Translations under genes and position numbers: made by a program
Notes under the pieces: generated by a model
The model's database searches: none
Told to the model about the DNA's origin: nothing
The model's input: only the letters and a program-made list of their open reading frames with translations
Shown here: positions 1 to 64,000 of the stretch, piece after piece
How positions within the stretch are numbered: position 1 is the first letter of the stretch
How the letters are laid out: the number at the start of each line of letters is the position of its first letter
Origin: Candidatus Hydrogenedens sp.
GTDB lineage: Bacteria > Hydrogenedentota > Hydrogenedentia > Hydrogenedentales > Hydrogenedentaceae
Length of the DNA: 64,000 bases
NCBI GenBank assembly: GCA_049968235.1
Contig: JBMFRC010000001.1
Location: 352,001-416,000 of the forward strand
Direction of reading: 5' to 3'

Positions 1-234
1 GGGTAATTTTTTTGACGGAGTATTTGTTCTAAATCTGTAGCAGGTGCGTAAACTCGTTCTGCCCAGATATGGGGGTGCGAATTTAATAATGAGTATAAAA
101 TTTGTAGTCCCAGATTCCCCAATCCTAATTCATATAAGTCAGGGAAAACCAGAGCGACCCGTAATTGAATTTCCTTTTTCGACTTGTGAATTGCATTCCA
201 TTCAGTTCCCAGATAACGAGAAGGATGTTCCACA
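1..234 (-). CDS. Radical SAM protein, TIGR03960-like N-terminus; partial, runs off the window start. Start is probably the GTG at 232-234, since no ATG is in frame.
   Basis: Minus-strand frame open from the TGA of the upstream gene (301-303) to position 1. It translates to ...LPYVEHPSRYLGTEWNAIHKSKKEIQLRVALVFPDLYELGLGNLGLQILYSLLNSHPHIWAERVYAPATDLEQILRQ. That matches the hallmark N-terminal PSRYxGGExN ... ALxFPDxYExGMSNLGxxILY motif of that radical-SAM family. Absent from the ORF track because its stop lies outside the window. Confidence 0.45.
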
Positions 235-300
235 TATGGAAGTATTTCATACTCGAAAACATTTTGATTTTCTGTTCGTTTTTTTATATTCATAATTACT

Positions 301-1608
301 TCATTTGGGGAATGATGGCAGGTAAGGGCTAACTTGTTGATTGGGTTTCGACCAGATAATTCTGCCTACAAGCACACACCCTTTTGCACCGCATTGTTTT
401 GCGTCTTTACTGAACATTCCCTCACCAACAGTTACCCAGGTCTCTTCCGGAGAAACTGCGGATACGCCAAAATTTCCCATAGTGGCACCGCGTTCAGGTA
501 AAACAATTTGTTCTGTCTTACGGATAACATATATTTGGTCATTATCTGTATTAACCTGAGCAATAAATAACGGAGCCCGATGTCGAATAATATGGTCATT
601 ATTAGCACCTTTCCTTGTGTAAACAAGGAATAATCCATCGCTATGCACTGCCCAATGTTGTTGTGTATTATAACTACCTAATTCAATTCCATCATCAAAT
701 AACCAGGGTTGTATTGGCTCATAATGTAGCCCATCATTACTCCATGTTACATATCCCCGTTCATCATTTCTAATAGTAAGATAATATTTCCCTTTATACT
801 TTGCCAGGGAGGGTTCACACATTCCCCGGGGGACTTCATGCGTAATAATATTTCCGTTTTTTAGATAGATAAGTTTTTCTCCATCAAATTTTATATGTAG
901 GACTGTTATGGAATAATTTTTGTTATTATCCTCTTTGTTTTTTGCGAAATAAATGGGCAGAAGAATGGTCCCATCAGGTTCGATTATCCATTGGGTACAA
1001 CCGGGCATAATGGAAAAAGCGTCTTTCAGGTCTCCACCCAAATCTAAGGTTTGCCATTTTGTCCATAAGTTTTTTTCGGGGTCGTAAATAGCATAAGCCC
1101 CTTCCAGACAGCCCTTATCCTCCCGGACTTGATGCCCATTATCGTCATATCGCAGGCGTATTCCGATAGCAATATATTTCTTTGTTTGTGGATGCCAGCC
1201 CGGGGTAACATCACAAACGCTTACTATATGTCCTCTTTCATCTTTTACCCAATCCAATTCCGGAACGGGTTGTGGTTCTGCCCATGTTTTTCCTCCGTCA
1301 TCCGTGTAAGAGAAAAACATACCGGAATAATAATCCGATACCATCAAATGCTTTTGCAAAGTCATTAACACTCGTGGATAGCCCTTAGAACTTATTACAG
1401 GTATTGTTGCTACACGCGGATGAAACCAGCAGAAATCATCTCCATCATAATTAAAAGCACATGACGGTTCTATTGCTCTTATAAGGTTTTCTTCCCCGGC
1501 ATAAGATAGTGAGGTAAAAAGAATGATGGATATAGAGAAGAAATGCAATTTAAAATAATGATTTTTCATAACTATTTCCTTTTTGAAAAATGTAACAGTA
1601 GCAAACAT
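301..1608 (-). CDS. Secreted BNR/Asp-box repeat protein (sialidase/neuraminidase-like beta-propeller glycosidase)
   Basis: N-terminal signal peptide (hydrophobic run, then SYAGEE). Asp-box motifs SYTDDGGKTW and WSNDGLHY (consensus S-x-D-x-G-x-T-W), typical of sialidase-like propellers. Confidence 0.6.
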   Translation of the reverse strand: MFATVTFFKKEIVMKNHYFKLHFFSISIILFTSLSYAGEENLIRAIEPSCAFNYDGDDFCWFHPRVATIPVISSKGYPRVLMTLQKHLMVSDYYSGMFFSYTDDGGKTWAEPQPVPELDWVKDERGHIVSVCDVTPGWHPQTKKYIAIGIRLRYDDNGHQVREDKGCLEGAYAIYDPEKNLWTKWQTLDLGGDLKDAFSIMPGCTQWIIEPDGTILLPIYFAKNKEDNNKNYSITVLHIKFDGEKLIYLKNGNIITHEVPRGMCEPSLAKYKGKYYLTIRNDERGYVTWSNDGLHYEPIQPWLFDDGIELGSYNTQQHWAVHSDGLFLVYTRKGANNDHIIRHRAPLFIAQVNTDNDQIYVIRKTEQIVLPERGATMGNFGVSAVSPEETWVTVGEGMFSKDAKQCGAKGCVLVGRIIWSKPNQQVSPYLPSFPK

Positions 1609-1890
1609 ATTATTTCGTATTTTGATGGCTATTTTAAAACAAAGGTACGCCGTTATGTGTCATAAAATGGGGAAAATGGATAAGGCAGAGGAAAGAATAG
1701 ACATTAGCAAGGCTACAGGTAATATTCGTTAAAGTATAAATATAACATCTTACCCCTGTGGAGTGAAATGCATCTTTTAGCCCACAATTATCTTACCCTC
1801 AGTGTTTGGTAGGAAAAGAGTTTCAAAAACCAGGTATTATTTTACTTAGAGGACATCCAAAAAACGCTCAGGAGGTATATGTTAGCAGTT

Positions 1891-2523
1891 TTACTTTATT
1901 CCCCTGCGTTTTAACTGTAAATATTTGTATTGCACCGCACATCCTAACAAGCCCAGTCCGAACCATGTGAGCATACTAACCATTCGGAAATAAGATGGTT
2001 CAAAATCGGTAGTGATAGAAAGGATACCTATCAGTTCCAGCAATCGTACCATAGCCCACACAATAATCAGCGAACCGATGGAGGATGTTGCAACAACAAT
2101 AACTATTTTTTCAATAAGAAAAGATAGAACACCTCCAAATATACCCGACATAAGTAAAATAATAGGATTATTCATCACAGGTAGCAAAATAATCCCAAAA
2201 GAAAATCCACCAATCATACCTAACAAAAATATTCCCGATTTGTAGAAAAGAATTGCTAAAAGGCTACCTATTATACCTAAAAGGAGTGAAAGAGCAATTG
2301 TTAGAGGGAAAAAATGCATCATATATCCTCCTAAAAATAGGAAGGAAGCAGAACTTAGTATGCCAAAACCCAGCAATCCGATAATCCAGTAAATCAGGCG
2401 ATAACCTGTAAAACACATCAGGAACCCCAAAACTATTATAAATAATATTGCAGACATATGTATAGGATAATTTAATATTTGTTGATAAATATCTACAGGT
2501 TTAATCAGACAAAAATAACTCAC
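1891..2523 (-). CDS. Polytopic membrane protein (hypothetical)
   Basis: 210-aa ORF with about six hydrophobic helices rich in G/I/L/F. No recognisable catalytic motif. Confidence 0.45.
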   Translation of the reverse strand: MSYFCLIKPVDIYQQILNYPIHMSAILFIIVLGFLMCFTGYRLIYWIIGLLGFGILSSASFLFLGGYMMHFFPLTIALSLLLGIIGSLLAILFYKSGIFLLGMIGGFSFGIILLPVMNNPIILLMSGIFGGVLSFLIEKIVIVVATSSIGSLIIVWAMVRLLELIGILSITTDFEPSYFRMVSMLTWFGLGLLGCAVQYKYLQLKRRGIK

Positions 2524-2535
2524 TTTTCCCTCAAA

Positions 2536-3621
2536 TCAAGTCGTGGTCTTCCTTTGTTTCTTGTATGAGAACCCGAGTAGTAGCAAAGTTAAGAGTAGAA
2601 TGGATATATCCCCTTTGTTTATCGATTCACTTCTCTGTTGAGAATCTATATTACAGGAAATAACATTTCGTAACCACGAACCTTGCCCTCCCATGTAAAT
2701 ATAGTATTTTTCCCCATATACCTCAATTACAAGTATTCCGGATACTTTATTAAAATCTCGAGGTGTAAATTTAACCTGAAATTTTACTATTCCCTGGGGT
2801 TCTACCAGAAATGTTCGTTCTCCGATAATCTGAAATTCAGGTTCTCCAATAATCCAGATGTAAAAGGGGATGTCTTCCGTGCCAATGTTCTGAACCGTAA
2901 ATTCGCTAACCACCGAATTTTTCAAGGATATACTACCGAAGTTCAGCATACTATTTACTGCGGGTGTAATTATTAGAGGGACATCTTTATCAATAGGCGG
3001 AATTTCAATTTCCCCTTCGTTAGGATTTTCTTGTGGAGTTACTGCATACTGAACAAACAAATCGAAATCTCCTTCCGCTAATAGGAACTCTTTGCGGTTC
3101 GAAATTAGGTCCCCATCAAGGTCTGCAGTTGCCCGTAGATATAATCCACCACTTAAATTATAATTTTTTAAATCAATATTAATTCCGACTTGACTAATAG
3201 CCCCTTGTACAAAGTACTGAATAGCCACAGGTTCTCCCATCGTAATAATTGCAGCACTGAAACGTTCAATCTCATCACAGGTAATACCATACAATTGCTG
3301 GATTGCTATACATTTACTACCCAATGTATTGTCCTTTTTTATCTGAACCCAATTAAAGTAATAAATGGAAAGCAGTAGGTCATGGTTAGGTACCGTCTCA
3401 TCTCTGAGAACACGGTCCAATAATCTCGCATGAGCACGGTCGGAAATGCCATTTTTATCCACATCGACCAGGTCAGGGTCGGTATCCGGGTCAAAGGCTT
3501 TGGTAATTTTTACAAAGGTATTCTCTGCTTCAATATCTAAAACATAGGCGGTCGAAGAAAAAAATAAAAATAAAGTAAAACCAAGAAAAATAATCGTTTT
3601 TTGTATATAAAAACTATTCAT
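2536..3621 (-). CDS. Secreted protein with a dockerin/EF-hand-like Ca-binding loop and a C-terminal membrane anchor (hypothetical)
   Basis: Signal peptide. D-rich PDTDPDLVDVDKNGISD loop (D-x-D-x-N-G-x-I-x-x-D). C-terminal ILLLTLLLLGF followed by a KKQRK basic tail. Confidence 0.45.
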   Translation of the reverse strand: MNSFYIQKTIIFLGFTLFLFFSSTAYVLDIEAENTFVKITKAFDPDTDPDLVDVDKNGISDRAHARLLDRVLRDETVPNHDLLLSIYYFNWVQIKKDNTLGSKCIAIQQLYGITCDEIERFSAAIITMGEPVAIQYFVQGAISQVGINIDLKNYNLSGGLYLRATADLDGDLISNRKEFLLAEGDFDLFVQYAVTPQENPNEGEIEIPPIDKDVPLIITPAVNSMLNFGSISLKNSVVSEFTVQNIGTEDIPFYIWIIGEPEFQIIGERTFLVEPQGIVKFQVKFTPRDFNKVSGILVIEVYGEKYYIYMGGQGSWLRNVISCNIDSQQRSESINKGDISILLLTLLLLGFSYKKQRKTTT

Positions 3622-3757
3622 ATTCCAATAATTAAGTTATCCGTTTTTTTATTAGACTGTATTTGCTGTAAAATAGATTTATAATATTTACATTTATTTA
3701 TTGAATATCGTTCCAATACTCTTAGTTTCATTATATTAAATTCACGAGGATAAAACA

Positions 3758-3979
3758 ATGAAGTATTTTAAAATCGCACAATTTGTTCCCGGAAAGGGCG
3801 ATGCCTGGACTTATTACGAATGTGATGATAAAGAAACGATACAACGACAATTAACATATATTCCCGAAACAGGTGAAATTTCAAAAGTACCTGACCCTAT
3901 TGTCAAAAGGCTATATCGTCCGGAATTATTAGAACCTTCAACCTCAGAAGAATTTATATCCCTCTGGGGGAAAGAATAA
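3758..3979 (+). CDS. Small hypothetical protein (73 aa)
   Basis: ATG preceded by AGGAT. 31 nt upstream of the PHP-domain gene on the same strand. Confidence 0.35.
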   Translation: MKYFKIAQFVPGKGDAWTYYECDDKETIQRQLTYIPETGEISKVPDPIVKRLYRPELLEPSTSEEFISLWGKE

Positions 3980-4010
3980 CTTATTAAAGATATGATACGG
4001 AGTATATGAA

Positions 4011-4877
4011 TTGAAAATTAGAAGTCCTTATTTAAATTCTGTAAATTCTATTTGGGTAAAAGGCAATTTACACACACATACAACCGTAAGTGATGGTTCT
4101 TTTAGTCCACAGGATACTATATCCCGATATGCATCCATGGGTTATCAATTTCTTATGTTCAGCGACCATGATTTAATTACTCCTATAAATGGGCTGGACA
4201 CAAAAGGAATGATAATCATTCCGGGAAATGAAATCACAAATGACGGACCTCACCTCCTTCATGTAAATGCGAAGAAGAAAGTTGAACCCTATCCAAACCG
4301 ACAGAAGGTCCTGGATGAAATTCAAAAAGATAGCAATTTTGCTATTATTTCTCATCCTAACTGGGAAGAAGATTTTAATCACTGTCCCCAGGAGTTGTTG
4401 GAGAAATGGGAACATTACACCGGTATCGAGATATACAACGGTATTGTCCGTCGCCTACCGGGTAACCCCTGTGCCACAGACCGCTGGGACTTACTCCTTT
4501 CTCGGGGAAAATTTGTCTGGGGATATGCCCATGATGATGCCCATTGGGAAGAAAATTTCGGCGTTGCATGGAATGTCGCACAGGTCGAAAGTTTAACATT
4601 AGAGAATGTTCTTAATGCCCTAAAAAATGGAAACTTCTATACCAGCACAGGAGTTGAGATAGAAAAAATCCATGTAAATTCAAATACAATATCCATAACC
4701 ACATCCAATGCTAAGAAAATCGCTGTTATCGTTGATTATGGACGGAGAGTTAAAGAGGTTTGTGGGAATTCCATTTGTTATGAAATTAGTGAGACATTTC
4801 CATATTCCTACATTCGTTTTGAATGTTGGGGAGAAGGTGAAGCCCAGGCATGGACACAGCCATTCCAGTTCGTATAG
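4011..4877 (+). CDS. PHP-domain metal-dependent phosphoesterase
   Basis: N-terminal NLHTHTTVSDGS motif (HxH...SDG) plus downstream His/Asp clusters (FSDHD, ISHPNWEED, YAHDDAHWEEN), typical of the PHP/histidinol-phosphatase fold. Confidence 0.65.
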   Translation: MKIRSPYLNSVNSIWVKGNLHTHTTVSDGSFSPQDTISRYASMGYQFLMFSDHDLITPINGLDTKGMIIIPGNEITNDGPHLLHVNAKKKVEPYPNRQKVLDEIQKDSNFAIISHPNWEEDFNHCPQELLEKWEHYTGIEIYNGIVRRLPGNPCATDRWDLLLSRGKFVWGYAHDDAHWEENFGVAWNVAQVESLTLENVLNALKNGNFYTSTGVEIEKIHVNSNTISITTSNAKKIAVIVDYGRRVKEVCGNSICYEISETFPYSYIRFECWGEGEAQAWTQPFQFV

Positions 4878-5066
4878 AGATGAAAAAATAAAGTATACTC
4901 AACATAAAGAAGGAATATATACAAAAATACAAACAAGATTGTTTCTATGAAATATCACAAATTTTTTTTTTCGACATCCAAAAGTTGTTTATTATATGAT
5001 TAAAAACCCGGTATATTAAAATCTGAAATAAAAATGACAAAAAAACATCTATGAAGGAGTTGTATC

Positions 5067-6635
5067 TTGATTGAGTATGTAACATTACATTGGATAGATT
5101 TAACGATCATTGGCGTTTATATGGTAGGTTGTTTTGCATTAGGCACCTATACCAGTCGGTATATTGAAAATGCAGGAGATTTCTTTATTTCAGGTAAATC
5201 CCTCCCTTTCTGGGCGATTGCATTTTCTATCGTTGTGAGTGACATCGGAGCCTTAGACTTTGTTGGAGTTGCCGGAAATGCTTATAGATACGGAGTATCT
5301 GCTGCTAATTTTGACTGGTTAGGGTCCATGCCTGCTATGGTATTTGCCGCATTTATATTTGTTCCTTACTTCTGGCGTTCAGGGGTATTTACCATTCCCG
5401 AATTTTTAGGAAGAAGATATAACTCAGCGGTTCAGGTAATTAATGCTCTTATCTGGACCTCTGTAATGTTATTGTCTCTGATGATAATGCTCTGGACAAC
5501 AGCGGATGACCTTGTCTATACCATTTTAGGATATAAACCTATATATACAGTTTGGGTTATGGCGGGTGTTACAGGTTTCTATACCTTTGCAGGAGGATTA
5601 TCCGCCGTGGTAATGACCGATGTAGTTCAGTTAATAGTAATGTATGTTGGGGGGTTAGGTTTGCTGGCATTAAGTTTATGGGAAGTCGGTGGATGGAGTG
5701 TTATGAGAGCCAAAATAGAGGCACTCGGTCCGGAATATGCAAATCATTTTACAATTCTTCTGCCAAACAGCATAGAAAATCCATTCCCATGGACAGGAAT
5801 TGTCTTCGGTCTGGGTATTGTTCTTGCCATCGCTTATATGAGTGGAAATCAGGCAATTGTTCACAGAACATTGGGCGCCCGTTCTGAATGGGATGCCAAA
5901 GCAGGGATGCTCATGGGAGGTTTTTTGAAGTCTTTTATTCCATTAATGGTAGCTCTGCCCGGACTCTGCGCTATTGTTTATCTGCATGAAAGAAACATTA
6001 TATTGCATGAACAGGATAAAGTTATTCCCACTATGATACGGATGATGCTACCACCAGGATTACGAGGACTTATGTTTGCAGCTCTTTTTGCTGCATTAAT
6101 GTCCAGTATCTCCGGCACTCTTAGTTCTGCTTCCACCATATTTGTTACAGATATTTTCAATAAGCTCTGGACATTAGGAAGAAAAAAATCATTAGACGAA
6201 AAACAGGCTTTATATGTGGGACGAGGTTTTACCTTGTTTCTTATCATAAGTAGTGCCATCTTTGCGGAACAAATATCACGAGTTGGTGGAATTTATAATT
6301 TTATCCAAACTATTTTGTCTCTATTTCAAGGTCCCTCTCTGGCTATTCTATTGCTTGGAATTATGTGGAAACGAGCCACCGGTTGGGGAGGTCTGGTAGG
6401 CTTAATATCCGGCGTCTTTTTCTGTTTTATTTTATGGTGTGTTCCCAACCTATTCCCTGCAGAAGACCCATTCTTATTTGTTTCCATGTGGTCTTTTGTC
6501 TTCTCAATCATTGTTACTGTAATAGTTAGTCTTCTAACCCCGCCCGAACCCGAAGAAAAGATTCGGGGTTTGGTCTGGGGGTCTGTTGTTCAGGATATAA
6601 AAGCACAAAAAGCCTTAGCGGAAAGGATTCAATAA
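5067..6635 (+). CDS. Sodium:solute symporter family (SSF) transporter
   Basis: 522 aa, 13-14 TM helices. N-terminal GAxDFFxxGxSLPFWAIAFSIVxSDIGA and GRRYNS motifs, characteristic of the SSF (SLC5-like) family. TTG start with a GAAGGAG SD 8 nt upstream. Confidence 0.8.
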   Translation: MIEYVTLHWIDLTIIGVYMVGCFALGTYTSRYIENAGDFFISGKSLPFWAIAFSIVVSDIGALDFVGVAGNAYRYGVSAANFDWLGSMPAMVFAAFIFVPYFWRSGVFTIPEFLGRRYNSAVQVINALIWTSVMLLSLMIMLWTTADDLVYTILGYKPIYTVWVMAGVTGFYTFAGGLSAVVMTDVVQLIVMYVGGLGLLALSLWEVGGWSVMRAKIEALGPEYANHFTILLPNSIENPFPWTGIVFGLGIVLAIAYMSGNQAIVHRTLGARSEWDAKAGMLMGGFLKSFIPLMVALPGLCAIVYLHERNIILHEQDKVIPTMIRMMLPPGLRGLMFAALFAALMSSISGTLSSASTIFVTDIFNKLWTLGRKKSLDEKQALYVGRGFTLFLIISSAIFAEQISRVGGIYNFIQTILSLFQGPSLAILLLGIMWKRATGWGGLVGLISGVFFCFILWCVPNLFPAEDPFLFVSMWSFVFSIIVTVIVSLLTPPEPEEKIRGLVWGSVVQDIKAQKALAERIQ

Positions 6636-7078
6636 TGAATATCTATACAAAAACTATTTTTTCTATACTCTTTGTTCCCATAATTTGCACTATGTTTTCC
6701 ATTAGCGCATTTACACAAACAAATGAAACTGCCTCTAAAGATGTGGATATTCCCAAAGCAGAGGTTTCTTACATATTTCATCTTGCAGATAAAGTAGTGG
6801 ACAGTTGGTTAGCGTTCCTAGACGGATTGGGCAGGACATTTGACCCTATCATAAGACCTATTTTCAGACCTATTACAACATTCTTAGAACGCACTTATCA
6901 GCCCTGGGCTAAAATATGTGCTCTGGGATTATTTGTTGGCACTATGCTCTGGGTATGGCTCGGAATGCCTAAAGAATATGTTAACCTGGGTAGAAAAAAG
7001 AAAACTGTGTGGACAGATCTAAGATTGTGGACAATCATTTCCATGCTTCCTCATATTATTGTATATCTATACTTCTAA
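6635..7078 (+). CDS. Small membrane protein translationally coupled to the SSF transporter
   Basis: TAATG stop/start overlap with the upstream transporter. N-terminal signal/TM segment and a C-terminal TM pair. Confidence 0.5.
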   Translation: MNIYTKTIFSILFVPIICTMFSISAFTQTNETASKDVDIPKAEVSYIFHLADKVVDSWLAFLDGLGRTFDPIIRPIFRPITTFLERTYQPWAKICALGLFVGTMLWVWLGMPKEYVNLGRKKKTVWTDLRLWTIISMLPHIIVYLYF

Positions 7079-7094
7079 CTTAGGAGATTTTCAT

Positions 7095-7388
7095 ATGGCA
7101 AACGAAGAAAAGAACATAAATACTCAGGACCGCGGCGAAATGCACCGCATTGATAATGAACGAAATCAAGGAGTGCAATTAGAACATAGAGATGCAGAAT
7201 TATATATTGTGATGGGGATTTTTGTAGTGGCTTTAGGTTTGCCTGTTATTTTAGGGACTTATTTCTCCATGCAAGCAAGTAATTACCGACCCGCAGTTGT
7301 GAATTTTATTTGCGGTGTTGTAATGACGGGTATTGGAATAGCATCAATCCTTTACGGCTGGGCTATGAAGAAAAGACTCTTGTCGTGA
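7095..7388 (+). CDS. Small two-TM membrane protein (hypothetical)
   Basis: ATG at 7095 preceded by a TAGGAG SD at 7081-7086. The tracker start at 7059 is probably too long. Two hydrophobic helices. Confidence 0.4.
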   Translation: MANEEKNINTQDRGEMHRIDNERNQGVQLEHRDAELYIVMGIFVVALGLPVILGTYFSMQASNYRPAVVNFICGVVMTGIGIASILYGWAMKKRLLS

Positions 7389-8011
7389 ACAACACAGTTC
7401 CTTCAGGATATATACCGCTTCGTTATACACAAAAAGAAGTTCCTTTACGACTGCCTGTCCCGCGATTTTATCGCTATCGAACACAGATTAGTAAATTATT
7501 TCTATCATTCTCAGGCAAAGTAGTCCCTCTACCCATACAAGAATTACCTAAGTATGAGTTAGTCGCCTGGCCTCTGTATATAGTCCGATTCTTTTTACAG
7601 TCTGGTACAGAGAAAACACAAGAAATATTTATCGCTGTAGATGCCTGGACAAGAACAATTGCACGATTTGAGCGTATAAAAGAGATACAAGACACTCCTA
7701 CCGCAGATTTTCAATTATGGATTAAACCTTCTATATCATTAGACGAAGTAAAATCTATCGCCCGGTACGGACTCATGCATCAGTTGCTACGCCAGCGAAG
7801 ATTACAACCTGCCCCTGAAACGGTTATACCCGAAATTATATTTTTAGTTTATACGCCTATATGGGCATGTTATTTTGCACGAACTCTACACTCCTTAGAT
7901 GTTCGACTTCTCGATGGTTATTCCGGTGAAAAAATAGGTTCCCAAACCCGAAGTGCCTTCTTAAATGCTCTGATACATCATCACTCTGAAAAATCAGGAA
8001 CTTCTTATTGA
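7385..8011 (+). CDS. Hypothetical protein; probable GTG start overlapping the upstream stop (GTGA)
   Basis: Open frame 7310-8011. The GTG at 7385 overlaps the TGA of the upstream gene, a classic coupling arrangement. No recognisable domain. Confidence 0.35.
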   Translation: MNNTVPSGYIPLRYTQKEVPLRLPVPRFYRYRTQISKLFLSFSGKVVPLPIQELPKYELVAWPLYIVRFFLQSGTEKTQEIFIAVDAWTRTIARFERIKEIQDTPTADFQLWIKPSISLDEVKSIARYGLMHQLLRQRRLQPAPETVIPEIIFLVYTPIWACYFARTLHSLDVRLLDGYSGEKIGSQTRSAFLNALIHHHSEKSGTSY

Positions 8012-8169
8012 AAACAACTATATACTTTGTATATACCTATTAAAAACTTTCACCTCGAACAATCGGAAATTATTTTAATATAAATTAGTGGAAACTTTTT
8101 ATATTTGTGCTAAAGTTAATATAACACCTAAAAAGTTTGCAGTAAATTTCCCCAGATAATGCAAATATT

Positions 8170-8415
8170 CTACATGGCCAGCAAGATATAAAACATTTCC
8201 TCCTCCCGGAAATGATTAAAATGAGCCGAATTCCCAAAAGCACCAAACTCATCCCACATTACAGGAAGTTCACTTGCAGATAATGATAATCTCGAAGGAT
8301 TATTAATATCTGTAATTAAAAATCGCTCAACACATTTTCTTAATCTCGGAACAGGACTTAAATCACCTAATTTCACGGCAAACCTATCTTTTATAGGAAG
8401 GGAATCGTCATACAT
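8170..8415 (-). CDS. Small hypothetical ORF downstream of the pilin-like pseudogene; possibly a remnant
   Basis: 81-aa ORF with no recognisable motif. The H-x9 spacing after NSAH is followed by FY rather than the DG of the DUF1559 C-terminus, so it may be a decayed 3' piece of the pilin-like gene. Confidence 0.2.
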   Translation of the reverse strand: MYDDSLPIKDRFAVKLGDLSPVPRLRKCVERFLITDINNPSRLSLSASELPVMWDEFGAFGNSAHFNHFREEEMFYILLAM

Positions 8416-8492
8416 CTTTACTACCTACTGTAACATTCCTATCCTCTCGGGCTTAAAATACTGAATAGCCTGAATCATAACCGCGCAAGGGT

Positions 8493-8981
8493 CTACTCCG
8501 AGAGGAAGTTACTTGTGTTTGATGGAAGAGGCACACCTGGTTTAATTAGCATATCAGGGTGTGGAGCCCATCCAAAATAATTGTAACTGCCTTTATCAAA
8601 TTGGCAGGGTAATATAGGTTTATTGAAATCATAATCTACATGAAATCTCGTACGAACAGATTCTGCATCAGAATCAGAAAGGAATACACAGATATTAAAA
8701 TCCGGCATATATTCTGGATACAATAGGGTAGGTTCAAAAATTGCATCGAAAACGAAATTGCCATGACAATCTAATAATTTTATGGGAGGATAATACTCTC
8801 CCTTTGCTTCATTCGCATACATTTCAAATATTACACCCATTTGTTTTAAATTATTCTGACATGACGAATGTCTTACCGTCTCTCTTGCTCTTGCTTATGC
8901 AGGCGATAATATTGTAGCAAGATTCCCTATAATCGCAATGACAACTAATAATTCAATCAGCGTAAATCCTTTCTTTTTCAT
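8493..8981 (-). pseudogene. Prepilin-type N-terminal cleavage/methylation-domain protein (planctomycete DUF1559-like pseudopilin), interrupted by an in-frame TAA at 8895-8897
   Basis: Minus-strand translation from ATG 8979-8981 gives [65 protein letters not shown]... This is the canonical T2SS/T4P-like leader plus the ARARE..[8 protein letters not shown](M/I)G motif. The stop falls exactly where the conserved Leu of ...PALARARE is expected (TTA to TAA). The frame is preserved on both sides. Confidence 0.6.
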
Positions 8982-8989
8982 TTTTAATC

Positions 8990-9360
8990 TCCTTTCCAAA
9001 TAAGGTTAAAATTTTATTTTTATCGATATGAGTTCTTTATATCACATGATATAACATAATAAATATTAATAACCAATAATGATTATTATAATAAATATAT
9101 TATATTATAACATGTTATTCAATGTTAATTTAATATATAATTTAAGTTATTATACAATAGTAGAAATTATAATAGAATATCAATATTTGTTATACTCATT
9201 ATTAATATTTACTATTATATCTCTATTTTACTAAAACGTTCTAACTATGCTATCGATTTATAGGAGTAATACAAGAATTACTCTTGAGACCTCTGAATAA
9301 AAAAATACGATAAATAGTATATGAAAAATTATATATAGGAAGGGTAAAAGGGAAAAGTAA
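8990..9360. repeat. Extremely AT-rich non-coding core packed with short palindromic A/T words
   Basis: About 370 bp of almost pure A/T (e.g. ataatgattattataataaatatattatattataa). No ORF. Lies between the pilin-like gene start and the 3' end of the GntR-ABC operon. Confidence 0.7.
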
Positions 9361-10013
9361 ATATGTGGTATGATGAAAGAGGCAAAGCAGGTAAGTTTTT
9401 TATATTATGCAGTGTCAAAACAAAGACTGACATGATGAGAGAAATGATTGAGAGTAATGCAAGAGATAACCCTGTGGGAGAAATTGGAATGCAGATGAGT
9501 AGAGGGGAGAGTATAAGTCAAACCGGGGAGAGCGGAGGAGTTCGTCTTTACTATTTTATGCATTTTTGAATACTGAGTGATGATTTTTCTGTGTTCTCTG
9601 TGGTTGATTACATTTTTTCACCACGGAGGACACAGAGGAGCATAGATAAAGGAGCATATCATTTCTTGCTAATGACTGCATATAATTTAAAACGGATGTA
9701 TGGAAAATTAAGGAAACAAAAGGAGAGATATGCATAGATAACAAAAAGATAGAAAAACGGACAGAAAACAACAAATAAAATGGGTAAAAGTAAAAATATA
9801 GACTCTTGCATTTTAATTCCTCATCGGGGTTTTATCTCGTAAAAACATGTATAATTTATACTCTAACCTCTTACACAAATTGTTCAGAGGTCTCATTGAA
9901 TAATAAGACTCTATGTAATTCAGATAGAAAAGCCCGTGTCTATTTTAATGAATTTTCCATTCGTCCTGTTTGCCTAATTGGGTCGCTCGGTCTTACTTGC
10001 TTTTATTGAAGAC

Positions 10014-12356
10014 TTATTGGGGAATAAGTGAAGAAAAGTCAACATTTGCTGATATATCTGGCTGGCGACGGATATTTAAAGGAAGCATTATAAAAACATA
10101 ATCCCCTTCTATCCTATGTTTTATTCCTTTTTGTAAATACATATCTACCCCGCCATCATCTTTTCTATCCATGCCTATGCTATATATTTTAAATGCAAAG
10201 TCATCTCCTTTTATATATGTAATTGGTTCGCCATTTTTCCATGGGTCCTCAGGAATTTTAGAAATATAATCGGGAACAAGTTCTTTTAGATTATCAGGAA
10301 GCCGATTATTTTTCAAACGAAATCGTTCAATGGCTATAGCGGTTTGAACAAGATTTATAAGAACATAGTGCCGTAATTCGGAATCAAAACAGCGGTCCAA
10401 TGACGGGTATATTATGTTGAGGTTTATATAAAGCCAGTGTGGGGGAATAGATGTGAAGAGTGAATTTATTTCTCTCTTTTTCAGAAGATGAGTCTTATAG
10501 TCATCGAACGAACATTTTTCTTGTATGCAAATGTTTTCTTTTTGTGCTACATTGGTAGCCGTTTTTCTTAGTGCGGTATATAGATTCATTGCCACCATTC
10601 TTTCTATATCTGTAAGATAAAAAACATCAAAGATAGGAACCCATGATTTAATTATATTTCTCAATTGATAATATTGAAGGTACTTATATTTTTGTATCCA
10701 GGAACTATATTCAATTAAGAATCCTTCTCTTTGAACCATAGGTAAAACAGACAGAAACATCAGTAATTCTGTATGTAAACTCAAATTAAATAAGGACCTT
10801 TCTTCAGGAGGTACCGAAAAATTCTGAACAATATTACTTAATTCTAAAAGTACTTCTTCGGATAGTTCTTGATGATTAATAATCCATTCTAAATTATCAT
10901 AGAATTTCCTAAACATGGCAATATATACAAGTTGTGAAATATATACAGGTTCATCTTTTAGAGATTTAGAAACAGAGGCACAGGTTCGCAATGCCCGCAA
11001 CATATTTCCATAATCACCATCTATGGCACTTAAAATAGCCTCCAACCCTAATTTCCTCTCAAAATCTCGCAATTCGGAAAGATGTCCCAATTCCACAGAA
11101 TAACCCTTAGTTAAATCAATTGAATAGTACCCTTTTGTTAGACCACTTTCAGCAGTTTCATGGAGTTTTTGGGTTAATTTTTTATATACCTTCTCGTAAA
11201 CTTCTTTATATAACCAGTAGAGATTTTCCGATAGGGGCTTATCATATCTTATTATATCGCCATAAAAACGGTTCAATATTATCTTTAGATATTCTTTTTC
11301 TTCCTGTGTTTTAAATTTTTCATCAATCTCCTTTTGATACAATTTTTCAAAATCCATTTCCTTCAAAATGACATCTCGACAAAGAGGAAATAAATCGTAA
11401 TATTTCCGGGCAATGTTCTCCTTTTGCGGAACGGAACTATATTTTTCATTCATTTCTTTTAAGGTTGCAGGGAGAGAATTTCCTCTAAAATAAGCAATAC
11501 ATTTTTCAATAGTTCCTGTTTGTAAATGGGAAATAAGCGTTAAGATTGCAAAACAAAGGGGCAGTAAATATCCAACACATAAGAATGAAACCCGTTCCTC
11601 TATATACGGAGAATTCCCAGAATTTTCCAATAAATCTTTCTCTGGTGTTTTCCAATAATAACCATGTGCAAATAACAGAAGATTGAGCCATGTTATAGCA
11701 AAGATTGCAGATAAGAACAGATATGTACCTCCAAGTATGGATGTATTAAGAATACCCAAATATTGCCATGGCACTATGCAGACAAAAATACTAAGGAAAA
11801 TAATTAGCAGGAAAATCCTTTCTTTTTTCCCTAACAAACGGGCTCGGATTGTAATGAATAAATAAACAAAAAACATGATAAGATAGTAAAAATAAACTGC
11901 ATGAAAAACGATATAGATAAGGGAAAGAGAAAATTTCCTACATGAAGGGAAAATAATAAATAACAAATTCTTAACAAAAGAAATAAGCCACGAAACCCCT
12001 TGCCCTATTCCAAAAAGATGATATAGGGTCATAAACCATTCTTTATTTGAGTATATATAAAAGGAGGACAATGAATAAAAAGATATAAGCAGACACAGGA
12101 CAAGAAACGAAAAGATAAGAATACTTGATGGGTTAAACATGATTAACCAGACAATTATCCCATAAGTAATGACAATCCCGGTAATAAATATCATAAGGGG
12201 CATTAAGAAAGAATTTATATCAGGGAAAGGAATCTGCAAACTTGCCAGAGCGGGGTCTGGTACAATATGCATCTTAAACTTCCAATAAAAATAGATAAAC
12301 TCTATATCCAGATAACAGGCAATGTTATGAAAAGATTTATGTTCCCTGCTAACCAA
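10014..12356 (-). CDS. Large membrane protein: N-terminal polytopic domain, central soluble domain, C-terminal GspG-type pseudopilin-like motif
   Basis: 780 aa. The first ~270 aa carry 8 or more hydrophobic helices. The C-terminus reads LPDNLKELVPDYISKIPEDPWKNGEPITYIKGDDFAFKIYSIGMDRKDDGG. This matches the T2SS major pseudopilin C-terminal consensus (LPxDL...DPWGxxY...FDLxSLGADGxxGG). Confidence 0.55.
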   Translation of the reverse strand: MVSREHKSFHNIACYLDIEFIYFYWKFKMHIVPDPALASLQIPFPDINSFLMPLMIFITGIVITYGIIVWLIMFNPSSILIFSFLVLCLLISFYSLSSFYIYSNKEWFMTLYHLFGIGQGVSWLISFVKNLLFIIFPSCRKFSLSLIYIVFHAVYFYYLIMFFVYLFITIRARLLGKKERIFLLIIFLSIFVCIVPWQYLGILNTSILGGTYLFLSAIFAITWLNLLLFAHGYYWKTPEKDLLENSGNSPYIEERVSFLCVGYLLPLCFAILTLISHLQTGTIEKCIAYFRGNSLPATLKEMNEKYSSVPQKENIARKYYDLFPLCRDVILKEMDFEKLYQKEIDEKFKTQEEKEYLKIILNRFYGDIIRYDKPLSENLYWLYKEVYEKVYKKLTQKLHETAESGLTKGYYSIDLTKGYSVELGHLSELRDFERKLGLEAILSAIDGDYGNMLRALRTCASVSKSLKDEPVYISQLVYIAMFRKFYDNLEWIINHQELSEEVLLELSNIVQNFSVPPEERSLFNLSLHTELLMFLSVLPMVQREGFLIEYSSWIQKYKYLQYYQLRNIIKSWVPIFDVFYLTDIERMVAMNLYTALRKTATNVAQKENICIQEKCSFDDYKTHLLKKREINSLFTSIPPHWLYINLNIIYPSLDRCFDSELRHYVLINLVQTAIAIERFRLKNNRLPDNLKELVPDYISKIPEDPWKNGEPITYIKGDDFAFKIYSIGMDRKDDGGVDMYLQKGIKHRIEGDYVFIMLPLNIRRQPDISANVDFSSLIPQ

Positions 12357-13099
12357 TAGGTATAAATTCGTTCTTTTCGATTCATAGGGATATGGGACAA
12401 CAAATAAACACCTGATTTATAATCTCTTCTCATCCGTCGGCTTACTTTCAAATGCCAGACAAGCCCTGATAACACTAAAGCAATCAGTGGGAAAAATACG
12501 AACAGTAAGTCCAGTAAGTAAGAATAGTCGAAGGAGACTATCCACCGCATTGCCAGCAATATAAACATAACAGAAACATAAAGAGTAAAAAGTAAAAACC
12601 AGAAAATACCCGTCCATACGGGAATAATCAGTCCATTATTTCTGAGTTCAAACCAGACCTGAGCAATTTGACTATTCGGAAAACTTTTAATAACCATATT
12701 CGGTTCTAATTTGCTTAGGACACTACGAAGACGCAAAGGAAGTAATAACTTTATATCTTTTTTTATGCCAGTCCTTACCTGTGAAGTAATTTTTACACTC
12801 AAAAACCAGATGAGGTAAGTATAAAGTATTACTAACACCAAAAATATTAAGTAAGTATATGTAGAAAAGGATATTTTATTTTCATACTCTGCACCTGTAA
12901 AAGGTAAAGAACCAAATAAAAAGGGAATTACCCTATCCATAATAGTTGCATAGTCCAAAACTGCTAATATCACACATGAAAAAATAGAAAGAAATATAAT
13001 TATTCCTACCAAAAATGGTGAAAAGACAAAAAACCAGCATAAAAATTGAATAGTGAGATACACAATCCCATGTATAACAGCAGGGAAAATTAAAGGCAC
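12302..13099 (-). CDS. Polytopic membrane protein (possible permease component of the GntR-ABC operon)
   Basis: 265 aa, about 6 TM helices. Overlaps its neighbours at both ends, consistent with operon coupling. Confidence 0.45.
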   Translation of the reverse strand: MPLIFPAVIHGIVYLTIQFLCWFFVFSPFLVGIIIFLSIFSCVILAVLDYATIMDRVIPFLFGSLPFTGAEYENKISFSTYTYLIFLVLVILYTYLIWFLSVKITSQVRTGIKKDIKLLLPLRLRSVLSKLEPNMVIKSFPNSQIAQVWFELRNNGLIIPVWTGIFWFLLFTLYVSVMFILLAMRWIVSFDYSYLLDLLFVFFPLIALVLSGLVWHLKVSRRMRRDYKSGVYLLSHIPMNRKERIYTYWLAGNINLFITLPVIWI

Positions 13100-13542
13100 A
13101 TAAAAAGGAAGTTCAAGAGGGAAAAATTTTGAAAGGCATCCATGTATCTATGGGTAGATAATTCATAAGGTACATATTCTGATAAAATAAAAGCCACAAC
13201 AAACCGTAAAAGAAAAGTAGAGAGAATAACTAAAAAGAGCCGTGTAAATAAAGATACAGTTACAATTAAAGATAAAGTTATGGGAAGATGAAATATTCTA
13301 TGTGGAAAACCAATATGCATTTCTCCGGAATTACCTATCTGAAGGAGTAAAAGAATGGATATAGCATAAACCGTAAGATACAAACTAATGTCTACATCTT
13401 TCCAGTCAACAAGAAATATGGGGACAAAAATACGAAAGGAAATAGCAACAAATATGCACATTCCTAAAACAACACCAAAAATACTACCCCCTACATATAA
13501 TTCCTCCCACAATAAGGCTTTCCGAGACGAGTTAAGTTTCAT
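13090..13542 (-). CDS. Small polytopic membrane protein (operon member)
   Basis: 150 aa, about 4 TM helices. Lies between the ABC ATPase and the 265-aa membrane protein. Confidence 0.4.
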   Translation of the reverse strand: MKLNSSRKALLWEELYVGGSIFGVVLGMCIFVAISFRIFVPIFLVDWKDVDISLYLTVYAISILLLLQIGNSGEMHIGFPHRIFHLPITLSLIVTVSLFTRLFLVILSTFLLRFVVAFILSEYVPYELSTHRYMDAFQNFSLLNFLFMCL

Positions 13543-13666
13543 AAAAATTACTCCTTATCTTGTTTTTTCACATAAGCAATAAAAATTTCTTCTAACGATG
13601 GAATAGCGATATTAATTATCTCTCCACCTTGTTGTTGTATTTGTTCTTTTATGTTTGTGTTATTCC

Positions 13667-14478
13667 CTACACACAAAACCTGATACCCATGGCCAGGGAA
13701 TTTATTCGTTTTATACCGGGGATATTCTTCAAATTTAATTTTTTATTGTTCATCCTCACTTCTAACAAATAGTGTTGTTTTTTTATCTCTTCCAGATTTC
13801 CATTCATAACAACTCTACCATGATGAAGCATGCATACATCATCCGATACTCGTTCTACTTCATCCAATAAATGCGAGGAAAATAACACAGTTCGTCCTTC
13901 TTCGGCTACGGAACGAACTACTGCTGATAATATATCCATCCTCGCTACCGGGTCTAAACCTGACGATGGCTCGTCCATACCAACAACTCCGGACGATGTG
14001 ATAATGCTACCAGTAATCCTGTTCGTGCTAATTCGCCCAGTGATAATGCCCGTATCTTACGTTTCGGGTCTAATTCAAACTGTTCAAATAATTGATATGA
14101 ATATGTCATATCCCAATTTGGATAAAAAGCGGACATATAACGGATTAATTGTTCAATACGCATCCATCGGGGAAGGTCCCGCGTTTCTGATAAGTAACCA
14201 ATACGGCTGAGTACCTCTTTTGGATACTTCACGGGATTTAGACCAAAGACAGAAACAGAACCTATCTCTACGGTATAAGCACCTAAAATATGATGAATAA
14301 GAGTCGTTTTCCCGGCTCCATTTTCCCCTACCAAACCAAATACCCGACCCTGCAATACTTCTATCGTTACATCATTTAGAGCACACTTTCTCCCGAAATT
14401 CTTGCATAAGTTTTCGGTCTTAATGATAATTGAGTCTTTTTTTCCTTCAGATTGTTTATTCATGGTCTTTCTCCTCAT
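13667..14478 (-). pseudogene. ABC transporter ATP-binding protein (YtrB-like) split by a 1-nt frameshift near 13976-13980
   Basis: Upstream piece has Walker A GENGAGKTT, a Q-loop and the signature LSLGELARTGLLVAL, then ...HRPELLV. The downstream piece starts in another frame with (L)DEPSSGLDP (Walker B/D-loop) and the H-loop SSHLL. Joining them needs one extra base to give ELLV-L-DEPSSGLDP. Confidence 0.7.
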
Positions 14479-14860
14479 CCATGTGCAGTTTTATTTGTTC
14501 TGCGCGGGACTGTATTAGTTCTAATAACTGGCTTAATGAAAAGTTAAGGTGCTTTGCTATAACCAATAGAGAATCTATATGTTCATATATGACGCGGTAT
14601 CGTTCTTCATCGGAAAATAATGTTCGTATAGTAGCCACATAAGTACCGGCTCCAGGACGGGTATAAATCATCCCTTGATTTTCCAGTTCCCGATATGCTT
14701 TGGATACTGTATTGGGATTGATTAACAGTTGTTGAGCCAATGTGCGAACAGGAGGTAATTCATCTCCATTTTTCAAAGAACCTGTAGCAATTAGGTATTT
14801 GAACTGCCGAACAATCTGTAGATATATTGGCGTTCCATCTTGAGTATTAATTCGAATCAT
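14456..14860 (-). CDS. GntR-family transcriptional regulator (short YtrA-like subfamily)
   Basis: 134 aa. N-terminal winged HTH with the GntR signature ...LPPVRTLAQQLLINPNTVSKAYRELENQGMIYTRPGAGTYVA. Overlaps the start of the ABC ATPase gene. Confidence 0.8.
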   Translation of the reverse strand: MIRINTQDGTPIYLQIVRQFKYLIATGSLKNGDELPPVRTLAQQLLINPNTVSKAYRELENQGMIYTRPGAGTYVATIRTLFSDEERYRVIYEHIDSLLVIAKHLNFSLSQLLELIQSRAEQIKLHMDEEKDHE

Positions 14861-14874
14861 AATTTGAATCCTAA

Positions 14875-14902
14875 TGTATTACTGTTCTACTAATATAATA
14901 CA
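14875..14902. promoter_or_regulatory. Inverted repeat TGTATTA-N14-TAATACA just upstream of the GntR gene; candidate autoregulatory operator
   Basis: Exact 7-nt inverted repeat at 14875-14881 and 14896-14902, 15-42 nt upstream of the GntR start codon (minus strand), inside a 485-bp divergent intergenic region. Confidence 0.25.
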
Positions 14903-15345
14903 ATTTTTCTCCCGTTTGTCAATACCTTTTTAATATTTTTTCATTATTTCATATCTTATTTTTTATCAATTATTTATATATGCTATGTCTCTTAATTCTT
15001 ACGCAGGAGATTATTGTAAAGAAAAAATTTTTACAGAGTTTTATCAATTTTAGGGGATATAAATTATTTGAAAACAGTGATGTCATCTACAATTATTGTT
15101 GTCTATATTGCTCGTAAGTTTTGAGAACGGATTTCCTTGCTTAGATAGTATAAAAGAAGAGAATAATCCTCCCATTTTTTATTTACTTTAATTACAAATC
15201 TGATTTTACTTCTCGATTACATGTATAATTTATCCTAAAACCTCTTCTTCTTTTTATTCAGAGGGCTCAATTAGTGTATCTCTTTATAAATCGTTTATCA
15301 ATAATAAAAACATAACATACTATACAGAAGGGAAACAGATAAGGT

Positions 15346-16254
15346 ATGTTACAGATAGAAAAAATAGACATCCAAAAAATAAATGCAATAGCAGATATGT
15401 TGGAAACAACGACAAAGATTATAAACAGCGGATTGGATGAATCAGCAATAAGTTCTATGTATAATGAATCAACCCCATTATGGGTCCGAACAGTTAACAA
15501 TCAGTTCTGCGGGATAATTAATGATAGCAATGATATAAAACTTATTATTTCAACTGCGAAAAGAAAAGCAGAAGAAGGGGCGCCTATACTTGTTCAGCAG
15601 GGGATAGAAGGAAAAACCTGTTATCTAATCGGTTATCGTATGTCATACCATTTTTTTCCTGTAGAAATTTTTGGTGTAGAGTTTATTCCCGGAAATTATC
15701 GTATTCCTCGATTGTTATGGTTGCCTGTAGAATTTCCCGGAAAAGAATTAAAATCCATAACAGAAAAAGCCAAAGAAGTTGCCCGGAATCTTCCCCTTGG
15801 ATATTATGGTGTGTTATTTGAATTCGTTGTAAATGCACAGGGTGTATTTTTATCTTTTATTGACCCATTTTTCCAGCCGGATGAAGGAATGTGCCAGATA
15901 TGTAAGGAAGGAACGGGCATGGATTTAATGCGGATACATCAAACTGTTGAAAAACAGGGGATTCCTGATGTGGTTCCTACACGCGAATTAGGATGTGCTA
16001 TAGCGTGGATTATCCCGCATAGTGGAATTGTGCAAAGTATAAAGAACATTGAAAAGGTGCAAAGCACGGAGGGAATTAAGCAGGTGTATATACGAGTACA
16101 TGAGGGAGATTCGCTCACTCATATAACAGATATAGATTCCCGTAATAAAACAGGATATGTAATTGCTATTGGTCCGGATGCCTTTACCGCACGGAATAGG
16201 GCGTTATCTGCAGTTTCGCGAATACAAATCAATACGCGTAATCTTTTACCTTGA
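15346..16254 (+). CDS. ATP-grasp-like domain protein (hypothetical)
   Basis: 302 aa. PILVQQGIEGKTCYLIGY and GYYGVLFEFVVNAQGVFLSFIDPF resemble the central and C-terminal ATP-grasp motifs. No clear N-terminal pre-ATP-grasp domain. ATG start with AAGG upstream. Confidence 0.4.
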   Translation: MLQIEKIDIQKINAIADMLETTTKIINSGLDESAISSMYNESTPLWVRTVNNQFCGIINDSNDIKLIISTAKRKAEEGAPILVQQGIEGKTCYLIGYRMSYHFFPVEIFGVEFIPGNYRIPRLLWLPVEFPGKELKSITEKAKEVARNLPLGYYGVLFEFVVNAQGVFLSFIDPFFQPDEGMCQICKEGTGMDLMRIHQTVEKQGIPDVVPTRELGCAIAWIIPHSGIVQSIKNIEKVQSTEGIKQVYIRVHEGDSLTHITDIDSRNKTGYVIAIGPDAFTARNRALSAVSRIQINTRNLLP

Positions 16255-16312
16255 GAGATATTTTAAGTTGGTCCTGTCGGACAAATCAGGCGCGTTTGAC
16301 GCATCGGATACT

Positions 16313-17338
16313 TTATATTATACTTCCTGTCTTCTTGATAATATTCTCTGCCATACAAAGGAGTTCGACCCATTGAATATTATAATAGCGGGGATTATGG
16401 AAATCTGCATGGATACCATTTTGGATTTTAGTGACCATAGTCTGTATGGCTTCTTCTACGCTGACTTGAGGGCGAAATCCTAAAATCTGCTCGGTCTTCT
16501 TCGTGGAAACGCGGTAACTGCGTCCTCGTGTAGAACCATATTCTACTTCAATTCCGATATCCATTCCATTTTCACGAAATACTTTCCGTACCCAATGGGC
16601 TAATTCAAGTATCCGATAATTTTTATAAGATAGATTAAATATCTGATTTCCTACAATTTTTAGGTCCGCTTGCAGGCAAGCCACATAAGCACGGGCTATA
16701 TCGATTACATCAATCAAAGGTCGCCACATCTCTCCTCCACAATGAACAGTTAAGAAACCTTTATCAAATGCAGATTTTACAAAGGTATTAACGACAAGGT
16801 CATACCGCATACGGGGACTCCATCCATATACAGTTCCCTGTCGTAACAAGGTTGGATAGAAATCGGGTCCGGATAGTTTTAACAGTTCTTTTTCTGCCTG
16901 ATATTTGCTTACCGCATACGCAGCACGCGGTTCTACTGGGCTTTCCTCATCCTGCAAAACATCTTCCGCTAATAGTCCACGGTCATAAATAGAGCAACTG
17001 GATGCAAAGATAAACCGCTTTATCCCTCTACGTTTGCAATTTTCTCCTAAAATAGCCGTGGCTTCCGTGTTTAATTTTTTGTTGGCTTCCGGATTAAATT
17101 CTGCCATCGGGTCGTTACTCAATCCTGCCAGATGAATAACTCCGTCGACATCGTCCAACCATGCAGAATCAAATTGACATAAATCACCCTGAACACATTC
17201 AATTCGATTTTTTACTTCTTCCAGCCCTTCATCTCCGAATAGGAATTTATCAACAACACGGACTGCAAACCCATGATTTAACAATTCGCGAACAGTAACC
17301 GCACCAATATAGCCAGAACCACCTGTTACCAGTATCAT
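16313..17338 (-). CDS. NAD-dependent epimerase/dehydratase (extended SDR, nucleotide-sugar modifying)
   Basis: N-terminal Rossmann motif ILVTGGSGYIGAVTV. Catalytic YxxxK (YAVSKYQAEK). Confidence 0.8.
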   Translation of the reverse strand: MILVTGGSGYIGAVTVRELLNHGFAVRVVDKFLFGDEGLEEVKNRIECVQGDLCQFDSAWLDDVDGVIHLAGLSNDPMAEFNPEANKKLNTEATAILGENCKRRGIKRFIFASSCSIYDRGLLAEDVLQDEESPVEPRAAYAVSKYQAEKELLKLSGPDFYPTLLRQGTVYGWSPRMRYDLVVNTFVKSAFDKGFLTVHCGGEMWRPLIDVIDIARAYVACLQADLKIVGNQIFNLSYKNYRILELAHWVRKVFRENGMDIGIEVEYGSTRGRSYRVSTKKTEQILGFRPQVSVEEAIQTMVTKIQNGIHADFHNPRYYNIQWVELLCMAENIIKKTGSII

Positions 17339-17376
17339 CTTTTAACTCCTTCTTCTAATATTTATTTTTTCAATCA

Positions 17377-19284
17377 TTATGGCACAAACAGAGTTCGTAT
17401 TTCTTTTTTTGTTAATCCTGCATAATCTGTAACCACAAATGTAATTGTATGCGTTCCGGAGGGTAAATCTTCATCTTGTTCCCAACGTAGTGTTCCACGA
17501 GGTCCATCATATTCACTCAGTAGCCATTTCTGGTCGCAGAAAATTTCTGCCCGTGCTATACCACTTCCTATATCGGAAATAGAAGCAGATATAGGAGGTC
17601 GTTTTGTAAGTTGTTTTATGTCTTTATTAATATTAATGGAAATATTTGTGATTTGTGGAGGTTCATCATCTCTTATTAATGCGAAAGTGCCCCAATCAGA
17701 TACAGTGGCAATAACAGAGTCTCCCCTCTTTTGAGAATCTACTCTTGTCCATGAAGAACTTGTTTTACGGTATAAATGGATTCGCTCTTGCGGTTGGACA
17801 TTCTCTCGAATCTGTATTTTCATCTGTACCGCTTCTGCCATAGGCACATTATACGGTTCTATTTTCCATATATTTGAGGTAATTACCATGCCCTGAGGGA
17901 CTTTCTGTGCAGAGACAGGGGAGATGGAAAGCCAGAGGATTCCGTATGGTGTATTGGACGGTATATCTATCTGAAAATCATTCAATACAATGGGATTTAT
18001 TTTATCTTGTGCCTTAACTGCATATATAGTCTTTTCCCATGGAGGTATAGATGGATGGGACACTCGAAAAGTATATTTGCCTGATGCAGGAGGTTCCCAT
18101 GGAAGTTCGTAAATATTATTTGCCCGCTGGATAGGTTTTAGTAAGATAGACTCCTGTTCTGAGATGCATGTAACCTCAGGTATTTCCTTCGCAGATGTTT
18201 GTGCTAATAGAATTTCTAATACAAGGATAGACGGTAAATAGTGAATAGAAATATCTGTTTTTTCTATCTTCTTGTGTAAATCATTTGCAGGAACATCTGT
18301 GATGTATAGAGGAATCTGTGTTTTTTTCCTATCAAAGTCCTCTACTTCTATCTGGATATGCTCCTCATCTTTTATAGAAATCCAATCTTTTCGAGCCTGC
18401 TTGTAATTCTGCGATTGATTTCCCTGCCATTGCCACAATAACCAATAAATTGGATTTGAGATGTAAGGATAAAAAGCGACCACAGCATCCCGATAGGTAT
18501 TGTAATCAATGCGGTCTTGCTGAATAGTCGATAAGATGTTTTCGCTATTCTTTAATGAAATTCGGTAAGGTCCCAATTTACAATTGCCGGATTCGGGGTC
18601 GATGGTTGAAATACCAAATCCTATTGCACCCTGTGCATTAATAACGATAGGAAATGTTGTCTTTTCGTTAATAGGTATTTCTAGAGGAAGACAGCGACCA
18701 TTGATGGTTGCGTGAATACTTCCGGGGATAACAAGTAGAGATGTTATTTGAGGTTTATTACGGTCAATCCAGTGAAAACCATATTCCCATGGATTTAGAC
18801 ATGTAATTCCATCTTTTGTGCGAAGTTCAAAGTGTAAGTGTGGTGCTTTTGTTCCAGACTGACCTGTATATGCGATTATAGTCCCTTTTTTTACAATAAG
18901 TTCGTTGTCTTTGAGCATTAGGTCTACGGTGAAGGATTCTTTCTGATGTTGGACCTTTTGCAGATAAGACTGATATGGTTCTGCAAAAGAAAGTAGGTGT
19001 GCATAAATCCCCATAATTCCCGAATGAAATTGAATATATAACACGCGACCATAACCCCAGGGACCGCAACGCATCCTTGTTACATAGCCATCATCTATGG
19101 CATAGACCGGTGTACCAACAACAGCATGATAGTCCACGCCCATATGAAAACGACCATCTCGATGCTCGCCAAAGGAAGAAGTAGCCATCAAGTCTCCTTT
19201 CAAAGGGAGAACAAAAGATTCTTTGGCAGAAAGGGAATTGATTATTATAAAAATAAATGCAATAAATGGAGTTATGAACTTCAT
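17377..19284 (-). CDS. M23 family metallopeptidase (LytM-like) with a large C-terminal extension
   Basis: Signal peptide. M23 motifs HMGVDY (HxxxD), GQSGTKAPHLHFELR (HxH). The catalytic domain is N-terminal and is followed by ~450 aa of unknown beta-rich sequence. Confidence 0.75.
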   Translation of the reverse strand: MKFITPFIAFIFIIINSLSAKESFVLPLKGDLMATSSFGEHRDGRFHMGVDYHAVVGTPVYAIDDGYVTRMRCGPWGYGRVLYIQFHSGIMGIYAHLLSFAEPYQSYLQKVQHQKESFTVDLMLKDNELIVKKGTIIAYTGQSGTKAPHLHFELRTKDGITCLNPWEYGFHWIDRNKPQITSLLVIPGSIHATINGRCLPLEIPINEKTTFPIVINAQGAIGFGISTIDPESGNCKLGPYRISLKNSENILSTIQQDRIDYNTYRDAVVAFYPYISNPIYWLLWQWQGNQSQNYKQARKDWISIKDEEHIQIEVEDFDRKKTQIPLYITDVPANDLHKKIEKTDISIHYLPSILVLEILLAQTSAKEIPEVTCISEQESILLKPIQRANNIYELPWEPPASGKYTFRVSHPSIPPWEKTIYAVKAQDKINPIVLNDFQIDIPSNTPYGILWLSISPVSAQKVPQGMVITSNIWKIEPYNVPMAEAVQMKIQIRENVQPQERIHLYRKTSSSWTRVDSQKRGDSVIATVSDWGTFALIRDDEPPQITNISININKDIKQLTKRPPISASISDIGSGIARAEIFCDQKWLLSEYDGPRGTLRWEQDEDLPSGTHTITFVVTDYAGLTKKEIRTLFVP

Positions 19285-20435
19285 TACTTCTTATTTTTTT
19301 TTGGTGCTGTTGGCTTTGTTGTGGTTTGAGCAGGCACGGATTTCTTTACTGCTGGGGTTTTATCCTGACGGGATAATTTTTCTAAAATGGGGTCAAAGGC
19401 GAGGAATATTTTCACTTTTTCCGAATCATTTAGATAAGGTTTACAATATTCAAATATCTTTTCATCCGTTTTTTGTTCAATTAAAATATTTTTAATTTTT
19501 TCTTTAACCTGTTCAAAGTTAACCTTCTCTTCTGCTTCGCATTCTAACAATTTAAACAAATGCCATCCTAATGAACTTTTTATGACAGGGCTCAGGTCTC
19601 CCGGTTTCATGGCAGGTAGAACCTGTGTAAAAAACGGAGGCAATGCTTCTGTGGGTATCCATCCCATATCGCCTCCTTTCTGACGGTCCGGTGCTTCGGA
19701 AACAGAACGGGCAACCGCGTCAAAACTTTCTCCTGCCTTTATTCGTGCTAATGCTTTCTCTACTTCTTTTTGTGTTTCCTGCCATGCTTTTTCATCTGCC
19801 GTTTTTGCATTGGGCTTTGGTTGTCGAAATATTTGTTTTAAATGCACGCGTGAGGGTTTCATGAAAAGGTCCGGGTTACTTTCATAAAACTTTTTCGCTT
19901 CATCATCTGTTACGGTTATCTTATTCTCATTTACAAGGGCTTGTCTCATCTTTTTTAATATCAGATTTTTACGGGTTCTTTCGCGAAAAGATTCTATTGT
20001 CTCTCCTTTGGCTTTTAAGATGTCCTCCATACTGGGAGGGTTCTTTCCTGCCTTTTTTGTATCCTCCTGAATTTCCTTAATTTGTTCATCCACTGCTTTT
20101 TTTACCTCATCCTCAGTTACAGAATATTTTCGTTTTAGAGATTCCTGATACAAAATTTCGCGTTGGGCTAAATTGGTAATGCAACGGATGGCAATATGGA
20201 TACGGTCCTCATCTTTTACATCTTTTTGTCCCGTTCCCGCAACATATTCCAATAGTTCCAGATGATACCTCATTAAAAATTCTTCTTTCGATATGGGCGT
20301 ACCGAGAACCAAAGCCACAGGTCCATCCGGGACAGATTTCTCTACGATATCCATCCTAGACAGGTCAGGAGCCTGAGCAGGTAAATATGAAATCCAGAGG
20401 ATAGAGGTAAGCACAAAAAGTAATTTGCGAAACAT
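19284..20435 (-). CDS. SurA/PpiD-like periplasmic chaperone with parvulin-type PPIase domain
   Basis: Signal peptide. Parvulin motif ...GGDMGWIPTEALPPFFTQVLPAMKPGDLSPVIKSSLGWHLFKL. The stop overlaps the start of the M23 gene. Confidence 0.7.
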   Translation of the reverse strand: MFRKLLFVLTSILWISYLPAQAPDLSRMDIVEKSVPDGPVALVLGTPISKEEFLMRYHLELLEYVAGTGQKDVKDEDRIHIAIRCITNLAQREILYQESLKRKYSVTEDEVKKAVDEQIKEIQEDTKKAGKNPPSMEDILKAKGETIESFRERTRKNLILKKMRQALVNENKITVTDDEAKKFYESNPDLFMKPSRVHLKQIFRQPKPNAKTADEKAWQETQKEVEKALARIKAGESFDAVARSVSEAPDRQKGGDMGWIPTEALPPFFTQVLPAMKPGDLSPVIKSSLGWHLFKLLECEAEEKVNFEQVKEKIKNILIEQKTDEKIFEYCKPYLNDSEKVKIFLAFDPILEKLSRQDKTPAVKKSVPAQTTTKPTAPKKNKK

Positions 20436-20462
20436 ATAATTATCCTTATTTTAAAATTATGT

Positions 20463-20798
20463 TCAATCCTGTGTTTTATCCACTGGTTTTTCTGTTTCAG
20501 GGGTAATTTCAGTTTGTGTTGTTTTTATAATCAATAATCCGTAGTAAATCAAAATACCTGAGATGCCATAAGTAATAACAAAAATCAATGCACATAAAAT
20601 AACCATTGTGCCTATAGCAATGTAATATCCACTCAATTGCATCATCAAAAATACAAATAGGGCTATGAGAGTGAAAAACAATCCGGCAATAGTTGCAATA
20701 CGATTTGGCTCCAGATGAACAACAACCTGTTTTTTTGTATCCAGAAGGGGTCTTACCTCGGGATAATCCAAATTATGAAGGTTATTTATATTCTTCAT
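20463..20798 (-). CDS. Small two-TM membrane protein (hypothetical)
   Basis: 111 aa with two long hydrophobic helices. 27 nt upstream of the SurA-like gene. Confidence 0.35.
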   Translation of the reverse strand: MKNINNLHNLDYPEVRPLLDTKKQVVVHLEPNRIATIAGLFFTLIALFVFLMMQLSGYYIAIGTMVILCALIFVITYGISGILIYYGLLIIKTTQTEITPETEKPVDKTQD

Positions 20799-21130
20799 CT
20801 TCCGATTTGTACCTTTTTATTCATTCTATATAAATATACAAAATTCAGACCCCCATTTACATTTTTAAAATTACCATTAATCAATCACTTAGAGGTAGAA
20901 AGTATTAACAAATTGATAGCTAAAACAAATAATTACCAGTAAAGGCAATTCATAAATTGTCTCAAAAGGGTATAGATGAATACATATATATCAAATGATA
21001 ACCTTACATATTCGTTCTATGTCTTTTTATCCAATCCACATATCCCATTTATATAATCTCTCATTTCTACTTACATAGATAGTATTAATTATCTGATTTA
21101 AGGTTAAAAAATATTAATTTTGTAAAGTTT

Positions 21131-21820
21131 TCATTGGGATTTATATGATGATAAAAAATCCTGATAGGCTGTAAGGATTTGCTCCTCGTTCATAGGTGCA
21201 ATAATCATACGGACTGTAGTAGAAGCAGTCTGTCCTGTTTCCAATGTTTTACCAAACAGTGAGAAATACATGGAGTAATGTGTATTCCCTACTGGTGGAG
21301 TTAATATAGCAAAGCAGTTATCTTTGCGTGCCATCTGAACCACGGCAAGATTTGTCTCTTTATTGATGCGATAAATAATTGGCTCCTTAAAGGAGGGACG
21401 TATTGTCCAATCTACAGGATTAGGTGGAATAGTCCAGCGTCCATCACGAATAATCGAAATAGATTGTTCGTCCCTTGGGAAAGCCTGCCAATCTCCCGCA
21501 TCCACAGGAGTGGGAAGAAACTTATTGCCTTCCTCCGTTTGTGCATAAACGTAAGATTCTGGAAATTTATCGGTCAGGTAAGAGGAAAGAAATATTTCAA
21601 AATCCGGCAAATTTTGTTTTGCTTCAATTGAGATATGAAGGTCTAATGTGTAAGGATTTATCCATTGATATACAGAGGACAGGACAAAAGGATGTGCTTC
21701 GTCTGCTTCCCACTTTACTTTTATTGTTTTCTCATCTACCCATTCTGTTGAACTTTGCACACTCCGCATACTTTCTCCGAAGCGTTGGTTGGTTGCAAAT
21801 ACACGGTAAAAATTTAACAA
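21131..21820 (-). CDS. Hypothetical protein (229 aa), TTG start
   Basis: Long minus-strand ORF with no recognisable motif. The start codon at 21818-21820 is TTG. Confidence 0.4.
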   Translation of the reverse strand: MLNFYRVFATNQRFGESMRSVQSSTEWVDEKTIKVKWEADEAHPFVLSSVYQWINPYTLDLHISIEAKQNLPDFEIFLSSYLTDKFPESYVYAQTEEGNKFLPTPVDAGDWQAFPRDEQSISIIRDGRWTIPPNPVDWTIRPSFKEPIIYRINKETNLAVVQMARKDNCFAILTPPVGNTHYSMYFSLFGKTLETGQTASTTVRMIIAPMNEEQILTAYQDFLSSYKSQ

Positions 21821-21990
21821 GCCCGGTAGTGCAGACGGATTGGTAGAAATTTCAAGTTCCGGTGAAATAGAGGAGAACGGGACAAATCCGATAGACCTCC
21901 CTTCAAAACGGAATGTGCCTTTCAGTGCTCCTGTATCTATAAGATATTCACCTGGAGTTTTATCTGAAGCAATGAAATATGGTTTTTCTT

Positions 21991-23295
21991 CTATTGATTT
22001 TGTTGATGATATTTTTCTTTTCGTGCAGAGTTAAAAAGTTCTTTCATTTTGTAGTGAACATAGGGCTGTTTTGCCGCATCCTCTTTTCCTTTCGCGTGAG
22101 CGACCCATAATTCTAAATCTGTGGGACAATAGAGAACGCTGTGCAAGTTAACATTGACCATTGCCACTGCTTTGAGGATCTCTAATGCGATATTCTGGTC
22201 AATCTTGCCGTAATTCTCTTTTATTCGTGTAGCCATTCCTTTATAACGATGGTCATAGGAATTTGAACCATAGGGCATATTTGGTGCATTGGCACAGGTC
22301 TGTAAAGAGCGAATGGTTGGATCCATTGCTTCATCGGCACGCATAACGGCATTCTCAATGGGAATTGCATATTCGACAGTCTCGCGCGGGTCATTATCTG
22401 TAAATATTGCTACATGATGGGCACACGTTTCATAAACCAGGGCTCGGTTTTCATCTCCATCCGCAATCACATAGTTATAACCCACGGTATGCCGTGCTTC
22501 GAGAACAATTTCTGTTACCTGGTCCAAAGTAGATGCTTCTTCCAATATCTTGCGTAGAAGAAATTCAAGTGGGATACCATCAATGCGTCGGTCTTTATTC
22601 GTTGCTCCAATCTGTGCAATGGATACTTTGCGGTTATTCATGCCGGAGAGAACACCAATTGCACATGCATAACCGACAGAAATAAATGAATTCAATCCTT
22701 GTGGTTCATAACAGAAGGTAACCGCTGTATCCTGAATTCCTGCTTCCATAATCCAATCAAAATTTCTACCATGATACATCTTCCCATCAACAGTAGCTTT
22801 ACCCCACACGGCAAACGAACTACAACCCCGTTCTGTTATAACGGAAACAACATGAATACGACGCAAATCCTGAAGATTTACACCGGCACCATCAGCAATC
22901 CCCTCCAGTTCACGAGAATACCGTAATGGAATATGTGGCGAACATAATCTCCATGTAACATCCAATATCAACTTTGCTGCAAACTTTGGTAACCCTACTT
23001 CTTGCTTCGCCAGTTCTAATAATTCGTCAAATCGTGCAAGACTACGGTGAATAACATCTTTCAAGAGAACACCTCGTTGAAAACCCATCTCATACGGGGT
23101 CCCTTTCAAGTGAATAACCTTCGTCCCTTCAATTTCCTCCAAGAAAGCTTTTTGTATATCTACTGCTTCATGGGGACCGCGCGTAGGATAGAGCCAGAAG
23201 TAGAATCCAGCACCTAAAACCAGCACAACAAAAAGAATGGGAAGTATAAAACGAATTTTCTTTTTCATGGGAAATTCTCCAATAACAATTTTCAA
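21991..23295 (-). CDS. Peptidase C45 family Ntn-hydrolase (acyl-CoA:6-aminopenicillanic-acid acyltransferase-like), membrane anchored
   Basis: N-terminal TM/signal (the real start is probably MKKKIRF at 23268). GTPYEMGFQRG and the self-processing/nucleophile site ERG-CSSFAVWG are typical of C45. Confidence 0.6.
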   Translation of the reverse strand: MKIVIGEFPMKKKIRFILPILFVVLVLGAGFYFWLYPTRGPHEAVDIQKAFLEEIEGTKVIHLKGTPYEMGFQRGVLLKDVIHRSLARFDELLELAKQEVGLPKFAAKLILDVTWRLCSPHIPLRYSRELEGIADGAGVNLQDLRRIHVVSVITERGCSSFAVWGKATVDGKMYHGRNFDWIMEAGIQDTAVTFCYEPQGLNSFISVGYACAIGVLSGMNNRKVSIAQIGATNKDRRIDGIPLEFLLRKILEEASTLDQVTEIVLEARHTVGYNYVIADGDENRALVYETCAHHVAIFTDNDPRETVEYAIPIENAVMRADEAMDPTIRSLQTCANAPNMPYGSNSYDHRYKGMATRIKENYGKIDQNIALEILKAVAMVNVNLHSVLYCPTDLELWVAHAKGKEDAAKQPYVHYKMKELFNSARKEKYHQQNQ

Positions 23296-23421
23296 GTGAA
23301 ATTATGTTTATGTTATTTACATTAAATATTTGAATTCAAAAAATATACCAGGATTATTTATTATATCTATATCATCTGACTTTTATTTTCAAAAAAATTT
23401 TCATCGGGTTATTATCGTCTA

Positions 23422-26400
23422 TTATACATCCTTAATGATAGAAATAGGGATTGTTAGATTGTTAGCAATATCGGGAATATCATTTCTATATGTAAAAAGG
23501 ATTATCTGTTGTCCTTCTCCCAATGCTTTCAATGTTTCCAGAGATTGAATCAATTGGGGATAGTCATAAGACACAAAAGGGTCATCTAACAATAACGGAA
23601 TTGGTTCTTTGAGAAAATGAGGAATTTTCATAAGGGCGACACGCATAGCAAGATATGCCTGTTCCTGAACAGAGGGATTTGAAGATAATTCTTCCAGAGG
23701 TATGGGGTTCTCTGTTTGTGCAGGAATAACTTTCAATGTCAGGTCCTGCTCTACAAGCACACCTGTATATTTGTACTTCGTTAAATGTATCAGCAAACGA
23801 CTGACTTCATTTTGTAAAGGCAATGCAATTTTATGATACCGATATGTGGATAATTGCTGTAATACCGATATTGCTGATAATACACTCTCCTGTTCGTATC
23901 GAAGTATTCTCCATTGAGTTTCATAATAATATTTTTCTTCAGCAATTTCATTTAACGGTCGCAATTTGTTTGTCAATGTTTCCAACTCTGATTGTAGAAT
24001 CTGTATATCCTTTTGTATTTGTTCTACTTCGTTTTCTGTTTGCTCAATAAGTAGTTGCAATTGTTCTTCATCTTCGGCGGGGACTGATGGGACAAAATCT
24101 TGTGTTTGTTTTTCCAGTTCCTCTATTGTGCCATCATTCAGCAATTGTTGAAGTTGCAGTTCGGTTTGTTTAATTCGTGAAAAGATAGCCTGTGCTTCTT
24201 CGGCAAGGGCATATTTGTTTTTCCATTCGGAGATACTGCTTACTCCTGCCAGTTCTAATATCTCCTGAATCTGTTTCTGGTTTTGAGATAGTTCCTCATC
24301 CACTTTTTGCAGTTGTTGATTTAAATCCAATCGCTTTTTCCGAAGCTCGGATACCTTTGTTTTTAGCCCACAGTACATTTCTTCTGCACGATAATATGAA
24401 CGGAAAGTATCCTGTGTTAAAGTTTCCCCTGGTTGAAGCAGTCCGGATTGAACTAAGTCATGTTCTATCCGGCTAAGTATCTCTTTTTGAATTTTATTGT
24501 AAATATCCTTTGTATATTCTTCTTTTTTCGTTATAGTGTATGTTAATTGTTGATATTGGTTCCGGAGGTCCCAGAGCCTGCGGTGGTACATTCTTGCTTT
24601 TTCCTGCAATTCAAATACCTTTCGCCGATTTTGCTCTATTTTATCCTTATCTTCCAGAGATAGACCTGCTTGTTCAAAAAGATTTTGTATCTCTTGATAA
24701 AGGTCGTAGGTTCGGGTCTGGTTAATCGTAAATAGTTCCTCTGCTTTACGAACCTGTGTAGATAAATCTCCCTCGTTTTTTAACCAGGCACAGTATTCGT
24801 CATAAAGCCCCTGCAATTCGCGCACATGCTGTAAATTGGCTTTATTAAGTAGTGCTGTTATTGGATGCTTATCAATATATTCGAAGGTAACTATTTTCTG
24901 AATTTTTTCTTTCAATTGCTTCAGGAAAACATCGATTTCTTTCAGAGTTCGCTTATTATTGATATAAGAACTCACAAAATATAAAAAAGCCAATCCTACT
25001 GCACTGGCAAACCATAGAGATTCCTTTTTATGCATTGTTATAAACAGATAAATGAGTAAAATATCCAGCAAAAAACAAAGCGTCCCTAATACCAGGTCCA
25101 CAGGTTGTCGGGAACGAATTTGTAGTTTTAATACCTCTGCTTCTTCCAATTGTCTTTCTAATTCTTGCTGTTCTTCTTCCGGTTTATCTTTATATTTCAA
25201 ATAATCATCTACAAGCCCTGCAAAGTCATTTATATCATCAAATAATTCCCGATACGGTTGCGTTTGTTGTTGAACACGGGTATATTCTTTTCTCAGTTCA
25301 TTAAGTTGCGATTCGCTTTTATGTGTTTCCTTCAAAGAACTTTTATACATATCAATGGCAAAATCGGTTTTGGAGTAGAACATATCATCTTTTTGTATTA
25401 CCTCTGGAAGTTCCGAAACAATTTTTTCAACTTCCTGAATATGTTCGTTTACCTTCTCTCGTTGATTGTGTAGTTCTTTCAACACCTCCTCATTACTGTG
25501 AATATGTTTCAAATATTCCTCATATTTATCTTGATAATCCTTAATATAATCAATAGGGATAAAGGTAGAATGACGCAGTTCTAACTCAAGTTCATTGATT
25601 TCCCCAGAGATGTTCTCAATCTCATTTTGCAATTTCTGCTTTTGCATTTCCGCATGATTGATAGCCATCTCCGTTTGAATAACATATACATTCTGGTCAA
25701 CTGGAAAATTTCTAAAATTGGAGTATGAAAAGGAACGTCTAGTCAGTTCATTTAACTTGTCTCGTAAGGCTTTTGCATCGTTCTTTTTTCTCCAGAGCGT
25801 ATATTGACGGGCATATTGTAATTTATCTTGCAGTTCCTTATATTTCTGTTGAAGACTACTCAGTTTCTCCTTATGTTGTTTCAGAAATAATTTCTTCTCG
25901 CATATTCTTTCAAAACTTTCCTTTACCTGCTCATATTCCTCTGATAACCTTTCTATTTGTTCCGATATCAGGTTATAGGGGCGTTTATAGGTACGTTCTG
26001 TTCCGATGGATTGCAAATATTCCTGAAAATCGGTAATTATGGTATTTACAGATTGTTCCGTTGTCCCTGTATCTATCAAACACTGAAGATGTTCCTTTAC
26101 TCTGTTCCCGTGGGTAAAGGAATTCAAACTGTCTATTGTCTTCTGTGAAATTACAGACACTCCGGAGAACATTTCACGAGTCAAATCCAGATGTTCATTT
26201 ATAAAAGCAGGTTCTCCATTTGGATATACAGGAACTGTATCTGTTATATCATTTGCATCCATCCCTTCATATATTCTTAATGATGGTTCAGGTCCAAATA
26301 CTCGATGAAGATGTATCAGTTTCCCCGTATTCAGGCGATAAACAATATTTCCCCGATAATCCGAAGTATACCATGGTGTATATTTATAATAATTTTCAGA

Positions 26401-26580
26401 AAAGGATGCATTTTTCTTTTTGGAAGTTTTTTGCCCAAATAACATATCCAGCATAAACTGGAATAATGTATTTTTCCCATTCTCATCTCTGACAAAAATT
26501 ATCTGGAACCCCTTCTCAAATTCAAGGGGAATCTTTTGTAGTTTCCCGAAACCATAGATATGTCCCTTTATAAATTCCAT
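23422..26580 (-). CDS. SbcC/Rad50-like SMC-type coiled-coil protein of the SbcE/YhaN type, with an internal TM hairpin and degenerate ATPase motifs
   Basis: 1052 aa. N-terminus IYGFGKL...IIFVRDENGKNTLFQFMLDMLFG sits at the P-loop position. Long heptad-rich coiled-coil arms. A hydrophobic hairpin (LVLGTLCFLLDILLIYLFI / LWFASAVGLAFLYFV) lies mid-protein. C-terminal LSSNP (signature position), LLLDDPF (Walker B) and ILFTY (H-loop position). Confidence 0.65.
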   Translation of the reverse strand: MEFIKGHIYGFGKLQKIPLEFEKGFQIIFVRDENGKNTLFQFMLDMLFGQKTSKKKNASFSENYYKYTPWYTSDYRGNIVYRLNTGKLIHLHRVFGPEPSLRIYEGMDANDITDTVPVYPNGEPAFINEHLDLTREMFSGVSVISQKTIDSLNSFTHGNRVKEHLQCLIDTGTTEQSVNTIITDFQEYLQSIGTERTYKRPYNLISEQIERLSEEYEQVKESFERICEKKLFLKQHKEKLSSLQQKYKELQDKLQYARQYTLWRKKNDAKALRDKLNELTRRSFSYSNFRNFPVDQNVYVIQTEMAINHAEMQKQKLQNEIENISGEINELELELRHSTFIPIDYIKDYQDKYEEYLKHIHSNEEVLKELHNQREKVNEHIQEVEKIVSELPEVIQKDDMFYSKTDFAIDMYKSSLKETHKSESQLNELRKEYTRVQQQTQPYRELFDDINDFAGLVDDYLKYKDKPEEEQQELERQLEEAEVLKLQIRSRQPVDLVLGTLCFLLDILLIYLFITMHKKESLWFASAVGLAFLYFVSSYINNKRTLKEIDVFLKQLKEKIQKIVTFEYIDKHPITALLNKANLQHVRELQGLYDEYCAWLKNEGDLSTQVRKAEELFTINQTRTYDLYQEIQNLFEQAGLSLEDKDKIEQNRRKVFELQEKARMYHRRLWDLRNQYQQLTYTITKKEEYTKDIYNKIQKEILSRIEHDLVQSGLLQPGETLTQDTFRSYYRAEEMYCGLKTKVSELRKKRLDLNQQLQKVDEELSQNQKQIQEILELAGVSSISEWKNKYALAEEAQAIFSRIKQTELQLQQLLNDGTIEELEKQTQDFVPSVPAEDEEQLQLLIEQTENEVEQIQKDIQILQSELETLTNKLRPLNEIAEEKYYYETQWRILRYEQESVLSAISVLQQLSTYRYHKIALPLQNEVSRLLIHLTKYKYTGVLVEQDLTLKVIPAQTENPIPLEELSSNPSVQEQAYLAMRVALMKIPHFLKEPIPLLLDDPFVSYDYPQLIQSLETLKALGEGQQIILFTYRNDIPDIANNLTIPISIIKDV

Positions 26581-27740
26581 TCCGGGGGAACCTCACATGT
26601 TTCAACGGTAGGAATTTTTAGATTTGCTCCTCCAGCAATTCTTGCGGTTAAATGTCGGACTCGTTTTGCAATACTGACAGCGGAGGTATTCGGTGCACAT
26701 TTTTGTTGTTCCGTTACCTGCTTAAAAAATTCAGATAGAACGGTAATCTCTCGCAAATCTTCTGCATTTTCAAATCCTTCTATTTCTCCATCAAAACTCC
26801 ATGTAATAAATAGATTTTCTTCCTGAATAGATATCATTGTTTCCGGGATGCCATTTAGAAGGGAAGGAGAAATTGTTCCACTGAAACGGAGATGAACAAC
26901 ACAGGGTTTTTGCAAATTTGTCAATTCATTTCGTAACTTCGTGTGAAGTCCATCTTCATTTGTAAACAAAGACATATCTATATTGATAAGAGCATAAAAA
27001 TTTTTCTGTAAAGACATATGTTCTACATGGGAAACTTTCCATTGATTATCATCCGATTGAAAGCGAATACCTAAAACCCCAAAAGGAGGAGTATCATCCA
27101 TACTTATAGGGTCGGGAATACCACAACAACACGCCGTCAATTGCGAAGTATTGTAAAATTGTTTGAAACTGTGTCCTTTCCCTACCCCGATATATGAGAT
27201 AACATCCGGGACCTTCTCAAACCATCTTGACAATTCCCTTTTATCGTTAAACATAGGCAATTCATAAGATAGAAGAATATGATTCCTGCCATCATAGCCA
27301 GTCGGTAAATTAAGTTCCGCAAAATCCCCTACCTTCCTATTATCTCCTGCTATTGCATAAACAACAATCGGGGTCTTATTCCCTTCCCACCTGTTTGTTG
27401 TTTCGGAATTCATTACTATTACATTTTCGGGAAAAGTCTCTAATATGTAGGGAGAATATTTTGTGATAGGGTCTGATTCGCCGGGAATAATAATGACTGG
27501 AACAGGTTTAATTGCTTCACATCGCTCAAACAGGAATTGAAGGGTTTGTTCCGTTACATATTCTGCATCCAGCAAATTACCGGTTATGAATAAGGCATCT
27601 GCTTTATACTCAAATACTTTACTGACAATTGCATCGAGTAATTCCCTCTGTCTTCTTCTTCGTTCTTGACCATAGTGTAGGTTTAAGGAGGAAAAAAAGG
27701 GCTTGTCTAAGTATACATTTGCGGTATGTAAGATGAACAT
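26568..27740 (-). CDS. SbcD/Mre11-like calcineurin-fold phosphoesterase homolog (SbcF/YhaO-like) with substituted metal ligands
   Basis: MFILHTANVYLD aligns position-for-position to SbcD MRILHTSDWHLG. ADALFITGNLLD aligns to the GDxxD motif. IIIPGESD aligns to GNHD. Overlaps the SbcE-like gene by 13 nt. Confidence 0.6.
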   Translation of the reverse strand: MFILHTANVYLDKPFFSSLNLHYGQERRRRQRELLDAIVSKVFEYKADALFITGNLLDAEYVTEQTLQFLFERCEAIKPVPVIIIPGESDPITKYSPYILETFPENVIVMNSETTNRWEGNKTPIVVYAIAGDNRKVGDFAELNLPTGYDGRNHILLSYELPMFNDKRELSRWFEKVPDVISYIGVGKGHSFKQFYNTSQLTACCCGIPDPISMDDTPPFGVLGIRFQSDDNQWKVSHVEHMSLQKNFYALINIDMSLFTNEDGLHTKLRNELTNLQKPCVVHLRFSGTISPSLLNGIPETMISIQEENLFITWSFDGEIEGFENAEDLREITVLSEFFKQVTEQQKCAPNTSAVSIAKRVRHLTARIAGGANLKIPTVETCEVPPEWNL

Positions 27741-27765
27741 TTTCGTTTAACCTGTAACAGTTTGA

Positions 27766-28716
27766 TTAAGAATATATTATATCAATTTGCGGTTCCTGCT
27801 TTGCTATGGCATCAGTAAAACCCCTATATCGCCAATATCGGAATACTCGGCGATACATTCGGAGAAGTAATTTAGAATCTTCTGGAAGTTTTAAGCAAAA
27901 ACGGTGGTAGTAAGGAATAAGCAGGGCATTGATAATTCGTGTAGTATAAGGAAAATAAAGTTTATAATTAACGACGATATGATAGTCATTAGGAAACAAT
28001 CGCAGGTAACAGCCCATTGAATAACCCCGACGGTAATGATATCTGCACATATCCAGATATGAACTTCCTTTCCAAAGCCAACAAAGAGCCTGATTGTCAA
28101 TATGAAGTTTACAACCTACTTGCGAGAGCCTTTTTACCAATTCCACTTCTGCGAATTCCGGGAAATAAAATGATTTGTTAAATGTTCCACTTTGAAGAAT
28201 AAGGTCACGAGGGATACTCATGTTATAGAGAGAGAAATGGGAAGGAGTTATTTGTGTAATTTCCTCCATTGAAGGTGGTTCATCCTCTGGCAAGAACCAG
28301 GGTGTTATGCTTTTTGAAGAGAGTCGCGGATGCAAAAGTAACGCGCCTCCGATACAGGCTTTCCCCTCATATGCGTATTGGAGCTGGACATGCCTTTGGA
28401 TCCAACTATTACTGGGCAATACCTCCGGTTGACTGCACAATACCCACTTTCCTTTCGCCTCGTGCAATGCTAAGTCCCATGCTTGTATCATTGACTCTCC
28501 CCCATGTGGAATATAACGAACAATCAACGGAGACCCTTTTGACAAAGAAGCAACTGTCTTTCGCGTTTCTTCTGAGGAATTCGTTTCAACAATAATCCAC
28601 TCAAATTGTGCTAAAGGATAATCCTGATGTTCCAGATGAAAAAACCATGGGGATAAACACCACGACAAATTATTTCCTACTAACAGCACGCTTGCATGGA
28701 TTTCATTCGTTGACAT
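27766..28716 (-). CDS. GT-A fold (GT2-like) glycosyltransferase homolog lacking DXD and other acidic motifs
   Basis: ASVLLVGNN..FEWIIVETNSSEE..VRYIPHGGESMIQAWDLALHEAKGKWVLCSQPEVLP follows the GT2 N-terminal pattern (IIPTYN..EIIVVDDGSTD..xRYIxxxNxGxxxARNxGxxxAxGEYIxFLDxDD). The DD and DXD positions are ET and SQPE. 25 nt upstream of the SbcF-like gene. Confidence 0.4.
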   Translation of the reverse strand: MSTNEIHASVLLVGNNLSWCLSPWFFHLEHQDYPLAQFEWIIVETNSSEETRKTVASLSKGSPLIVRYIPHGGESMIQAWDLALHEAKGKWVLCSQPEVLPSNSWIQRHVQLQYAYEGKACIGGALLLHPRLSSKSITPWFLPEDEPPSMEEITQITPSHFSLYNMSIPRDLILQSGTFNKSFYFPEFAEVELVKRLSQVGCKLHIDNQALCWLWKGSSYLDMCRYHYRRGYSMGCYLRLFPNDYHIVVNYKLYFPYTTRIINALLIPYYHRFCLKLPEDSKLLLRMYRRVFRYWRYRGFTDAIAKQEPQIDIIYS

Positions 28717-28825
28717 TCCGATACTTTCTTCCCTTTTTGTTATTATAAAATATTAACATGATAATATACTGAAAAGGGAATTTTTATTTCTATATATAGT
28801 TTTCCAGAGATAAGGCTCATCATAT

Positions 28826-31108
28826 ATGTCGCAAATAGCAAGTAAGGTTTCGGAGTTCCGACGCTTCCCTTTTTGGGGAACATTACTCGGGGGTATTTTC
28901 CTGTTACTTTTGATACGTATTTATTGGGACCCTATGCTGGCAGCCAGTTTAGGTAAAAGCGATAAAGAAGATATATGGGCAAACAAACAATATTCCGTTT
29001 GGGGTCCTATATGGAAATATGGGTTTGACCGTATCGGGAAGGGAGAAATTCCGCACTGGAATCCGTATCAACTTTGTGGACAACCCTACCTTGTGGACAT
29101 ACGTACATCTTTGTTTCAACCCTTGCATATACTATTTTGGCGAATGGACTTTGCACATGCCTATCAATGGTATATTTTCCTTTCCATGTCCCTTTTAGGT
29201 ATCGGTTTTTTAATATGGGGTAGAATTTTAGAGATTCCTTATCCTGCTTTAATACCCGGACTTGTATCTGTGGTATTTTCGGGACCTGGAATATGTGTTC
29301 AAATGTCGTTACCTTTGTTAAGTGGTTCTGTGTGGCTAATTTTTCTACTAAGTGGTATGGTATATTTCTTTGAAAACCATACACCACGCAGTTTTCTCAT
29401 CTTATTGTTTATATGGACCGCATTGATACTATCTGGAAGTATTGAATGCATATTTGCAGGTCTCCTTATGCTCATCCTTTTCCCTTTTATCTTTCGCAGT
29501 TTCCCGACACTTTCCATAGAAAGGAAATCTTTATCGGTAATTTTCAAAATTATAGTTGTTTTGATACTGGGAATAATGGTAAGTGCATTTGCATGGTTTC
29601 CTTTTATATCATGGCAGATATATACAGATGTACACTGGAGCCAATTTCTTAGTTTTCCTTTATCGGCTCATTTTCCCGAAACATTCTCTCTCGCTTTTTC
29701 TCAAATCTTTCTCCCTATATGGGCATGGGACCTTCCAAAATTACCCGTTTTATATCCCGGATTAATATGTTTCGTATTTATTTTTCCCGCATTTTTTGAC
29801 CGTGAACTTCGTTCTATCGTATGGTTTCATGGGCTAATCTTGTTATTTTTCTTCCTTCTATTTTTTATAAACCTTAACCTGGCACGAATACTTCAACAGG
29901 GAATGTTAATTCTTGTTGCAATTTCTTTCTCAACATTGGCAGGGATAGGCTTTCACCGATTGCTATTAAAAGGTCGGGATTTAAGTTCTCCATATGTATG
30001 GGTTTCGGGTATCTTTGTTTTTTTATTGCTATTAGCCCTCATTTTAATCGCTAATCCATGGATAAAGGGTGTATCCATTTTATTACTCTTTCTCCTTATC
30101 CCTGCAACAATCATCCGTATACCCAAAATAAATTCTATCCTTTGCATCTTAATCGCTCTGTTAAGTTTCATCGAATTGTATTATTTACTTCGTCCTTTTC
30201 TACCTGAAAGTTATATCCCCGTTATTGAAAAAAAAGATGTTTATTCCGAATTCGTCAGACAGCTCCGCTATCAAACAGGCACAGGAAGAGGTCTGATTGT
30301 CCCGGAATCGAACTCAATACTCTGGTCGGAAAACCTCGGGATGTATTATCACTGGCAATTGGTGAATGGAACAGAACTACCCACAGATAAATATGCACAA
30401 TTATGGATGAAATCCCTTTCAAATCAAACACAGGAAAAAACAGAACTATTAACAAATCCGTTAACAACAATCAGTGGTGTTCAGTGGGCATTTACTACAA
30501 ATATGTCAATAGATAACGATAAGGGGAAAAATTTAAAAACCTGGCGAAAAATGGAGCAAATCTACTTTGTTGATATTTATGAAAATACCCAACCTATACC
30601 GCGATGTTTCTGGGTACCCCACTACCGAAAAGTCTCTTCTATGGAAGAGGTCTTAAATATTTTGACACATAGTAACTTCTCTCCATTTAAAGAATGCGTG
30701 ATACAGTCAGATGTTCCGATTTCCTACGACAAAAAAACTGCTGATATACTTCCCTTAACACCGGAACAGGATGCAGATTCTTCCGCAAAGGTAGTAACTA
30801 CCAATATCCAGGAGGAAAACTCTGAATATATCTCTATACAGATAAAAGCACCTAAGGAAGGTTTCTTAGTGCTTTTAGACACATACAACCCGGGCTGGAA
30901 AGCATTTGTCGATGGAGAACTTACTGAAATTTTTAGAACAAACGGTATATTTAGAGGTGTTCCCATACCGGGAGGGGTACATCAGGTTGTATTCAAATAT
31001 ACAAGCCCTGGCTGGGACGCAGGGAGAATAATTACATTCGTGGCTATTCTTTTAACTCTATCAACACTACTCATCGAAAAAGTTTTCAATAAAAGCCAAA
31101 CCGCATAA
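28826..31108 (+). CDS. YfhO-family polytopic membrane protein (GT-C-type glycosyltransferase-like)
   Basis: 760 aa with many TM helices. The N-terminal loop IPHWNPYQLCGQPYLVDIRTSLFQP resembles the YfhO hallmark (IPLWNPY..G.P..AN.Q.A.FYP). C-terminal soluble domain. Confidence 0.6.
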   Translation: MSQIASKVSEFRRFPFWGTLLGGIFLLLLIRIYWDPMLAASLGKSDKEDIWANKQYSVWGPIWKYGFDRIGKGEIPHWNPYQLCGQPYLVDIRTSLFQPLHILFWRMDFAHAYQWYIFLSMSLLGIGFLIWGRILEIPYPALIPGLVSVVFSGPGICVQMSLPLLSGSVWLIFLLSGMVYFFENHTPRSFLILLFIWTALILSGSIECIFAGLLMLILFPFIFRSFPTLSIERKSLSVIFKIIVVLILGIMVSAFAWFPFISWQIYTDVHWSQFLSFPLSAHFPETFSLAFSQIFLPIWAWDLPKLPVLYPGLICFVFIFPAFFDRELRSIVWFHGLILLFFFLLFFINLNLARILQQGMLILVAISFSTLAGIGFHRLLLKGRDLSSPYVWVSGIFVFLLLLALILIANPWIKGVSILLLFLLIPATIIRIPKINSILCILIALLSFIELYYLLRPFLPESYIPVIEKKDVYSEFVRQLRYQTGTGRGLIVPESNSILWSENLGMYYHWQLVNGTELPTDKYAQLWMKSLSNQTQEKTELLTNPLTTISGVQWAFTTNMSIDNDKGKNLKTWRKMEQIYFVDIYENTQPIPRCFWVPHYRKVSSMEEVLNILTHSNFSPFKECVIQSDVPISYDKKTADILPLTPEQDADSSAKVVTTNIQEENSEYISIQIKAPKEGFLVLLDTYNPGWKAFVDGELTEIFRTNGIFRGVPIPGGVHQVVFKYTSPGWDAGRIITFVAILLTLSTLLIEKVFNKSQTA

Positions 31109-31513
31109 TGTTTTAATACCCATCATTTGAGCATTAACATCCTTTGTAAATAGCGAAAAGTTTCTGTTTAAATGAACAAATGAGAATGAGTGCGTAGAAA
31201 AAACAGCACAGACACAGCGCTGTATTGAGTACATGTATAACCCTACCCATGCAGGAGTAATTTATAAATTGCTTCTACAACCTATAGAATAAGCAGAATC
31301 TCTGTGTATAATAAAAATATTCTATCGACCTATTGGAACTTGCTTTGCCAGACCCTATTCCATCGCTTTATCTATCTCCATTATTCCATTTGTTCCTTTT
31401 TAGAATACGAACACTAAATTTGTTTATTTGGAAAATAATCTGGAAATATGTAATTATAACTATTATTTCATATCTTGTTTCTAACTTTATCTTGATTTTG
31501 CGGAGTTTTTCCT

Positions 31514-32491
31514 ATGCGTATACCTGATTATGTTTATGGTAGTATTGCACCAACTTTTACCGTTTTCAAGGAAGATGGTTCCCTTGACCCTGAGGGTCAA
31601 AAGCGTCTCCTTGAATATATGATTGAAAAAGGTTCCATATCCGCATTTTTCATTCGTTCGGGTATGGGACAGATGTATACCTTTTCTTTTGAAGAAGTAA
31701 AACAATTGGCAGAGATTGCCTGCAAAGTGGTGAAAGAGCATTCTGCGGTACTTATCGGATGTAGCGGTATCTGGGACCGTAACTATGACCACCGTCCTAA
31801 TCGACAGGAATACATTCAACAGGCAATCGAATTAAGTCGTTTTGCACAAGATATAGGTGCGGATGGTGCTGTATTAACTATCCCTGAGGCTCTGGTGCCC
31901 GAAAATAATGAGTCGCTTGAAGATTTAATATATCGTTATTTTGAAACGGTCTGTTCCGCAGTGAAAATACCCGTGTTATTCTATCAACCCCCCGGCACAA
32001 GACCCGAATATTGTTTAACACCGGAATTATTGAAAAAACTTGCAAAAATAGACAATCTTGTAGCCGGAAAAGTATCCATTGCTGATGGCGGTTATTTGTT
32101 CGATTTAGTCCGTGCCGTTCGTAATGAAAATTTTTCTTTAATTGTCGGAAATGAGACTGTTTTTTATGCAGGGCTTATGTTAGGTTGTCGCGCCTGTATT
32201 GGTCAGGGAACCAGTCTAAACCCTCAAATTATCTATGCTATGGTTAAACGGTATGAAACAGCAGATATAGAGGGGTGTATGCAGGCTCAAGAGGATATAA
32301 ATATACTTGTGAGAAAATGTCCGAATGCGGTAGAATTTTTCAAACGTTATATTACGGAACAGGGTTATCCTGTAAATGAAAGTTCTCGAACGATTGAAAA
32401 CAATCCCTATTTTGAAAAACGTGAAAGGTTATCCGTTCCGGAATATGAAGCATTCAAGCAGATTTATGAAAGTATCCTTGCAAAATATTAA
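31514..32491 (+). CDS. Dihydrodipicolinate synthase / N-acetylneuraminate lyase family (DapA-like class I aldolase)
   Basis: 325 aa. TIM-barrel aldolase pattern with Schiff-base lysine context LVAGKVSIADGGY and N-terminal ...PTFTVFKEDGSLD. Confidence 0.7.
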   Translation: MRIPDYVYGSIAPTFTVFKEDGSLDPEGQKRLLEYMIEKGSISAFFIRSGMGQMYTFSFEEVKQLAEIACKVVKEHSAVLIGCSGIWDRNYDHRPNRQEYIQQAIELSRFAQDIGADGAVLTIPEALVPENNESLEDLIYRYFETVCSAVKIPVLFYQPPGTRPEYCLTPELLKKLAKIDNLVAGKVSIADGGYLFDLVRAVRNENFSLIVGNETVFYAGLMLGCRACIGQGTSLNPQIIYAMVKRYETADIEGCMQAQEDINILVRKCPNAVEFFKRYITEQGYPVNESSRTIENNPYFEKRERLSVPEYEAFKQIYESILAKY

Positions 32492-32516
32492 AGCGAATTT
32501 TATTTGAGGAATACAC

Positions 32517-33404
32517 ATGTTAACAGATAATATTCTCGATTTAATTGGTAATACTCCCCTTATTCAGTTAAAAGGTGAGCGTATTTTTGCAAAGGCAGAA
32601 TTTTTAAATCCCGGGGGAAGTATCAAGGACCGTGTAGCTTTATCTATGCTGGAAGGGGCAGAACGCGATGGAAGACTAAAACCCGGATGTGTCATTGTTG
32701 AGCCGACTTCCGGAAATACAGGAATCGGCATTACTTTAGTGGGTAGATTGAAGGGGTATCGTGTTTGTATTGTTATGCCCGAAAATATGAGTGCAGAACG
32801 GAAAAAATTAATTAAGGCACTTGGAGGAGAACTTATCCTGACCCCGGCGGAGCAAAGTATTATGGGAGCGGTCAATAAAGTCAAGGAAATACAGGCAAAT
32901 GACCCGAATGTTTTTGTCCCTCAGCAATTTGAGAATCCGGACAATCCCCGTGTCCACTACGAAGAAACTGCTCGTGAACTCTGGCGACAAATGGGCGGGA
33001 ATATTGATTGTTTCGTAGCAGGTGTGGGCAGTGGTGGAACCTTACAAGGAGTAGGCAAATTTTTGAAGGAACATAAACCCAATGTTCGCATTGTTGCCGT
33101 AGAACCCAAAAATGTTTCTGCTTTATTGGGACATGAGCCGGGGTTACATCAAATTCAGGGGATTGGTGATGGTTTTATTCCGCCGATACTGGATGTGTCT
33201 ATGGTAGATGAAGTAGTGGAGGTAACCGATGAAGATGCTATCGAGACAACACGCTCTTTAGGGCGTGATTATGGACTTTTAGTTGGGATTTCTTCCGGGG
33301 CCAATGTTTGGGCTGCTCGTGTTATGGCACAAAAAATTTCCGGCACTATTGCCACAGTGCTACCTGATAGAGCGGAACGATATTTCAGTACTTCGCTTAT
33401 GTAA
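32517..33404 (+). CDS. cysK: Cysteine synthase (O-acetylserine sulfhydrylase), PLP-dependent
   Basis: IGNTPLIQL...NPGGSIKDRVALSM (PLP-lysine motif), GNTGIGI, and the glycine-rich loop GVGSGGTLQG. Confidence 0.85.
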   Translation: MLTDNILDLIGNTPLIQLKGERIFAKAEFLNPGGSIKDRVALSMLEGAERDGRLKPGCVIVEPTSGNTGIGITLVGRLKGYRVCIVMPENMSAERKKLIKALGGELILTPAEQSIMGAVNKVKEIQANDPNVFVPQQFENPDNPRVHYEETARELWRQMGGNIDCFVAGVGSGGTLQGVGKFLKEHKPNVRIVAVEPKNVSALLGHEPGLHQIQGIGDGFIPPILDVSMVDEVVEVTDEDAIETTRSLGRDYGLLVGISSGANVWAARVMAQKISGTIATVLPDRAERYFSTSLM

Positions 33405-33405
33405 T

Positions 33406-34158
33406 TTAGGTATTCCACTGAAACTGTTCTCCTAAATATACTTTTCGAACGCGCTCATCAGCAGATACCTCTTCAGGGGTTCCGGTGCATATAACTTGCC
33501 CTTCGCTAATGATATAGGCACGGTCTGTTATCGATAAGGTATCCCGCACATTATGGTCGGTAATCAAAATACCGATACCTCGCTCTTTCAATTCCTTCAC
33601 CATAATTTGTAATTCGCTAATAGCAATTGGGTCTATTCCCGCAAAGGGCTCGTCTAAAAGAAATATTTTAGGCTCTGTAATTAATGCGCGAGCAATTTCT
33701 GTTTTTCTACGCTCTCCACCTGAAAGGGTATAGGCATATTGGTTTGATAAATGTTCTATATTCATCTCTTTCAGAAGTTGGTGAGCTTTCTCTTTATGTT
33801 CTGCACGACTACCGGGTAAAAATTCCAATATTGCTAATAGATTTTGTTCCACAGTTAAATTACGGAATACAGATGGTTCTTGAGCCAGATATGCAATCCC
33901 TGCACGGGCTCTACGATACATCGGGAAACGGGTAATATCCTGCCCCATAAAAAATACCTTTCCATCATCCGGCTTAAATAGCCCCACTACCATGTTAAAT
34001 GTTGTTGTTTTTCCAGCACCATTGGGTCCCAATAATCCTACTATCTCACCTTTATTTAAACATAGTGAAACATTGCGGACAACTACGCGTTTCCGAAATG
34101 ATTTGACTAACCCTTGAGTTTCCAATAACTTTTCAGAAGACATATACCTCTCCCTCAT
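33406..34158 (-). CDS. lptB: LPS export ABC transporter ATP-binding protein LptB
   Basis: Walker [10 protein letters not shown], signature [15 protein letters not shown], Walker [14 protein letters not shown]-loop ITDHN. Downstream of lptC and lptA homologs. Confidence 0.85.
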
Positions 34159-35060
34159 AGAGGTTTTAGCACATCAGGGAAGGCACATTGAAGCAGTAAC
34201 CGGTTTAGTCGCACCTGTTCTTCTGCTGTTAATGTTCCCTTATTTAAGAACTCTTTTGCCGTTTCCGGTAAAGTTGTCTTTGCCCATGCTTCCTTATTAT
34301 AGAAATCCGGTTTCCGTAATAATCTATTTATCTGTTTGACCAAATCCTGTTTTCTCTTTAGAATCAAATCATTAGGAGTGGACAAAAATTGACTTCTCGC
34401 ATCCCCATCAAATTTACTTAACAAGTATTTGCCGGGAGTCATTTCGCTGGATTGCCCCTGTCTTTTTAATTCTGCAATAAAACCATTCCAATCTATAACA
34501 TCAGTTTCCGTAAGAAGAGACAACCCTGTCTCTATACCACCTTCAGAACCAACTCCTCCCTGTAGCGGTATCATATCCGCTTGTAGATTTTCGATGTCAA
34601 TCGTATTGTTCTTAAAATCCAGAACAATTTTGGAACCTTTTAATCCCTGTGCTTTGGGACTATCTAACATAGGATTCCCTGTGAATTCTACCATTTCCTT
34701 TTTAAAGTCCCAGACTGCTTTCTCTGCTGTTAATTTACCTTCAGGATGTTCAAGATATACCTTGCCTTCCATACGAATCAGTACCGGTGAATTTCGACCT
34801 TCTTCCCATTCAAAAGTCATTCTATCCGCTTTGATAGGCATATTAGGGGTATTGGGTTCTTGAGATAGTAAAACGATACTTACACCTCCGCTCATCTCAC
34901 GTATACTCATTCCTTGATTTAGTGTCCCTTTCAATTTCCCAACTTTCTCAATTTTCATGGAGGAATATTTACCTAAACTTATATTCTCCTGAGCATATAC
35001 TTTTACATATATAGCGATAAACAATAATAAGATGAATAATACAGGCATTAGTTTTTTCAT
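34155..35060 (-). CDS. lptA: LptA-like (OstA N-terminal beta-jellyroll) periplasmic protein with ~120-aa C-terminal extension
   Basis: Signal peptide. Position between the lptC-like and lptB genes with overlapping junctions. Repetitive beta-strand pattern for the first ~180 aa, then an extra helical tail. Confidence 0.5.
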
Positions 35061-35641
35061 GTTGTATTCCTCAATATCAACGGGACCTGTCCGGATACTT
35101 CTTCCAGTTCAAACTCTTTAGTGTCAGGATAAATAATTAAATTTTCCGCATCCAGATGTAAATCTGTGCCCTGCACTGCAATTTTCCCATGTGTCCAGAT
35201 GCGGGCAGGTTCTGTTTCTGTTCGATTACTCCATTCAATCCCATCCGTATTAAATAAAATATTATCCATTTGAGCCTCTACATTTCCCACAAGAGAGGCT
35301 TTATTCATTTTTTCAAAAACTCCTTCTCTTGCAGAAATTTTGATATGTTCTTTACCGGATTGAATATCATAAATGACTGCATGTACATCTTCAACTTTCC
35401 ATGTATTTTCATCAATGACAGCAAACTTTTCCGCATGCAACCATAAGGTAGGTTTGCGTGCTTCACCTATGGTAGGACGTGGGTCATGATGATACAAATC
35501 CACAGACGAGACATTCATATCATCTATGGATTGCTTTTGAGGAGGAGTTGTCTCCGCAGTAGGTAGGGTTGTAGAGTTTTTTTTGCCACAAGAAAATAGT
35601 AGAAGTGTGCAAATTGTAAATACCGTCATCCATCTCATCAC
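35057..35641 (-). CDS. lptC: LptC-like membrane-anchored protein
   Basis: 194 aa. N-terminal anchor MMRWMTVFTICTLLLFSCG. Size and position immediately upstream of lptA-lptB. Overlaps the coaX stop. Confidence 0.45.
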   Translation of the reverse strand: MMRWMTVFTICTLLLFSCGKKNSTTLPTAETTPPQKQSIDDMNVSSVDLYHHDPRPTIGEARKPTLWLHAEKFAVIDENTWKVEDVHAVIYDIQSGKEHIKISAREGVFEKMNKASLVGNVEAQMDNILFNTDGIEWSNRTETEPARIWTHGKIAVQGTDLHLDAENLIIYPDTKEFELEEVSGQVPLILRNTT

Positions 35642-36414
35642 GCAGTGCCTCGGGTATTTTTTTCATAAATAATCTTTAACCCTTTTAATGTCAACAAGGG
35701 GTCAACCACATCAATATTTTTTGCCAGTTGGGCAATGGTTTCAGCAAGTCCACCTGTTGCAAGAACACGGGCATGAGTTCCCATCTCCAGACGTATCCGT
35801 TCAATCAATCCATTTACCAAATCCGCATATCCATAGGTAAGACCTGAACGGATATTGTTTACTGTATCCCGACCTATAACAGCGGGAGGGACACTAATCT
35901 CTACTCGTGGTAACTTAGCACAGTGTTCAAATAAAGCATCTGCAGATAATTGAATGCCGGGGACAATTACTCCACCTAACCATTCCGATTTGGCAGTTAC
36001 GACATCAAAGGTTGTAGCTGTGCCGAAATCTACGATAATTAAGGGTCCTCCATATTCTTCGACCCCTGCTACAGCATTTACAATGCGGTCAGCACCTACC
36101 TCTTTCGGGTTATCACATTGGAGAACAATACCTGTGCGTATCCCCGGCTCAACCATTACAGGTTCAAAACCAAAGGCTCGTTCACATAGATGATATAAAG
36201 CGGGATTGATATCCGGAACCACACTGGAAATACAACATCCCCGAATCTGCGAAGGCTTAATATTTGCAGAATAAAATAACATTGTAATCAACAAATAAAA
36301 CTCGTCCCCAGTTCGATAATTAGATGTTACGACCCTCCAATGATTTATCAACTTGTCCTTATGATAAATACCCAGCACAATATTGGAATTTCCAACATCA
36401 ATAACCAATAACAT
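35638..36414 (-). CDS. coaX: Type III pantothenate kinase
   Basis: MLLVIDVGNSNIVLGIY... (DxGN[TS] motif), the central GTATTFDVV motif and overall length of 258 aa. Confidence 0.85.
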   Translation of the reverse strand: MLLVIDVGNSNIVLGIYHKDKLINHWRVVTSNYRTGDEFYLLITMLFYSANIKPSQIRGCCISSVVPDINPALYHLCERAFGFEPVMVEPGIRTGIVLQCDNPKEVGADRIVNAVAGVEEYGGPLIIVDFGTATTFDVVTAKSEWLGGVIVPGIQLSADALFEHCAKLPRVEISVPPAVIGRDTVNNIRSGLTYGYADLVNGLIERIRLEMGTHARVLATGGLAETIAQLAKNIDVVDPLLTLKGLKIIYEKNTRGTA

Positions 36415-36476
36415 AGTTCTACCTTCCTACCCATCGGGCTTTAAATAATGGGAAAGTATCTACCTTTTTTATTGTA

Positions 36477-37475
36477 TTATACCCTTTCTATTAATAACGA
36501 AATATCTAACGCGGAAACAGAATGGGTTATCGCCCCTACGGAAATAATATGCACACCGGTTTCAGCCACAGGACGAACCCGCTCTAAATTTATATTTCCA
36601 CTTGCTTCCAGTAGTACCGGGTATCCTTTGGCTATCTTTACCGCCATCTTTATATCCTTTAACTCCATGTTATCCAGCAAAATAGCGTCTGCTCCTGCTT
36701 TTAACGATTCTTTAACCTGTTCCAGTGTGATTACTTCGACTTCTATCCGTTCCAGATGAGATATATGTTCACGAACTTTGCGGATTGCAGAGGCTATATC
36801 TCCTGATATTTCCAGATGATTCTCTTTAATTAATATACCATCCGACAGATTAAACCGATGCCGATGTCCACCTCCATGAACCACTGCATCAATCTCCATA
36901 GCACGGAGCAGGGGCATGGTCTTCCGTGTATGACAAATTCGCACAGGTAAATCTTTAACCCGTGATACAAATTTATGTGTAAGTGTTGCAATCCCTGAAA
37001 GATGCTTTAAAAAATTAAGGGATACACGTTCTGTAGTCAATACTGCACGCGCATTTCCTTCAAATGATGCAATAATTTGTCCTTTTCGTATATGGGTCCC
37101 ATCTGTAACTGACTCCCAATTTTCTATCTCCGCCTCATTAATTTCATACAACCGTCTGAATATTTCAATTCCACTAATAATTCCATCCGCCTTGGCAATT
37201 ACATTTACTTTACACCTCTTATCCGGGGGGACAATAGCATTCGTTGTTTTGTCTCCCAGTCCTATATCTTCCTGAAGTGTAAGATACAAAAGTTCATCTC
37301 TATCAATAGGACAAAACATCAGCATATATCCTGTTTCTATAAGGTTAATATCGGATTTTATTCCACTTAAATGTTCAATCATATCATAAAAAGATACATA
37401 TAATCGAATTATGTTTATCTCTTCTTCATCAACCTTGATTGAACAAAATACATCTATCCCATCGATATTCATCAA
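36477..37475 (-). CDS. nadC: Nicotinate-nucleotide (quinolinate) phosphoribosyltransferase, with apparent N-terminal extension
   Basis: LGDKTTNAIVP..., HTRKTMPLLR, GGGHRHRFNLSDGILIKENH and DNM motifs typical of NadC. The tracker ORF adds ~50 aa upstream of the likely start (MLMF...). Confidence 0.85.
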   Translation of the reverse strand: MMNIDGIDVFCSIKVDEEEINIIRLYVSFYDMIEHLSGIKSDINLIETGYMLMFCPIDRDELLYLTLQEDIGLGDKTTNAIVPPDKRCKVNVIAKADGIISGIEIFRRLYEINEAEIENWESVTDGTHIRKGQIIASFEGNARAVLTTERVSLNFLKHLSGIATLTHKFVSRVKDLPVRICHTRKTMPLLRAMEIDAVVHGGGHRHRFNLSDGILIKENHLEISGDIASAIRKVREHISHLERIEVEVITLEQVKESLKAGADAILLDNMELKDIKMAVKIAKGYPVLLEASGNINLERVRPVAETGVHIISVGAITHSVSALDISLLIERV

Positions 37476-37537
37476 AAATAATTGAGTTTTTCGACATATC
37501 TATCTATGGATTTTCCTGTATATGAACGGAATATATG

Positions 37538-39763
37538 TTAGAAACCCGGGTCGGGATTACTTTTTTCTTCGGGTGGCAGAAGTGGTGCGACTTCAGTCTC
37601 GGAGGGGGGGACGGGTTCTGTTGTAGTAGATGATGAGGGCTGGTTACTGTCAATCGGTTCCAGAAGTGTTTCTTCTGGAACGGTCTCTTCTGTCCGTCTG
37701 GAAACTGGATAATAAATAGGCGGGGCTGTCCCTTCGATATATGCCTCTGTGTAGGAACCACCGAGTGTACCTGTAATACGATTAATTTTGTAGAACTGCA
37801 CACCGGAAGGAACTGTAAAATCGCGTACAGGCAGGTCTTTTTCAGCGAACATCATGAAGTCAACCCAAATTGGGCATGCGAGCCTTCCTCCGGTATAATT
37901 TACTCCTCTACCTAAACTGCGATTGTCCTTATAACCGACCCATACAACAGTGGTAAAATCTGTGGTAAATCCACAAAACCAGGCATCACGGCTGTCATTG
38001 GTTGTTCCGGTTTTACCTCCTACAGGCCTTTTCAAGGCACTGGCACGATGCCCCGTCGGGTAATAGCCCAACGAAGAGTCGGGGGTGCATACTCCCTTCA
38101 ACATGTGCATGGTAACATACGCAACCTTCGGGTCAACAACCTGTTCTTTTTGTTGATACAGGCGATAATCATAAAGAAGCAACCCTTCCGCATCGCGAAT
38201 TTCTTTTATAAACACAGGGTAGAATTTTATTCCATTGTGAGCAAAGACGGAATAAGCAACAGTATGGCTGAGTGCAGTTACTTCTACTGTGCCAAGACCT
38301 AATGTTAAACCTACAGAGTTGCTAACTACGGTGTTCATTTCACATCGTTCAAAAAAGGTACGAACGAAAGGCAATCCCAACATATCCACCAGACGAATAG
38401 AAACAATATTTATGGATTTTTCGATAGCCTGTCGCAGGGGTATCGGACCACGAAAAGAACCATCAAAATTTTGAGGAGCCCAAACGCGTCCATTGGGCAT
38501 AACACGAACAAATGGGGAATCGTCAATAAGTGTTGATGGCGTCATTCCTGAGGCTATAGCGGACATCCATATAAAGGGTTTTACACTGGACCCGGGCTGT
38601 CGTTTCGCCTGTGTTGCAGTGTTATATTTTTCCTCTTCCCAATTTCTTCCACCCACAAGTGTGCGGACAAAGCCTTCATATCCCGGACGATTATCAATGC
38701 AAACCAATGCACCGGAAACAGGTATAAAATTCTTTGTTTCAAGACGCGGTTTATCAAATTTTGTCAAATGCTCTTCTAAAGTAGTTTCTGCTACTTTTTG
38801 CAAAGAATAATCGAGTGTTGTATATACACTTAGTCCCCCTTCAAACACTTCGCTTACAGAATATTTGGAAAGCAAGATTTTTCGGACCTCTTCGACAAAA
38901 TATGGCGCTTTTATACGATAAGGTTCGTAAATATCAATTCCTTCCTTTTTCAGTTGCTCTCTTTTTTCAGGTGTCATTACCCGTGAGGATAAATCTTCTG
39001 ATAAAGCCTTCTGATATTCCTCCTCAGTAATAAATCCCTCTTCACGCATTTGCTCCAATACAATGTTTCTGCGTTCAATTGCATTCTTTAAATGGTTAAT
39101 GGGTTCATTAACATTAGGAGCCCGAGTTAATCCGGCAAGAGTTGCTCCTTCACTCAGCGTTAAATTCTGCACACTTTTCCCAAAATATTGCCTTGAAGCA
39201 GACTCCACACCATAAGCATTAATCCCTAAAAAAACCTGATTCAGGTAAAGTTCTAATATTTCATCCTTTGTAAATTCCCGTTCCACCTGTAAAGCGACAA
39301 TAGCCTCTCGTATCTTCCTTTTTATAGACCGTTCTTGTCCAATACCTAATGTTTCTACATTCCGAACAACTTGCTGTGTAATGGTGCTACCTCCACGAAA
39401 ACGTCCTGTACGTAATCCATATAAAAAAGCGTTTATAATGGCATCCGGTCGGACACCTTTATGCGAATAGAATAAAGCATCTTCTGTAGCAATAAATGCT
39501 TTTTGCACATGAAGGGGTATCTGACTGAGAGGAACTAATTGTCTGTCTTCAATCGTAAATGTATACAGGAGTTCCCCTGTATCTGCATATATCTTCGTCC
39601 CCGTTTTCGGACGGAAAGTCTCTAAAGAAGAAATGACATTTTGAGCATCCTCCAATATCCACACAAATACCCCGAGAGCAGAGCCCCATAAGGCTCCGAC
39701 TACCAGCATGAAACTAAAAAATAGCCATGCACAACCGCGTCGGGGTGTAACTGTATACTCCAT
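37538..39763 (-). CDS. mrcA: Class A penicillin-binding protein (bifunctional transglycosylase/transpeptidase, PBP1A-type)
   Basis: Glycosyltransferase motifs EDxxFxxHxG (EDALFYSHKG), GGSTITQQ and RKxxE. Transpeptidase motifs SSVKP, SxN and KTG(T). N-terminal TM anchor. Low-complexity P/E/T-rich C-terminal tail. Confidence 0.85.
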   Translation of the reverse strand: MEYTVTPRRGCAWLFFSFMLVVGALWGSALGVFVWILEDAQNVISSLETFRPKTGTKIYADTGELLYTFTIEDRQLVPLSQIPLHVQKAFIATEDALFYSHKGVRPDAIINAFLYGLRTGRFRGGSTITQQVVRNVETLGIGQERSIKRKIREAIVALQVEREFTKDEILELYLNQVFLGINAYGVESASRQYFGKSVQNLTLSEGATLAGLTRAPNVNEPINHLKNAIERRNIVLEQMREEGFITEEEYQKALSEDLSSRVMTPEKREQLKKEGIDIYEPYRIKAPYFVEEVRKILLSKYSVSEVFEGGLSVYTTLDYSLQKVAETTLEEHLTKFDKPRLETKNFIPVSGALVCIDNRPGYEGFVRTLVGGRNWEEEKYNTATQAKRQPGSSVKPFIWMSAIASGMTPSTLIDDSPFVRVMPNGRVWAPQNFDGSFRGPIPLRQAIEKSINIVSIRLVDMLGLPFVRTFFERCEMNTVVSNSVGLTLGLGTVEVTALSHTVAYSVFAHNGIKFYPVFIKEIRDAEGLLLYDYRLYQQKEQVVDPKVAYVTMHMLKGVCTPDSSLGYYPTGHRASALKRPVGGKTGTTNDSRDAWFCGFTTDFTTVVWVGYKDNRSLGRGVNYTGGRLACPIWVDFMMFAEKDLPVRDFTVPSGVQFYKINRITGTLGGSYTEAYIEGTAPPIYYPVSRRTEETVPEETLLEPIDSNQPSSSTTTEPVPPSETEVAPLLPPEEKSNPDPGF

Positions 39764-39772
39764 CCTATAATC

Positions 39773-40168
39773 CTACAAAGTTATCTTTTCCGTTACAAAT
39801 AACTGGCTAATTATAAATGAAACGCATATTACTAAAATAACGCCTATCAGGGAACCCACTAAATTTGCAAGAGAATCCCGTAAATCGAAAGAACGTGTCG
39901 GTACAAAAATCTGGCATATTTCCATGAAAAAGCCATAAACAAAAGATATACCGACAGAGGTAAAAATAAGGGTCTTGTTTGAATATCTATGCTCGCTTCG
40001 CATCATTCCCACAGATATAAGGATTGATAAAATCCCATATAGTATCACATGCAACACTTTATCTTGATAAGGAAACCAATCCGGTGTTGTTTGTGTTATC
40101 GGTTGGATGGATAACCAGAAAACAAACATAGCATATAGGATTGTTATAAATAAATACTTTTTTTTCAC
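39773..40168 (-). CDS. VanZ-like family membrane protein
   Basis: 131 aa, 4 TM helices. The conserved pattern ...DKVLHVILYGILS...FMEICQIFVPTRSFDLRD is characteristic of VanZ-like proteins. Confidence 0.65.
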   Translation of the reverse strand: MKKKYLFITILYAMFVFWLSIQPITQTTPDWFPYQDKVLHVILYGILSILISVGMMRSEHRYSNKTLIFTSVGISFVYGFFMEICQIFVPTRSFDLRDSLANLVGSLIGVILVICVSFIISQLFVTEKITL

Positions 40169-40170
40169 AT

Positions 40171-41760
40171 TTAGTTCCCTTTTGTTTCAATAGAAATGTG
40201 CCCTTCTACAGACATATCGGGATTATTGGGGGAAGGGGAATGAAATCCGGAGGAAAAATTACTTCCTTGCTGAATGGAAGCATTTTGCATGTCTACAGGT
40301 ATAGAATCATATCCTGCTGTCTTTCCTTTTATTACAAAAGAAGGGGGTAATCTTTCTGGTAAAATTGTTATTACAGCCGGATAGCCTCCATCAATTGGTG
40401 CACGAACAACAGGTGCTTCACGAACTGTTAAATATCCCGTCTCATCCATAAAAAAAGTAAGCGTGGTATCTCTGCCCTCAGAAAGCAAATCTGCAAGAAG
40501 GAGATATACATCGGGTACGAAATATTGTCGAATTTTCAGTAAATCCCCTGCTATTTGAATTACTTTTTCTGTGTTGAGGACCCAGAGATATGCAGATAAA
40601 GGCAATAGTTCATTCGGATTATTAAAATAAACTTCCGGAGGAATCATAGGTCGGGTATAGTTATAACTTCGGGTTTTAGCACTCATAAGCAGGGTATTTC
40701 GTCGGAATAACAATTCGGGACGAAGGCGAAACTGAACATATTGTATGGCTCGTATTACCTGCATTACTGCCTGCATGGAAAATTCAGGTGCTATTTGTGT
40801 CCCATATTTCACGGGAAACTCCATCGGATTACTCCTAACTTCCATCGGTAAAAATGGCAAGTCTGTAACAATTCCATATTGTAATGGAACAAATAATTGA
40901 GTAGCAGAGATACCCACCCTCTCCGGAATAATAATCATTCTTATATTATGTAATTTAGGTGGAAAACAGGAGAAGATGCTTCGCAAACTATGATAATGAG
41001 ACTCCGACAAAACCCCACCATCAAAGACTAAGATATAAAATTCATTGAAGAAACTTTTCATAGGTTCGGGTAGTTGCACATCATTGATAAACTTATTTGA
41101 CGGTAGATAGGTTGATAGAACCATGCATAGGTATATAAGGGATTCATATATATGTGCTAAAACATGGGGAGAGGGCATCTCTCCTGTGGACAAAAATTGC
41201 TGAACGGAAACATTCCATATTTGTTCCAGATGAACCGGTGTCTTTTTTAATTCTGAATCTATCATTTCTGTTAATTGAATAATCTGTGCATCTTTTAAGT
41301 TATCTATTCCCTTTAATAAAAATTGAGAAGATAAGGAAATTGATGGGAGGTCTGGAACTTGCTTTTGAACTTCTCTAAGCAGAGCTTGGGTAGCAAATAC
41401 CGACGCATACATCAGTAAATCACCCTGAAATTCAGGTGTCTGGCGAATCATTGCATCCCATACCTGCAAATGAGCAAGTGAAAATGTATGTGCTTCAAAA
41501 TATGCGGAAATTTGTTTTCTCCACATTTCTAATGTAAATTCTTTTGCAATTAATTTTTCCTTCAATGTTTGCCAGAATACTTCCCACTCGGCAGTATTCG
41601 GTTCAGGCGGTGAAAAAGTCTCTGATGTAGATATGTTTGATTGTGACAAAGGCAATGAGTTTCCAGAATTATCATCAGTAAACACTTGCTCTGCAAACAA
41701 GAACAATATACAAAAAGAAATTAAAAAACTATCGAGGTAGAAAATTTTTTTTCTTAACAT
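40171..41760 (-). CDS. Secreted hypothetical protein (529 aa)
   Basis: Signal peptide. No recognisable catalytic motif. Tightly packed between the VanZ-like gene and the upstream membrane protein. Confidence 0.45.
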   Translation of the reverse strand: MLRKKIFYLDSFLISFCILFLFAEQVFTDDNSGNSLPLSQSNISTSETFSPPEPNTAEWEVFWQTLKEKLIAKEFTLEMWRKQISAYFEAHTFSLAHLQVWDAMIRQTPEFQGDLLMYASVFATQALLREVQKQVPDLPSISLSSQFLLKGIDNLKDAQIIQLTEMIDSELKKTPVHLEQIWNVSVQQFLSTGEMPSPHVLAHIYESLIYLCMVLSTYLPSNKFINDVQLPEPMKSFFNEFYILVFDGGVLSESHYHSLRSIFSCFPPKLHNIRMIIIPERVGISATQLFVPLQYGIVTDLPFLPMEVRSNPMEFPVKYGTQIAPEFSMQAVMQVIRAIQYVQFRLRPELLFRRNTLLMSAKTRSYNYTRPMIPPEVYFNNPNELLPLSAYLWVLNTEKVIQIAGDLLKIRQYFVPDVYLLLADLLSEGRDTTLTFFMDETGYLTVREAPVVRAPIDGGYPAVITILPERLPPSFVIKGKTAGYDSIPVDMQNASIQQGSNFSSGFHSPSPNNPDMSVEGHISIETKGN

Positions 41761-41798
41761 ATCACATCATCTAAACATTCACTTTTTGGTTTATAACA

Positions 41799-43523
41799 TT
41801 ATTGAGATTCAGGGACAGCAAATAATTTTGTGCTACCTTTATTAAAAATTAGTGGAAATTTATCAGGCAATTGAATACTCTTATGAAAAGTTTCCTGCTC
41901 ATACGGTCCATCTATAATATATCTCACTTTATATTTTTTTAATATTTCTTCCATAGTATATGAATCTCCACAGGTATAAAAACGGAATACATCCTCCGTT
42001 TTTTGGACATAATCTTTCGTAAGCATGAAATGCCCTGTAACTGTCCGGCAGGGAGTAAATGCAAAAATAAACTGGGATGTTTTAGGTGATGCTATAACCA
42101 CATCATTCTCTTTTCCATTCCTTTTTAAATACTCCAATGCGGAATTTTCATCTATGGATAAGAAATAAGCCCATTGGGGATGCCCATATTTCAAATCGTA
42201 AAACATGGAGTAATATACAAAAACAGTGGTAGGGACGGACAACAGAATTATCAGGATAGTAAGTAAGAACTGTCGTGCAAATAGAAAAGAAAAAATACGA
42301 ATTACCTTATTTTCAGTGATGGTATGTTGTGTAATGTAATTATTTATCCATTCGTAGGGACCTATCATAGTTAATATAGGTGGAACAAGGATGAAGGCAT
42401 ATAATCCCGATTCCTGACCTGCTTTCCAATAGGGATAAAGATTACAAATCCCCCATGCTACCATTATCCAAACAAAGATTATTAAAAAACGAACCTGTTC
42501 CTGACACTTTTTTACAAGATATACAAAAAATATCATGCAAACCAACCATGTCCAGCCGATACCCAAAACATATTCAATTAAAAACCCGGGCTTGCCCATA
42601 AATTGATAATTTGCAGACCAACCTGACATACCTAACGCATCAGAAAGGGATATCCAGAGATAATACAGAATCGCAGGAGCATGGATTCCAGCAGGGATAG
42701 CACATAAATAGAACCATTTCCTCTCAAACTTCCTTTGTATAGAACAAAATAAAATCGGGATTAGTGTAAACATAATATAGGATTCAGGTATCAGGTAAGG
42801 ACGCATCAATGAGTGGAGTAAAGCCATTATGCCACACAGAACGAAATATATCGTTTTTCCTGTCTGAAAACCGCGTATAAGGAATGCGTACATCAGAACA
42901 GATAGTGTTATGGAACGAATAAAATGAGGCTTACAAACAAGATAACTAAATATCTGAATCCCTTCCATATCCCATGAAAGAGGTAAGGATAAATGAAGGT
43001 ATTGGTTCAACAATTCCACGAACCAACCAAAGCCTGAACCCAAAGTAATGAGAAGTAATACAAATCTTCTCTGATAAATGCTCTCGAAAAATATAGCGAG
43101 AAAATAATATAAAGAAAATAGAAATAAAAATACAGATAGGCATCTATCGATATGAAAAAAGTTAATCACAGAGATATGGAGAAGCCGTGCGGTCCTTCCT
43201 AATAACCACCATTCTACATTGAAATACGAATCTGGGGGAGAATATGGCGTGCATTGATTGGTAAACCACCATTTCCCTTCCCACGCCTGACGCTGGAACA
43301 TGATATATCCCAACGAACCCGCAGTGCCTCTGCCCACTATGCCCATGAAAACACCTTTCTCTCCTTCAAGGTATTTCCCATATAAATATGGGAAGGTGCC
43401 TATAATGCAAACAACAATACCGAATAGGAGGGGGAACCAAAACTCTCGTCTTGCAATTGGAGGACAGTAAGTAAAATTTTTTATTGGTTGAGTGGTATCC
43501 GTAAAAGAGTCCCCCTTTCCCAT
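41799..43523 (-). CDS. Large polytopic membrane protein (possible GT-C-like lipid/glycan transferase), start coupled to the sulfatase-family gene stop
   Basis: 574 aa with 12 or more TM helices and short loops. Overlaps the upstream sulfatase-domain gene at 43523. The architecture resembles the membrane half of EptA/LtaS/ArnT-like enzymes. Confidence 0.45.
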   Translation of the reverse strand: MGKGDSFTDTTQPIKNFTYCPPIARREFWFPLLFGIVVCIIGTFPYLYGKYLEGEKGVFMGIVGRGTAGSLGYIMFQRQAWEGKWWFTNQCTPYSPPDSYFNVEWWLLGRTARLLHISVINFFHIDRCLSVFLFLFSLYYFLAIFFESIYQRRFVLLLITLGSGFGWFVELLNQYLHLSLPLSWDMEGIQIFSYLVCKPHFIRSITLSVLMYAFLIRGFQTGKTIYFVLCGIMALLHSLMRPYLIPESYIMFTLIPILFCSIQRKFERKWFYLCAIPAGIHAPAILYYLWISLSDALGMSGWSANYQFMGKPGFLIEYVLGIGWTWLVCMIFFVYLVKKCQEQVRFLIIFVWIMVAWGICNLYPYWKAGQESGLYAFILVPPILTMIGPYEWINNYITQHTITENKVIRIFSFLFARQFLLTILIILLSVPTTVFVYYSMFYDLKYGHPQWAYFLSIDENSALEYLKRNGKENDVVIASPKTSQFIFAFTPCRTVTGHFMLTKDYVQKTEDVFRFYTCGDSYTMEEILKKYKVRYIIDGPYEQETFHKSIQLPDKFPLIFNKGSTKLFAVPESQ

Positions 43524-45064
43524 TAAAAATAACCTCCACTGGTAATTTTTTCTTTCTCTTCAGAGGACATCTCTTCTTTTTGCCTTTCTTGAGGAGGGTT
43601 TATTTCCAATTTCTCTTTATCTGTTTTCATAACAGGTCGGGAAGAACACCATTTCTTCCATTCTTGATTAAAATAATTCCACATCTCTGTATGCTGTGTT
43701 TTATCGACACTTTTTTGTGGAAATCCTTTCTCATTCGGAGTTAATAATTCTTCAAATTCAGGTTCCGCACAAAACGAACAGGGTTGCCGTTTCCCATTTA
43801 TATATTCTTCACGGAGTTGCTTTTGCTTCTGAGCATACTCGGAACATTCCTGCCATGTAAGCCATTGCTGCCAATTTAGATATTGCCATCCCTTTTTAAT
43901 TAATGACCGACCTATGGTTCGCGAGGGAAGATATAACTCTGAAAAGATGATTCGCTCCTGGGGCAGTTTCTTTTTTTCACCCTTCCACCAATCGAGTAAA
44001 GGTAAAGCAATTCCATCCCATTGGGGGTCTGTCCATGTTATTCCGAGAAACATCAAAAGTGTCGGGAACATATCTACCAGAGATACCTCTTCGTCTATCC
44101 TCCGCATTTGTGAGTTTATATAAGGAGCATGAATAATAAGTGGAACATGTATAGTCTCAAGATACAGTCGCCAGGCATGCTCAAGAAAACCGTGGTCTAA
44201 AAATTCTTCTCCATGGTCTGCAGTAAACAACCAGATAGCATTTCGATTTGCCCGTAGTTTCTTTAATGAATTATAGAGTGTCTTTATACAATCATCTGTA
44301 AGTGCAATTTCTGCGTCATAACGAAGGACAAGGTCTTCAAAACGAACATCACCGGGACCAAACCCCTGTTGAACTAACTCGGGCAAATGAAAACGAATTT
44401 CATCATATAAACGAAGAGGTTTCGAATAAATTCTATCCTCAAATCGGAGATAGTAAGAAGGAGGAGGGTCATAAGGTTCGTGGGGGTCATAAATATGAAC
44501 ATACATAAAAAGAGGCTTATTGTTATCTAAGGTATTTATGTATTTTAAAATTTCCTCCACAAGTTTAACCCCATTTCCACTGATACCAAACTGCCTTGTT
44601 AGCACTTTTATATAATCAAAACCTTTCCCGAACATTTGTTCTTCCAGTGCAGGATGGTCTGTAAAAAGTAACATTGTATAACCTTGATTTTTGAGAATCT
44701 CAGACAGTGTTGTAACTGATGGGTCAATTTGTGCTCGCCAGCCTGTACTCCATGGAGTAGAAGATGGGTAGCGTCCCATTAAAATAGCACTCACACTTTC
44801 ACATGTATATGTCGAAGCGGAATAGGCTTTTTCAAAGATAAGGCTTTGTTGAGCAATTTCATCTATAAACGGACTGGTATTACGATGATACCCGTAAACT
44901 CCTAAATGGTCTGCACGAAGAGAATCGACCACGATAAAAAATATATCCGGCGATACAGTGCCATTATTTATATTCGATGAAAGAGGCGCATCCGCTCTAC
45001 TACATTCAAAGCAAAAAAAAGAAAGGAACAAAATTAAAACCATGCTTTTTATGCTTGCAGACAT
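43523..45064 (-). CDS. Sulfatase-family (alkaline-phosphatase superfamily) secreted protein. A Cys is present but the FGly CxPxR motif is absent.
   Basis: Signal peptide. FIVVDSLRADHLGVYGY (metal-binding Asp pair) and ...TCESVSAILMGRYP at the sulfatase nucleophile position, but it lacks the P and R of C-x-P-x-R. ...FTADHGEEF (DHG motif). Confidence 0.65.
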   Translation of the reverse strand: MSASIKSMVLILFLSFFCFECSRADAPLSSNINNGTVSPDIFFIVVDSLRADHLGVYGYHRNTSPFIDEIAQQSLIFEKAYSASTYTCESVSAILMGRYPSSTPWSTGWRAQIDPSVTTLSEILKNQGYTMLLFTDHPALEEQMFGKGFDYIKVLTRQFGISGNGVKLVEEILKYINTLDNNKPLFMYVHIYDPHEPYDPPPSYYLRFEDRIYSKPLRLYDEIRFHLPELVQQGFGPGDVRFEDLVLRYDAEIALTDDCIKTLYNSLKKLRANRNAIWLFTADHGEEFLDHGFLEHAWRLYLETIHVPLIIHAPYINSQMRRIDEEVSLVDMFPTLLMFLGITWTDPQWDGIALPLLDWWKGEKKKLPQERIIFSELYLPSRTIGRSLIKKGWQYLNWQQWLTWQECSEYAQKQKQLREEYINGKRQPCSFCAEPEFEELLTPNEKGFPQKSVDKTQHTEMWNYFNQEWKKWCSSRPVMKTDKEKLEINPPQERQKEEMSSEEKEKITSGGYF

Positions 45065-45205
45065 TGTTATTCACTTATATTATTATATTAAATGAGTTCA
45101 TACTTGAAATTTACTTTATCGTATTAGTATACAAAATTGAAGGATATGTATTAATACTGTAAGGCAAGAATTCATAATAAAGTTGAAAATAATTCTGTGG
45201 GGGAA

Positions 45206-46276
45206 TTATGCACGATATAAAGAATGTCCAATACCCATTGCTTCGCGAACGGATTCCACCGTTCTCAATGCAACAGGAGTAACTTTTTGGGCATTAGCAC
45301 GAAGGAAAGATTCTATATAATCCTGATTATTATCGGGTTGATTGTATTTTTCAATAATGGGCGCATTAAATTCTGATACCAATCGAGCAACTTCTTGCTT
45401 TAATTTCCCATAAAACTTCTCGCCATTCCGATATTTTTGAACAAAATCTAAATATAAATGTTCGGGAGCCAGTAAGGAAAGGAGTCTGTATAAAACACCG
45501 ACCCCCGCTGGCATATGAGGAATAATAGCATCCGGGTCATTACTTTCTACAGGTAAGGGTAAGGGGTCTGTTGATGTCTCCACAGCACGAATTTTCTTTA
45601 ATACAGTCTCCGGGTCATCCAACAAATCTAAAGTATTGTTTTCACTCTTACCCATTTTGGAAGCGCCATCCAAACCGGGAAGTCGAAGTGCTTCTCTGCC
45701 CACTGCCTGAGGTACATGAAGTGTCTCACCAAAACGACTATTAAACCGCTGGGCAATATCAATCGCCATCTCTACATGCTGACGCTGGTCGTCGCCTACA
45801 GGAACTTTATCCGCCTGCACTATTAAAATATCTGCTGCCATTAGAACCGGATAACCTAACAGTCCGTAGGAAAGAGGATTCCCATCGATTCTGGCATCTT
45901 CCTGTAGTTTCGACATTTTATCTTTGTAGGTGGTTCCGCGTTCTAAAAAACCAATATTTGTAATCATCCCCAGTAATAAAGTTAACTCCGCGGTACAAGG
46001 CAAATCACTTTGCCGGTAGATAATAGATTTGTTCGGGTCTAAACCACAGGCAACATAAGTTCGGAGCATATCAATTGTATTCTGATAGATATTCTCTCGC
46101 GTGGTAATTGTCGTTAGAGCATGATAATCTGCAACAAAATAATAACATGTAGATGTGTCTAATTCCTGAAGTTTTAAAAAATGTCGAATAGCACCAAAAT
46201 AGTTCCCGTAATGTAATCTACCTGTAGGACGAATTCCAGATAAAATAACTTCTCTTTTCTTCAATTGTTCAACCAT
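45206..46276 (-). CDS. trpS: Tryptophanyl-tRNA synthetase
   Basis: Class I motifs: HIGH-type LHYGNY and KMSKS-type KMGKS. Size 356 aa. Internal blocks (YPVLMAADIL, VPVGDDQRQH) match TrpRS. Confidence 0.85.
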   Translation of the reverse strand: MVEQLKKREVILSGIRPTGRLHYGNYFGAIRHFLKLQELDTSTCYYFVADYHALTTITTRENIYQNTIDMLRTYVACGLDPNKSIIYRQSDLPCTAELTLLLGMITNIGFLERGTTYKDKMSKLQEDARIDGNPLSYGLLGYPVLMAADILIVQADKVPVGDDQRQHVEMAIDIAQRFNSRFGETLHVPQAVGREALRLPGLDGASKMGKSENNTLDLLDDPETVLKKIRAVETSTDPLPLPVESNDPDAIIPHMPAGVGVLYRLLSLLAPEHLYLDFVQKYRNGEKFYGKLKQEVARLVSEFNAPIIEKYNQPDNNQDYIESFLRANAQKVTPVALRTVESVREAMGIGHSLYRA

Positions 46277-46568
46277 AGTAAAACCTCTCTTACATGTTTT
46301 ACAAAGAATATGGGATAAAATGTGTAATATTGGAACTAATATTATATAAAAAATAATTATCGATACTCTAATAGAGGTATGTAAATACTGTATTTTTTGT
46401 GGTGATTTATTTTAATTAAGGTTAAATATACGATTTAGAGGGGATTTGCATTTTGATTTTTAGATTTGTTAAATATTAGAATATGTTATATAACGAACGG
46501 TAAGTAGAACATTAAAGTAAAAATAATTATAAAAAAATTAAACCAAAAACCTATTGGAGGATTTCAAT

Positions 46569-48563
46569 ATGGCAGAAGAAAAAAAATCAATTAGTTCACT
46601 GATGGTAGAAAATAGAACTTTTCCACCATCTGAAGAAGTTCGAAAAAGAGCCCACATCAAATCGTTCGATGAGTATTATCAGATGTGGAAGCGGTCTATA
46701 GATGACTGCGAAAATTTCTGGTTAGAACAGGCAGAAACCTTGTCCTGGTTCAAAAAGCCCACCAAAGCCCTGGAATATACATGGAACACAGAAGCACGGA
46801 TAATCCGCCATACATGGTTCGCCGATGGTGAATTAAATGTGACTTATAACTGCCTTGACCGTCATCTAAATACACCAATAGCAAAGAAAACCGCTATTAT
46901 CTGGCAGGGTGAACCTGAAGAAGATGTAAAACACATTACTTATGAGGAACTTCATAAAGAAGTTTGTAAGTTCGCAAATGTATTAAAGTCTTTAGGTGTA
47001 AAGAAGGGTGACCGTGTATGTATTTACCTACCTATGATACTTGAACTACCGATTGTTATGCTTGCTTGTGCTCGTATTGGTGCCATTCATTCTATAGTAT
47101 TTGGTGGTTTCAGTGCGGAATCTCTTCGTGACCGCATCAACGATTCTTCATGCAAAATCCTTATTACATCAAATACCTCTTTGCGTTCCGGCAAGTCCAT
47201 TCATCTAAAGGAGATTGCTAATAACGCAATGAAAGAAACTCCGTCGATTGAAAAATGTGTTGTCGTGAAAAGAAATAATGAGCCTTGTTCCATGACCGAA
47301 GGTCGGGATTTATGGTATGACGAACTCATGGCAAAGGCATCCGATGTTTGTGAACCTGAAAAGATGAATGCAGAAGATTATTTATTCATCCTTTATACAT
47401 CCGGTTCCACCGGCAAACCTAAGGGGGTAGTTCATAGTACAGCAGGTTATTTACTTCATGTGTCTCTATCGCATAAATATATCTTTGATATTCACGATGA
47501 TGATATTTATTGGTGTACTGCAGACATCGGTTGGGTTACAGGTCATAGTTATATTGTTTACGGTCCACTTTGCAACGGTGCTACAACCGTTATGTTTGAG
47601 GGTGTTCCTACTTATCCTGATGCAGGTCGTTTCTGGCATATCGTTGATAAATTTAAGTGTACCGTTATCTACACAGCACCCACTGCCATTCGCACACTCA
47701 TCCAGAAAGGTGATGAATGGCCTGCTAAGTATGATTTAAGTTCACTTCGTGTATTAGGTTCCGTAGGTGAACCGATTAATCCCGAAGCTTGGATATGGTA
47801 CTACGAAAAGATTGGAAGAGGTCGTTGCCCGATTGTGGATACATGGTGGCAGACAGAAACCGGCGGTATCTTAATTACACCTCTTCCCGGTGCACATACA
47901 CTGAAGCCCGGAAGTGCTGGTAGACCATTCTTCGGTGTTGACCCTGTTATTCTAAGAGATGACGGAACAGAAGTAGATGCCAATGAAGGTGGGAAACTTT
48001 GTATTCGTAAACCCTGGCCGGGCATGATGAGGACCACATGGGGCGACCATGATAGGTTTATTGATACCTACTTTACTATGTATAAGAACCTGTACTTCAC
48101 AGGTGATGGTTGCAGACGGGACGAAGACGGTGACTACTGGTTAATGGGTCGTATTGACGATGTGGTCAATGTCTCCGGTCACCGTATTGGAACGGCAGAA
48201 GTAGAAAGTGCTTTGGTCTCCCATGAAAAAGTCGCAGAAGCGGCAGTTGCTCCAATGCCTCATCCTATTAAAGGGCAAGCTTTATATGCTTATGTAACTC
48301 TGGTCGCAGGTGTTGAAGAAAGTGAAGAACTCCGGAAAGAACTGGTTATGCATGTCCGTAAAGAAATCGGACCTATTGCCGCACCGGATGTTATTCAATT
48401 TGCCCGTGCATTACCCAAGACCCGTTCCGGTAAGATTATGCGTCGTATCCTTCGTAAAATTGCCGAAAATGACTTTAGCAATTTAGGTGATACCACTACA
48501 TTGGCTGACCCGAAAGTCGTCGAAGAACTCGTTGAAGGCAGAAAAGCCTTACTTAAAGATTAA
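46569..48563 (+). CDS. acs: Acetyl-CoA synthetase (AMP-forming)
   Basis: AMP-binding signature [11 protein letters not shown], ...TWWQTETGG..., and a C-terminal [10 protein letters not shown] lysine loop. The GGAGG SD at 46556-46560 precedes the ATG at 46569 (the tracker start at 46554 overlaps the SD). Confidence 0.9.
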
Positions 48564-48594
48564 TATGAATACTTTTTGTTAAAAGAACTTTTTG

Positions 48595-48640
48595 GAGCCG
48601 TGAGATGTCGCTACATTATACTCACGGCTCTTATTAAATT
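48595..48640 (+). terminator. Hairpin after acs (GAGCCGTGAG-N16-CTCACGGCTC) followed by a U-rich stretch; candidate terminator/attenuator
   Basis: Perfect 10-bp inverted repeat at 48595-48604 and 48621-48630, then TTATTAAATT. It lies between the acs stop and the probable MFS start (48669). Confidence 0.4.
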
Positions 48641-48668
48641 AAAAATAAATCTCTGGAGGGTTTTAAGT

Positions 48669-50060
48669 ATGAGTGAACAAAAAACTCAAAATCGTTGGAT
48701 TGTTGTTATTGGAGCACTTATTGTTCAGGTAAGTCTGGGTGCTGTCTATATCTGGAGTGTATTTCAAACTCCACTCAAAGCAGCCTTCCCCACATGGACT
48801 GAAACGCAAGTAACTTATCCATCACAGATTGTGCTTGCCACATTTGCCCTCGCTGTTATTATTGGGGGAAGAATTCAAGATAAGTTAGGACCCCGAATTG
48901 TAGGAATTTCTGGCGGAATTATTTTAGGGGTTGGACTTATTCTGGCTAAATTCACACAAAATTTTATATCCTCTCCTGAAATGGCTTTATACTGGCTTAT
49001 CTTTTCCTTCTCTATATTAGGTGGATTGGGAATTGGTTTCGCTTATGTTTGTCCTATTGCCACCTGTGTAAAATGGTTTCCGGATAAAAGAGGTTTAATT
49101 ACTGGATTAGCAGTTGCAGGTTTCGGTGCGGGTGCCTTTTTCTTCGCTCCTTTAGCCAAAGCATTAATATCGGGTGGGGCATACGAAATTATGACCGTGA
49201 AACTTTTCTCGCTACCTCAGGTCGGTGTATTCAATACTTTTCTTACACTCGGGGTTATTTTCCTCGTTGCCGTTGTATTTGGTTCTTATCTGTTAAAAAA
49301 TCCTCCCGCAGGTTATAAACCCGCAGGTTGGAATCCTCCACAACCTTCAGGTGGAGCAGGAACTCGTGTCGATTATAGTCCCACAGAAATGTTAGCAACC
49401 CCTGCTTTCTGGTTGCTCTGGATTACTTATTTTGCAGGTTGCACAGCAGGTTTGCAAGTAATTATGAAAGCATCCCCTATCTGGCAATCTTTCAGCGTGT
49501 CCGCAGTAACTACAAGACCTGTCCCTGAAGATATATTTAGTGGAATAGTCTCCAAAGGAGCCATGGCTGTTTCTCTTATCGCTATATTTAATGCAGTGGG
49601 ACGAATCTTCTGGGGTAAGGTCTCCGATAATATCGGTAGAAAAGCAACCTTAACTATTATGTTCTTGTTATGTGGCATTGCTATGTTACTATTAAACTAT
49701 TTGAAAACATATCCTTTATATATTTTGGGAATAGGTGTTGTAGGATTATGCTTTGGTGGATACCTGGCGTTGTATCCTGCTGTCATAACAGATTACTATG
49801 GAACAAAGAATGTTGGTATCAATTACGGTCTGATGTTTACCGCATACGGAGCAGGGGGACTGGCGGGTCCTTATCTTGCTGCAAAATTAATGACTGTTGC
49901 AGAAAAAGTTCCTTATATAATCACGGAAAAAGGTGCTCAAATTACAAAAGAATTTGCTTTAGGTAGTTATAGCACCGCATTTATTGTTAGCGGTATTGCC
50001 TGTCTTGTAGCAGGTGCTATCATACTTATTATTCAGCCTCCGAAAACAGCCAGTAATTAA
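48669..50060 (+). CDS. MFS transporter, oxalate/formate antiporter (OFA) family-like
   Basis: N-terminus MSEQKTQNRWIVVIGALIVQVSLGAVYIWSVF and 12 TM helices are typical of OFA-type MFS. The ATG at 48669 is preferred over the TTG-extended tracker start, which would include the upstream hairpin. Confidence 0.75.
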   Translation: MSEQKTQNRWIVVIGALIVQVSLGAVYIWSVFQTPLKAAFPTWTETQVTYPSQIVLATFALAVIIGGRIQDKLGPRIVGISGGIILGVGLILAKFTQNFISSPEMALYWLIFSFSILGGLGIGFAYVCPIATCVKWFPDKRGLITGLAVAGFGAGAFFFAPLAKALISGGAYEIMTVKLFSLPQVGVFNTFLTLGVIFLVAVVFGSYLLKNPPAGYKPAGWNPPQPSGGAGTRVDYSPTEMLATPAFWLLWITYFAGCTAGLQVIMKASPIWQSFSVSAVTTRPVPEDIFSGIVSKGAMAVSLIAIFNAVGRIFWGKVSDNIGRKATLTIMFLLCGIAMLLLNYLKTYPLYILGIGVVGLCFGGYLALYPAVITDYYGTKNVGINYGLMFTAYGAGGLAGPYLAAKLMTVAEKVPYIITEKGAQITKEFALGSYSTAFIVSGIACLVAGAIILIIQPPKTASN

Positions 50061-50081
50061 AAACATATCCAAATTTATACA

Positions 50082-50121
50082 ATAGGGTAGAGAATATTAT
50101 TTTCTCTATCCTATTTTTTTC
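50082..50121 (+). terminator. Rho-independent terminator between convergent genes
   Basis: 13-bp stem ATAGGGTAGAGAA / TTCTCTATCCTAT (one G.U pair) with a 7-nt loop, followed by TTTTTTT. Sits 21 nt after the MFS stop and abuts the 3' end of the minus-strand ligase-like gene. Confidence 0.6.
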
Positions 50122-50139
50122 GCTGGATATAAAGAATAC

Positions 50140-51618
50140 TCAGGGTAATTCCTCTTTTTTAGAAACAGGAGAAATTTCATCTTGCAGGATTATGAATATT
50201 GCCAAAGAAAAAGCAAGATATACCTGCCCAATAGGATAGGAAAGGCGGGGAAAAGCCAGTGACATAACCACTATTTGTGAAACTAATGCACACCAGTAAC
50301 CAATCCAAAAACCTTTATCTTCTCCCTGATATTCAACATTGACAAGATAACCACTCCGCAACATAATACCTACTAAAGCAAAAAGCATAATACAAAACCC
50401 AATAATCCCACCTTTGAACAACCAATATACCCAAAGATTATGTAAAGTCTGATAAGTGGAAAGAGCATACAAATCCTGCCAAAAATTCGAGGCTAAACCC
50501 ATTCCTTCAAACTGGCTTCCCATCCCGGTCCCTAACAATGGGGATTTTTTAAAGTTTTCAAGGGCTCCCGTAACTTCAACCAACCGTGCCTGAAGGGAAA
50601 TACCTAAATCCGAATTCGTCCAGGATAATATGTCTAAATGGAAAAGAAGAACCAGGGTAAAAAAGATAACGGTTAAGCATAACATAAACATAACAAATGC
50701 TAAAGGTCGCAGTCGTGAGGGCAAGTAGATAATGAATACAAGGACGCTGCCAAAAAATACGCTAACCAATGCAGTTTTCATCATTAATATGAAAAGAGGA
50801 AGGGTAAAAAATGCAACAAGAATAAGTGCCTTTAATTTTTCTTTATACTCTTTCTGGTAGAAAAACTGACTTAGAAATATAATGAAAAATATTTCAAAGA
50901 ACATGTGCCCATTTAAGCGAACTTCCTGTAATCGGAAAGGACCTATTTTAGCCGGTACAAATTCCCCTAAATAATTCTGAAAACGGAGTACTTTCCCTGT
51001 AAAAAAAACATAAATAAATATCGCACAGGTGGCAATTCCCAATAATACCGTCAGTATAAAAATTATATTGATAGTCTTCTTTAAAGAAGTCAGGGATTTC
51101 CATGCGTGTGGAAAGATAATAGCAGAGAGGAAGAAGAATGGGAATCGTGTTTCTGCTATGACACGTTGCCAATTGTGACCGGATACAAATCCAATGGTAG
51201 CAATATAAACAAAAAACATCAAATACAGGAGGGCGAAATACAGGAAAATGCTCCACCGCCAATATACTCGTTCAAGAACAAGGTTAACAAAAAAATTTCC
51301 TAAAAACATGAACATCATAATTTCACGGGGATGCAATTCCATACCTGCAACAGGAAAAATCCTTATGGAAATATAATAATGATTAAGCATCATAAACACG
51401 AGAAAGATAGTGGCAGAGTAATTCAGGGGAAGTAAAAAATATAAAACCGCTAAAGGAGCGGATAAACCCAAAAGAAGGACATATAAAAAAGGAAGTTTTA
51501 TGATGAAGAGCAAAAAAATAAGCCCCAAACCATAAAGAAGTGTGCAAAGAAAAACAACAATCGGGAGGGATGTTTTTGTTAAAAACAATTTTTTTTCTTG
51601 GGATATTACTTTCTGCAC
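50140..51618 (-). CDS. O-antigen ligase/polymerase family (Wzy_C domain) polytopic membrane protein
   Basis: 492 aa, 10 or more TM helices. A periplasmic loop with the ...TLHNLWVYWLFKGGIIGF motif (H-N...E/W...G-x-x-G) is characteristic of WaaL/Wzy-type ligases. Confidence 0.6.
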   Translation of the reverse strand: MQKVISQEKKLFLTKTSLPIVVFLCTLLYGLGLIFLLFIIKLPFLYVLLLGLSAPLAVLYFLLPLNYSATIFLVFMMLNHYYISIRIFPVAGMELHPREIMMFMFLGNFFVNLVLERVYWRWSIFLYFALLYLMFFVYIATIGFVSGHNWQRVIAETRFPFFFLSAIIFPHAWKSLTSLKKTINIIFILTVLLGIATCAIFIYVFFTGKVLRFQNYLGEFVPAKIGPFRLQEVRLNGHMFFEIFFIIFLSQFFYQKEYKEKLKALILVAFFTLPLFILMMKTALVSVFFGSVLVFIIYLPSRLRPLAFVMFMLCLTVIFFTLVLLFHLDILSWTNSDLGISLQARLVEVTGALENFKKSPLLGTGMGSQFEGMGLASNFWQDLYALSTYQTLHNLWVYWLFKGGIIGFCIMLFALVGIMLRSGYLVNVEYQGEDKGFWIGYWCALVSQIVVMSLAFPRLSYPIGQVYLAFSLAIFIILQDEISPVSKKEELP

Positions 51619-51677
51619 TGTTGTTTCCGTTTTTATATTACCCTACAATAAACCGCAATTTAATTTCTAATTGGTTA

Positions 51678-53408
51678 TTAACTTGCCAGACCTTTCTCGT
51701 GTTCTTCCGCCAACTGTTCAATAAAATCCAATTCCAGTTTGGGGAATAGAACTTTGGGCGGGTTGAGAAGCCCCCCCGGGGCTAAAGGCTTTGTAATTTC
51801 TTCCCATATATCGTCTCCCCCTTCGGGACCCTGTTGCTTTATTTCATAATTTAAGATAGAACACAATTCTGAACTACCATCTGGTATAAAGGGGTTCATA
51901 AGGATTGTTAACGCCTTAACAACCTGAACACATACATAAAGGGTCGTTCCCGTTCTTGCTATATCCGTTTTTCGAGTTGTCCAGGGTTGTTTGGAGTCAA
52001 AATAGACATTGGCTTTACGGGCAAGATCTACCCATCGTTCTAAGGCTAAACGGAAACGGAATGTTTCAATACTTTCAGCAACTCCTTCTTTTGCTGTAGC
52101 AATGGCAGAAAGCATGGCTTTATCCGCTTCATCCATTGTCCCGGTGGAAGGAACTTTACCTTCAAAGTTCTTGATAATCATTGTTAAAGTTCGATGAACA
52201 AAATTTCCAACAATATCACAAAGTTCCCCATTATAATGGTTACGAAATTCATCCCAATCAAAATCAGAATCCTTACTCTCCGGCATAATAGAACATATAT
52301 AGTATCGAATAGCGTTTGTCCCTAATTTGTCAATAGCCCAGTTTACACGAATCATATTACCTTTGGACTTAGAACCCTTTTCGGACTTTCCTGTTTTGCG
52401 ATTAAAAATATTCAGGTATTCATTGCCAACCACATTGTCTGCCATAATAAAATTATCTTGTCCCATTAGCATAGCAGGGAAAATAACGGCATGGAAAGGA
52501 ACATTATCTTTACCAATAAAATGAATTAGCCTCGTATCTGGATTTTTCCACCAATCTTCCCATGCTTGCGGGTCATTATATTTGTCTATACCCCACTGCC
52601 TTGTATTGGTCACATAACCAATAGGGGCATCGAACCAGACATAAATACGTTTATTTAATGCATCCGGATGAGTCAACGGAATAGGCACTCCCCAATCGGT
52701 ATCTCGTGTGATACAACGGGGACGTAAATCATTTATCCAGCTCAAGGCTATACCACGGACATTACTTCGCCACTCCGGATGGGATTCTAACCAATGAGTA
52801 AGTCTTCCCTGAAATTTGGGCAAATCAAGAAACCAATGTAGAGATGTCTTTAATATAGGCGTGGAATTATCTCCAGGGATATTTGCACGAGGATTGACTA
52901 ATTCCTTTGCAGTATATTGGGCTCCACACTTTTCGCATTCATCACCATTAGCATCTTCATAACCACAACGGGGACATTGCCCTTTGACATAGCGGTCAGG
53001 TAAAAAGCGGTTTGTCTTCGTCGAATACCACAATTCCATTTCGCGTGGGAAAATATATTGTTTATTATAAAGGTTTGTAAAGAAAGATTGTGTGGTATCA
53101 ATATGCAAATCCCATGAAGTTCTCCCGTAAATATCATACGAAATCCCCAATCTTCGGAAGGCTTCCGCATTAGCATTATGATAACGGTCTATAACATCTT
53201 TGGGGGTCGTCCCTTCTTTCAATGCTGTTAAAGTAATGGGCACGCCATACTCATCCGAACCGCCTATATATAGGACTTTCTGACCTCGAAGCCGTTGATA
53301 GCGGACATAAATATCCGCAGGCAAATAGGCTCCTGCAATATGTCCTAAATGAATATGTCCGTTAGCATAGGGTAATGCACTCGTAACTAAAATTTTTTTA
53401 TAACCCAT
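51678..53408 (-). CDS. metG: Methionyl-tRNA synthetase
   Basis: N-terminal LPYANGHIHLGH (HIGH), zinc knuckle CPRCGYEDANGDECEKCG, and KMSKS-type KSKGN. Confidence 0.9.
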   Translation of the reverse strand: MGYKKILVTSALPYANGHIHLGHIAGAYLPADIYVRYQRLRGQKVLYIGGSDEYGVPITLTALKEGTTPKDVIDRYHNANAEAFRRLGISYDIYGRTSWDLHIDTTQSFFTNLYNKQYIFPREMELWYSTKTNRFLPDRYVKGQCPRCGYEDANGDECEKCGAQYTAKELVNPRANIPGDNSTPILKTSLHWFLDLPKFQGRLTHWLESHPEWRSNVRGIALSWINDLRPRCITRDTDWGVPIPLTHPDALNKRIYVWFDAPIGYVTNTRQWGIDKYNDPQAWEDWWKNPDTRLIHFIGKDNVPFHAVIFPAMLMGQDNFIMADNVVGNEYLNIFNRKTGKSEKGSKSKGNMIRVNWAIDKLGTNAIRYYICSIMPESKDSDFDWDEFRNHYNGELCDIVGNFVHRTLTMIIKNFEGKVPSTGTMDEADKAMLSAIATAKEGVAESIETFRFRLALERWVDLARKANVYFDSKQPWTTRKTDIARTGTTLYVCVQVVKALTILMNPFIPDGSSELCSILNYEIKQQGPEGGDDIWEEITKPLAPGGLLNPPKVLFPKLELDFIEQLAEEHEKGLAS

Positions 53409-53498
53409 GTGTTATTTATTCCTCAAAATATCTTTGGGTCTTGAATTTCTCTGGCGTTTGAAGTTCAAAAAATTAATAAAAAATTGCATGTCAAAAAA

Positions 53499-54275
53499 CT
53501 ATTGTTCAAGCAATGACATCAGATACTGATAACTTCTTTCAGCACTGTCCAGTGAATTATTCTCAAAATCGGTATCCTGTTCTATAATCCATTCGCCGGA
53601 ATTCATCTCTTTTACCTCTGCCAATACCCCTCGCCAATCTATTTTTCCATTATTACCTAATTCCGTAAATTTTAAAGGTTCTATTTCGCGAACATCTTTT
53701 AAGTGGAACAAAGAAATTCTCGTATTGTATCGTTTTGCAATAAGTAAGGGGTTTTTGTGTGTGGCGACATAAGCCCAGCCCAGGTCTAATTCAATATTAA
53801 TGCTCTGAGTATGAGTAACGAGTATATCTAAAAAATAGCCCTGTGCGGTGGCACTAAGTTCATGAGCATGATTGTGATAAGAAATGGAAAGCCCCTGTTG
53901 TTTTGCCTGATTACCTATTTGTTCCAGTTCATTGAGGACTGAAGATAAAAGGGTCTCATCTTGCCATATCTGAGGGTCAATCCATGGAACAACGACCTTG
54001 CTAATACCCGATTCTTGTACTTCATTGAAAAAACTCTGCGGGTTCTGTCTCAGCATTAAAAAGTCCACATGGGTGCTTATTGGTGTTAGATTATATTGTC
54101 GTAATTTTTTCACAAATTCTGGGATGGTCATCGTCCCTGTATCTGCAATTTCTACATACTGAAACCCTATATCAGCAATTCGTTGAAGGGCTTTATCACA
54201 ATCTTTTTTTAACTCATCACGAACTGTATAAAGTTGAAGTGCTATTATAGGAAATTGTGAATTGGAATGTGTCAT
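53499..54275 (-). CDS. Sugar phosphate isomerase/epimerase (xylose-isomerase-like TIM barrel)
   Basis: 258 aa. The conserved His/Glu/Asp pattern (YHNHAHE..., FHLKD) fits AP-endonuclease-2/xylose-isomerase-like TIM barrels. Confidence 0.65.
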   Translation of the reverse strand: MTHSNSQFPIIALQLYTVRDELKKDCDKALQRIADIGFQYVEIADTGTMTIPEFVKKLRQYNLTPISTHVDFLMLRQNPQSFFNEVQESGISKVVVPWIDPQIWQDETLLSSVLNELEQIGNQAKQQGLSISYHNHAHELSATAQGYFLDILVTHTQSINIELDLGWAYVATHKNPLLIAKRYNTRISLFHLKDVREIEPLKFTELGNNGKIDWRGVLAEVKEMNSGEWIIEQDTDFENNSLDSAERSYQYLMSLLEQ

Positions 54276-54278
54276 AAT

Positions 54279-55055
54279 TTATTTTTCATGTAGAAATATT
54301 TTTTTAAGGAAATTATAACTTTCTGAAATTTCTTCAAATATATCTCCTTGAAAGGAGTCCTGTTCATATATATACCATTCTACCTGGGCTGTTTTTGCAG
54401 ATGGGAGAATTTCTTCCCAGTTAAGTTCGCCTTTTCCTAAGGGGACAAAAATATGTCTCTTACCGGTAAGTTTCTTTTCTATCTTAGCATCTTTAATATG
54501 GATAACAGGGCACCGTTTCGGATATTTTTTTAGCCAATCCGCAGGATTGGAACCTCCAATGTATAGCCATGCTAAATCAAATTCCGCAAATAAATTATCC
54601 GGGCAGGTAGATTGTAAAAGGACATCCAGTTTGCATGAGGTCTGATTGGGAAAGAATTGAAGTTCCCAATCGTGATTATGATATGACAGACGTATATTTT
54701 TTAAGCGAAGTCGGGCACCCAGTGCATCCAGTCTTGCACAGCCTTTTAACCAGGCTTCTGCATCGGAACGACAATCGGACATCATTCCACCCGGAGCAAC
54801 ATCTGTTACACCTACTGTTTTCCAGAACTCCACCTGCTCATCAAATTTTTTCTCAAAATCTTCAACATTTATATGTGCTGCTACTGCTTTTAATCCTGCA
54901 TTATCCAGTGCAGAACATATTTCTTTTGCCGGTAAACCGGGCATGCCACTCCATTGAACATATTCATACCCAATTTCACGGACTTTTTTTAATGTGCCTT
55001 GCAAATCTTTTTTTGCTGGCTCACGAACACTATATAATTGCAGTCCAAAGGGCAT
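54279..55055 (-). CDS. Sugar phosphate isomerase/epimerase (xylose-isomerase-like TIM barrel), tandem paralog
   Basis: 258 aa. Same family pattern (YHNHDWE, IHIKD). 3 nt from the paralog. Confidence 0.65.
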   Translation of the reverse strand: MPFGLQLYSVREPAKKDLQGTLKKVREIGYEYVQWSGMPGLPAKEICSALDNAGLKAVAAHINVEDFEKKFDEQVEFWKTVGVTDVAPGGMMSDCRSDAEAWLKGCARLDALGARLRLKNIRLSYHNHDWELQFFPNQTSCKLDVLLQSTCPDNLFAEFDLAWLYIGGSNPADWLKKYPKRCPVIHIKDAKIEKKLTGKRHIFVPLGKGELNWEEILPSAKTAQVEWYIYEQDSFQGDIFEEISESYNFLKKIFLHEK

Positions 55056-55072
55056 AATATTTCCCTTTTTTA

Positions 55073-55489
55073 TTATTTAGTTTCCTGTTTTTCTTTCTTC
55101 TCTTTCTTCGGCTTCTTGGTCTCTTTCTCTTGGACCATATCTATAATTTCGATTCGAGCCAGTGGGGAACCATCTCCCAGTCTGTGGTCGAGCCGAAGGA
55201 TACGGGTATATCCACCAGCACGGTTGGCACAAGTAGGGGCAATCTCTTTAAATAATCGTGTTACAACATCATTATCGCGGAGGCGAGCAAATGCCAATCT
55301 TCTATGATGTACCGAATCTACTTTAGCAAGGGTGATTAAAGGCTCTGCAAACATTCGAAGTTCTTTTGCCTTCATCAAACCGGTTTCAATGGCATCATGA
55401 CGGAACAAGGCACACATTAAACTCCGCATCAATGCCTGTCTATGGGAAGTATTTCTACCTAATCTTCTTCCTACTTTACGATGTCGCAT
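55073..55489 (-). CDS. rplQ: 50S ribosomal protein L17
   Basis: [22 protein letters not shown]... canonical L17 N-terminus, with a Lys-rich C-terminal tail. Confidence 0.9.
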
Positions 55490-55513
55490 GTTTCAAACTC
55501 CTCAACCAATTAT

Positions 55514-56608
55514 TTATTTGTCTTCTTGTTCTTTTTCTAACATTTTTTCTGCCAACAAATCCTCTGCCTCGCTTACCTGTCCCTGAACACCGGGTTCATG
55601 AAATTCTACAGGGAATCGTTTCGAATGAGAACTGGAACTTTGTCTTTTTTTCATTCCCAGATTGAGCCCTAATTTCTGGAGGCTCTCTTTAACTTTTACA
55701 ATTGTTGTCGCACCTAAATTCGGAAGTTTTGAAAGGGACTCTTCTGTATACCCTACAAGGTCGCCAAGTGTATGTATATCTGCCTTTTTGAAGCAATTTA
55801 AGGCTCTTTGCGGGAATTCTACCTGTTCGATGGGTTTGAGAAGAAGTTTATTCCTCTTGATTTCATTTATATCTTCTTCATTCTCTTCTTCCTCTTCAGA
55901 TTTCACCTCTACTTTTTCCTGTTTTACGAAGATACGAAGATGGTCAATTAATAATGAAGCGGATTGTTCTAAAGCCAATTCCGGGGTAATGGAACCGTTG
56001 GTCCAGATTTCAAGGATAAGTCGGTCATAATCCGTTTTTTGACCAACACGGGCATCTTCTACCTGAAAATTTACTTTGGTCACAGGGGAAAAATTGGCAT
56101 CGAGATAAATTGTTCCGCGTTCCGCATGTCCTAATTCCAATTCTTCCGCAGGAGAATATCCTCTACCACGGGAAACTTTAATGTCCATCTTCAGTTTGGC
56201 ATCACTACGAACCGGGACAGCAATGACATGGTCCGGGTTATATACATCTATGGGCTGACCTTCAAATAGGTCTTTTGCATAAATAATATTTTCGCCTTCG
56301 TGTTCAAAGGAGAAAATAAGTGATTCCCCTTGATTAAGGGATATTTGACATCGTTTCAGATTTAGAACCAGGTCCGTAACATCTTCTTGGAAACCGGGGA
56401 TTGCTGAAAATTCGTGATATATCCCATCTATTTTTATGGCAGTAATAGCACTCCCTTCAAGTGAAGCGAGAAGAACCCGCCGTAATGAATTTCCTACTGT
56501 TACGCCGTATCCCCGTTCAAATGGTTCTACAATAATCCGAGCATAACGGTCATTGGATGACGGGTCAAATTGAACCACTTCTGGAATGATGAATTCTTTT
56601 GCTACCAT
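55514..56608 (-). CDS. rpoA: DNA-directed RNA polymerase alpha subunit
   Basis: N-terminal domain ...EPFERGYGVTVGNSLRRVLLASLEGSAITAIKIDG and a C-terminal alpha-CTD helix-hairpin-helix. Position between rpsK and rplQ. Confidence 0.9.
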   Translation of the reverse strand: MVAKEFIIPEVVQFDPSSNDRYARIIVEPFERGYGVTVGNSLRRVLLASLEGSAITAIKIDGIYHEFSAIPGFQEDVTDLVLNLKRCQISLNQGESLIFSFEHEGENIIYAKDLFEGQPIDVYNPDHVIAVPVRSDAKLKMDIKVSRGRGYSPAEELELGHAERGTIYLDANFSPVTKVNFQVEDARVGQKTDYDRLILEIWTNGSITPELALEQSASLLIDHLRIFVKQEKVEVKSEEEEENEEDINEIKRNKLLLKPIEQVEFPQRALNCFKKADIHTLGDLVGYTEESLSKLPNLGATTIVKVKESLQKLGLNLGMKKRQSSSSHSKRFPVEFHEPGVQGQVSEAEDLLAEKMLEKEQEDK

Positions 56609-56678
56609 TTGGTTATACCCTTTGAATTTATGGTTATGCGTTTTATTTTTTTCTGTATTGTTTATATAGAAACAGAAG

Positions 56679-57077
56679 TTATACTCTTCTTCTTTTTCGG
56701 GGTCTACAACCGTTATGAGGAATAGGTGTTGTATCTTTTATCATGGTTACATTTAAGCCAGCTGCTTGAATGGCTCTAATTGCGGATTCGCGACCCGCAC
56801 CGGGTCCACTCACAAATACACTTACCTCACGAAGTCCCATTTCCAGAGCCTTTTTACTGGCTTGTTCTGCAGCTAATTGTGCCGCATAAGCCGTGCTTTT
56901 GCGAGAACCGCTAAAACCTACCTGTCCCGCACTGGACCAGGAAATGACATTGCCTAAATGGTCCGTTATGGAAACAATCGTATTGTTAAATGTTGCCTGA
57001 ATATAGGCGTTACCGGATGTTATCCCTAATATGACTTTTTTCTTTTTTGCTCTTGATTTACCTTTGTCTTTTTGCAC
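56679..57077 (-). CDS. rpsK: 30S ribosomal protein S11
   Basis: ...[18 protein letters not shown]-type core and [15 protein letters not shown]... typical of S11. Confidence 0.9.
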
Positions 57078-57129
57078 GGACGATACTCCTTTTGCAATTT
57101 ATTCAGTGTTGATATTATTAACGAAATAT

Positions 57130-57495
57130 TTATTTCTTCTTAGACGCAATTCTACGGGGGCCTTTCCGTGTGCGAGCATTGGTATGGGTTCGCTGTCCAC
57201 GAACGGGCAATCCCTTTTTATGACGGGACCCACGATAACTTCCTATGTCCATTAACCGCTTTATATTGGCGGCGATTTCACGCCGAAGGTCACCTTCTAC
57301 TTTATAATGATTCTGGATATAGGATGAAATTATATTTGCTTGTTCGTCAGTCAAATCGCGCACACGTGTATCTGGATTAATATTTGTATTCTTCAAAATT
57401 TCGAGTGCACGGGCAGGACCTACTCCGTAGATATAGGACAGTGCCACAACAATTCTTTTGTCTTTAGGTAAATCTACACCTACAACACGAGCCAT
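57130..57495 (-). CDS. rpsM: 30S ribosomal protein S13
   Basis: [30 protein letters not shown]... canonical S13. Confidence 0.9.
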
Positions 57496-57512
57496 TCTTT
57501 ATCTCTCCTTAT

Positions 57513-57626
57513 TTATCCCTGTTTTTGTTTATGTTTTGGGTTATCACAAATAACACGGACCTGACCGTGTCTACGGATAATTTTACATTTCTCACAAATC
57601 TTTTTTACTGAACTTCTCACTTTCAT
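57513..57626 (-). CDS. rpmJ: 50S ribosomal protein L36 (37 aa); not in ORF track
   Basis: Minus-strand translation gives [37 protein letters not shown]. The zinc-ribbon C-x2-C...C-x4-H pattern and its position between infA and rpsM match L36. Confidence 0.85.
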
Positions 57627-57644
57627 AATCGTTCCATTTCCTTC

Positions 57645-57881
57645 TTACTCGTTTGATGGACCTGATTGTTTAAACCGATATGTAATGCGACCTCGTGTAA
57701 GGTCATAGGGGGACATTTCCACCTTAACCTTATCACCGGGCAATATTCGTATAAAATTCATTCTCATTTTCCCTGAAACATGAGCCAGTATTGTGTGTCC
57801 ATTCTTCAGTTGTACTTTAAACATACAATTCGGTAGTGGTTCTACCACAACACCGTCAATTTCTATGGGCTTTTCTTTCAT
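57645..57881 (-). CDS. infA: Translation initiation factor IF-1
   Basis: 78 aa S1-like OB fold with ...[21 protein letters not shown]...[21 protein letters not shown]... Confidence 0.9.
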
Positions 57882-57902
57882 ACGTTTTTTATATTTAGAC
57901 CT

Positions 57903-58694
57903 CTAATTATTTCGTTGTCCCCATATAAGTTTTTCGTTATATGAAAGGATTTCTCCTTTGTCTTCACGGACAACAACGCTATGTTCAAAATGGGCACTGG
58001 GCAAACCATCTCGGGTTACCGCTGTCCAACCATCGCTTAATATACGAACGGCGGATGTCCCCATATTCACCATCGGCTCTATGGCAAGTATCATGCCTTT
58101 TCTAAGTCTCACTCCAGGTTTACCTGTATCGAAGTTCGGAATTTGTAAGGGTTCGTGCATCTCCGTACCAATACCATGTCCTACAAAATCACGAACTACA
58201 GAAAACCCTTCTTTTTTACATGTACTTTCCACTATTTTTCCTATATCGTTTATTGTATTTCCTTCTTTTGCAACACAAATGGCTTTTGACAGAGCCAAAT
58301 CGGTTGTCTCAATCAGTTTTTTTCGTTGAGCATCAATTTCACCACATGGCAATGTAACTGCCGCATCGCCATAGTAACCACAATAACATGTTCCAACATC
58401 AATGCTCACGATTTCTCCTTCTTTTAACATTCTTTTACCGGGTATCCCATGGACAACTTCATCTTCGATAGATATACATGTTGCCGCAGGATAACCACGA
58501 TAACCTTTGAACGACGGTATAGCCCCTCGTTCTCGTATCATTTCTTCGGCAATTCTATCTAAATCTTTTGTTGTTATTCCCGGTCTAATATGCTCTGCTA
58601 AAGTCGCTAAAACTTCAGCAACTATTTGATTTGCAGTGCGGAGTAATTCTATCTCCCATTCAGAGCGAATTACCACCATACCGCATTTTTTCAC
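57903..58694 (-). CDS. map: Type I methionine aminopeptidase
   Basis: Metal-ligand pattern DxxxG...D...H...E...E with ...HGIPG.... 263 aa. Position after secY. Confidence 0.9.
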   Translation of the reverse strand: MKKCGMVVIRSEWEIELLRTANQIVAEVLATLAEHIRPGITTKDLDRIAEEMIRERGAIPSFKGYRGYPAATCISIEDEVVHGIPGKRMLKEGEIVSIDVGTCYCGYYGDAAVTLPCGEIDAQRKKLIETTDLALSKAICVAKEGNTINDIGKIVESTCKKEGFSVVRDFVGHGIGTEMHEPLQIPNFDTGKPGVRLRKGMILAIEPMVNMGTSAVRILSDGWTAVTRDGLPSAHFEHSVVVREDKGEILSYNEKLIWGQRNN

Positions 58695-58768
58695 CTTTAT
58701 AGAATTAAGATTATGTATTATAACAACTTACAAAATTAAATTCAACATAAAAAATATTTATTTTTGCA

Positions 58769-60100
58769 TTAAAAACCTCTGCGAGAACGAATTCGTCCCG
58801 CTTTTCCACTAAATCCATCGTAATGCCTCATTAATAAATGCTGTTCTATCTGCTTAATTGTATCTAATGCAACACCGACTAAAATCAATAAGCTGGTCCC
58901 TCCAAAAAATTGAACAACAGTCCAATCGGGAACTTTGATAAAGAAATATACCGCTTCAGGGAGTAATGCAATGATAGTAAGAAATATCGAACCTGCAAGG
59001 GTAATTCGTGTCATAATATGATTTAGATATTCTGCTGTGGCTTTACCGGGACGGACACCTACGATAACTCCTCCATACTTCTTCATATTGTCTGCAATTT
59101 CTACGGGATTAAAAGTAATCGCTGTATAGAAAAAGGAAAAGAAAATAATTAGACCCCCATAACAAATGGCATAACCAATATTACCCGGATAAAATAGTTG
59201 TCGAATAATCTGTTCCAGAATGGGAATGCGTATCGTATCGCCCAGATAGGCAGGAAGGGAAAGTATGGAACTTGCAAAGATAATAGGAATAACACCTGCC
59301 TGATTAACTCGTAATGGTAAATATGTTTTCTGTCCGCCAGAAACCCTTCTCCCTTTCACCTGCCTCGGATATTGAACGGGAATTCGACGTTGACCTGTGG
59401 TTATAGCAATGGCACCCGCAATAACCGCAACCATTAAGAAAACAAGGACAAGTGCCTGAAACATATTTAATTGCTTGGAAACAAAAACTAATTGGACAAG
59501 ATGTCTCAATGCTGCGGGCATGCGTGAAACAATACTGGTAAAAATAATCAATGACATACCATTGCCGATACCAAATTCGCTTATCTGTTCTCCTATCCAC
59601 ATAACAAATGCGGCACCTGTTGTAAATGATAAAATGCAGGTAAAGATAAAGATGGGACCCGGATTAGGAACAATTTCTTTCCCTAACCCTTGTAAAAACC
59701 AGGCAATTCCCATGGATTGAATAATACAAAGAACTATTGTCCCGTAACGGGTATAATCATTAATTTTTTGTTGACCCTGTTGCCCCTCTTTTTGCAATTT
59801 TTCTAATGCAGGAATAATCGGAATTAAGAGTGATAAAATAATTGATGCGGTAATATAGGGCATAATACCTAATGTAAAAACGGTAGCACGGGCAAAGGCA
59901 CCTCCACTGAACATATCGTAGAAACCTAATAGCCCGCCTCCCTGACTAATTTTCTGGGCTAATGCGGAACCATCAATGCCGGGAGCCGGTACATGACAGC
60001 CGAGCCTGTAAATTGCTAACATAACGAGAGTAAATATGATACGGCTTTTCAGTTCCGGGATTCTAAATGCATTTTTGAAAGCCTCTATAGGTTGAGACAC
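58769..60100 (-). CDS. secY: Preprotein translocase subunit SecY
   Basis: 443 aa, 10 TM helices. Characteristic ...GIMPYITASIIL... (TM2 plug region) and ...IPIIFASS.... Confidence 0.9.
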   Translation of the reverse strand: MSQPIEAFKNAFRIPELKSRIIFTLVMLAIYRLGCHVPAPGIDGSALAQKISQGGGLLGFYDMFSGGAFARATVFTLGIMPYITASIILSLLIPIIPALEKLQKEGQQGQQKINDYTRYGTIVLCIIQSMGIAWFLQGLGKEIVPNPGPIFIFTCILSFTTGAAFVMWIGEQISEFGIGNGMSLIIFTSIVSRMPAALRHLVQLVFVSKQLNMFQALVLVFLMVAVIAGAIAITTGQRRIPVQYPRQVKGRRVSGGQKTYLPLRVNQAGVIPIIFASSILSLPAYLGDTIRIPILEQIIRQLFYPGNIGYAICYGGLIIFFSFFYTAITFNPVEIADNMKKYGGVIVGVRPGKATAEYLNHIMTRITLAGSIFLTIIALLPEAVYFFIKVPDWTVVQFFGGTSLLILVGVALDTIKQIEQHLLMRHYDGFSGKAGRIRSRRGF

Positions 60101-60121
60101 CGAATAACTCCTCTCATACTA

Positions 60122-60604
60122 TTATGAGTTTTGTTTTTCTTCTGAAGTTTCTTCTTTTATCTTTTGTAATTTAATCGTTCCGCCAGCACTTTCAATCTTT
60201 TGTTGTGCAGAGGGAGAGACCGATTGAACTATGATATTAAAAGATTTTGTTAATTCTCCTTTACCTAAAATCTTAACACCGCCTTTTTGTTTCTTTGCTA
60301 AACCTTTCTTAATTAAATCTTCTGTTGTGATGGTTGCTCCTGTATCAAAGAATTTTTCGAGCATCTCTACATTCACTACGGAAACCGGGAACCGCTTTAT
60401 ATGATGAAAACCGCGTTTGGGCAAACGACGATGTATAGGCATTTGACCACCTTCAAACCCGGGTTTTGTCTTATAACCCGAACGGGATTGGGCCCCTTTA
60501 TGTCCACGACAGGAGGTCTTGCCATGTCCTGAACTGGGACCTCTTCCAACGCGTTTTCTTCTCTTTTTGGCACCTTCTTTATAAGTTAATGTATGTAGTT
60601 CCAT
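60122..60604 (-). CDS. rplO: 50S ribosomal protein L15
   Basis: ...RKRVGRGPSSGHGKTSCRGHKG... a Gly/Arg-rich L15 N-terminus. Confidence 0.9.
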   Translation of the reverse strand: MELHTLTYKEGAKKRRKRVGRGPSSGHGKTSCRGHKGAQSRSGYKTKPGFEGGQMPIHRRLPKRGFHHIKRFPVSVVNVEMLEKFFDTGATITTEDLIKKGLAKKQKGGVKILGKGELTKSFNIIVQSVSPSAQQKIESAGGTIKLQKIKEETSEEKQNS

Positions 60605-60630
60605 CGTTTTTTTCCCTTTTTACCTTTGAT

Positions 60631-61185
60631 TTATTCTTCCTTCGGTTTTGTTTTCCTCGTTATGGTATTCAAGCCTCTGATTTGTAATATTTCCTCACGG
60701 GTTTTGAGTTGACGAAGCCCATTCAGGGTTGCCCATATTACATTTACTGAGGTATTAGAACCTAATGATTTTGTTAACACATTTGAATATCCTGCCGCCT
60801 CTAAAACTGCACGCACAGGACCACCAGCGACAATTCCCGTTCCACGAGAAGCCGGTTTTAAGAGGACCCTCGCCGCATCTGCTCTACCCAGTACTTCATG
60901 AGGGATAGTCGTTTCTACAATAGGGACCTTGAACATATTTTTCTTCGCTTTTTCTGTTGCTTTCCGGATGGCATCAACAGTTTCTCCCGCTTTACCGATT
61001 GCCGCACCAATATTTCCTTTGCCATCTCCCACAACAACGAGAGCAGAGAAACTGAAACGTTTGCCACCTTTTACTACTTTGGCAACACGACTAACACGAA
61101 TAACCTGTTCTATAAATTCCGTCGGTTGCTGTTCAACTATAACATCATCTTCTTCCGTATTTCTTCTTGATTTTCTTTCCATCAT
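60631..61185 (-). CDS. rpsE: 30S ribosomal protein S5
   Basis: ...[30 protein letters not shown]... canonical S5 dsRBD and C-terminal domain. Follows rplO directly, so no rpmD. Confidence 0.9.
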
Positions 61186-61199
61186 AATTCATGTTCTCC

Positions 61200-61553
61200 T
61201 TAAAATTTTAATCCTGCTTCTCGTGCGGAGTCTGCAAGTGCTTTTACTCTACCGTGATATAAATGTCCTCCACGGTCAAATGCAACTTTAGAGATAGATT
61301 GGGCAAGAGCCTTTTGGGCAAGGACACTTCCTACCTGTTTGGCAGATTCAATATTCCCACCTTTAATCTTTAGTTGCACCGATGACGCTGAGACTAAGGT
61401 TTTACCCTGAGTATCATCAATTATCTGAGCGTAGATATGATTCAATGTCTTTGTAACGCGCAGTCTCGGACATGAAGTTGTTCCAAAAATCTTCTTACGA
61501 ACTCTTTGTTTTCTCCGTTCCAGACGAGCTATTTTTTGATAAATTTTCTTCAT
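61200..61553 (-). CDS. rplR: 50S ribosomal protein L18
   Basis: ...[18 protein letters not shown]...[27 protein letters not shown] canonical L18. Confidence 0.9.
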
Positions 61554-61572
61554 AGTATCTCTATCCTATTTG

Positions 61573-62112
61573 TTATTTGCCACTTGCTTTGGATTCTTTT
61601 CTACGAATGCGTTCATAATCGTAACGGATTCCCTTACCTTTATAAGGTTCCGGTTTGCGTAACGCACGGATATTTGCGGAGACCTGTCCCACCAATTCTT
61701 TATCAATTCCTATGACCTTTATTGTTTGTGGGTTATCAACGGCAAAAGTAATTCCAGGTGGGGGTTCCATACTAACGGGATGACTGAAACCCAATGTAAG
61801 GTTCAAATTCTTCCCTTGTAAGGAAGCACGGTATCCGACCCCCTCAATCAATAAGGTCTTTTGATAGCCCTTTGTTACACCTATTATCATGTTGTGAATC
61901 AGAACACGAGTTAATCCATGCAGGGCTTTATGTTCTCTTTTATCACTGGGTCTTTGAACAATGATTTGCTTATCTTCAATATTTATAATAACCTCTGGAT
62001 GAAAGGTTCTTTGTAGTGTTCCTTTAGGTCCTGTAACGGTCAGGGTGTTCCCCTGTAATTCGCATTTTACGCCATCCGGTACAGGTACCGGTAATTTACC
62101 TATCCGCGACAC
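61573..62112 (-). CDS. rplF: 50S ribosomal protein L6
   Basis: MSRIGKLPVPVPDGVK...LTVTGPKGTL... two-domain L6 pattern. Confidence 0.9.
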   Translation of the reverse strand: MSRIGKLPVPVPDGVKCELQGNTLTVTGPKGTLQRTFHPEVIINIEDKQIIVQRPSDKREHKALHGLTRVLIHNMIIGVTKGYQKTLLIEGVGYRASLQGKNLNLTLGFSHPVSMEPPPGITFAVDNPQTIKVIGIDKELVGQVSANIRALRKPEPYKGKGIRYDYERIRRKESKASGK

Positions 62113-62148
62113 TGTTTATCCCTTTCTGTTATTTCTTTTTGTTTTAGG

Positions 62149-62547
62149 TTACCAGACTTCACAAATAACTTCACCACCGAGTTTTTGTTTCTTCGCATCA
62201 CGACCTGTCATAATCCCTTTCGGGGTTGACATAATTTGTATTCCAAAACCACTCCGAACAGGTTTCAGGTCTCGATAACCGGAATACCTGCGGATGCTGG
62301 GTCTACTTACTCTTCGAATTCCCTGAATTACAGAACGACGGTCTTTGGTATAATTCAGTTGAATTTTTAATTGAGGTACTTTGCTGTCCTTATCCAATTG
62401 ATAATCTGCAATAAATCCCTCTTTTTTCAGGACTTTGCAGACCTCTTCTTTTATTTTAGAAGCAGGAATTTCTACCGTTACGTGTCCTGCTTGTGCCGCA
62501 TTGCGCATCCGCGTTAACATATCACTAATGGGGTCATTCATTGACAT
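62149..62547 (-). CDS. rpsH: 30S ribosomal protein S8
   Basis: MSMNDPISDMLTRMRNA... canonical S8 N-terminus. Confidence 0.9.
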   Translation of the reverse strand: MSMNDPISDMLTRMRNAAQAGHVTVEIPASKIKEEVCKVLKKEGFIADYQLDKDSKVPQLKIQLNYTKDRRSVIQGIRRVSRPSIRRYSGYRDLKPVRSGFGIQIMSTPKGIMTGRDAKKQKLGGEVICEVW

Positions 62548-62568
62548 ATTTCTTACCCTTTTCCTTAT

Positions 62569-62754
62569 TTACCAACTCGATTTAGTTACACCGGGAATTT
62601 TACCTTCCAAAGCCAAAGTACGGAAACAAATTCTACAAATCTGGAAATCGCGCATAAATGCTCGAGGTCTTCCACATCGCTTACATCGATTATACTTGCG
62701 AACCTTGAATTTGGGAGGCCTGCTTGCTTTTATCATTAAAGATTTCTTAGCCAC
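62569..62754 (-). CDS. rpsZ: 30S ribosomal protein S14, short zinc-ribbon type (type Z)
   Basis: 61 aa with C-x2-C...C-x2-C (CKRCGRP...CRIC). Position between rplE and rpsH. Confidence 0.9.
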
Positions 62755-62765
62755 AATAGTTACTC

Positions 62766-63311
62766 CTATGTTGTAAATGGCATTCCAAACATTCTTAATA
62801 TTTCACGATTAGCATCTGTCGATGTCGAATTTTTGAACACGAAAGTAATGTTCATTCCACGAACACGTTGAATGCTATCAATATTTATTTCCGGAAAAAT
62901 AGTTTGTTCCTTTAACCCTAATGTATAGTTGCCAAAGGGGTCAAAGGATTTTGTAGGAACTCCGCGAAAGTCGCGAATACGGGGAATGGCAATATTGAAA
63001 AGGCGGTCCATAAATTCATACATACGGTCACCACGCAAGGTTACACGGCAACCGATACTAACACCTTTTCTTAATTTAAAGTTCGATACAGACTTTCTTG
63101 CCTTACGAATTTGCGGTTTTTGTCCTGTGATAATACCCAATTCATTCGCCGCATTTTCTAAAAGTCGTGCATCCTGTGTGGCATCGCCGACACCCATATT
63201 CACAACGATTTTCTCCAGACGCGGAACCTGCATGATATTTTTATATTGAAACTTTTTCATCGCCTCAGGGACGATTTGCTGAAAATATTTCTCTTTTAAC
63301 CTTGGAGCCAC
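62766..63311 (-). CDS. rplE: 50S ribosomal protein L5
   Basis: ...[20 protein letters not shown]... canonical L5. Confidence 0.9.
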
Positions 63312-63326
63312 AGTTTTTCTCCTTCT

Positions 63327-63638
63327 TTAATCTAATGCTTCACCGGTCGCTTCCCAAACACGAACACGGCGTCCATCTTCTAATTTTTTCATTTTTATTT
63401 TTGATGGTGCATTAATTGCTTCGCACCACGGAGCTACATTGGAAATGTGGATAGGTGCTTCTTTTTGGACAATCCCACCTGCCTGATTTCGTGCAGAAGG
63501 TTTTGTATGCTTCTTCACAATATTTACCCCTTCCACCAAAATCTTTTGTTTTTTAGGATAAACTTCTAAAACTCTACCTTTTTTACCTTTGTATTCACCA
63601 CGAATAACTATTACGGTATCTTTCTTACGAATATGCAT
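63327..63638 (-). CDS. rplX: 50S ribosomal protein L24
   Basis: MHIRKKDTVIVIRGEYKGKKGRVL... KOW motif. The real start at 63638 follows a GGAGG SD. The tracker N-terminus (MEVNC) is probably over-extended. Confidence 0.9.
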   Translation of the reverse strand: MHIRKKDTVIVIRGEYKGKKGRVLEVYPKKQKILVEGVNIVKKHTKPSARNQAGGIVQKEAPIHISNVAPWCEAINAPSKIKMKKLEDGRRVRVWEATGEALD

Positions 63639-63654
63639 GCAATTAACCTCCATC

Positions 63655-64000
63655 CTATAATACTTCCGGGGCTAAGGAAACAATTCGCATGAACCCCTTT
63701 TCCCGCAATTCACGGGCAACGGGTCCGAAGATGCGTGTTCCCCGAGGTTCCATTTGATTGTTAAGTATCACGGCTGCATTAGAATCAAAACGGATAGTTG
63801 TCCCATCCGGACGTTGTGTATCGCGACGCATGCGAACAACAACCGCTTTAACAACATCTCCTTTTTTTACATTGGAGTTGGGAATGGCTTCTTTGACACT
63901 GGCAGTTATAATATCTCCAAGACCAGCATAACGACGCCTGGAACTACCCATTACCTGGATAACCCGAATTACACGGGCACCCGAATTATCTGCCACTTTT
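63655..64000 (-). CDS. rplN: 50S ribosomal protein L14, 5' end truncated by the window edge
   Basis: ...[36 protein letters not shown]...[13 protein letters not shown]...[26 protein letters not shown]. Canonical L14 normally begins a few residues before ADNSGA, so the true start is beyond position 64000. Confidence 0.85.

What the first reader, a model, noticed from the sequence alone, without database searches (positions are those of the whole stretch)
26568..27740. Mre11/SbcD-like phosphoesterase homolog with the metal-ligand residues replaced (ILHTANVYLD vs ILHTSDWHLG)
The first 12 residues (nt 27705-27740) align position-for-position with the E. coli SbcD N-terminus. However, the Asp and His of motif I are Asn and Tyr. 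Motif II GDxxD is GNLLD. Motif III GNHD is GESD. Such a protein could still fold and bind its Rad50-like partner, but should not coordinate the di-metal centre. A 13-nt overlap with the SbcE-like gene implies translational coupling and stoichiometric complex formation.
Basis: partly seen in the sequence, partly recalled or inferred. Interest (0 to 1): 0.65.

Follow-up and report, generated by a model that had tools for sequence, protein, structure and literature searches.

The report
Catalytically dead Mre11–Rad50-like gene pair
This Candidatus Hydrogenedens gene encodes a full-length Mre11/SbcD-type nuclease look-alike that has lost almost every metal-binding residue, sits next to a membrane-anchored Rad50-like partner whose ATP-binding motifs have also decayed, and is nevertheless kept by selection, so a DNA-repair machine seems to have become a non-enzymatic scaffold.

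Summary
ORF 26568..27740(-) encodes a 390-aa protein that is a true full-length Mre11/SbcD-fold homologue. Only 1 of its 8 canonical catalytic or metal-ligand positions survives: DxH is NxY, GD is GN, GNHD is GESD, the motif IV His is Tyr, and GHxH is GKGH.

The substitutions are fixed in all 12 orthologues (46-100% identity), all apparently from Candidatus Hydrogenedens. More distant relatives in the same gene arrangement keep a perfect site.

The gene overlaps a 1052-aa SMC/Rad50-like gene of the YhaN/SbcE type by 13 nt. That partner has a central hydrophobic hairpin in place of a zinc hook.

Both genes are under purifying selection (dN/dS about 0.13-0.15), so they are not pseudogenes. Related Hydrogenedentota loci suggest stepwise loss, first the nuclease site and later, at least twice, the ATPase motifs.

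The best reading is a pseudo-enzyme pair retained as a membrane-anchored structural complex. What it now does is unknown. A GT2-like gene is linked in seven of the twelve related loci examined, including one lineage with a nearly intact nuclease site. I rate it a new variant of a known kind, of moderate interest.

The parts
26568..27740 (-). Gene for a 390-aa catalytically degenerate Mre11/SbcD-fold (SbcF/YhaO-like) protein
   Evidence: ORF. Foldseek top 35 PDB hits are all Mre11/SbcD. BLASTP 6e-25 to an intact relative. 12 orthologues aligned. dN/dS 0.148 against L005.
27705..27728 (-). Remnant of phosphoesterase motif I (HTANVYLD, where canonical proteins have HT[AS]DxHL[GD]). N8 is invariant and position 10 is Y or F. 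It is part of the clade-specific signature N-x-[YF]-L-D-[KR]-P-F.
27567..27581 (-). Remnant of motif II (GNLLD). The bridging Asp is replaced by an invariant Asn55.
27471..27482 (-). Remnant of motif III (GESD for GNHD). The Asn position is variable (D/T/E/N/S/A) and the His position is S/T/A. D90 is invariant.
27258..27275 (-). Motif IV region (LLSYEL). The His position is Tyr159; it is still His in two of the twelve orthologues.
27171..27182 (-). Remnant of motif V (GKGH for GHxH). The first His position is K/E/N and the second is H/Q/N/Y.
26632..26765 (-). C-terminal helical region (about residues 326-369, including TVLSEFFKQ at 26718..26744). It is the presumed binding region for the coiled coil of the Rad50-like partner.
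   Evidence: Helices in the model, at low confidence. F338 is invariant across the family including E. coli SbcD. Conservation is 0.70-0.72. The binding role is inferred from Mre11/SbcD, not tested.
26568..26580 (-). 13-nt overlap between the stop of the Mre11-like gene and the ATG of the Rad50-like gene
   Evidence: The same overlap occurs in L005-L009.
23422..26580 (-). Gene for a 1052-aa SMC/Rad50-like (SbcE/YhaN-type) partner
   Evidence: Pfam AAA_27 E=0.0025. Orthologues pass AAA_27. Family profile against Pfu Rad50 heads gives E=3e-5. The AlphaFold model matches Smc5/6, condensin, Rad50 and MukB. dN/dS is 0.134.
26467..26496 (-). Decayed Walker A (FVRDENGKNT, where intact relatives have [FYL]G[LP]NE[SQ]GKTT)
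24961..25095 (-). Two hydrophobic segments (residues 496-516 and 522-540) at the middle of the coiled coil. They form a predicted membrane hairpin where Rad50/SbcC has a CxxC zinc hook.
   Evidence: Hydropathy scan and absence of CxxC. Continuous helices 467-516 and 519-564 in the model. The hairpin is conserved in L001, L002, L012, L014 and L016.
23659..23688 (-). Decayed ABC signature motif (LSSNPSVQEQ, where intact relatives have LSxGTxxQ)
23575..23595 (-). Walker B-like LLLDDPF. It is retained here but varies in sister sequences of the decayed clade.
27766..28716 (-). GT2-like 316-aa gene, 25 nt upstream on the same strand. It is a conserved neighbour of the pair and possibly in the same operon.
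   Evidence: Pfam GT2 E=1.2e-5. Present in L005-L009. A homologue (3e-22) also precedes a near-intact pair in L017-L019.

Best explanation
The 390-aa protein is a pseudo-enzyme. It keeps the Mre11/SbcD fold: a phosphoesterase core, a capping domain and C-terminal partner-binding helices. It cannot build the two-metal nuclease centre, because 7 of the 8 canonical positions (Asp, His, Asp, Asn, His, His, His) are replaced.

It is made together with a membrane-anchored, Rad50-like coiled-coil protein of the YhaN/SbcE type, through a 13-nt overlap. It most likely still caps that protein's head domains, as Mre11 caps Rad50.

In this Hydrogenedens sub-clade the partner has also lost a usable P-loop and signature motif. 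ATP-driven head engagement is therefore probably gone as well. The pair would then act as a static structural complex with its heads in the cytoplasm and its coiled-coil apex in the membrane. I favour a tether or scaffold, possibly for DNA at the membrane, over any DNA-processing role.

What is shown:
- homology and fold;
- loss of motifs, and their conservation state across orthologues;
- purifying selection;
- conserved gene pairing;
- the apparent order of loss across lineages.

What is inferred:
- absence of metal binding and of nuclease and ATPase activity;
- continued physical interaction of the two proteins;
- membrane insertion;
- the tether/scaffold role.
For: **Fold and homology.**
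- Foldseek's top 35 PDB hits are all Mre11/SbcD, over about 350-430 alignment columns.
- BLASTP to the intact L002 protein gives 6e-25.
- The orthologue profile finds 859 relatives at E<=1e-10.

**Dead nuclease site.**
- Of 163 family sequences, 95 have all 8 canonical residues. The window clade has 0-2.
- N8 and N55 are invariant, while the other former ligand positions vary freely.

**Partner.**
- Walker A is intact (G[LP]NE[SQ]GKTT) in P0021-P0025. In the window and P0013-P0020 it is VRDENGKNT, VKEEQDRNS or similar.
- The signature motif LSxGT is lost in the same sequences.
- The family profile aligns with the signature, Walker B and D-loop of Pfu Rad50.
- The model has an SMC/Rad50 fold.

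**Selection.** For window against L005, dN/dS is 0.148 (Mre11-like) and 0.134 (Rad50-like). For L008 against L009 it is 0.126 and 0.119. The neighbouring GT2-like gene gives 0.068-0.139. Lengths are conserved at 387-390 aa and 1049-1059 aa.

**Series across lineages.**
- L002: intact nuclease site, intact ATPase motifs.
- L017: nearly intact nuclease site (DH, GD, GNKD, H, GHIH), intact ATPase motifs.
- L001, L008, L009, L014, L016: dead nuclease site, intact ATPase motifs.
- Window, L005-L007 and, independently, L012: both dead.

**Membrane anchor and origin.** There are two hydrophobic segments and no CxxC. G+C content equals that of the window, so the genes are native.
Against: - No biochemical data exist.
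- The window's own Walker A still contains G-K (ENGKNT), so residual nucleotide binding by this particular protein is not excluded.
- N8, N55, D58, E60 and D90 are invariant, and the segments around former motifs I and II are the most conserved parts of the protein (0.87-0.88). That could mean the old pocket still binds something, such as one metal, a phosphate or a ligand, and is more than a structural core.
- The interaction between the two proteins was not modelled.
- dS for the closest pairs is 0.8-1.0, which is partly saturated.
- The neighbour-joining tree used to order the losses is crude.
Confidence: 0.7

Rival explanations
1. The dead pair has been recruited to a membrane or cell-envelope process, working with the neighbouring GT2-like protein and the YfhO-like (GT-C type) membrane protein. 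It would no longer have a DNA-related role.
For: - The block of a YfhO-like gene (divergent) followed by GT2-like, Mre11-like and Rad50-like genes is conserved in all six Hydrogenedens loci, while the outer flanks differ.
- A distant Hydrogenedentota locus, L012, whose pair is fully decayed, also has a homologous YfhO-like gene two genes away (BLASTP 4e-37).
- A GT2-like homologue precedes the pair in L017-L019.
- The Rad50-like protein is predicted to be membrane-anchored.
Against: - The GT2 linkage also exists where the nuclease site and ATPase motifs are (nearly) intact (L017). It is therefore not specific to the dead state and may be plain synteny within the phylum.
- L001, L014 and L016 carry dead nuclease homologues but have no YfhO-like or GT2-like neighbour.
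- I know of no precedent for an Mre11-Rad50-like complex acting in glycan synthesis.
Confidence: 0.12
2. The pair acts as a decoy or regulator of an active paralogous Mre11-Rad50-type complex (SbcCD or an intact SbcEF-like pair) encoded elsewhere in the genome. For example, it could form mixed, inactive assemblies or compete for DNA ends.
For: - Pseudo-enzymes often regulate their active paralogues (general knowledge).
- L002 carries a second phosphoesterase gene next to a gene of about 1000 aa, 7 kb away from its intact pair. Genomes in this family can therefore hold two such pairs.
Against: - No paralogue of either gene lies in the 64-kb window. The rest of the genome could not be searched.
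- The membrane hairpin and the dedicated, overlapping gene pair suggest a self-contained complex.
Confidence: 0.1
3. The protein is still an enzyme. It would use a remodelled site (N8, N55, D58, E60, D90, H5, perhaps with one metal) for a different hydrolytic or binding reaction.
For: - These residues are invariant, and the former active-site segments are the most conserved parts of the protein.
- A new conserved signature, N-x-[YF]-L-D-[KR]-P-F, replaces D-x-H-L-D.
Against: - Five former ligand or catalytic positions vary freely among close orthologues.
- Tyr10 alternates with Phe, so its hydroxyl is not required.
- No compensating invariant His appears in the phosphoesterase core: of the invariant or nearly invariant His, H5 and H154 also align with His in intact relatives, and H241 and H283 lie outside the core.
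- Related lineages lose the same site in different ways, which is typical of relaxed constraint rather than redesign.
Confidence: 0.06
4. The gene is a decaying pseudogene or an annotation artefact.
For: - Catalytic motifs are lost in two adjacent genes.
- NCBI annotates the protein as 'hypothetical protein'.
Against: - Intact ORFs of constant length are found in 12 or more lineages, down to 46% identity.
- dN/dS is 0.13-0.15.
- The overlap with the downstream gene is conserved.
Confidence: 0.02

Closest known systems
Bacillus subtilis SbcF (YhaO) / SbcE (YhaN) (Krishnamurthy et al. 2009, PMC2811018)
   Same: - The gene order matches: an Mre11/SbcD-like phosphoesterase gene lies directly upstream of an SMC-like gene of about 1000 aa.
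- The SMC-like protein has a deviant Walker A, no CxxC hook, and a hydrophobic (insoluble) central domain between two long heptad-repeat regions.
- Orthologues of the window's partner match Pfam AAA_27, which from my own knowledge is the YhaN-type domain.
   Different: - SbcF and SbcE are treated as an active nuclease/ATPase pair acting in double-strand-break repair and competence. Here the nuclease site is gone, and in this sub-clade the ATP-binding motifs are gone as well.
- The organism belongs to a different phylum (Hydrogenedentota).
- Direct sequence comparison with the B. subtilis proteins was not possible with these tools.
E. coli SbcCD / archaeal and eukaryotic Mre11-Rad50
   Same: - The fold of both subunits matches.
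- The N-terminal strand aligns position for position with SbcD.
- The genes are adjacent and overlapping. E. coli sbcD and sbcC overlap by 4 nt.
   Different: - Scores are far below the NCBIfam SbcD cut-offs (18.8 against 480 bits).
- There is no zinc hook. A membrane hairpin takes its place.
- The metal ligands, the P-loop and the signature motif are lost.
Naturally inactivated calcineurin-like phosphoesterase folds used as scaffolds: B subunits of eukaryotic DNA polymerases alpha/delta/epsilon (Pfam DNA_pol_E_B) and retromer Vps29
   Same: - The phosphoesterase fold is retained without a working dimetal site, and it serves as a protein-binding subunit (my own knowledge).
- Weak Pfam DNA_pol_E_B hits appear for the window protein (E=0.098) and for P0012 (E=0.0012).
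- Vps29 appears as a weak structural match.
   Different: These belong to different branches of the superfamily. None is an Mre11/SbcD-type protein with a capping domain, and none pairs with a Rad50-like partner.
RecC of RecBCD (dead helicase and nuclease domains kept as scaffold)
   Same: The concept is the same: a DNA-repair machine subunit that keeps the fold of an enzyme but has lost its catalytic residues (my own knowledge).
   Different: The folds are unrelated. In RecBCD the other subunits remain active, whereas here both subunits look inactive.

Membership tests
Mre11/SbcD-type calcineurin-like metallophosphoesterases | Phosphoesterase core plus Mre11-type capping domain fold | tested here: met
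   AlphaFold model (pLDDT 70.3). The top 35 Foldseek PDB hits are all Mre11/SbcD, E down to 4.7e-11, with TM-scores normalised by target length of 0.40-0.66.
Mre11/SbcD-type calcineurin-like metallophosphoesterases | Significant sequence similarity to family members or models | tested here: inconclusive
   Curated models are not passed: Pfam Metallophos 16.6 bits against a 21.5-bit cut-off, and NCBIfam sbcd_Staph 18.8 against 480. Homology is clear through intermediates: BLASTP 6e-25 to the intact L002 protein, which itself hits Metallophos at 2.5e-13, and the profile search.
Mre11/SbcD-type calcineurin-like metallophosphoesterases | Five phosphoesterase motifs carrying the metal ligands and catalytic His (DxH, GD, GNH[DE], H, GHxH) | tested here: not met
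   The window has NxY, GN, GESD, Y and GKGH, which is 1 of 8 canonical residues. The same holds in all 12 orthologues.
Mre11/SbcD-type calcineurin-like metallophosphoesterases | Mn2+-dependent nuclease activity | not testable with these tools
   This needs purified protein.
Mre11/SbcD-type calcineurin-like metallophosphoesterases | Adjacent gene for a Rad50/SbcC-type coiled-coil ABC ATPase | tested here: met
   A 1052-aa gene overlaps by 13 nt. Its Rad50-like head is shown by the profile against PDB and its SMC/Rad50 fold.
SbcE/SbcF (YhaN/YhaO) pair | Partner carries the YhaN-type N-terminal domain (Pfam AAA_27) | tested here: inconclusive
   The window protein scores 17.9 bits against a 22-bit cut-off. 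Orthologues P0023, P0024 and P0025 pass with 34-53 bits. The shortfall coincides with the decayed Walker A.
SbcE/SbcF (YhaN/YhaO) pair | Hydrophobic central domain in place of a CxxC zinc hook, between two long coiled-coil arms | tested here: met
   Two hydrophobic segments at 496-516 and 522-540, no CxxC, and long helices on both sides. This matches the description in PMC2811018.
SbcE/SbcF (YhaN/YhaO) pair | Direct sequence similarity to B. subtilis YhaO and YhaN | not tested
   The B. subtilis sequences were not obtainable.
SbcE/SbcF (YhaN/YhaO) pair | Recognisable Walker A, Walker B and signature motifs in the SMC-like subunit | tested here: not met
   Walker A is VRDENGKNT and the signature is SSNPSVQEQ. 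Only Walker B (LLLDDPF) is kept. The motifs are intact in P0021-P0025.
Lamassu (LmuB SMC-like protein plus LmuA effector) anti-phage system | An LmuB-type SMC protein together with an LmuA effector, and usually an LmuC gene | tested here: not met
   PADLOC LmuB models hit the 1052-aa protein (1.2e-13), mainly across the coiled coil and C-terminal head. The Mre11-like protein hits no PADLOC model. The neighbours are a GT2-like gene and a C45/AAT-like gene. G+C content equals that of the window, and the locus is syntenic across species.

The most novel reading that the evidence does not exclude
Within the candidate phylum Hydrogenedentota, a membrane-anchored Mre11-Rad50-like machine has lost its nuclease centre, and at least twice its ATPase motifs too. 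It has been kept under selection as an inert coiled-coil scaffold with a new job at the membrane. That job could be linked to the conserved neighbouring GT2-like and YfhO-like envelope-glycosylation proteins. This would be the first natural case of a fully non-enzymatic Mre11-Rad50-type complex.
Probability: 0.12. Interest if true: 0.8.

Novelty: new variant of a known kind. Interest (0 to 1): 0.5.

Why it matters
Mre11-Rad50-type complexes are universal DNA-end-processing machines. How much of their function is structural (tethering, signalling) and how much is catalytic is usually probed with engineered nuclease-dead or ATPase-dead mutants.

Here nature appears to have run that experiment in steps. 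Related lineages carry intact/intact, dead-nuclease/live-ATPase and dead/dead versions of the same membrane-anchored pair, and all are under purifying selection.

This gives a ready-made comparative series for asking what such a complex does without catalysis. It also bears on the barely characterised SbcE/SbcF (YhaN/YhaO) family and its membrane hairpin.

On the practical side, automatic pipelines label relatives of this protein inconsistently. IMG calls the degenerate P0141 'DNA repair protein SbcD/Mre11' and P0143 'DNA repair exonuclease SbcCD nuclease subunit', while NCBI calls the window protein 'hypothetical protein'. For this clade, 'nuclease' would be a wrong functional call.

Tried and rejected
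- **Promoter and terminator scan of 21800-29000.** Counts were no higher than in shuffled sequence, so the scan says nothing about operon structure.
- **PDB sequence search with the 1052-aa protein alone.** It returned nothing relevant. Only the family profile reached Rad50.
- **PADLOC.** LmuB and JetC hits to the partner were rejected as evidence for a defence system; see the membership test.
- **Literature.** Searches for SbcE/SbcF, YhaN/PF13514, 'Mre11 pseudonuclease' and inactivated calcineurin-like phosphoesterases found only the 2009 SbcE paper. No description of a naturally dead Mre11/SbcD homologue turned up. The library is limited to open-access text.
- **Supplementary alignment of the SbcE paper.** It is not held.
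- **The 732-aa gene next to the dead homologue in L014.** I tested it as a possible YfhO relative and it is not one (E=0.71).
- **PDB sequence search with the GT2-like protein.** No hits.
- **Adding the hits to the family alignment with --keeplength.** This lost motifs IV and V to gaps. Only motifs I-III of those sequences are usable, and I draw no frequency estimate from them.
- **3D check for alternative metal ligands.** Not possible, because model coordinates are not exposed to scripts.
- **Paralogues in the window.** None were found.
Full report
**1. Observation**

The ORF at 26568..27740 on the minus strand is real. It encodes 390 aa starting MFILHTANVYLDKPFF. An identical protein is in NCBI as a 'hypothetical protein' of a Candidatus Hydrogenedens sp. 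MAG. The G+C content of the gene (0.378) equals that of the window (0.38), so the gene is native.

I fetched E. coli K-12 sbcD (L011). In the alignment, ILHTANVYLD lies exactly on ILHTSDWHLG, GNLLD on GDVFD and GESD on GNHD. The stop codon ends at 26568 and the next gene's ATG is at 26580, which gives the 13-nt overlap.

**2. Is it really an Mre11/SbcD homologue?**

Single-sequence library searches are only suggestive:
- Pfam Metallophos gives E=0.011, below its gathering score.
- NCBIfam SbcD models score far below their cut-offs.
- T. maritima Mre11 gives E about 0.01 over residues 2-91.

Three independent lines make the homology secure.
- (a) Twelve orthologues at 46-100% identity were found among 5.8 billion proteins. 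Their profile finds 2589 proteins at E<=1e-3 and 859 at E<=1e-10 among 1.84 billion representatives. These are about 380 aa long and match over nearly the full length.
- (b) BLASTP against one such relative with a perfect active site (L002 2951-4108; Pfam Metallophos 2.5e-13) gives E=6e-25 over 378 residues.
- (c) An AlphaFold model (pLDDT 70, pTM 0.64) has Mre11/SbcD structures as its best 35 PDB matches, E down to 4.7e-11. The matches span both the nuclease and the capping domain.

**3. State of the catalytic site**

I scored the eight canonical positions: motif I Asp and His, motif II Asp, motif III Asn and His, motif IV His, and the two motif V His. Of 163 family sequences, 95 have all eight. 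The window protein has one.

Within the 12 orthologues:
- N8 and N55, which replace the two Asp, are invariant.
- Position 10 is Tyr or Phe.
- The motif III Asn position is D/T/E/N/S/A, and the motif III His position is S/T/A.
- The motif IV His position is Tyr in ten and His in two.
- The motif V His positions are K/E/N and H/Q/N/Y.

Free variation at normally invariant ligand positions is the signature of a site that is no longer used.

No compensating set of invariant His residues exists. The invariant or nearly invariant His in the clade are H5, H154, H241 and H283. H5 and H154 also align with His in the intact relatives, and H241 and H283 lie beyond the phosphoesterase core.

On the other hand, the segments around former motifs I and II are the most conserved parts of the protein (0.87-0.88 column identity). 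A clade-specific signature, N-x-[YF]-L-D-[KR]-P-F, has replaced D-x-H-L-D. I take this as conservation of the structural core or of a new binding surface.

**4. The partner**

The overlapping 1052-aa gene (23422..26580, minus strand) is an SMC/Rad50-like protein.
- It gives a weak AAA_27 hit, while orthologues give good AAA_27, AAA_23 and SMC_N hits.
- A family profile aligns with the signature motif, Walker B and D-loop of P. furiosus Rad50 heads (E=3e-5).
- An AlphaFold model matches Smc5/6, condensin, Rad50, MukB and JetC. Its head alone matches Rad50 crystal structures.
- It has two hydrophobic segments (496-516 and 522-540) in the middle of the coiled coil and no CxxC hook.

This is the architecture published for B. 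subtilis SbcE (YhaN). Its gene lies directly downstream of the SbcD-like yhaO (SbcF), and its hydrophobic central domain is insoluble (PMC2811018).

The new point is that the ATPase motifs have decayed too. Relatives P0021-P0025 have G[LP]NE[SQ]GKTT and LSxGTxxQ. The window and P0013-P0020 have VRDENGKNT, FRDDNEKNT, VKEEQDRNS and similar, and SSNPSVQEQ, PQNEVILEQ and similar. Even Walker B varies only inside this decayed group.

**5. Not pseudogenes**

Nei-Gojobori dN/dS for the closest pairs:

| Pair | Mre11-like | Rad50-like | Neighbouring GT2-like |
|---|---|---|---|
| window vs Ca. H. terephthalaticus (L005) | 0.148 | 0.134 | 0.068 |
| L008 vs L009 | 0.126 | 0.119 | 0.139 |

dS is 0.8-1.0, so the values are approximate, but they are clearly far below 1. 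ORF lengths are constant across lineages, and the 13-nt overlap is conserved in L005-L009.

**6. Evolutionary series**

| Locus or loci | Nuclease site | ATPase motifs |
|---|---|---|
| L002 | intact | intact |
| L017-L019 (Hydrogenedentes) | DH / GD / GNKD / H / GHIH, only the motif III His lost | intact |
| L001, L008, L009, L014, L016 | dead | Walker A, signature and Walker B intact |
| window, L005, L006, L007 | dead | decayed |
| L012 (separate Hydrogenedentes lineage) | dead | no recognisable Walker A or Walker B; hydrophobic hairpin still present |

In every lineage I sampled, ATPase decay occurs only where the nuclease site is already dead, and it appears to have happened at least twice.

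Nearly all degenerate representatives share the motif II Asp->Asn change. In a crude neighbour-joining tree the window clade plus the L001 protein and P0134 is monophyletic and uniformly dead. Its neighbours mix 7-of-8 forms with other dead forms.

All hits in this part of the family that carry an organism name are from Hydrogenedentes/Hydrogenedentota.

**7. Context**

In all six Hydrogenedens loci the block is a YfhO-like gene (divergent) followed by GT2-like, Mre11-like and Rad50-like genes. The sequence outside the block differs.

A GT2-like homologue (3e-22) also precedes the nearly intact pair in L017-L019. A YfhO-like homologue (4e-37) lies near the fully decayed pair in L012. Other dead-homologue loci lack both.

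The linkage is therefore old within the phylum and is not specific to the dead state. It may reflect function or only synteny.

**8. Interpretation**

The best-supported reading is a pseudo-enzyme pair: an Mre11-fold cap on the heads of a membrane-anchored Rad50-like coiled coil, retained for a structural role. The order of losses implies two things. A nuclease-independent but ATP-dependent function existed first, and it is still present in L001, L008, L009, L014 and L016. In the window's sub-clade even ATP turnover then became dispensable.

By analogy with the known nuclease-independent tethering roles of Mre11-Rad50, and with the polar and competence-associated localisation of SbcE, I favour a tether or scaffold at the membrane. 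This last step is inference.

The rival readings are an envelope role together with GT2/YfhO, a decoy for an active paralogue, a remodelled active site, and a pseudogene. They are weighed in the structured fields.

**9. Comparison and novelty**

The pair works like, and is architecturally the same as, SbcF/SbcE, and more distantly SbcD/SbcC. It fails the defining catalytic-motif tests of both families, so it should be filed as a catalytically degenerate variant and not as a nuclease/ATPase.

Inactivated phosphoesterase folds used as scaffolds are known, for example the polymerase B subunits and Vps29. Dead subunits in repair machines are also known, for example RecC. I found no report of a naturally dead Mre11/SbcD-type protein, or of a doubly dead Mre11-Rad50-type pair, in the searchable literature.

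My verdict is a new variant of a known kind, of moderate interest.

Noticed in passing
window 27766..28716 (-); L005-L009 at about 5021-5975: The conserved GT2-like 316-aa protein upstream of the pair may itself be degenerate. Where GT2 enzymes normally carry the DxD motif it reads GKWVLCS[QKMS]P[EN], and L008/L009 have CSSPN. Where GT2 enzymes have VDDGS it reads VETNS or VEASP. The homologue in L017 still has LFLDT at the first of these places. I read this by eye from alignments. Pfam matches only residues 34-115, and there is no PDB sequence hit.
   Followed up: partly
window 28826..31108 (+); L012 1481-3718 (-): A YfhO-like 760-aa membrane protein lies divergently next to the GT2-like/Mre11-like/Rad50-like block in all six Hydrogenedens loci. 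A full-length homologue (BLASTP 4e-37) lies two genes from the fully decayed pair in a distant Hydrogenedentota locus.
   Followed up: partly
window 21131..21820 (-) and 21991..23295 (-): The C45/AAT-like gene downstream of the pair appears split in the window. The 434-aa and 229-aa ORFs together correspond to one 712-aa protein in Ca. H. terephthalaticus (L005 10472-12610). The 229-aa ORF matches residues 484-712 of that protein at 80% identity. This could be a frameshift, a stop codon or an assembly error in the gap of about 170 nt at 21821-21990.
   Followed up: partly
L008 (CAZJTZ010000029.1): The record is titled 'uncultured Nitrospirales bacterium'. Its GT2-like, Mre11-like and Rad50-like genes are 77-83% identical in protein to those of L009, a Candidatus Hydrogenedens sp.. 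The bin is probably mislabelled or the contig mis-binned.
   Followed up: no
L002 11425-13269 (-): The genome that carries the fully intact pair has a second Metallophos gene (302 aa) directly next to another gene of about 1000 aa, roughly 7 kb away. This may be a second Mre11-Rad50-type pair.
   Followed up: no
Family representatives P0136, P0137, P0138, P0140, P0151, P0160, P0161, P0181, P0183 and others: A sizeable group of close relatives keeps all seven metal ligands but has lost only the motif III His (GN[RKCNW]D). This may be an intermediate state with altered nuclease chemistry.
   Followed up: no
window 26560..26826 (+): An 88-aa antisense ORF overlaps the junction of the two genes. 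Nothing supports it as a gene.
   Followed up: no

Follow-up and report, generated by a model that had tools for sequence, protein, structure and literature searches.

A GT2-like protein with replaced catalytic aspartates in a recurrent YfhO-like and SbcEF-like gene neighbourhood of Candidatus Hydrogenedentota

Within a 64-kb stretch of Candidatus Hydrogenedens DNA, hereafter the window, a minus-strand operon opens with the gene of a GT-A-fold protein related to GT2 glycosyltransferases (the GT-like protein) in which the canonical catalytic aspartates are replaced. The neighbourhood of this gene recurs as a module: a YfhO-like GT-C gene lies divergently upstream, and an SbcD-like and an SbcC-like gene, together the SbcEF-like pair, follow downstream in the operon (Table 1). 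Because the aspartates are replaced while the YfhO-like and SbcEF-like neighbours are conserved, the GT-like protein probably belongs to an undescribed membrane module, as a component that is non-standard or non-catalytic. The more specific reading, that it serves the YfhO-like/SbcEF-like module as a membrane-peripheral subunit of non-canonical and probably non-catalytic character, is the one we prefer, and we give it an even chance.

Table 1 Features of the gene cluster, in window coordinates
Feature	Position	Strand	Remarks
SbcC/SbcE (YhaN)-like SMC-type protein, 1052 aa	23422..26580	-	overlaps SbcD-like gene by 13 nt
Central transmembrane hairpin of SbcC-like protein, aa 492-540	24961-25107	-	kept in all orthologs
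SbcD/Mre11-like protein, 390 aa	26568..27740	-	weak Metallophos and SbcD matches; 25 nt downstream of GT-like gene
GT2-like GT-A protein gene	27766..28716	-	316 aa; stop codon 27766-27768
Basic Tyr/Arg-rich C-terminal helical region, aa 216-316	27769..28071	-	
A189-E190-V191-E192, in place of 'ED-x-E' with catalytic-base Asp	28141..28152	-	aligned to GGEDNEF of K4CP; translation checked
Q96-P97-E98, in place of DXD metal-binding motif	28423..28431	-	aligned to DCD of K4CP, DSD of TarS; translation checked
E44-T45, in place of Asp-Asp of 'vvDDGS' nucleotide-binding motif	28582..28587	-	translation checked
AT-rich 109-bp divergent intergenic region, GT-like/YfhO-like	28717..28825	.	
YfhO-family (GT-C-like) polytopic membrane protein, 760 aa	28826..31108	+	PF09586 38.2 bits, cut-off 28.5; C-terminal part only

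In the GT-like protein, a complete GT-A domain leads into some 100 amino acids of basic, aromatic helices. Its match to PF00535 (Glycos_transf_2), at 25.7 bits against a cut-off of 23.3 over residues 34–115, is marginal for a single sequence, and a search of PDB sequences with the single sequence gives no match, so that profiles are required. The family profile matches the sequences of the structures of K4CP (3e-26) and TarS (2e-16), and is much closer to these than to the polyprenyl-phosphate transferases DPMS (9e-8), GtrB (3.8e-4) and ArnC (2e-3). The Rossmann-like beta/alpha/beta core was recovered in profile and structure searches, the latter with an AF2 model built from a 40-sequence alignment; another model, from 13 close orthologs, reached a pLDDT of 56 with an unusable C-terminal half and was set aside. 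Every structural neighbour found by the fold search is a sugar transferase. The GT-A/GT2 fold, first proposed by a sequence-only reading of this DNA, is thus borne out by Pfam, by profile searches and by structure prediction with fold search. Fold and order of secondary structure are those of the inverting GT-A enzymes of GT2 (PF00535; K4CP, TarS/TarP/RmlT, SpsA, PcManGT), and the C-terminal helical extension is shared with many GT2 enzymes of about 300 amino acids. As the same reading had observed, this C-terminal part is rich in tyrosine and arginine: its 101 residues include 15 Tyr and 12 Arg and have a pI of 9.7, as opposed to 5.7 for the N-terminal domain. No transmembrane segment is found in the protein, in which the 19-residue Kyte–Doolittle mean peaks at 1.07, and the C-terminal region probably serves as an interface with the membrane or as a docking surface for partners.

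Unlike GT2 enzymes, the GT-like protein carries E44-T45 for the DD motif, Q96-P97-E98 for DXD and A189-E190 for ED. This mapping is concordant in three independent alignments (HMMER to K4CP and TarS, MAFFT with 40 sequences and hmmalign with about 160), in all of which ‘IIVETNSS’ aligns with ‘vvDDGS’ and ‘LCSQPEV’ with ‘fLDxDl’, precisely where the sequence-only reading had located the motifs; a literal DXD or DD motif is indeed absent. E44 stands in the column of the first DD Asp, E98 in that of the second DXD Asp, which binds the metal, and E190 in that of the catalytic-base Asp, in the ‘ED’ that precedes an E-L-x-x-R-L helix. The protein has no canonical Asp, but of the four key Asp columns three carry Glu. 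Scaffold residues generic to GT2, namely Q31, N165, E192 and R196, are kept. The claim that both acidic clusters are neutralised holds for the aspartates, which are gone, but is too strong for the charge, as acidity is kept at columns 44, 98 and 190.

The replacements are a family matter. Among 76 generic GT2 relatives, Asp stands at column 44 in 67, at column 45 in 61, at column 98 in 74 and at column 190 in 70, with Glu in none at either of the last two columns. Clade A (n=11) shows Glu in eight members and Asp in three at column 44, no Asp at column 45, and Glu in seven, Asp in two and Asn in two (P0008 and P0009) at column 98, whereas clade B has Ser or Thr at column 44. At column 190, Asp is present in 35 of 68 members of the wider family, and Glu in all 15 members of clades A and B. 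Asp at all three of columns 44, 98 and 190 occurs in 60/76 generic relatives, 12/68 wider family members, 0/11 members of clade A and 0/4 of clade B. The catalytic aspartates are thus evolutionarily labile across the family.

That family, of proteins of about 310 amino acids, is nearly confined to Candidatus Hydrogenedentota. Loci of relatives were gathered with a six-sequence alignment, and the wider family was reached by exhaustive HMM search only, a word-indexed protein search having fallen short; the family HMM finds no further GT2 relatives within the window. A signature of H27-L-E29-x-Q31, G61-x-P63, H129-P130, N165, Y228-x-x-G231 and G299-x-x-D302, all present in the window protein, is kept residue by residue in 59–68 of the 68 wider family members, and H27, E29, H129, P130, Y228, G231, G299 and D302 are each more than 90% conserved in the family. 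In a rough neighbour-joining tree, the window's clade nests within the family, whose ancestor is a canonical GT2 of the Mn-dependent type with DDGS, DXD and ED motifs. Among named proteins, those nearest to the family are repeat-unit glycosyltransferases resembling EpsD and enzymes of the TarS/K4CP type. EpsD (NF041875), from exopolysaccharide synthesis, is the top-scoring named family both for the window protein (51.6 bits, residues 26–214) and for the canonical family members P0018 and P0015, which are of similar length and score 127–134 bits over up to ~270 residues; these scores are far under the equivalog cut-off of 370 bits, and the window protein is therefore not a member of EpsD.

The gene is under strong purifying selection (dN/dS ~0.09), with the lowest dN of the four cluster genes, and its product is the best conserved of the cluster despite the replacement of the aspartates. 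The start codon and the length of the ORF are common to 14 orthologs, with indels nearly absent; 14 of 15 clade members are 315–317 amino acids long at 47–84% identity, the fifteenth being a 330-residue, N-terminally extended ORF call. That the ORF is a decaying pseudogene, or arose by chance and resembles GT2 fortuitously, could be argued from a Pfam score barely over its cut-off, but is practically impossible in the face of this dN/dS ratio, the 14 full-length orthologs of nearly equal length and the K4CP E-value of 3e-26.

Purifying selection also speaks for an alternative that we consider somewhat unlikely, in which the GT-like protein would be an active glycosyltransferase with a Glu-based site, possibly metal-independent or of altered specificity, working at the cytoplasmic face of the membrane; the YfhO-like GT-C protein would complete an envelope glycan outside, and the SbcEF-like proteins would be mere operon neighbours. 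In some GT-A families, the catalytic base is Glu, and the exchange of Asp for Glu at column 190 is a conservative one that may preserve function. Acidic residues at columns 44, 98 and 189/190 are kept in 9 of the 11 members of clade A, and all 15 members of clades A and B have both E190 and E192; together with Glu at three key columns, which could sustain some chemistry, this invariance makes a remodelled working active site conceivable. NCBI annotates the orthologs as ‘glycosyltransferase’, and the canonical members P0015 and P0018 resemble ordinary EpsD-like GT2 enzymes. Against an active site stand the generic relatives, none of which has Glu at columns 98 or 190, the Ser or Thr of clade B at column 44, the Asn of P0008 and P0009 at column 98, and the remaining Asp positions, now T45 and P97. 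These replacements suggest that catalytic activity has probably been lost in the window's lineage. The earlier suggestion of a nucleotide-sugar-binding or purely structural subunit is compatible with the erosion of aspartates across the family.

The enzyme reading draws further on the gene upstream. In 11 of the 19 informative lineages, the gene of the YfhO-like protein, which has ~12 hydrophobic segments, lies head-to-head with the GT-like gene at gaps of 74–228 nt; clade B is among them, keeping this pairing and lacking the SbcEF-like genes. In the window, promoter and terminator scans gave counts at chance level, and the promoter-like matches in the 109-bp intergenic region are not above chance. 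The sequence-only reading does not mention the YfhO-like gene, whose conservation as a neighbour matches that of the SbcEF-like pair. This conserved partner makes a conventional envelope-glycosylation reading available, as a GT2 gene paired with a gene of the YfhO family is the hallmark of the CsbB/YfhO system of lipoteichoic-acid glycosylation (PMC5836110). As in the CsbB/GtlA and YfhO/GtlB systems of Gram-positive bacteria (PMC5836110), a GT2-fold gene lies beside a YfhO-family gene, but the specifics are distinct. GtlA has two C-terminal transmembrane helices (PMC5836110), whereas the GT-like protein has neither these nor a DXD motif, and the GT-like and YfhO-like genes are divergent rather than co-transcribed. 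The profile, closer to K4CP and TarS (3e-26, 2e-16) than to DPMS, GtrB and ArnC (9e-8 to 2e-3), likewise argues against the enzyme reading. ORFs resembling Lpt genes suggest that the Hydrogenedentota host is a diderm, in which teichoic acid would not be expected.

Downstream, the SbcEF-like pair directly follows the GT-like gene in 15 of 22 informative lineages, at a distance of 16–301 nt from GT-like to SbcD-like gene, and the order GT-like, SbcD-like, SbcC-like persists down to about 25% GT identity amid unrelated flanking genes. Its recurrence at 25–34% GT identity with changing flanks makes inertia hard to invoke, and so weighs against the pair being a mere operon neighbour of an active enzyme. 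Generic GT2 loci from the same scans (L023–L092 and L103–L172) have no such neighbours. Both the YfhO-like gene and the pair are present in seven lineages; L014, L022 and L096 have the pair and no YfhO-like gene within ~10 kb upstream. The sequence-only reading had asked whether orthologs always sit beside SbcEF-like genes, and had named an occurrence elsewhere without these partners as a refutation. The adjacency recurs, but seven lineages (L001, L002, L010/L011, L013, L018, L021 and L099) have the GT-like gene without the pair, three of them (L013, L018 and L099) without either partner, so that the link is frequent, not obligatory. Neither the YfhO-like nor the SbcEF-like partner is obligatory.

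The pair next to the window gene was described in the sequence-only reading as pseudo-SbcEF, and both the adjacency and the degeneracy stand. The SbcD-like protein reads HTANVYLD, GNLL and GESD at motifs that are HTADxHLD, GDLF and GNHD in L012, L014, L022, L101 and L102; motifs I–III are lost only in the window, L003, L006 and L008. The SbcC-like protein reaches 17.9 bits with AAA_27, below the 22-bit cut-off, and gives weak, below-cut-off matches to Rad50-like NCBIfam models; its ortholog in L014 is above the cut-off at 49 bits. Its Walker A motif is VRDENGKNT, as opposed to GPNE[KQ]GKST in distant orthologs, and the consensus is lost in the window and in L008, the window's closest sampled relative. 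Outside the window's clade, loss of catalytic residues in the GT-like protein correlates neither with loss of SbcD-like motifs nor with presence of the YfhO-like gene. GT-like and SbcD-like erosion being uncoupled there, the argument that the whole module turned structural rests on one clade.

Comparison with Bacillus subtilis SbcE/SbcF (YhaN/YhaO), which act in DNA repair and transformation (PMC2811018), brings out what is shared and what is different. As in B. subtilis, a Metallophos nuclease-like gene lies beside an SMC-like gene of ~1000 amino acids with an AAA_27 head, and the SbcC-like protein lacks the CxxC hook and has a hydrophobic central domain. Unlike the B. subtilis pair, the genes belong to a different phylum, lie in an operon with a GT2-like gene and have eroded nuclease motifs in the window's clade and an eroded Walker A in the window and L008. 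A glycosyltransferase partner of SbcE/SbcF is not mentioned in the available part of PMC2811018.

The role of SbcE/SbcF in DNA repair and transformation invites a further reading, in which the GT-like protein and the SbcEF-like complex would together act on nucleic acid or nucleotides. The GT-like protein could then be a regulatory subunit that senses a nucleotide or nucleotide-sugar, or its Arg/Tyr-rich tail could bind a polyanion, such as DNA, at the membrane, and the YfhO-like gene would be incidental. The shared operon in 15 lineages, the three lineages that have the pair and no YfhO-like gene nearby and the basic, aromatic C-terminal region are in its favour. We nonetheless regard it as decidedly improbable: profile searches detected no nucleic-acid-binding domain in the GT-like protein, which also matches no PADLOC defence-system model, its structural neighbours are all sugar transferases, and the window's SbcD-like and SbcC-like proteins lack the nuclease and ATPase consensus motifs, which makes a DNA-processing role doubtful there.

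In the preferred reading, that of a membrane-peripheral subunit, the GT-like protein of the window's lineage would no longer be a standard metal-dependent glycosyltransferase. Its basic Tyr/Arg-rich helices would hold it against the inner membrane on the cytoplasmic side, where it could dock on the YfhO-like protein, on the transmembrane hairpin of the SbcE-like protein or on both, and act as a binding or scaffolding subunit; the remnant cleft may still hold a nucleotide, a nucleotide-sugar or a lipid-linked glycan. A bolder version, which we regard as unlikely, is that the YfhO-like GT-C, the GT2-like protein and the membrane-anchored SbcEF-type Mre11/Rad50-like pair would form a previously undescribed four-gene membrane module of Hydrogenedentota that couples an SMC-like ATPase-nuclease machine to envelope glycosylation, instead of or besides DNA repair, with the three cytoplasmic members being non-enzymatic, structural components in the Candidatus Hydrogenedens lineage.

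CHPF, in the CHSY3–CHPF chondroitin polymerase complex, and Cosmc are non-catalytic GT-A-like partner proteins. They have no specific sequence relationship to the GT-like protein, whose own loss of activity is putative, and the partner of a CHPF-type protein is a paralogous active glycosyltransferase, whereas here a GT-C-like protein and an SMC/Mre11-like pair take that place. If non-catalytic, the GT-like protein would exemplify, in a bacterium, the recruitment of a GT-A glycosyltransferase fold to a structural or binding role, and its phylum-wide family, with stepwise loss of the catalytic aspartates, would be useful for studying the origins of pseudoenzymes. Should it turn out to be active in the usual way, what is left is a divergent GT2 whose active site, unusually, has Glu for Asp. 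Current knowledge of either family does not explain why a GT-like protein and a membrane-anchored SbcEF-type pair recurrently share an operon. The association could indicate that SbcE-type proteins, the hydrophobic central domain of which has yet to be explained, have a role at the membrane.

An anti-phage defence reading of the GT-like protein finds no support in PADLOC, whose models match neither it nor the SbcD-like and YfhO-like proteins. The SbcC-like protein alone has matches, to the generic SMC-like models LmuB and JetC (best LmuB E-value 1.2e-13; JetC weak).

The glycosyltransferase-like (GT-like) gene is followed by an SbcD-like and an SbcC-like (SbcE/YhaN-type) gene, here called the SbcEF-like pair, and an AT-rich spacer of 109 bp, in DNA of ~38% G+C, separates it from the gene of a YfhO-like membrane protein. 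Public records annotate its product merely as 'glycosyltransferase', the nearest database proteins carry the labels Candidatus Hydrogenedens or Hydrogenedentes, and no other GT2 relative was found within the 64-kb window. The protein is ordinary in fold and ancestry, and unusual in the erosion of its active site and in its gene partnership. The SbcE and YfhO papers searched describe neither this Hydrogenedentota family nor its eroded site, nor a GT2-like/SbcEF-type/YfhO-like operon.

Features of the GT-like locus (window positions; residue numbers for protein motifs)
Feature	Position	Strand	Remark
Lpt-like ORFs	33406-35641	-	three in a row
Polytopic membrane protein (YfhO-like), 760 aa	28826-31108	+	divergent, upstream of GT-like gene
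GT-like ORF, 316 codons	27766-28716	-	opens tight minus-strand operon
SbcD-like gene	26568-27740	-	start 25 nt past GT-like stop codon
SbcC-like gene	23422-26580	-	13-nt overlap with SbcD-like gene
SbcC-like degenerate Walker A VRDENGKNT	26467-26493	-	
SbcC-like transmembrane hairpin	24961-25107	-	
AAT/peptidase C45-family gene (PF03417)	21991-23295	-	after SbcC-like gene
'vvDDGS' equivalent	V43-E44-T45-N46-S47		three alignments
'fLDxDl' equivalent	C94-S95-Q96-P97-E98-V99		three alignments
'ED-x-E-L-x-x-R-L' equivalent	A189-E190-V191-E192-L193-V194-K195-R196-L197		three alignments

The GT-like protein has a GT-A/GT2 fold, as the sequence-only reading had proposed; profile searches and an AlphaFold2 model both bear this out. 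By itself the sequence narrowly passes Pfam PF00535 (25.7 bits, cut-off 23.3, residues 34–115), matches NCBIfam EpsD weakly (residues 26–214) and gives no match among PDB sequences. A profile of 13 orthologs matched K4CP, TarS, PcManGT and heparosan synthase, and one of 40 family members matched K4CP at 3.3e-26, TarS at 2e-16 and PcManGT at 5e-15. The AlphaFold2 model from close orthologs only was poor (pLDDT 56); that from the 40-sequence alignment (pLDDT 94.4, pTM 0.91) has the GT-A beta-alpha-beta order over residues 8–214, then helices at 220–240, 257–276 and 285–304. The Tyr/Arg-rich C-terminal half, also remarked on earlier, is evident as 15 Tyr and 12 Arg in the last 101 residues, with a pI of 9.7 there and 5.7 in the N-terminal domain. 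No transmembrane segment was found in the protein.

Three independent alignments (HMMER to K4CP and TarS, MAFFT of 40 sequences, hmmalign of ~160 sequences) agree on the residues aligned to the canonical GT2 motifs, and translation confirmed their coordinates. Because all three map the same residues, the two motif sites had been placed correctly from the sequence, and DXD and DD are indeed absent. Calling the acidic clusters neutralised was right as to the loss of Asp and too strong otherwise, since in the alignments Glu stands where DD has its first Asp, where DXD has its last (metal-binding) Asp and where the catalytic-base Asp would be.

Word-indexed searches returned only 14 close relatives, 47–84% identical and of nearly equal length; an exhaustive HMM search added wider full-length relatives of ~305–330 aa (E 1e-64 to 1e-25), then thousands of generic GT2 domains. 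Seven of the eight named MAGs with full-length matches in a one-genome-per-species scan are Hydrogenedentota, the eighth being binned as Nitrospirales. The consensus of this wider family is canonical GT2 (ivvDDGStD, lfLDeDlL, faeveLakRL), and its canonical members score highest against EpsD-type repeat-unit transferases, far under the equivalog cut-off. A rough neighbour-joining tree puts the 11 sequences of the window protein's clade (clade A) and the 4 of its sister, clade B, into a single group that nests within the wider family, and their non-canonical motifs are therefore derived. The Asp counts thus mark erosion as a family-wide trait that reaches its extreme in the window's clade. An acid is retained at each site in 9 of 11 clade A members, and the family-specific H27, E29, H129, P130, Y228, G231, G299 and D302 are conserved in 59–68 of 68 members.

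Sequences with Asp at GT2 catalytic columns (window protein numbering)
Group	n	44	45	98	190	All of 44/98/190
Generic GT2 relatives	76	67	61	74	70	60
Wider Hydrogenedentota family	68	51	17	49	35	12
Clade A	11	3	0	2	0	0
Clade B	4	0	0	4	0	0

Loss of the catalytic Asp residues is mosaic across family proteins P0015–P0073 (loci L012–L028 and L093–L102) and does not follow the state of the partner proteins; the base position is non-acidic in some members (AA, AG or GG, for instance). The family profile also picks up, at 1e-29 to 1e-36, very long proteins of 1500–2900 aa with 3–6 tandem GT2 domains, P0043, P0046, P0049, P0058 and P0067 among them.

The GT-like gene is not decaying. Its dN/dS against the ortholog in L008, the closest sampled relative, is ~0.09, an approximate value with dS close to saturation, which excludes a pseudogene; its dN is the lowest among the four cluster genes, and all three cytoplasmic operon proteins are under purifying selection (dN/dS 0.09–0.21).

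Canonical Mre11 motifs (HTADxHLD, GDLF, GNHD) in the SbcD-like protein and a canonical Walker A (GPNE[KQ]GKST) in the SbcC-like protein prevail across the phylum, with partial erosion at L017, L020, L028, L096 and L098. The three N-terminal phosphoesterase motifs of the SbcD-like protein are fully eroded (HTANVYLD, GNLL, GESD) only in the Candidatus Hydrogenedens clade (window, L003, L006 and L008), and Walker A is gone from the SbcC-like proteins of the window and L008. Together with the GT motif losses, this leaves the three cytoplasmic operon proteins of the window lineage therefore without canonical catalytic residues. The window SbcC-like protein (1052 aa, SMC-type) keeps Walker B (LLLDDPF) and has the signature motif LSSNPSVQEQ; it scores 17.9 bits against AAA_27, below the cut-off that the SbcC-like head of L014 exceeds. 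All orthologs conserve a two-helix hydrophobic hairpin in mid coiled coil (window residues 492–540). For B. subtilis SbcE (YhaN), which lacks a CxxC hook, PMC2811018 reports a unique central domain that is hydrophobic and still unexplained; the hairpin resembles it.

Clade A loci keep one gene order, with the divergent YfhO-like gene ahead of the GT-like, SbcD-like and SbcC-like genes, between flanks that differ entirely; canonical member P0015 has the identical arrangement despite only 33–34% identity. Context was counted by tblastn with several representatives of each of the four proteins over 172 genome and metagenome loci, duplicates removed. In 15 of the 22 lineages with enough downstream sequence visible, an SbcD-like gene follows on the same strand after 16–301 nt; a divergent YfhO-like gene lies 74–228 nt upstream in 11 of 19 (2.1 kb off in one more). 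Both partners occur in seven lineages, the SbcEF-like pair alone at L014, L022 and L096, and the YfhO-like gene alone at L001, L002 and L010. Neither partner was seen at L013 and L018, nor at generic GT2 loci from the same scans; L099, with an upstream view of 1.2 kb, has no SbcEF-like pair. The link to an SbcCD-like module drawn earlier is therefore real and old, yet not obligatory, the pair being missing at L001, L002, L010, L013, L018 and L099. The GT-like gene is the element common to two partners, alternative or joint. A putative role tied to nucleic acids or nucleotides, exerted together with the SbcEF-like pair, seems improbable. PADLOC defence models matched none of the GT-like, SbcD-like and YfhO-like proteins. 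Clade B (L001, L002, L010, L011) retains the YfhO-like neighbour and lacks the pair downstream. The genes downstream in clade B encode a Fucose_iso_C-domain protein (474–485 aa) and a BPD_transp_2 ABC permease.

The YfhO family is chiefly known for its part in the glycosylation of teichoic acids in Gram-positive bacteria. The protein here has ~12 hydrophobic segments, with the Pfam YfhO match confined to its last ~76 residues. By analogy with CsbB/YfhO systems (PMC5836110), the GT-like protein might still be active, using a Glu-based site and working with the YfhO-like GT-C. Such an enzyme is the chief rival, at lower probability, of the reading that follows. The conserved YfhO pairing speaks for it, as do E190 and E192, which never vary in clades A and B; against it, the protein has no TM helices, column 44 is Ser/Thr in clade B, column 98 is Asn in two clade A members, and the family profile is much nearer K4CP and TarS than GtrB, ArnC or DPMS. 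Fold, motif replacements, family-wide lability of the catalytic Asp, purifying selection and the recurrent module are established and reproducible; as to their biological meaning, we infer, with about even confidence, that the window-lineage protein has ceased to be a metal-dependent glycosyltransferase of the standard kind and would serve the module as a binding or scaffolding subunit, peripheral at the membrane. Its basic, aromatic C-terminal helices would be the likely interface to membrane or partner.

Elsewhere in the window, candidate ORFs, read from sequence alone, for an LptB-like ABC ATPase (GPNGAGKTT) and LptA/LptC-like periplasmic proteins suggest a diderm envelope with LPS transport. 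The AAT/peptidase C45-family product has a hydrophobic segment at its start, and only the closest relatives have a longer, 710-aa version 3′ of the operon (L008 15372-17504; L009 6190-8322).
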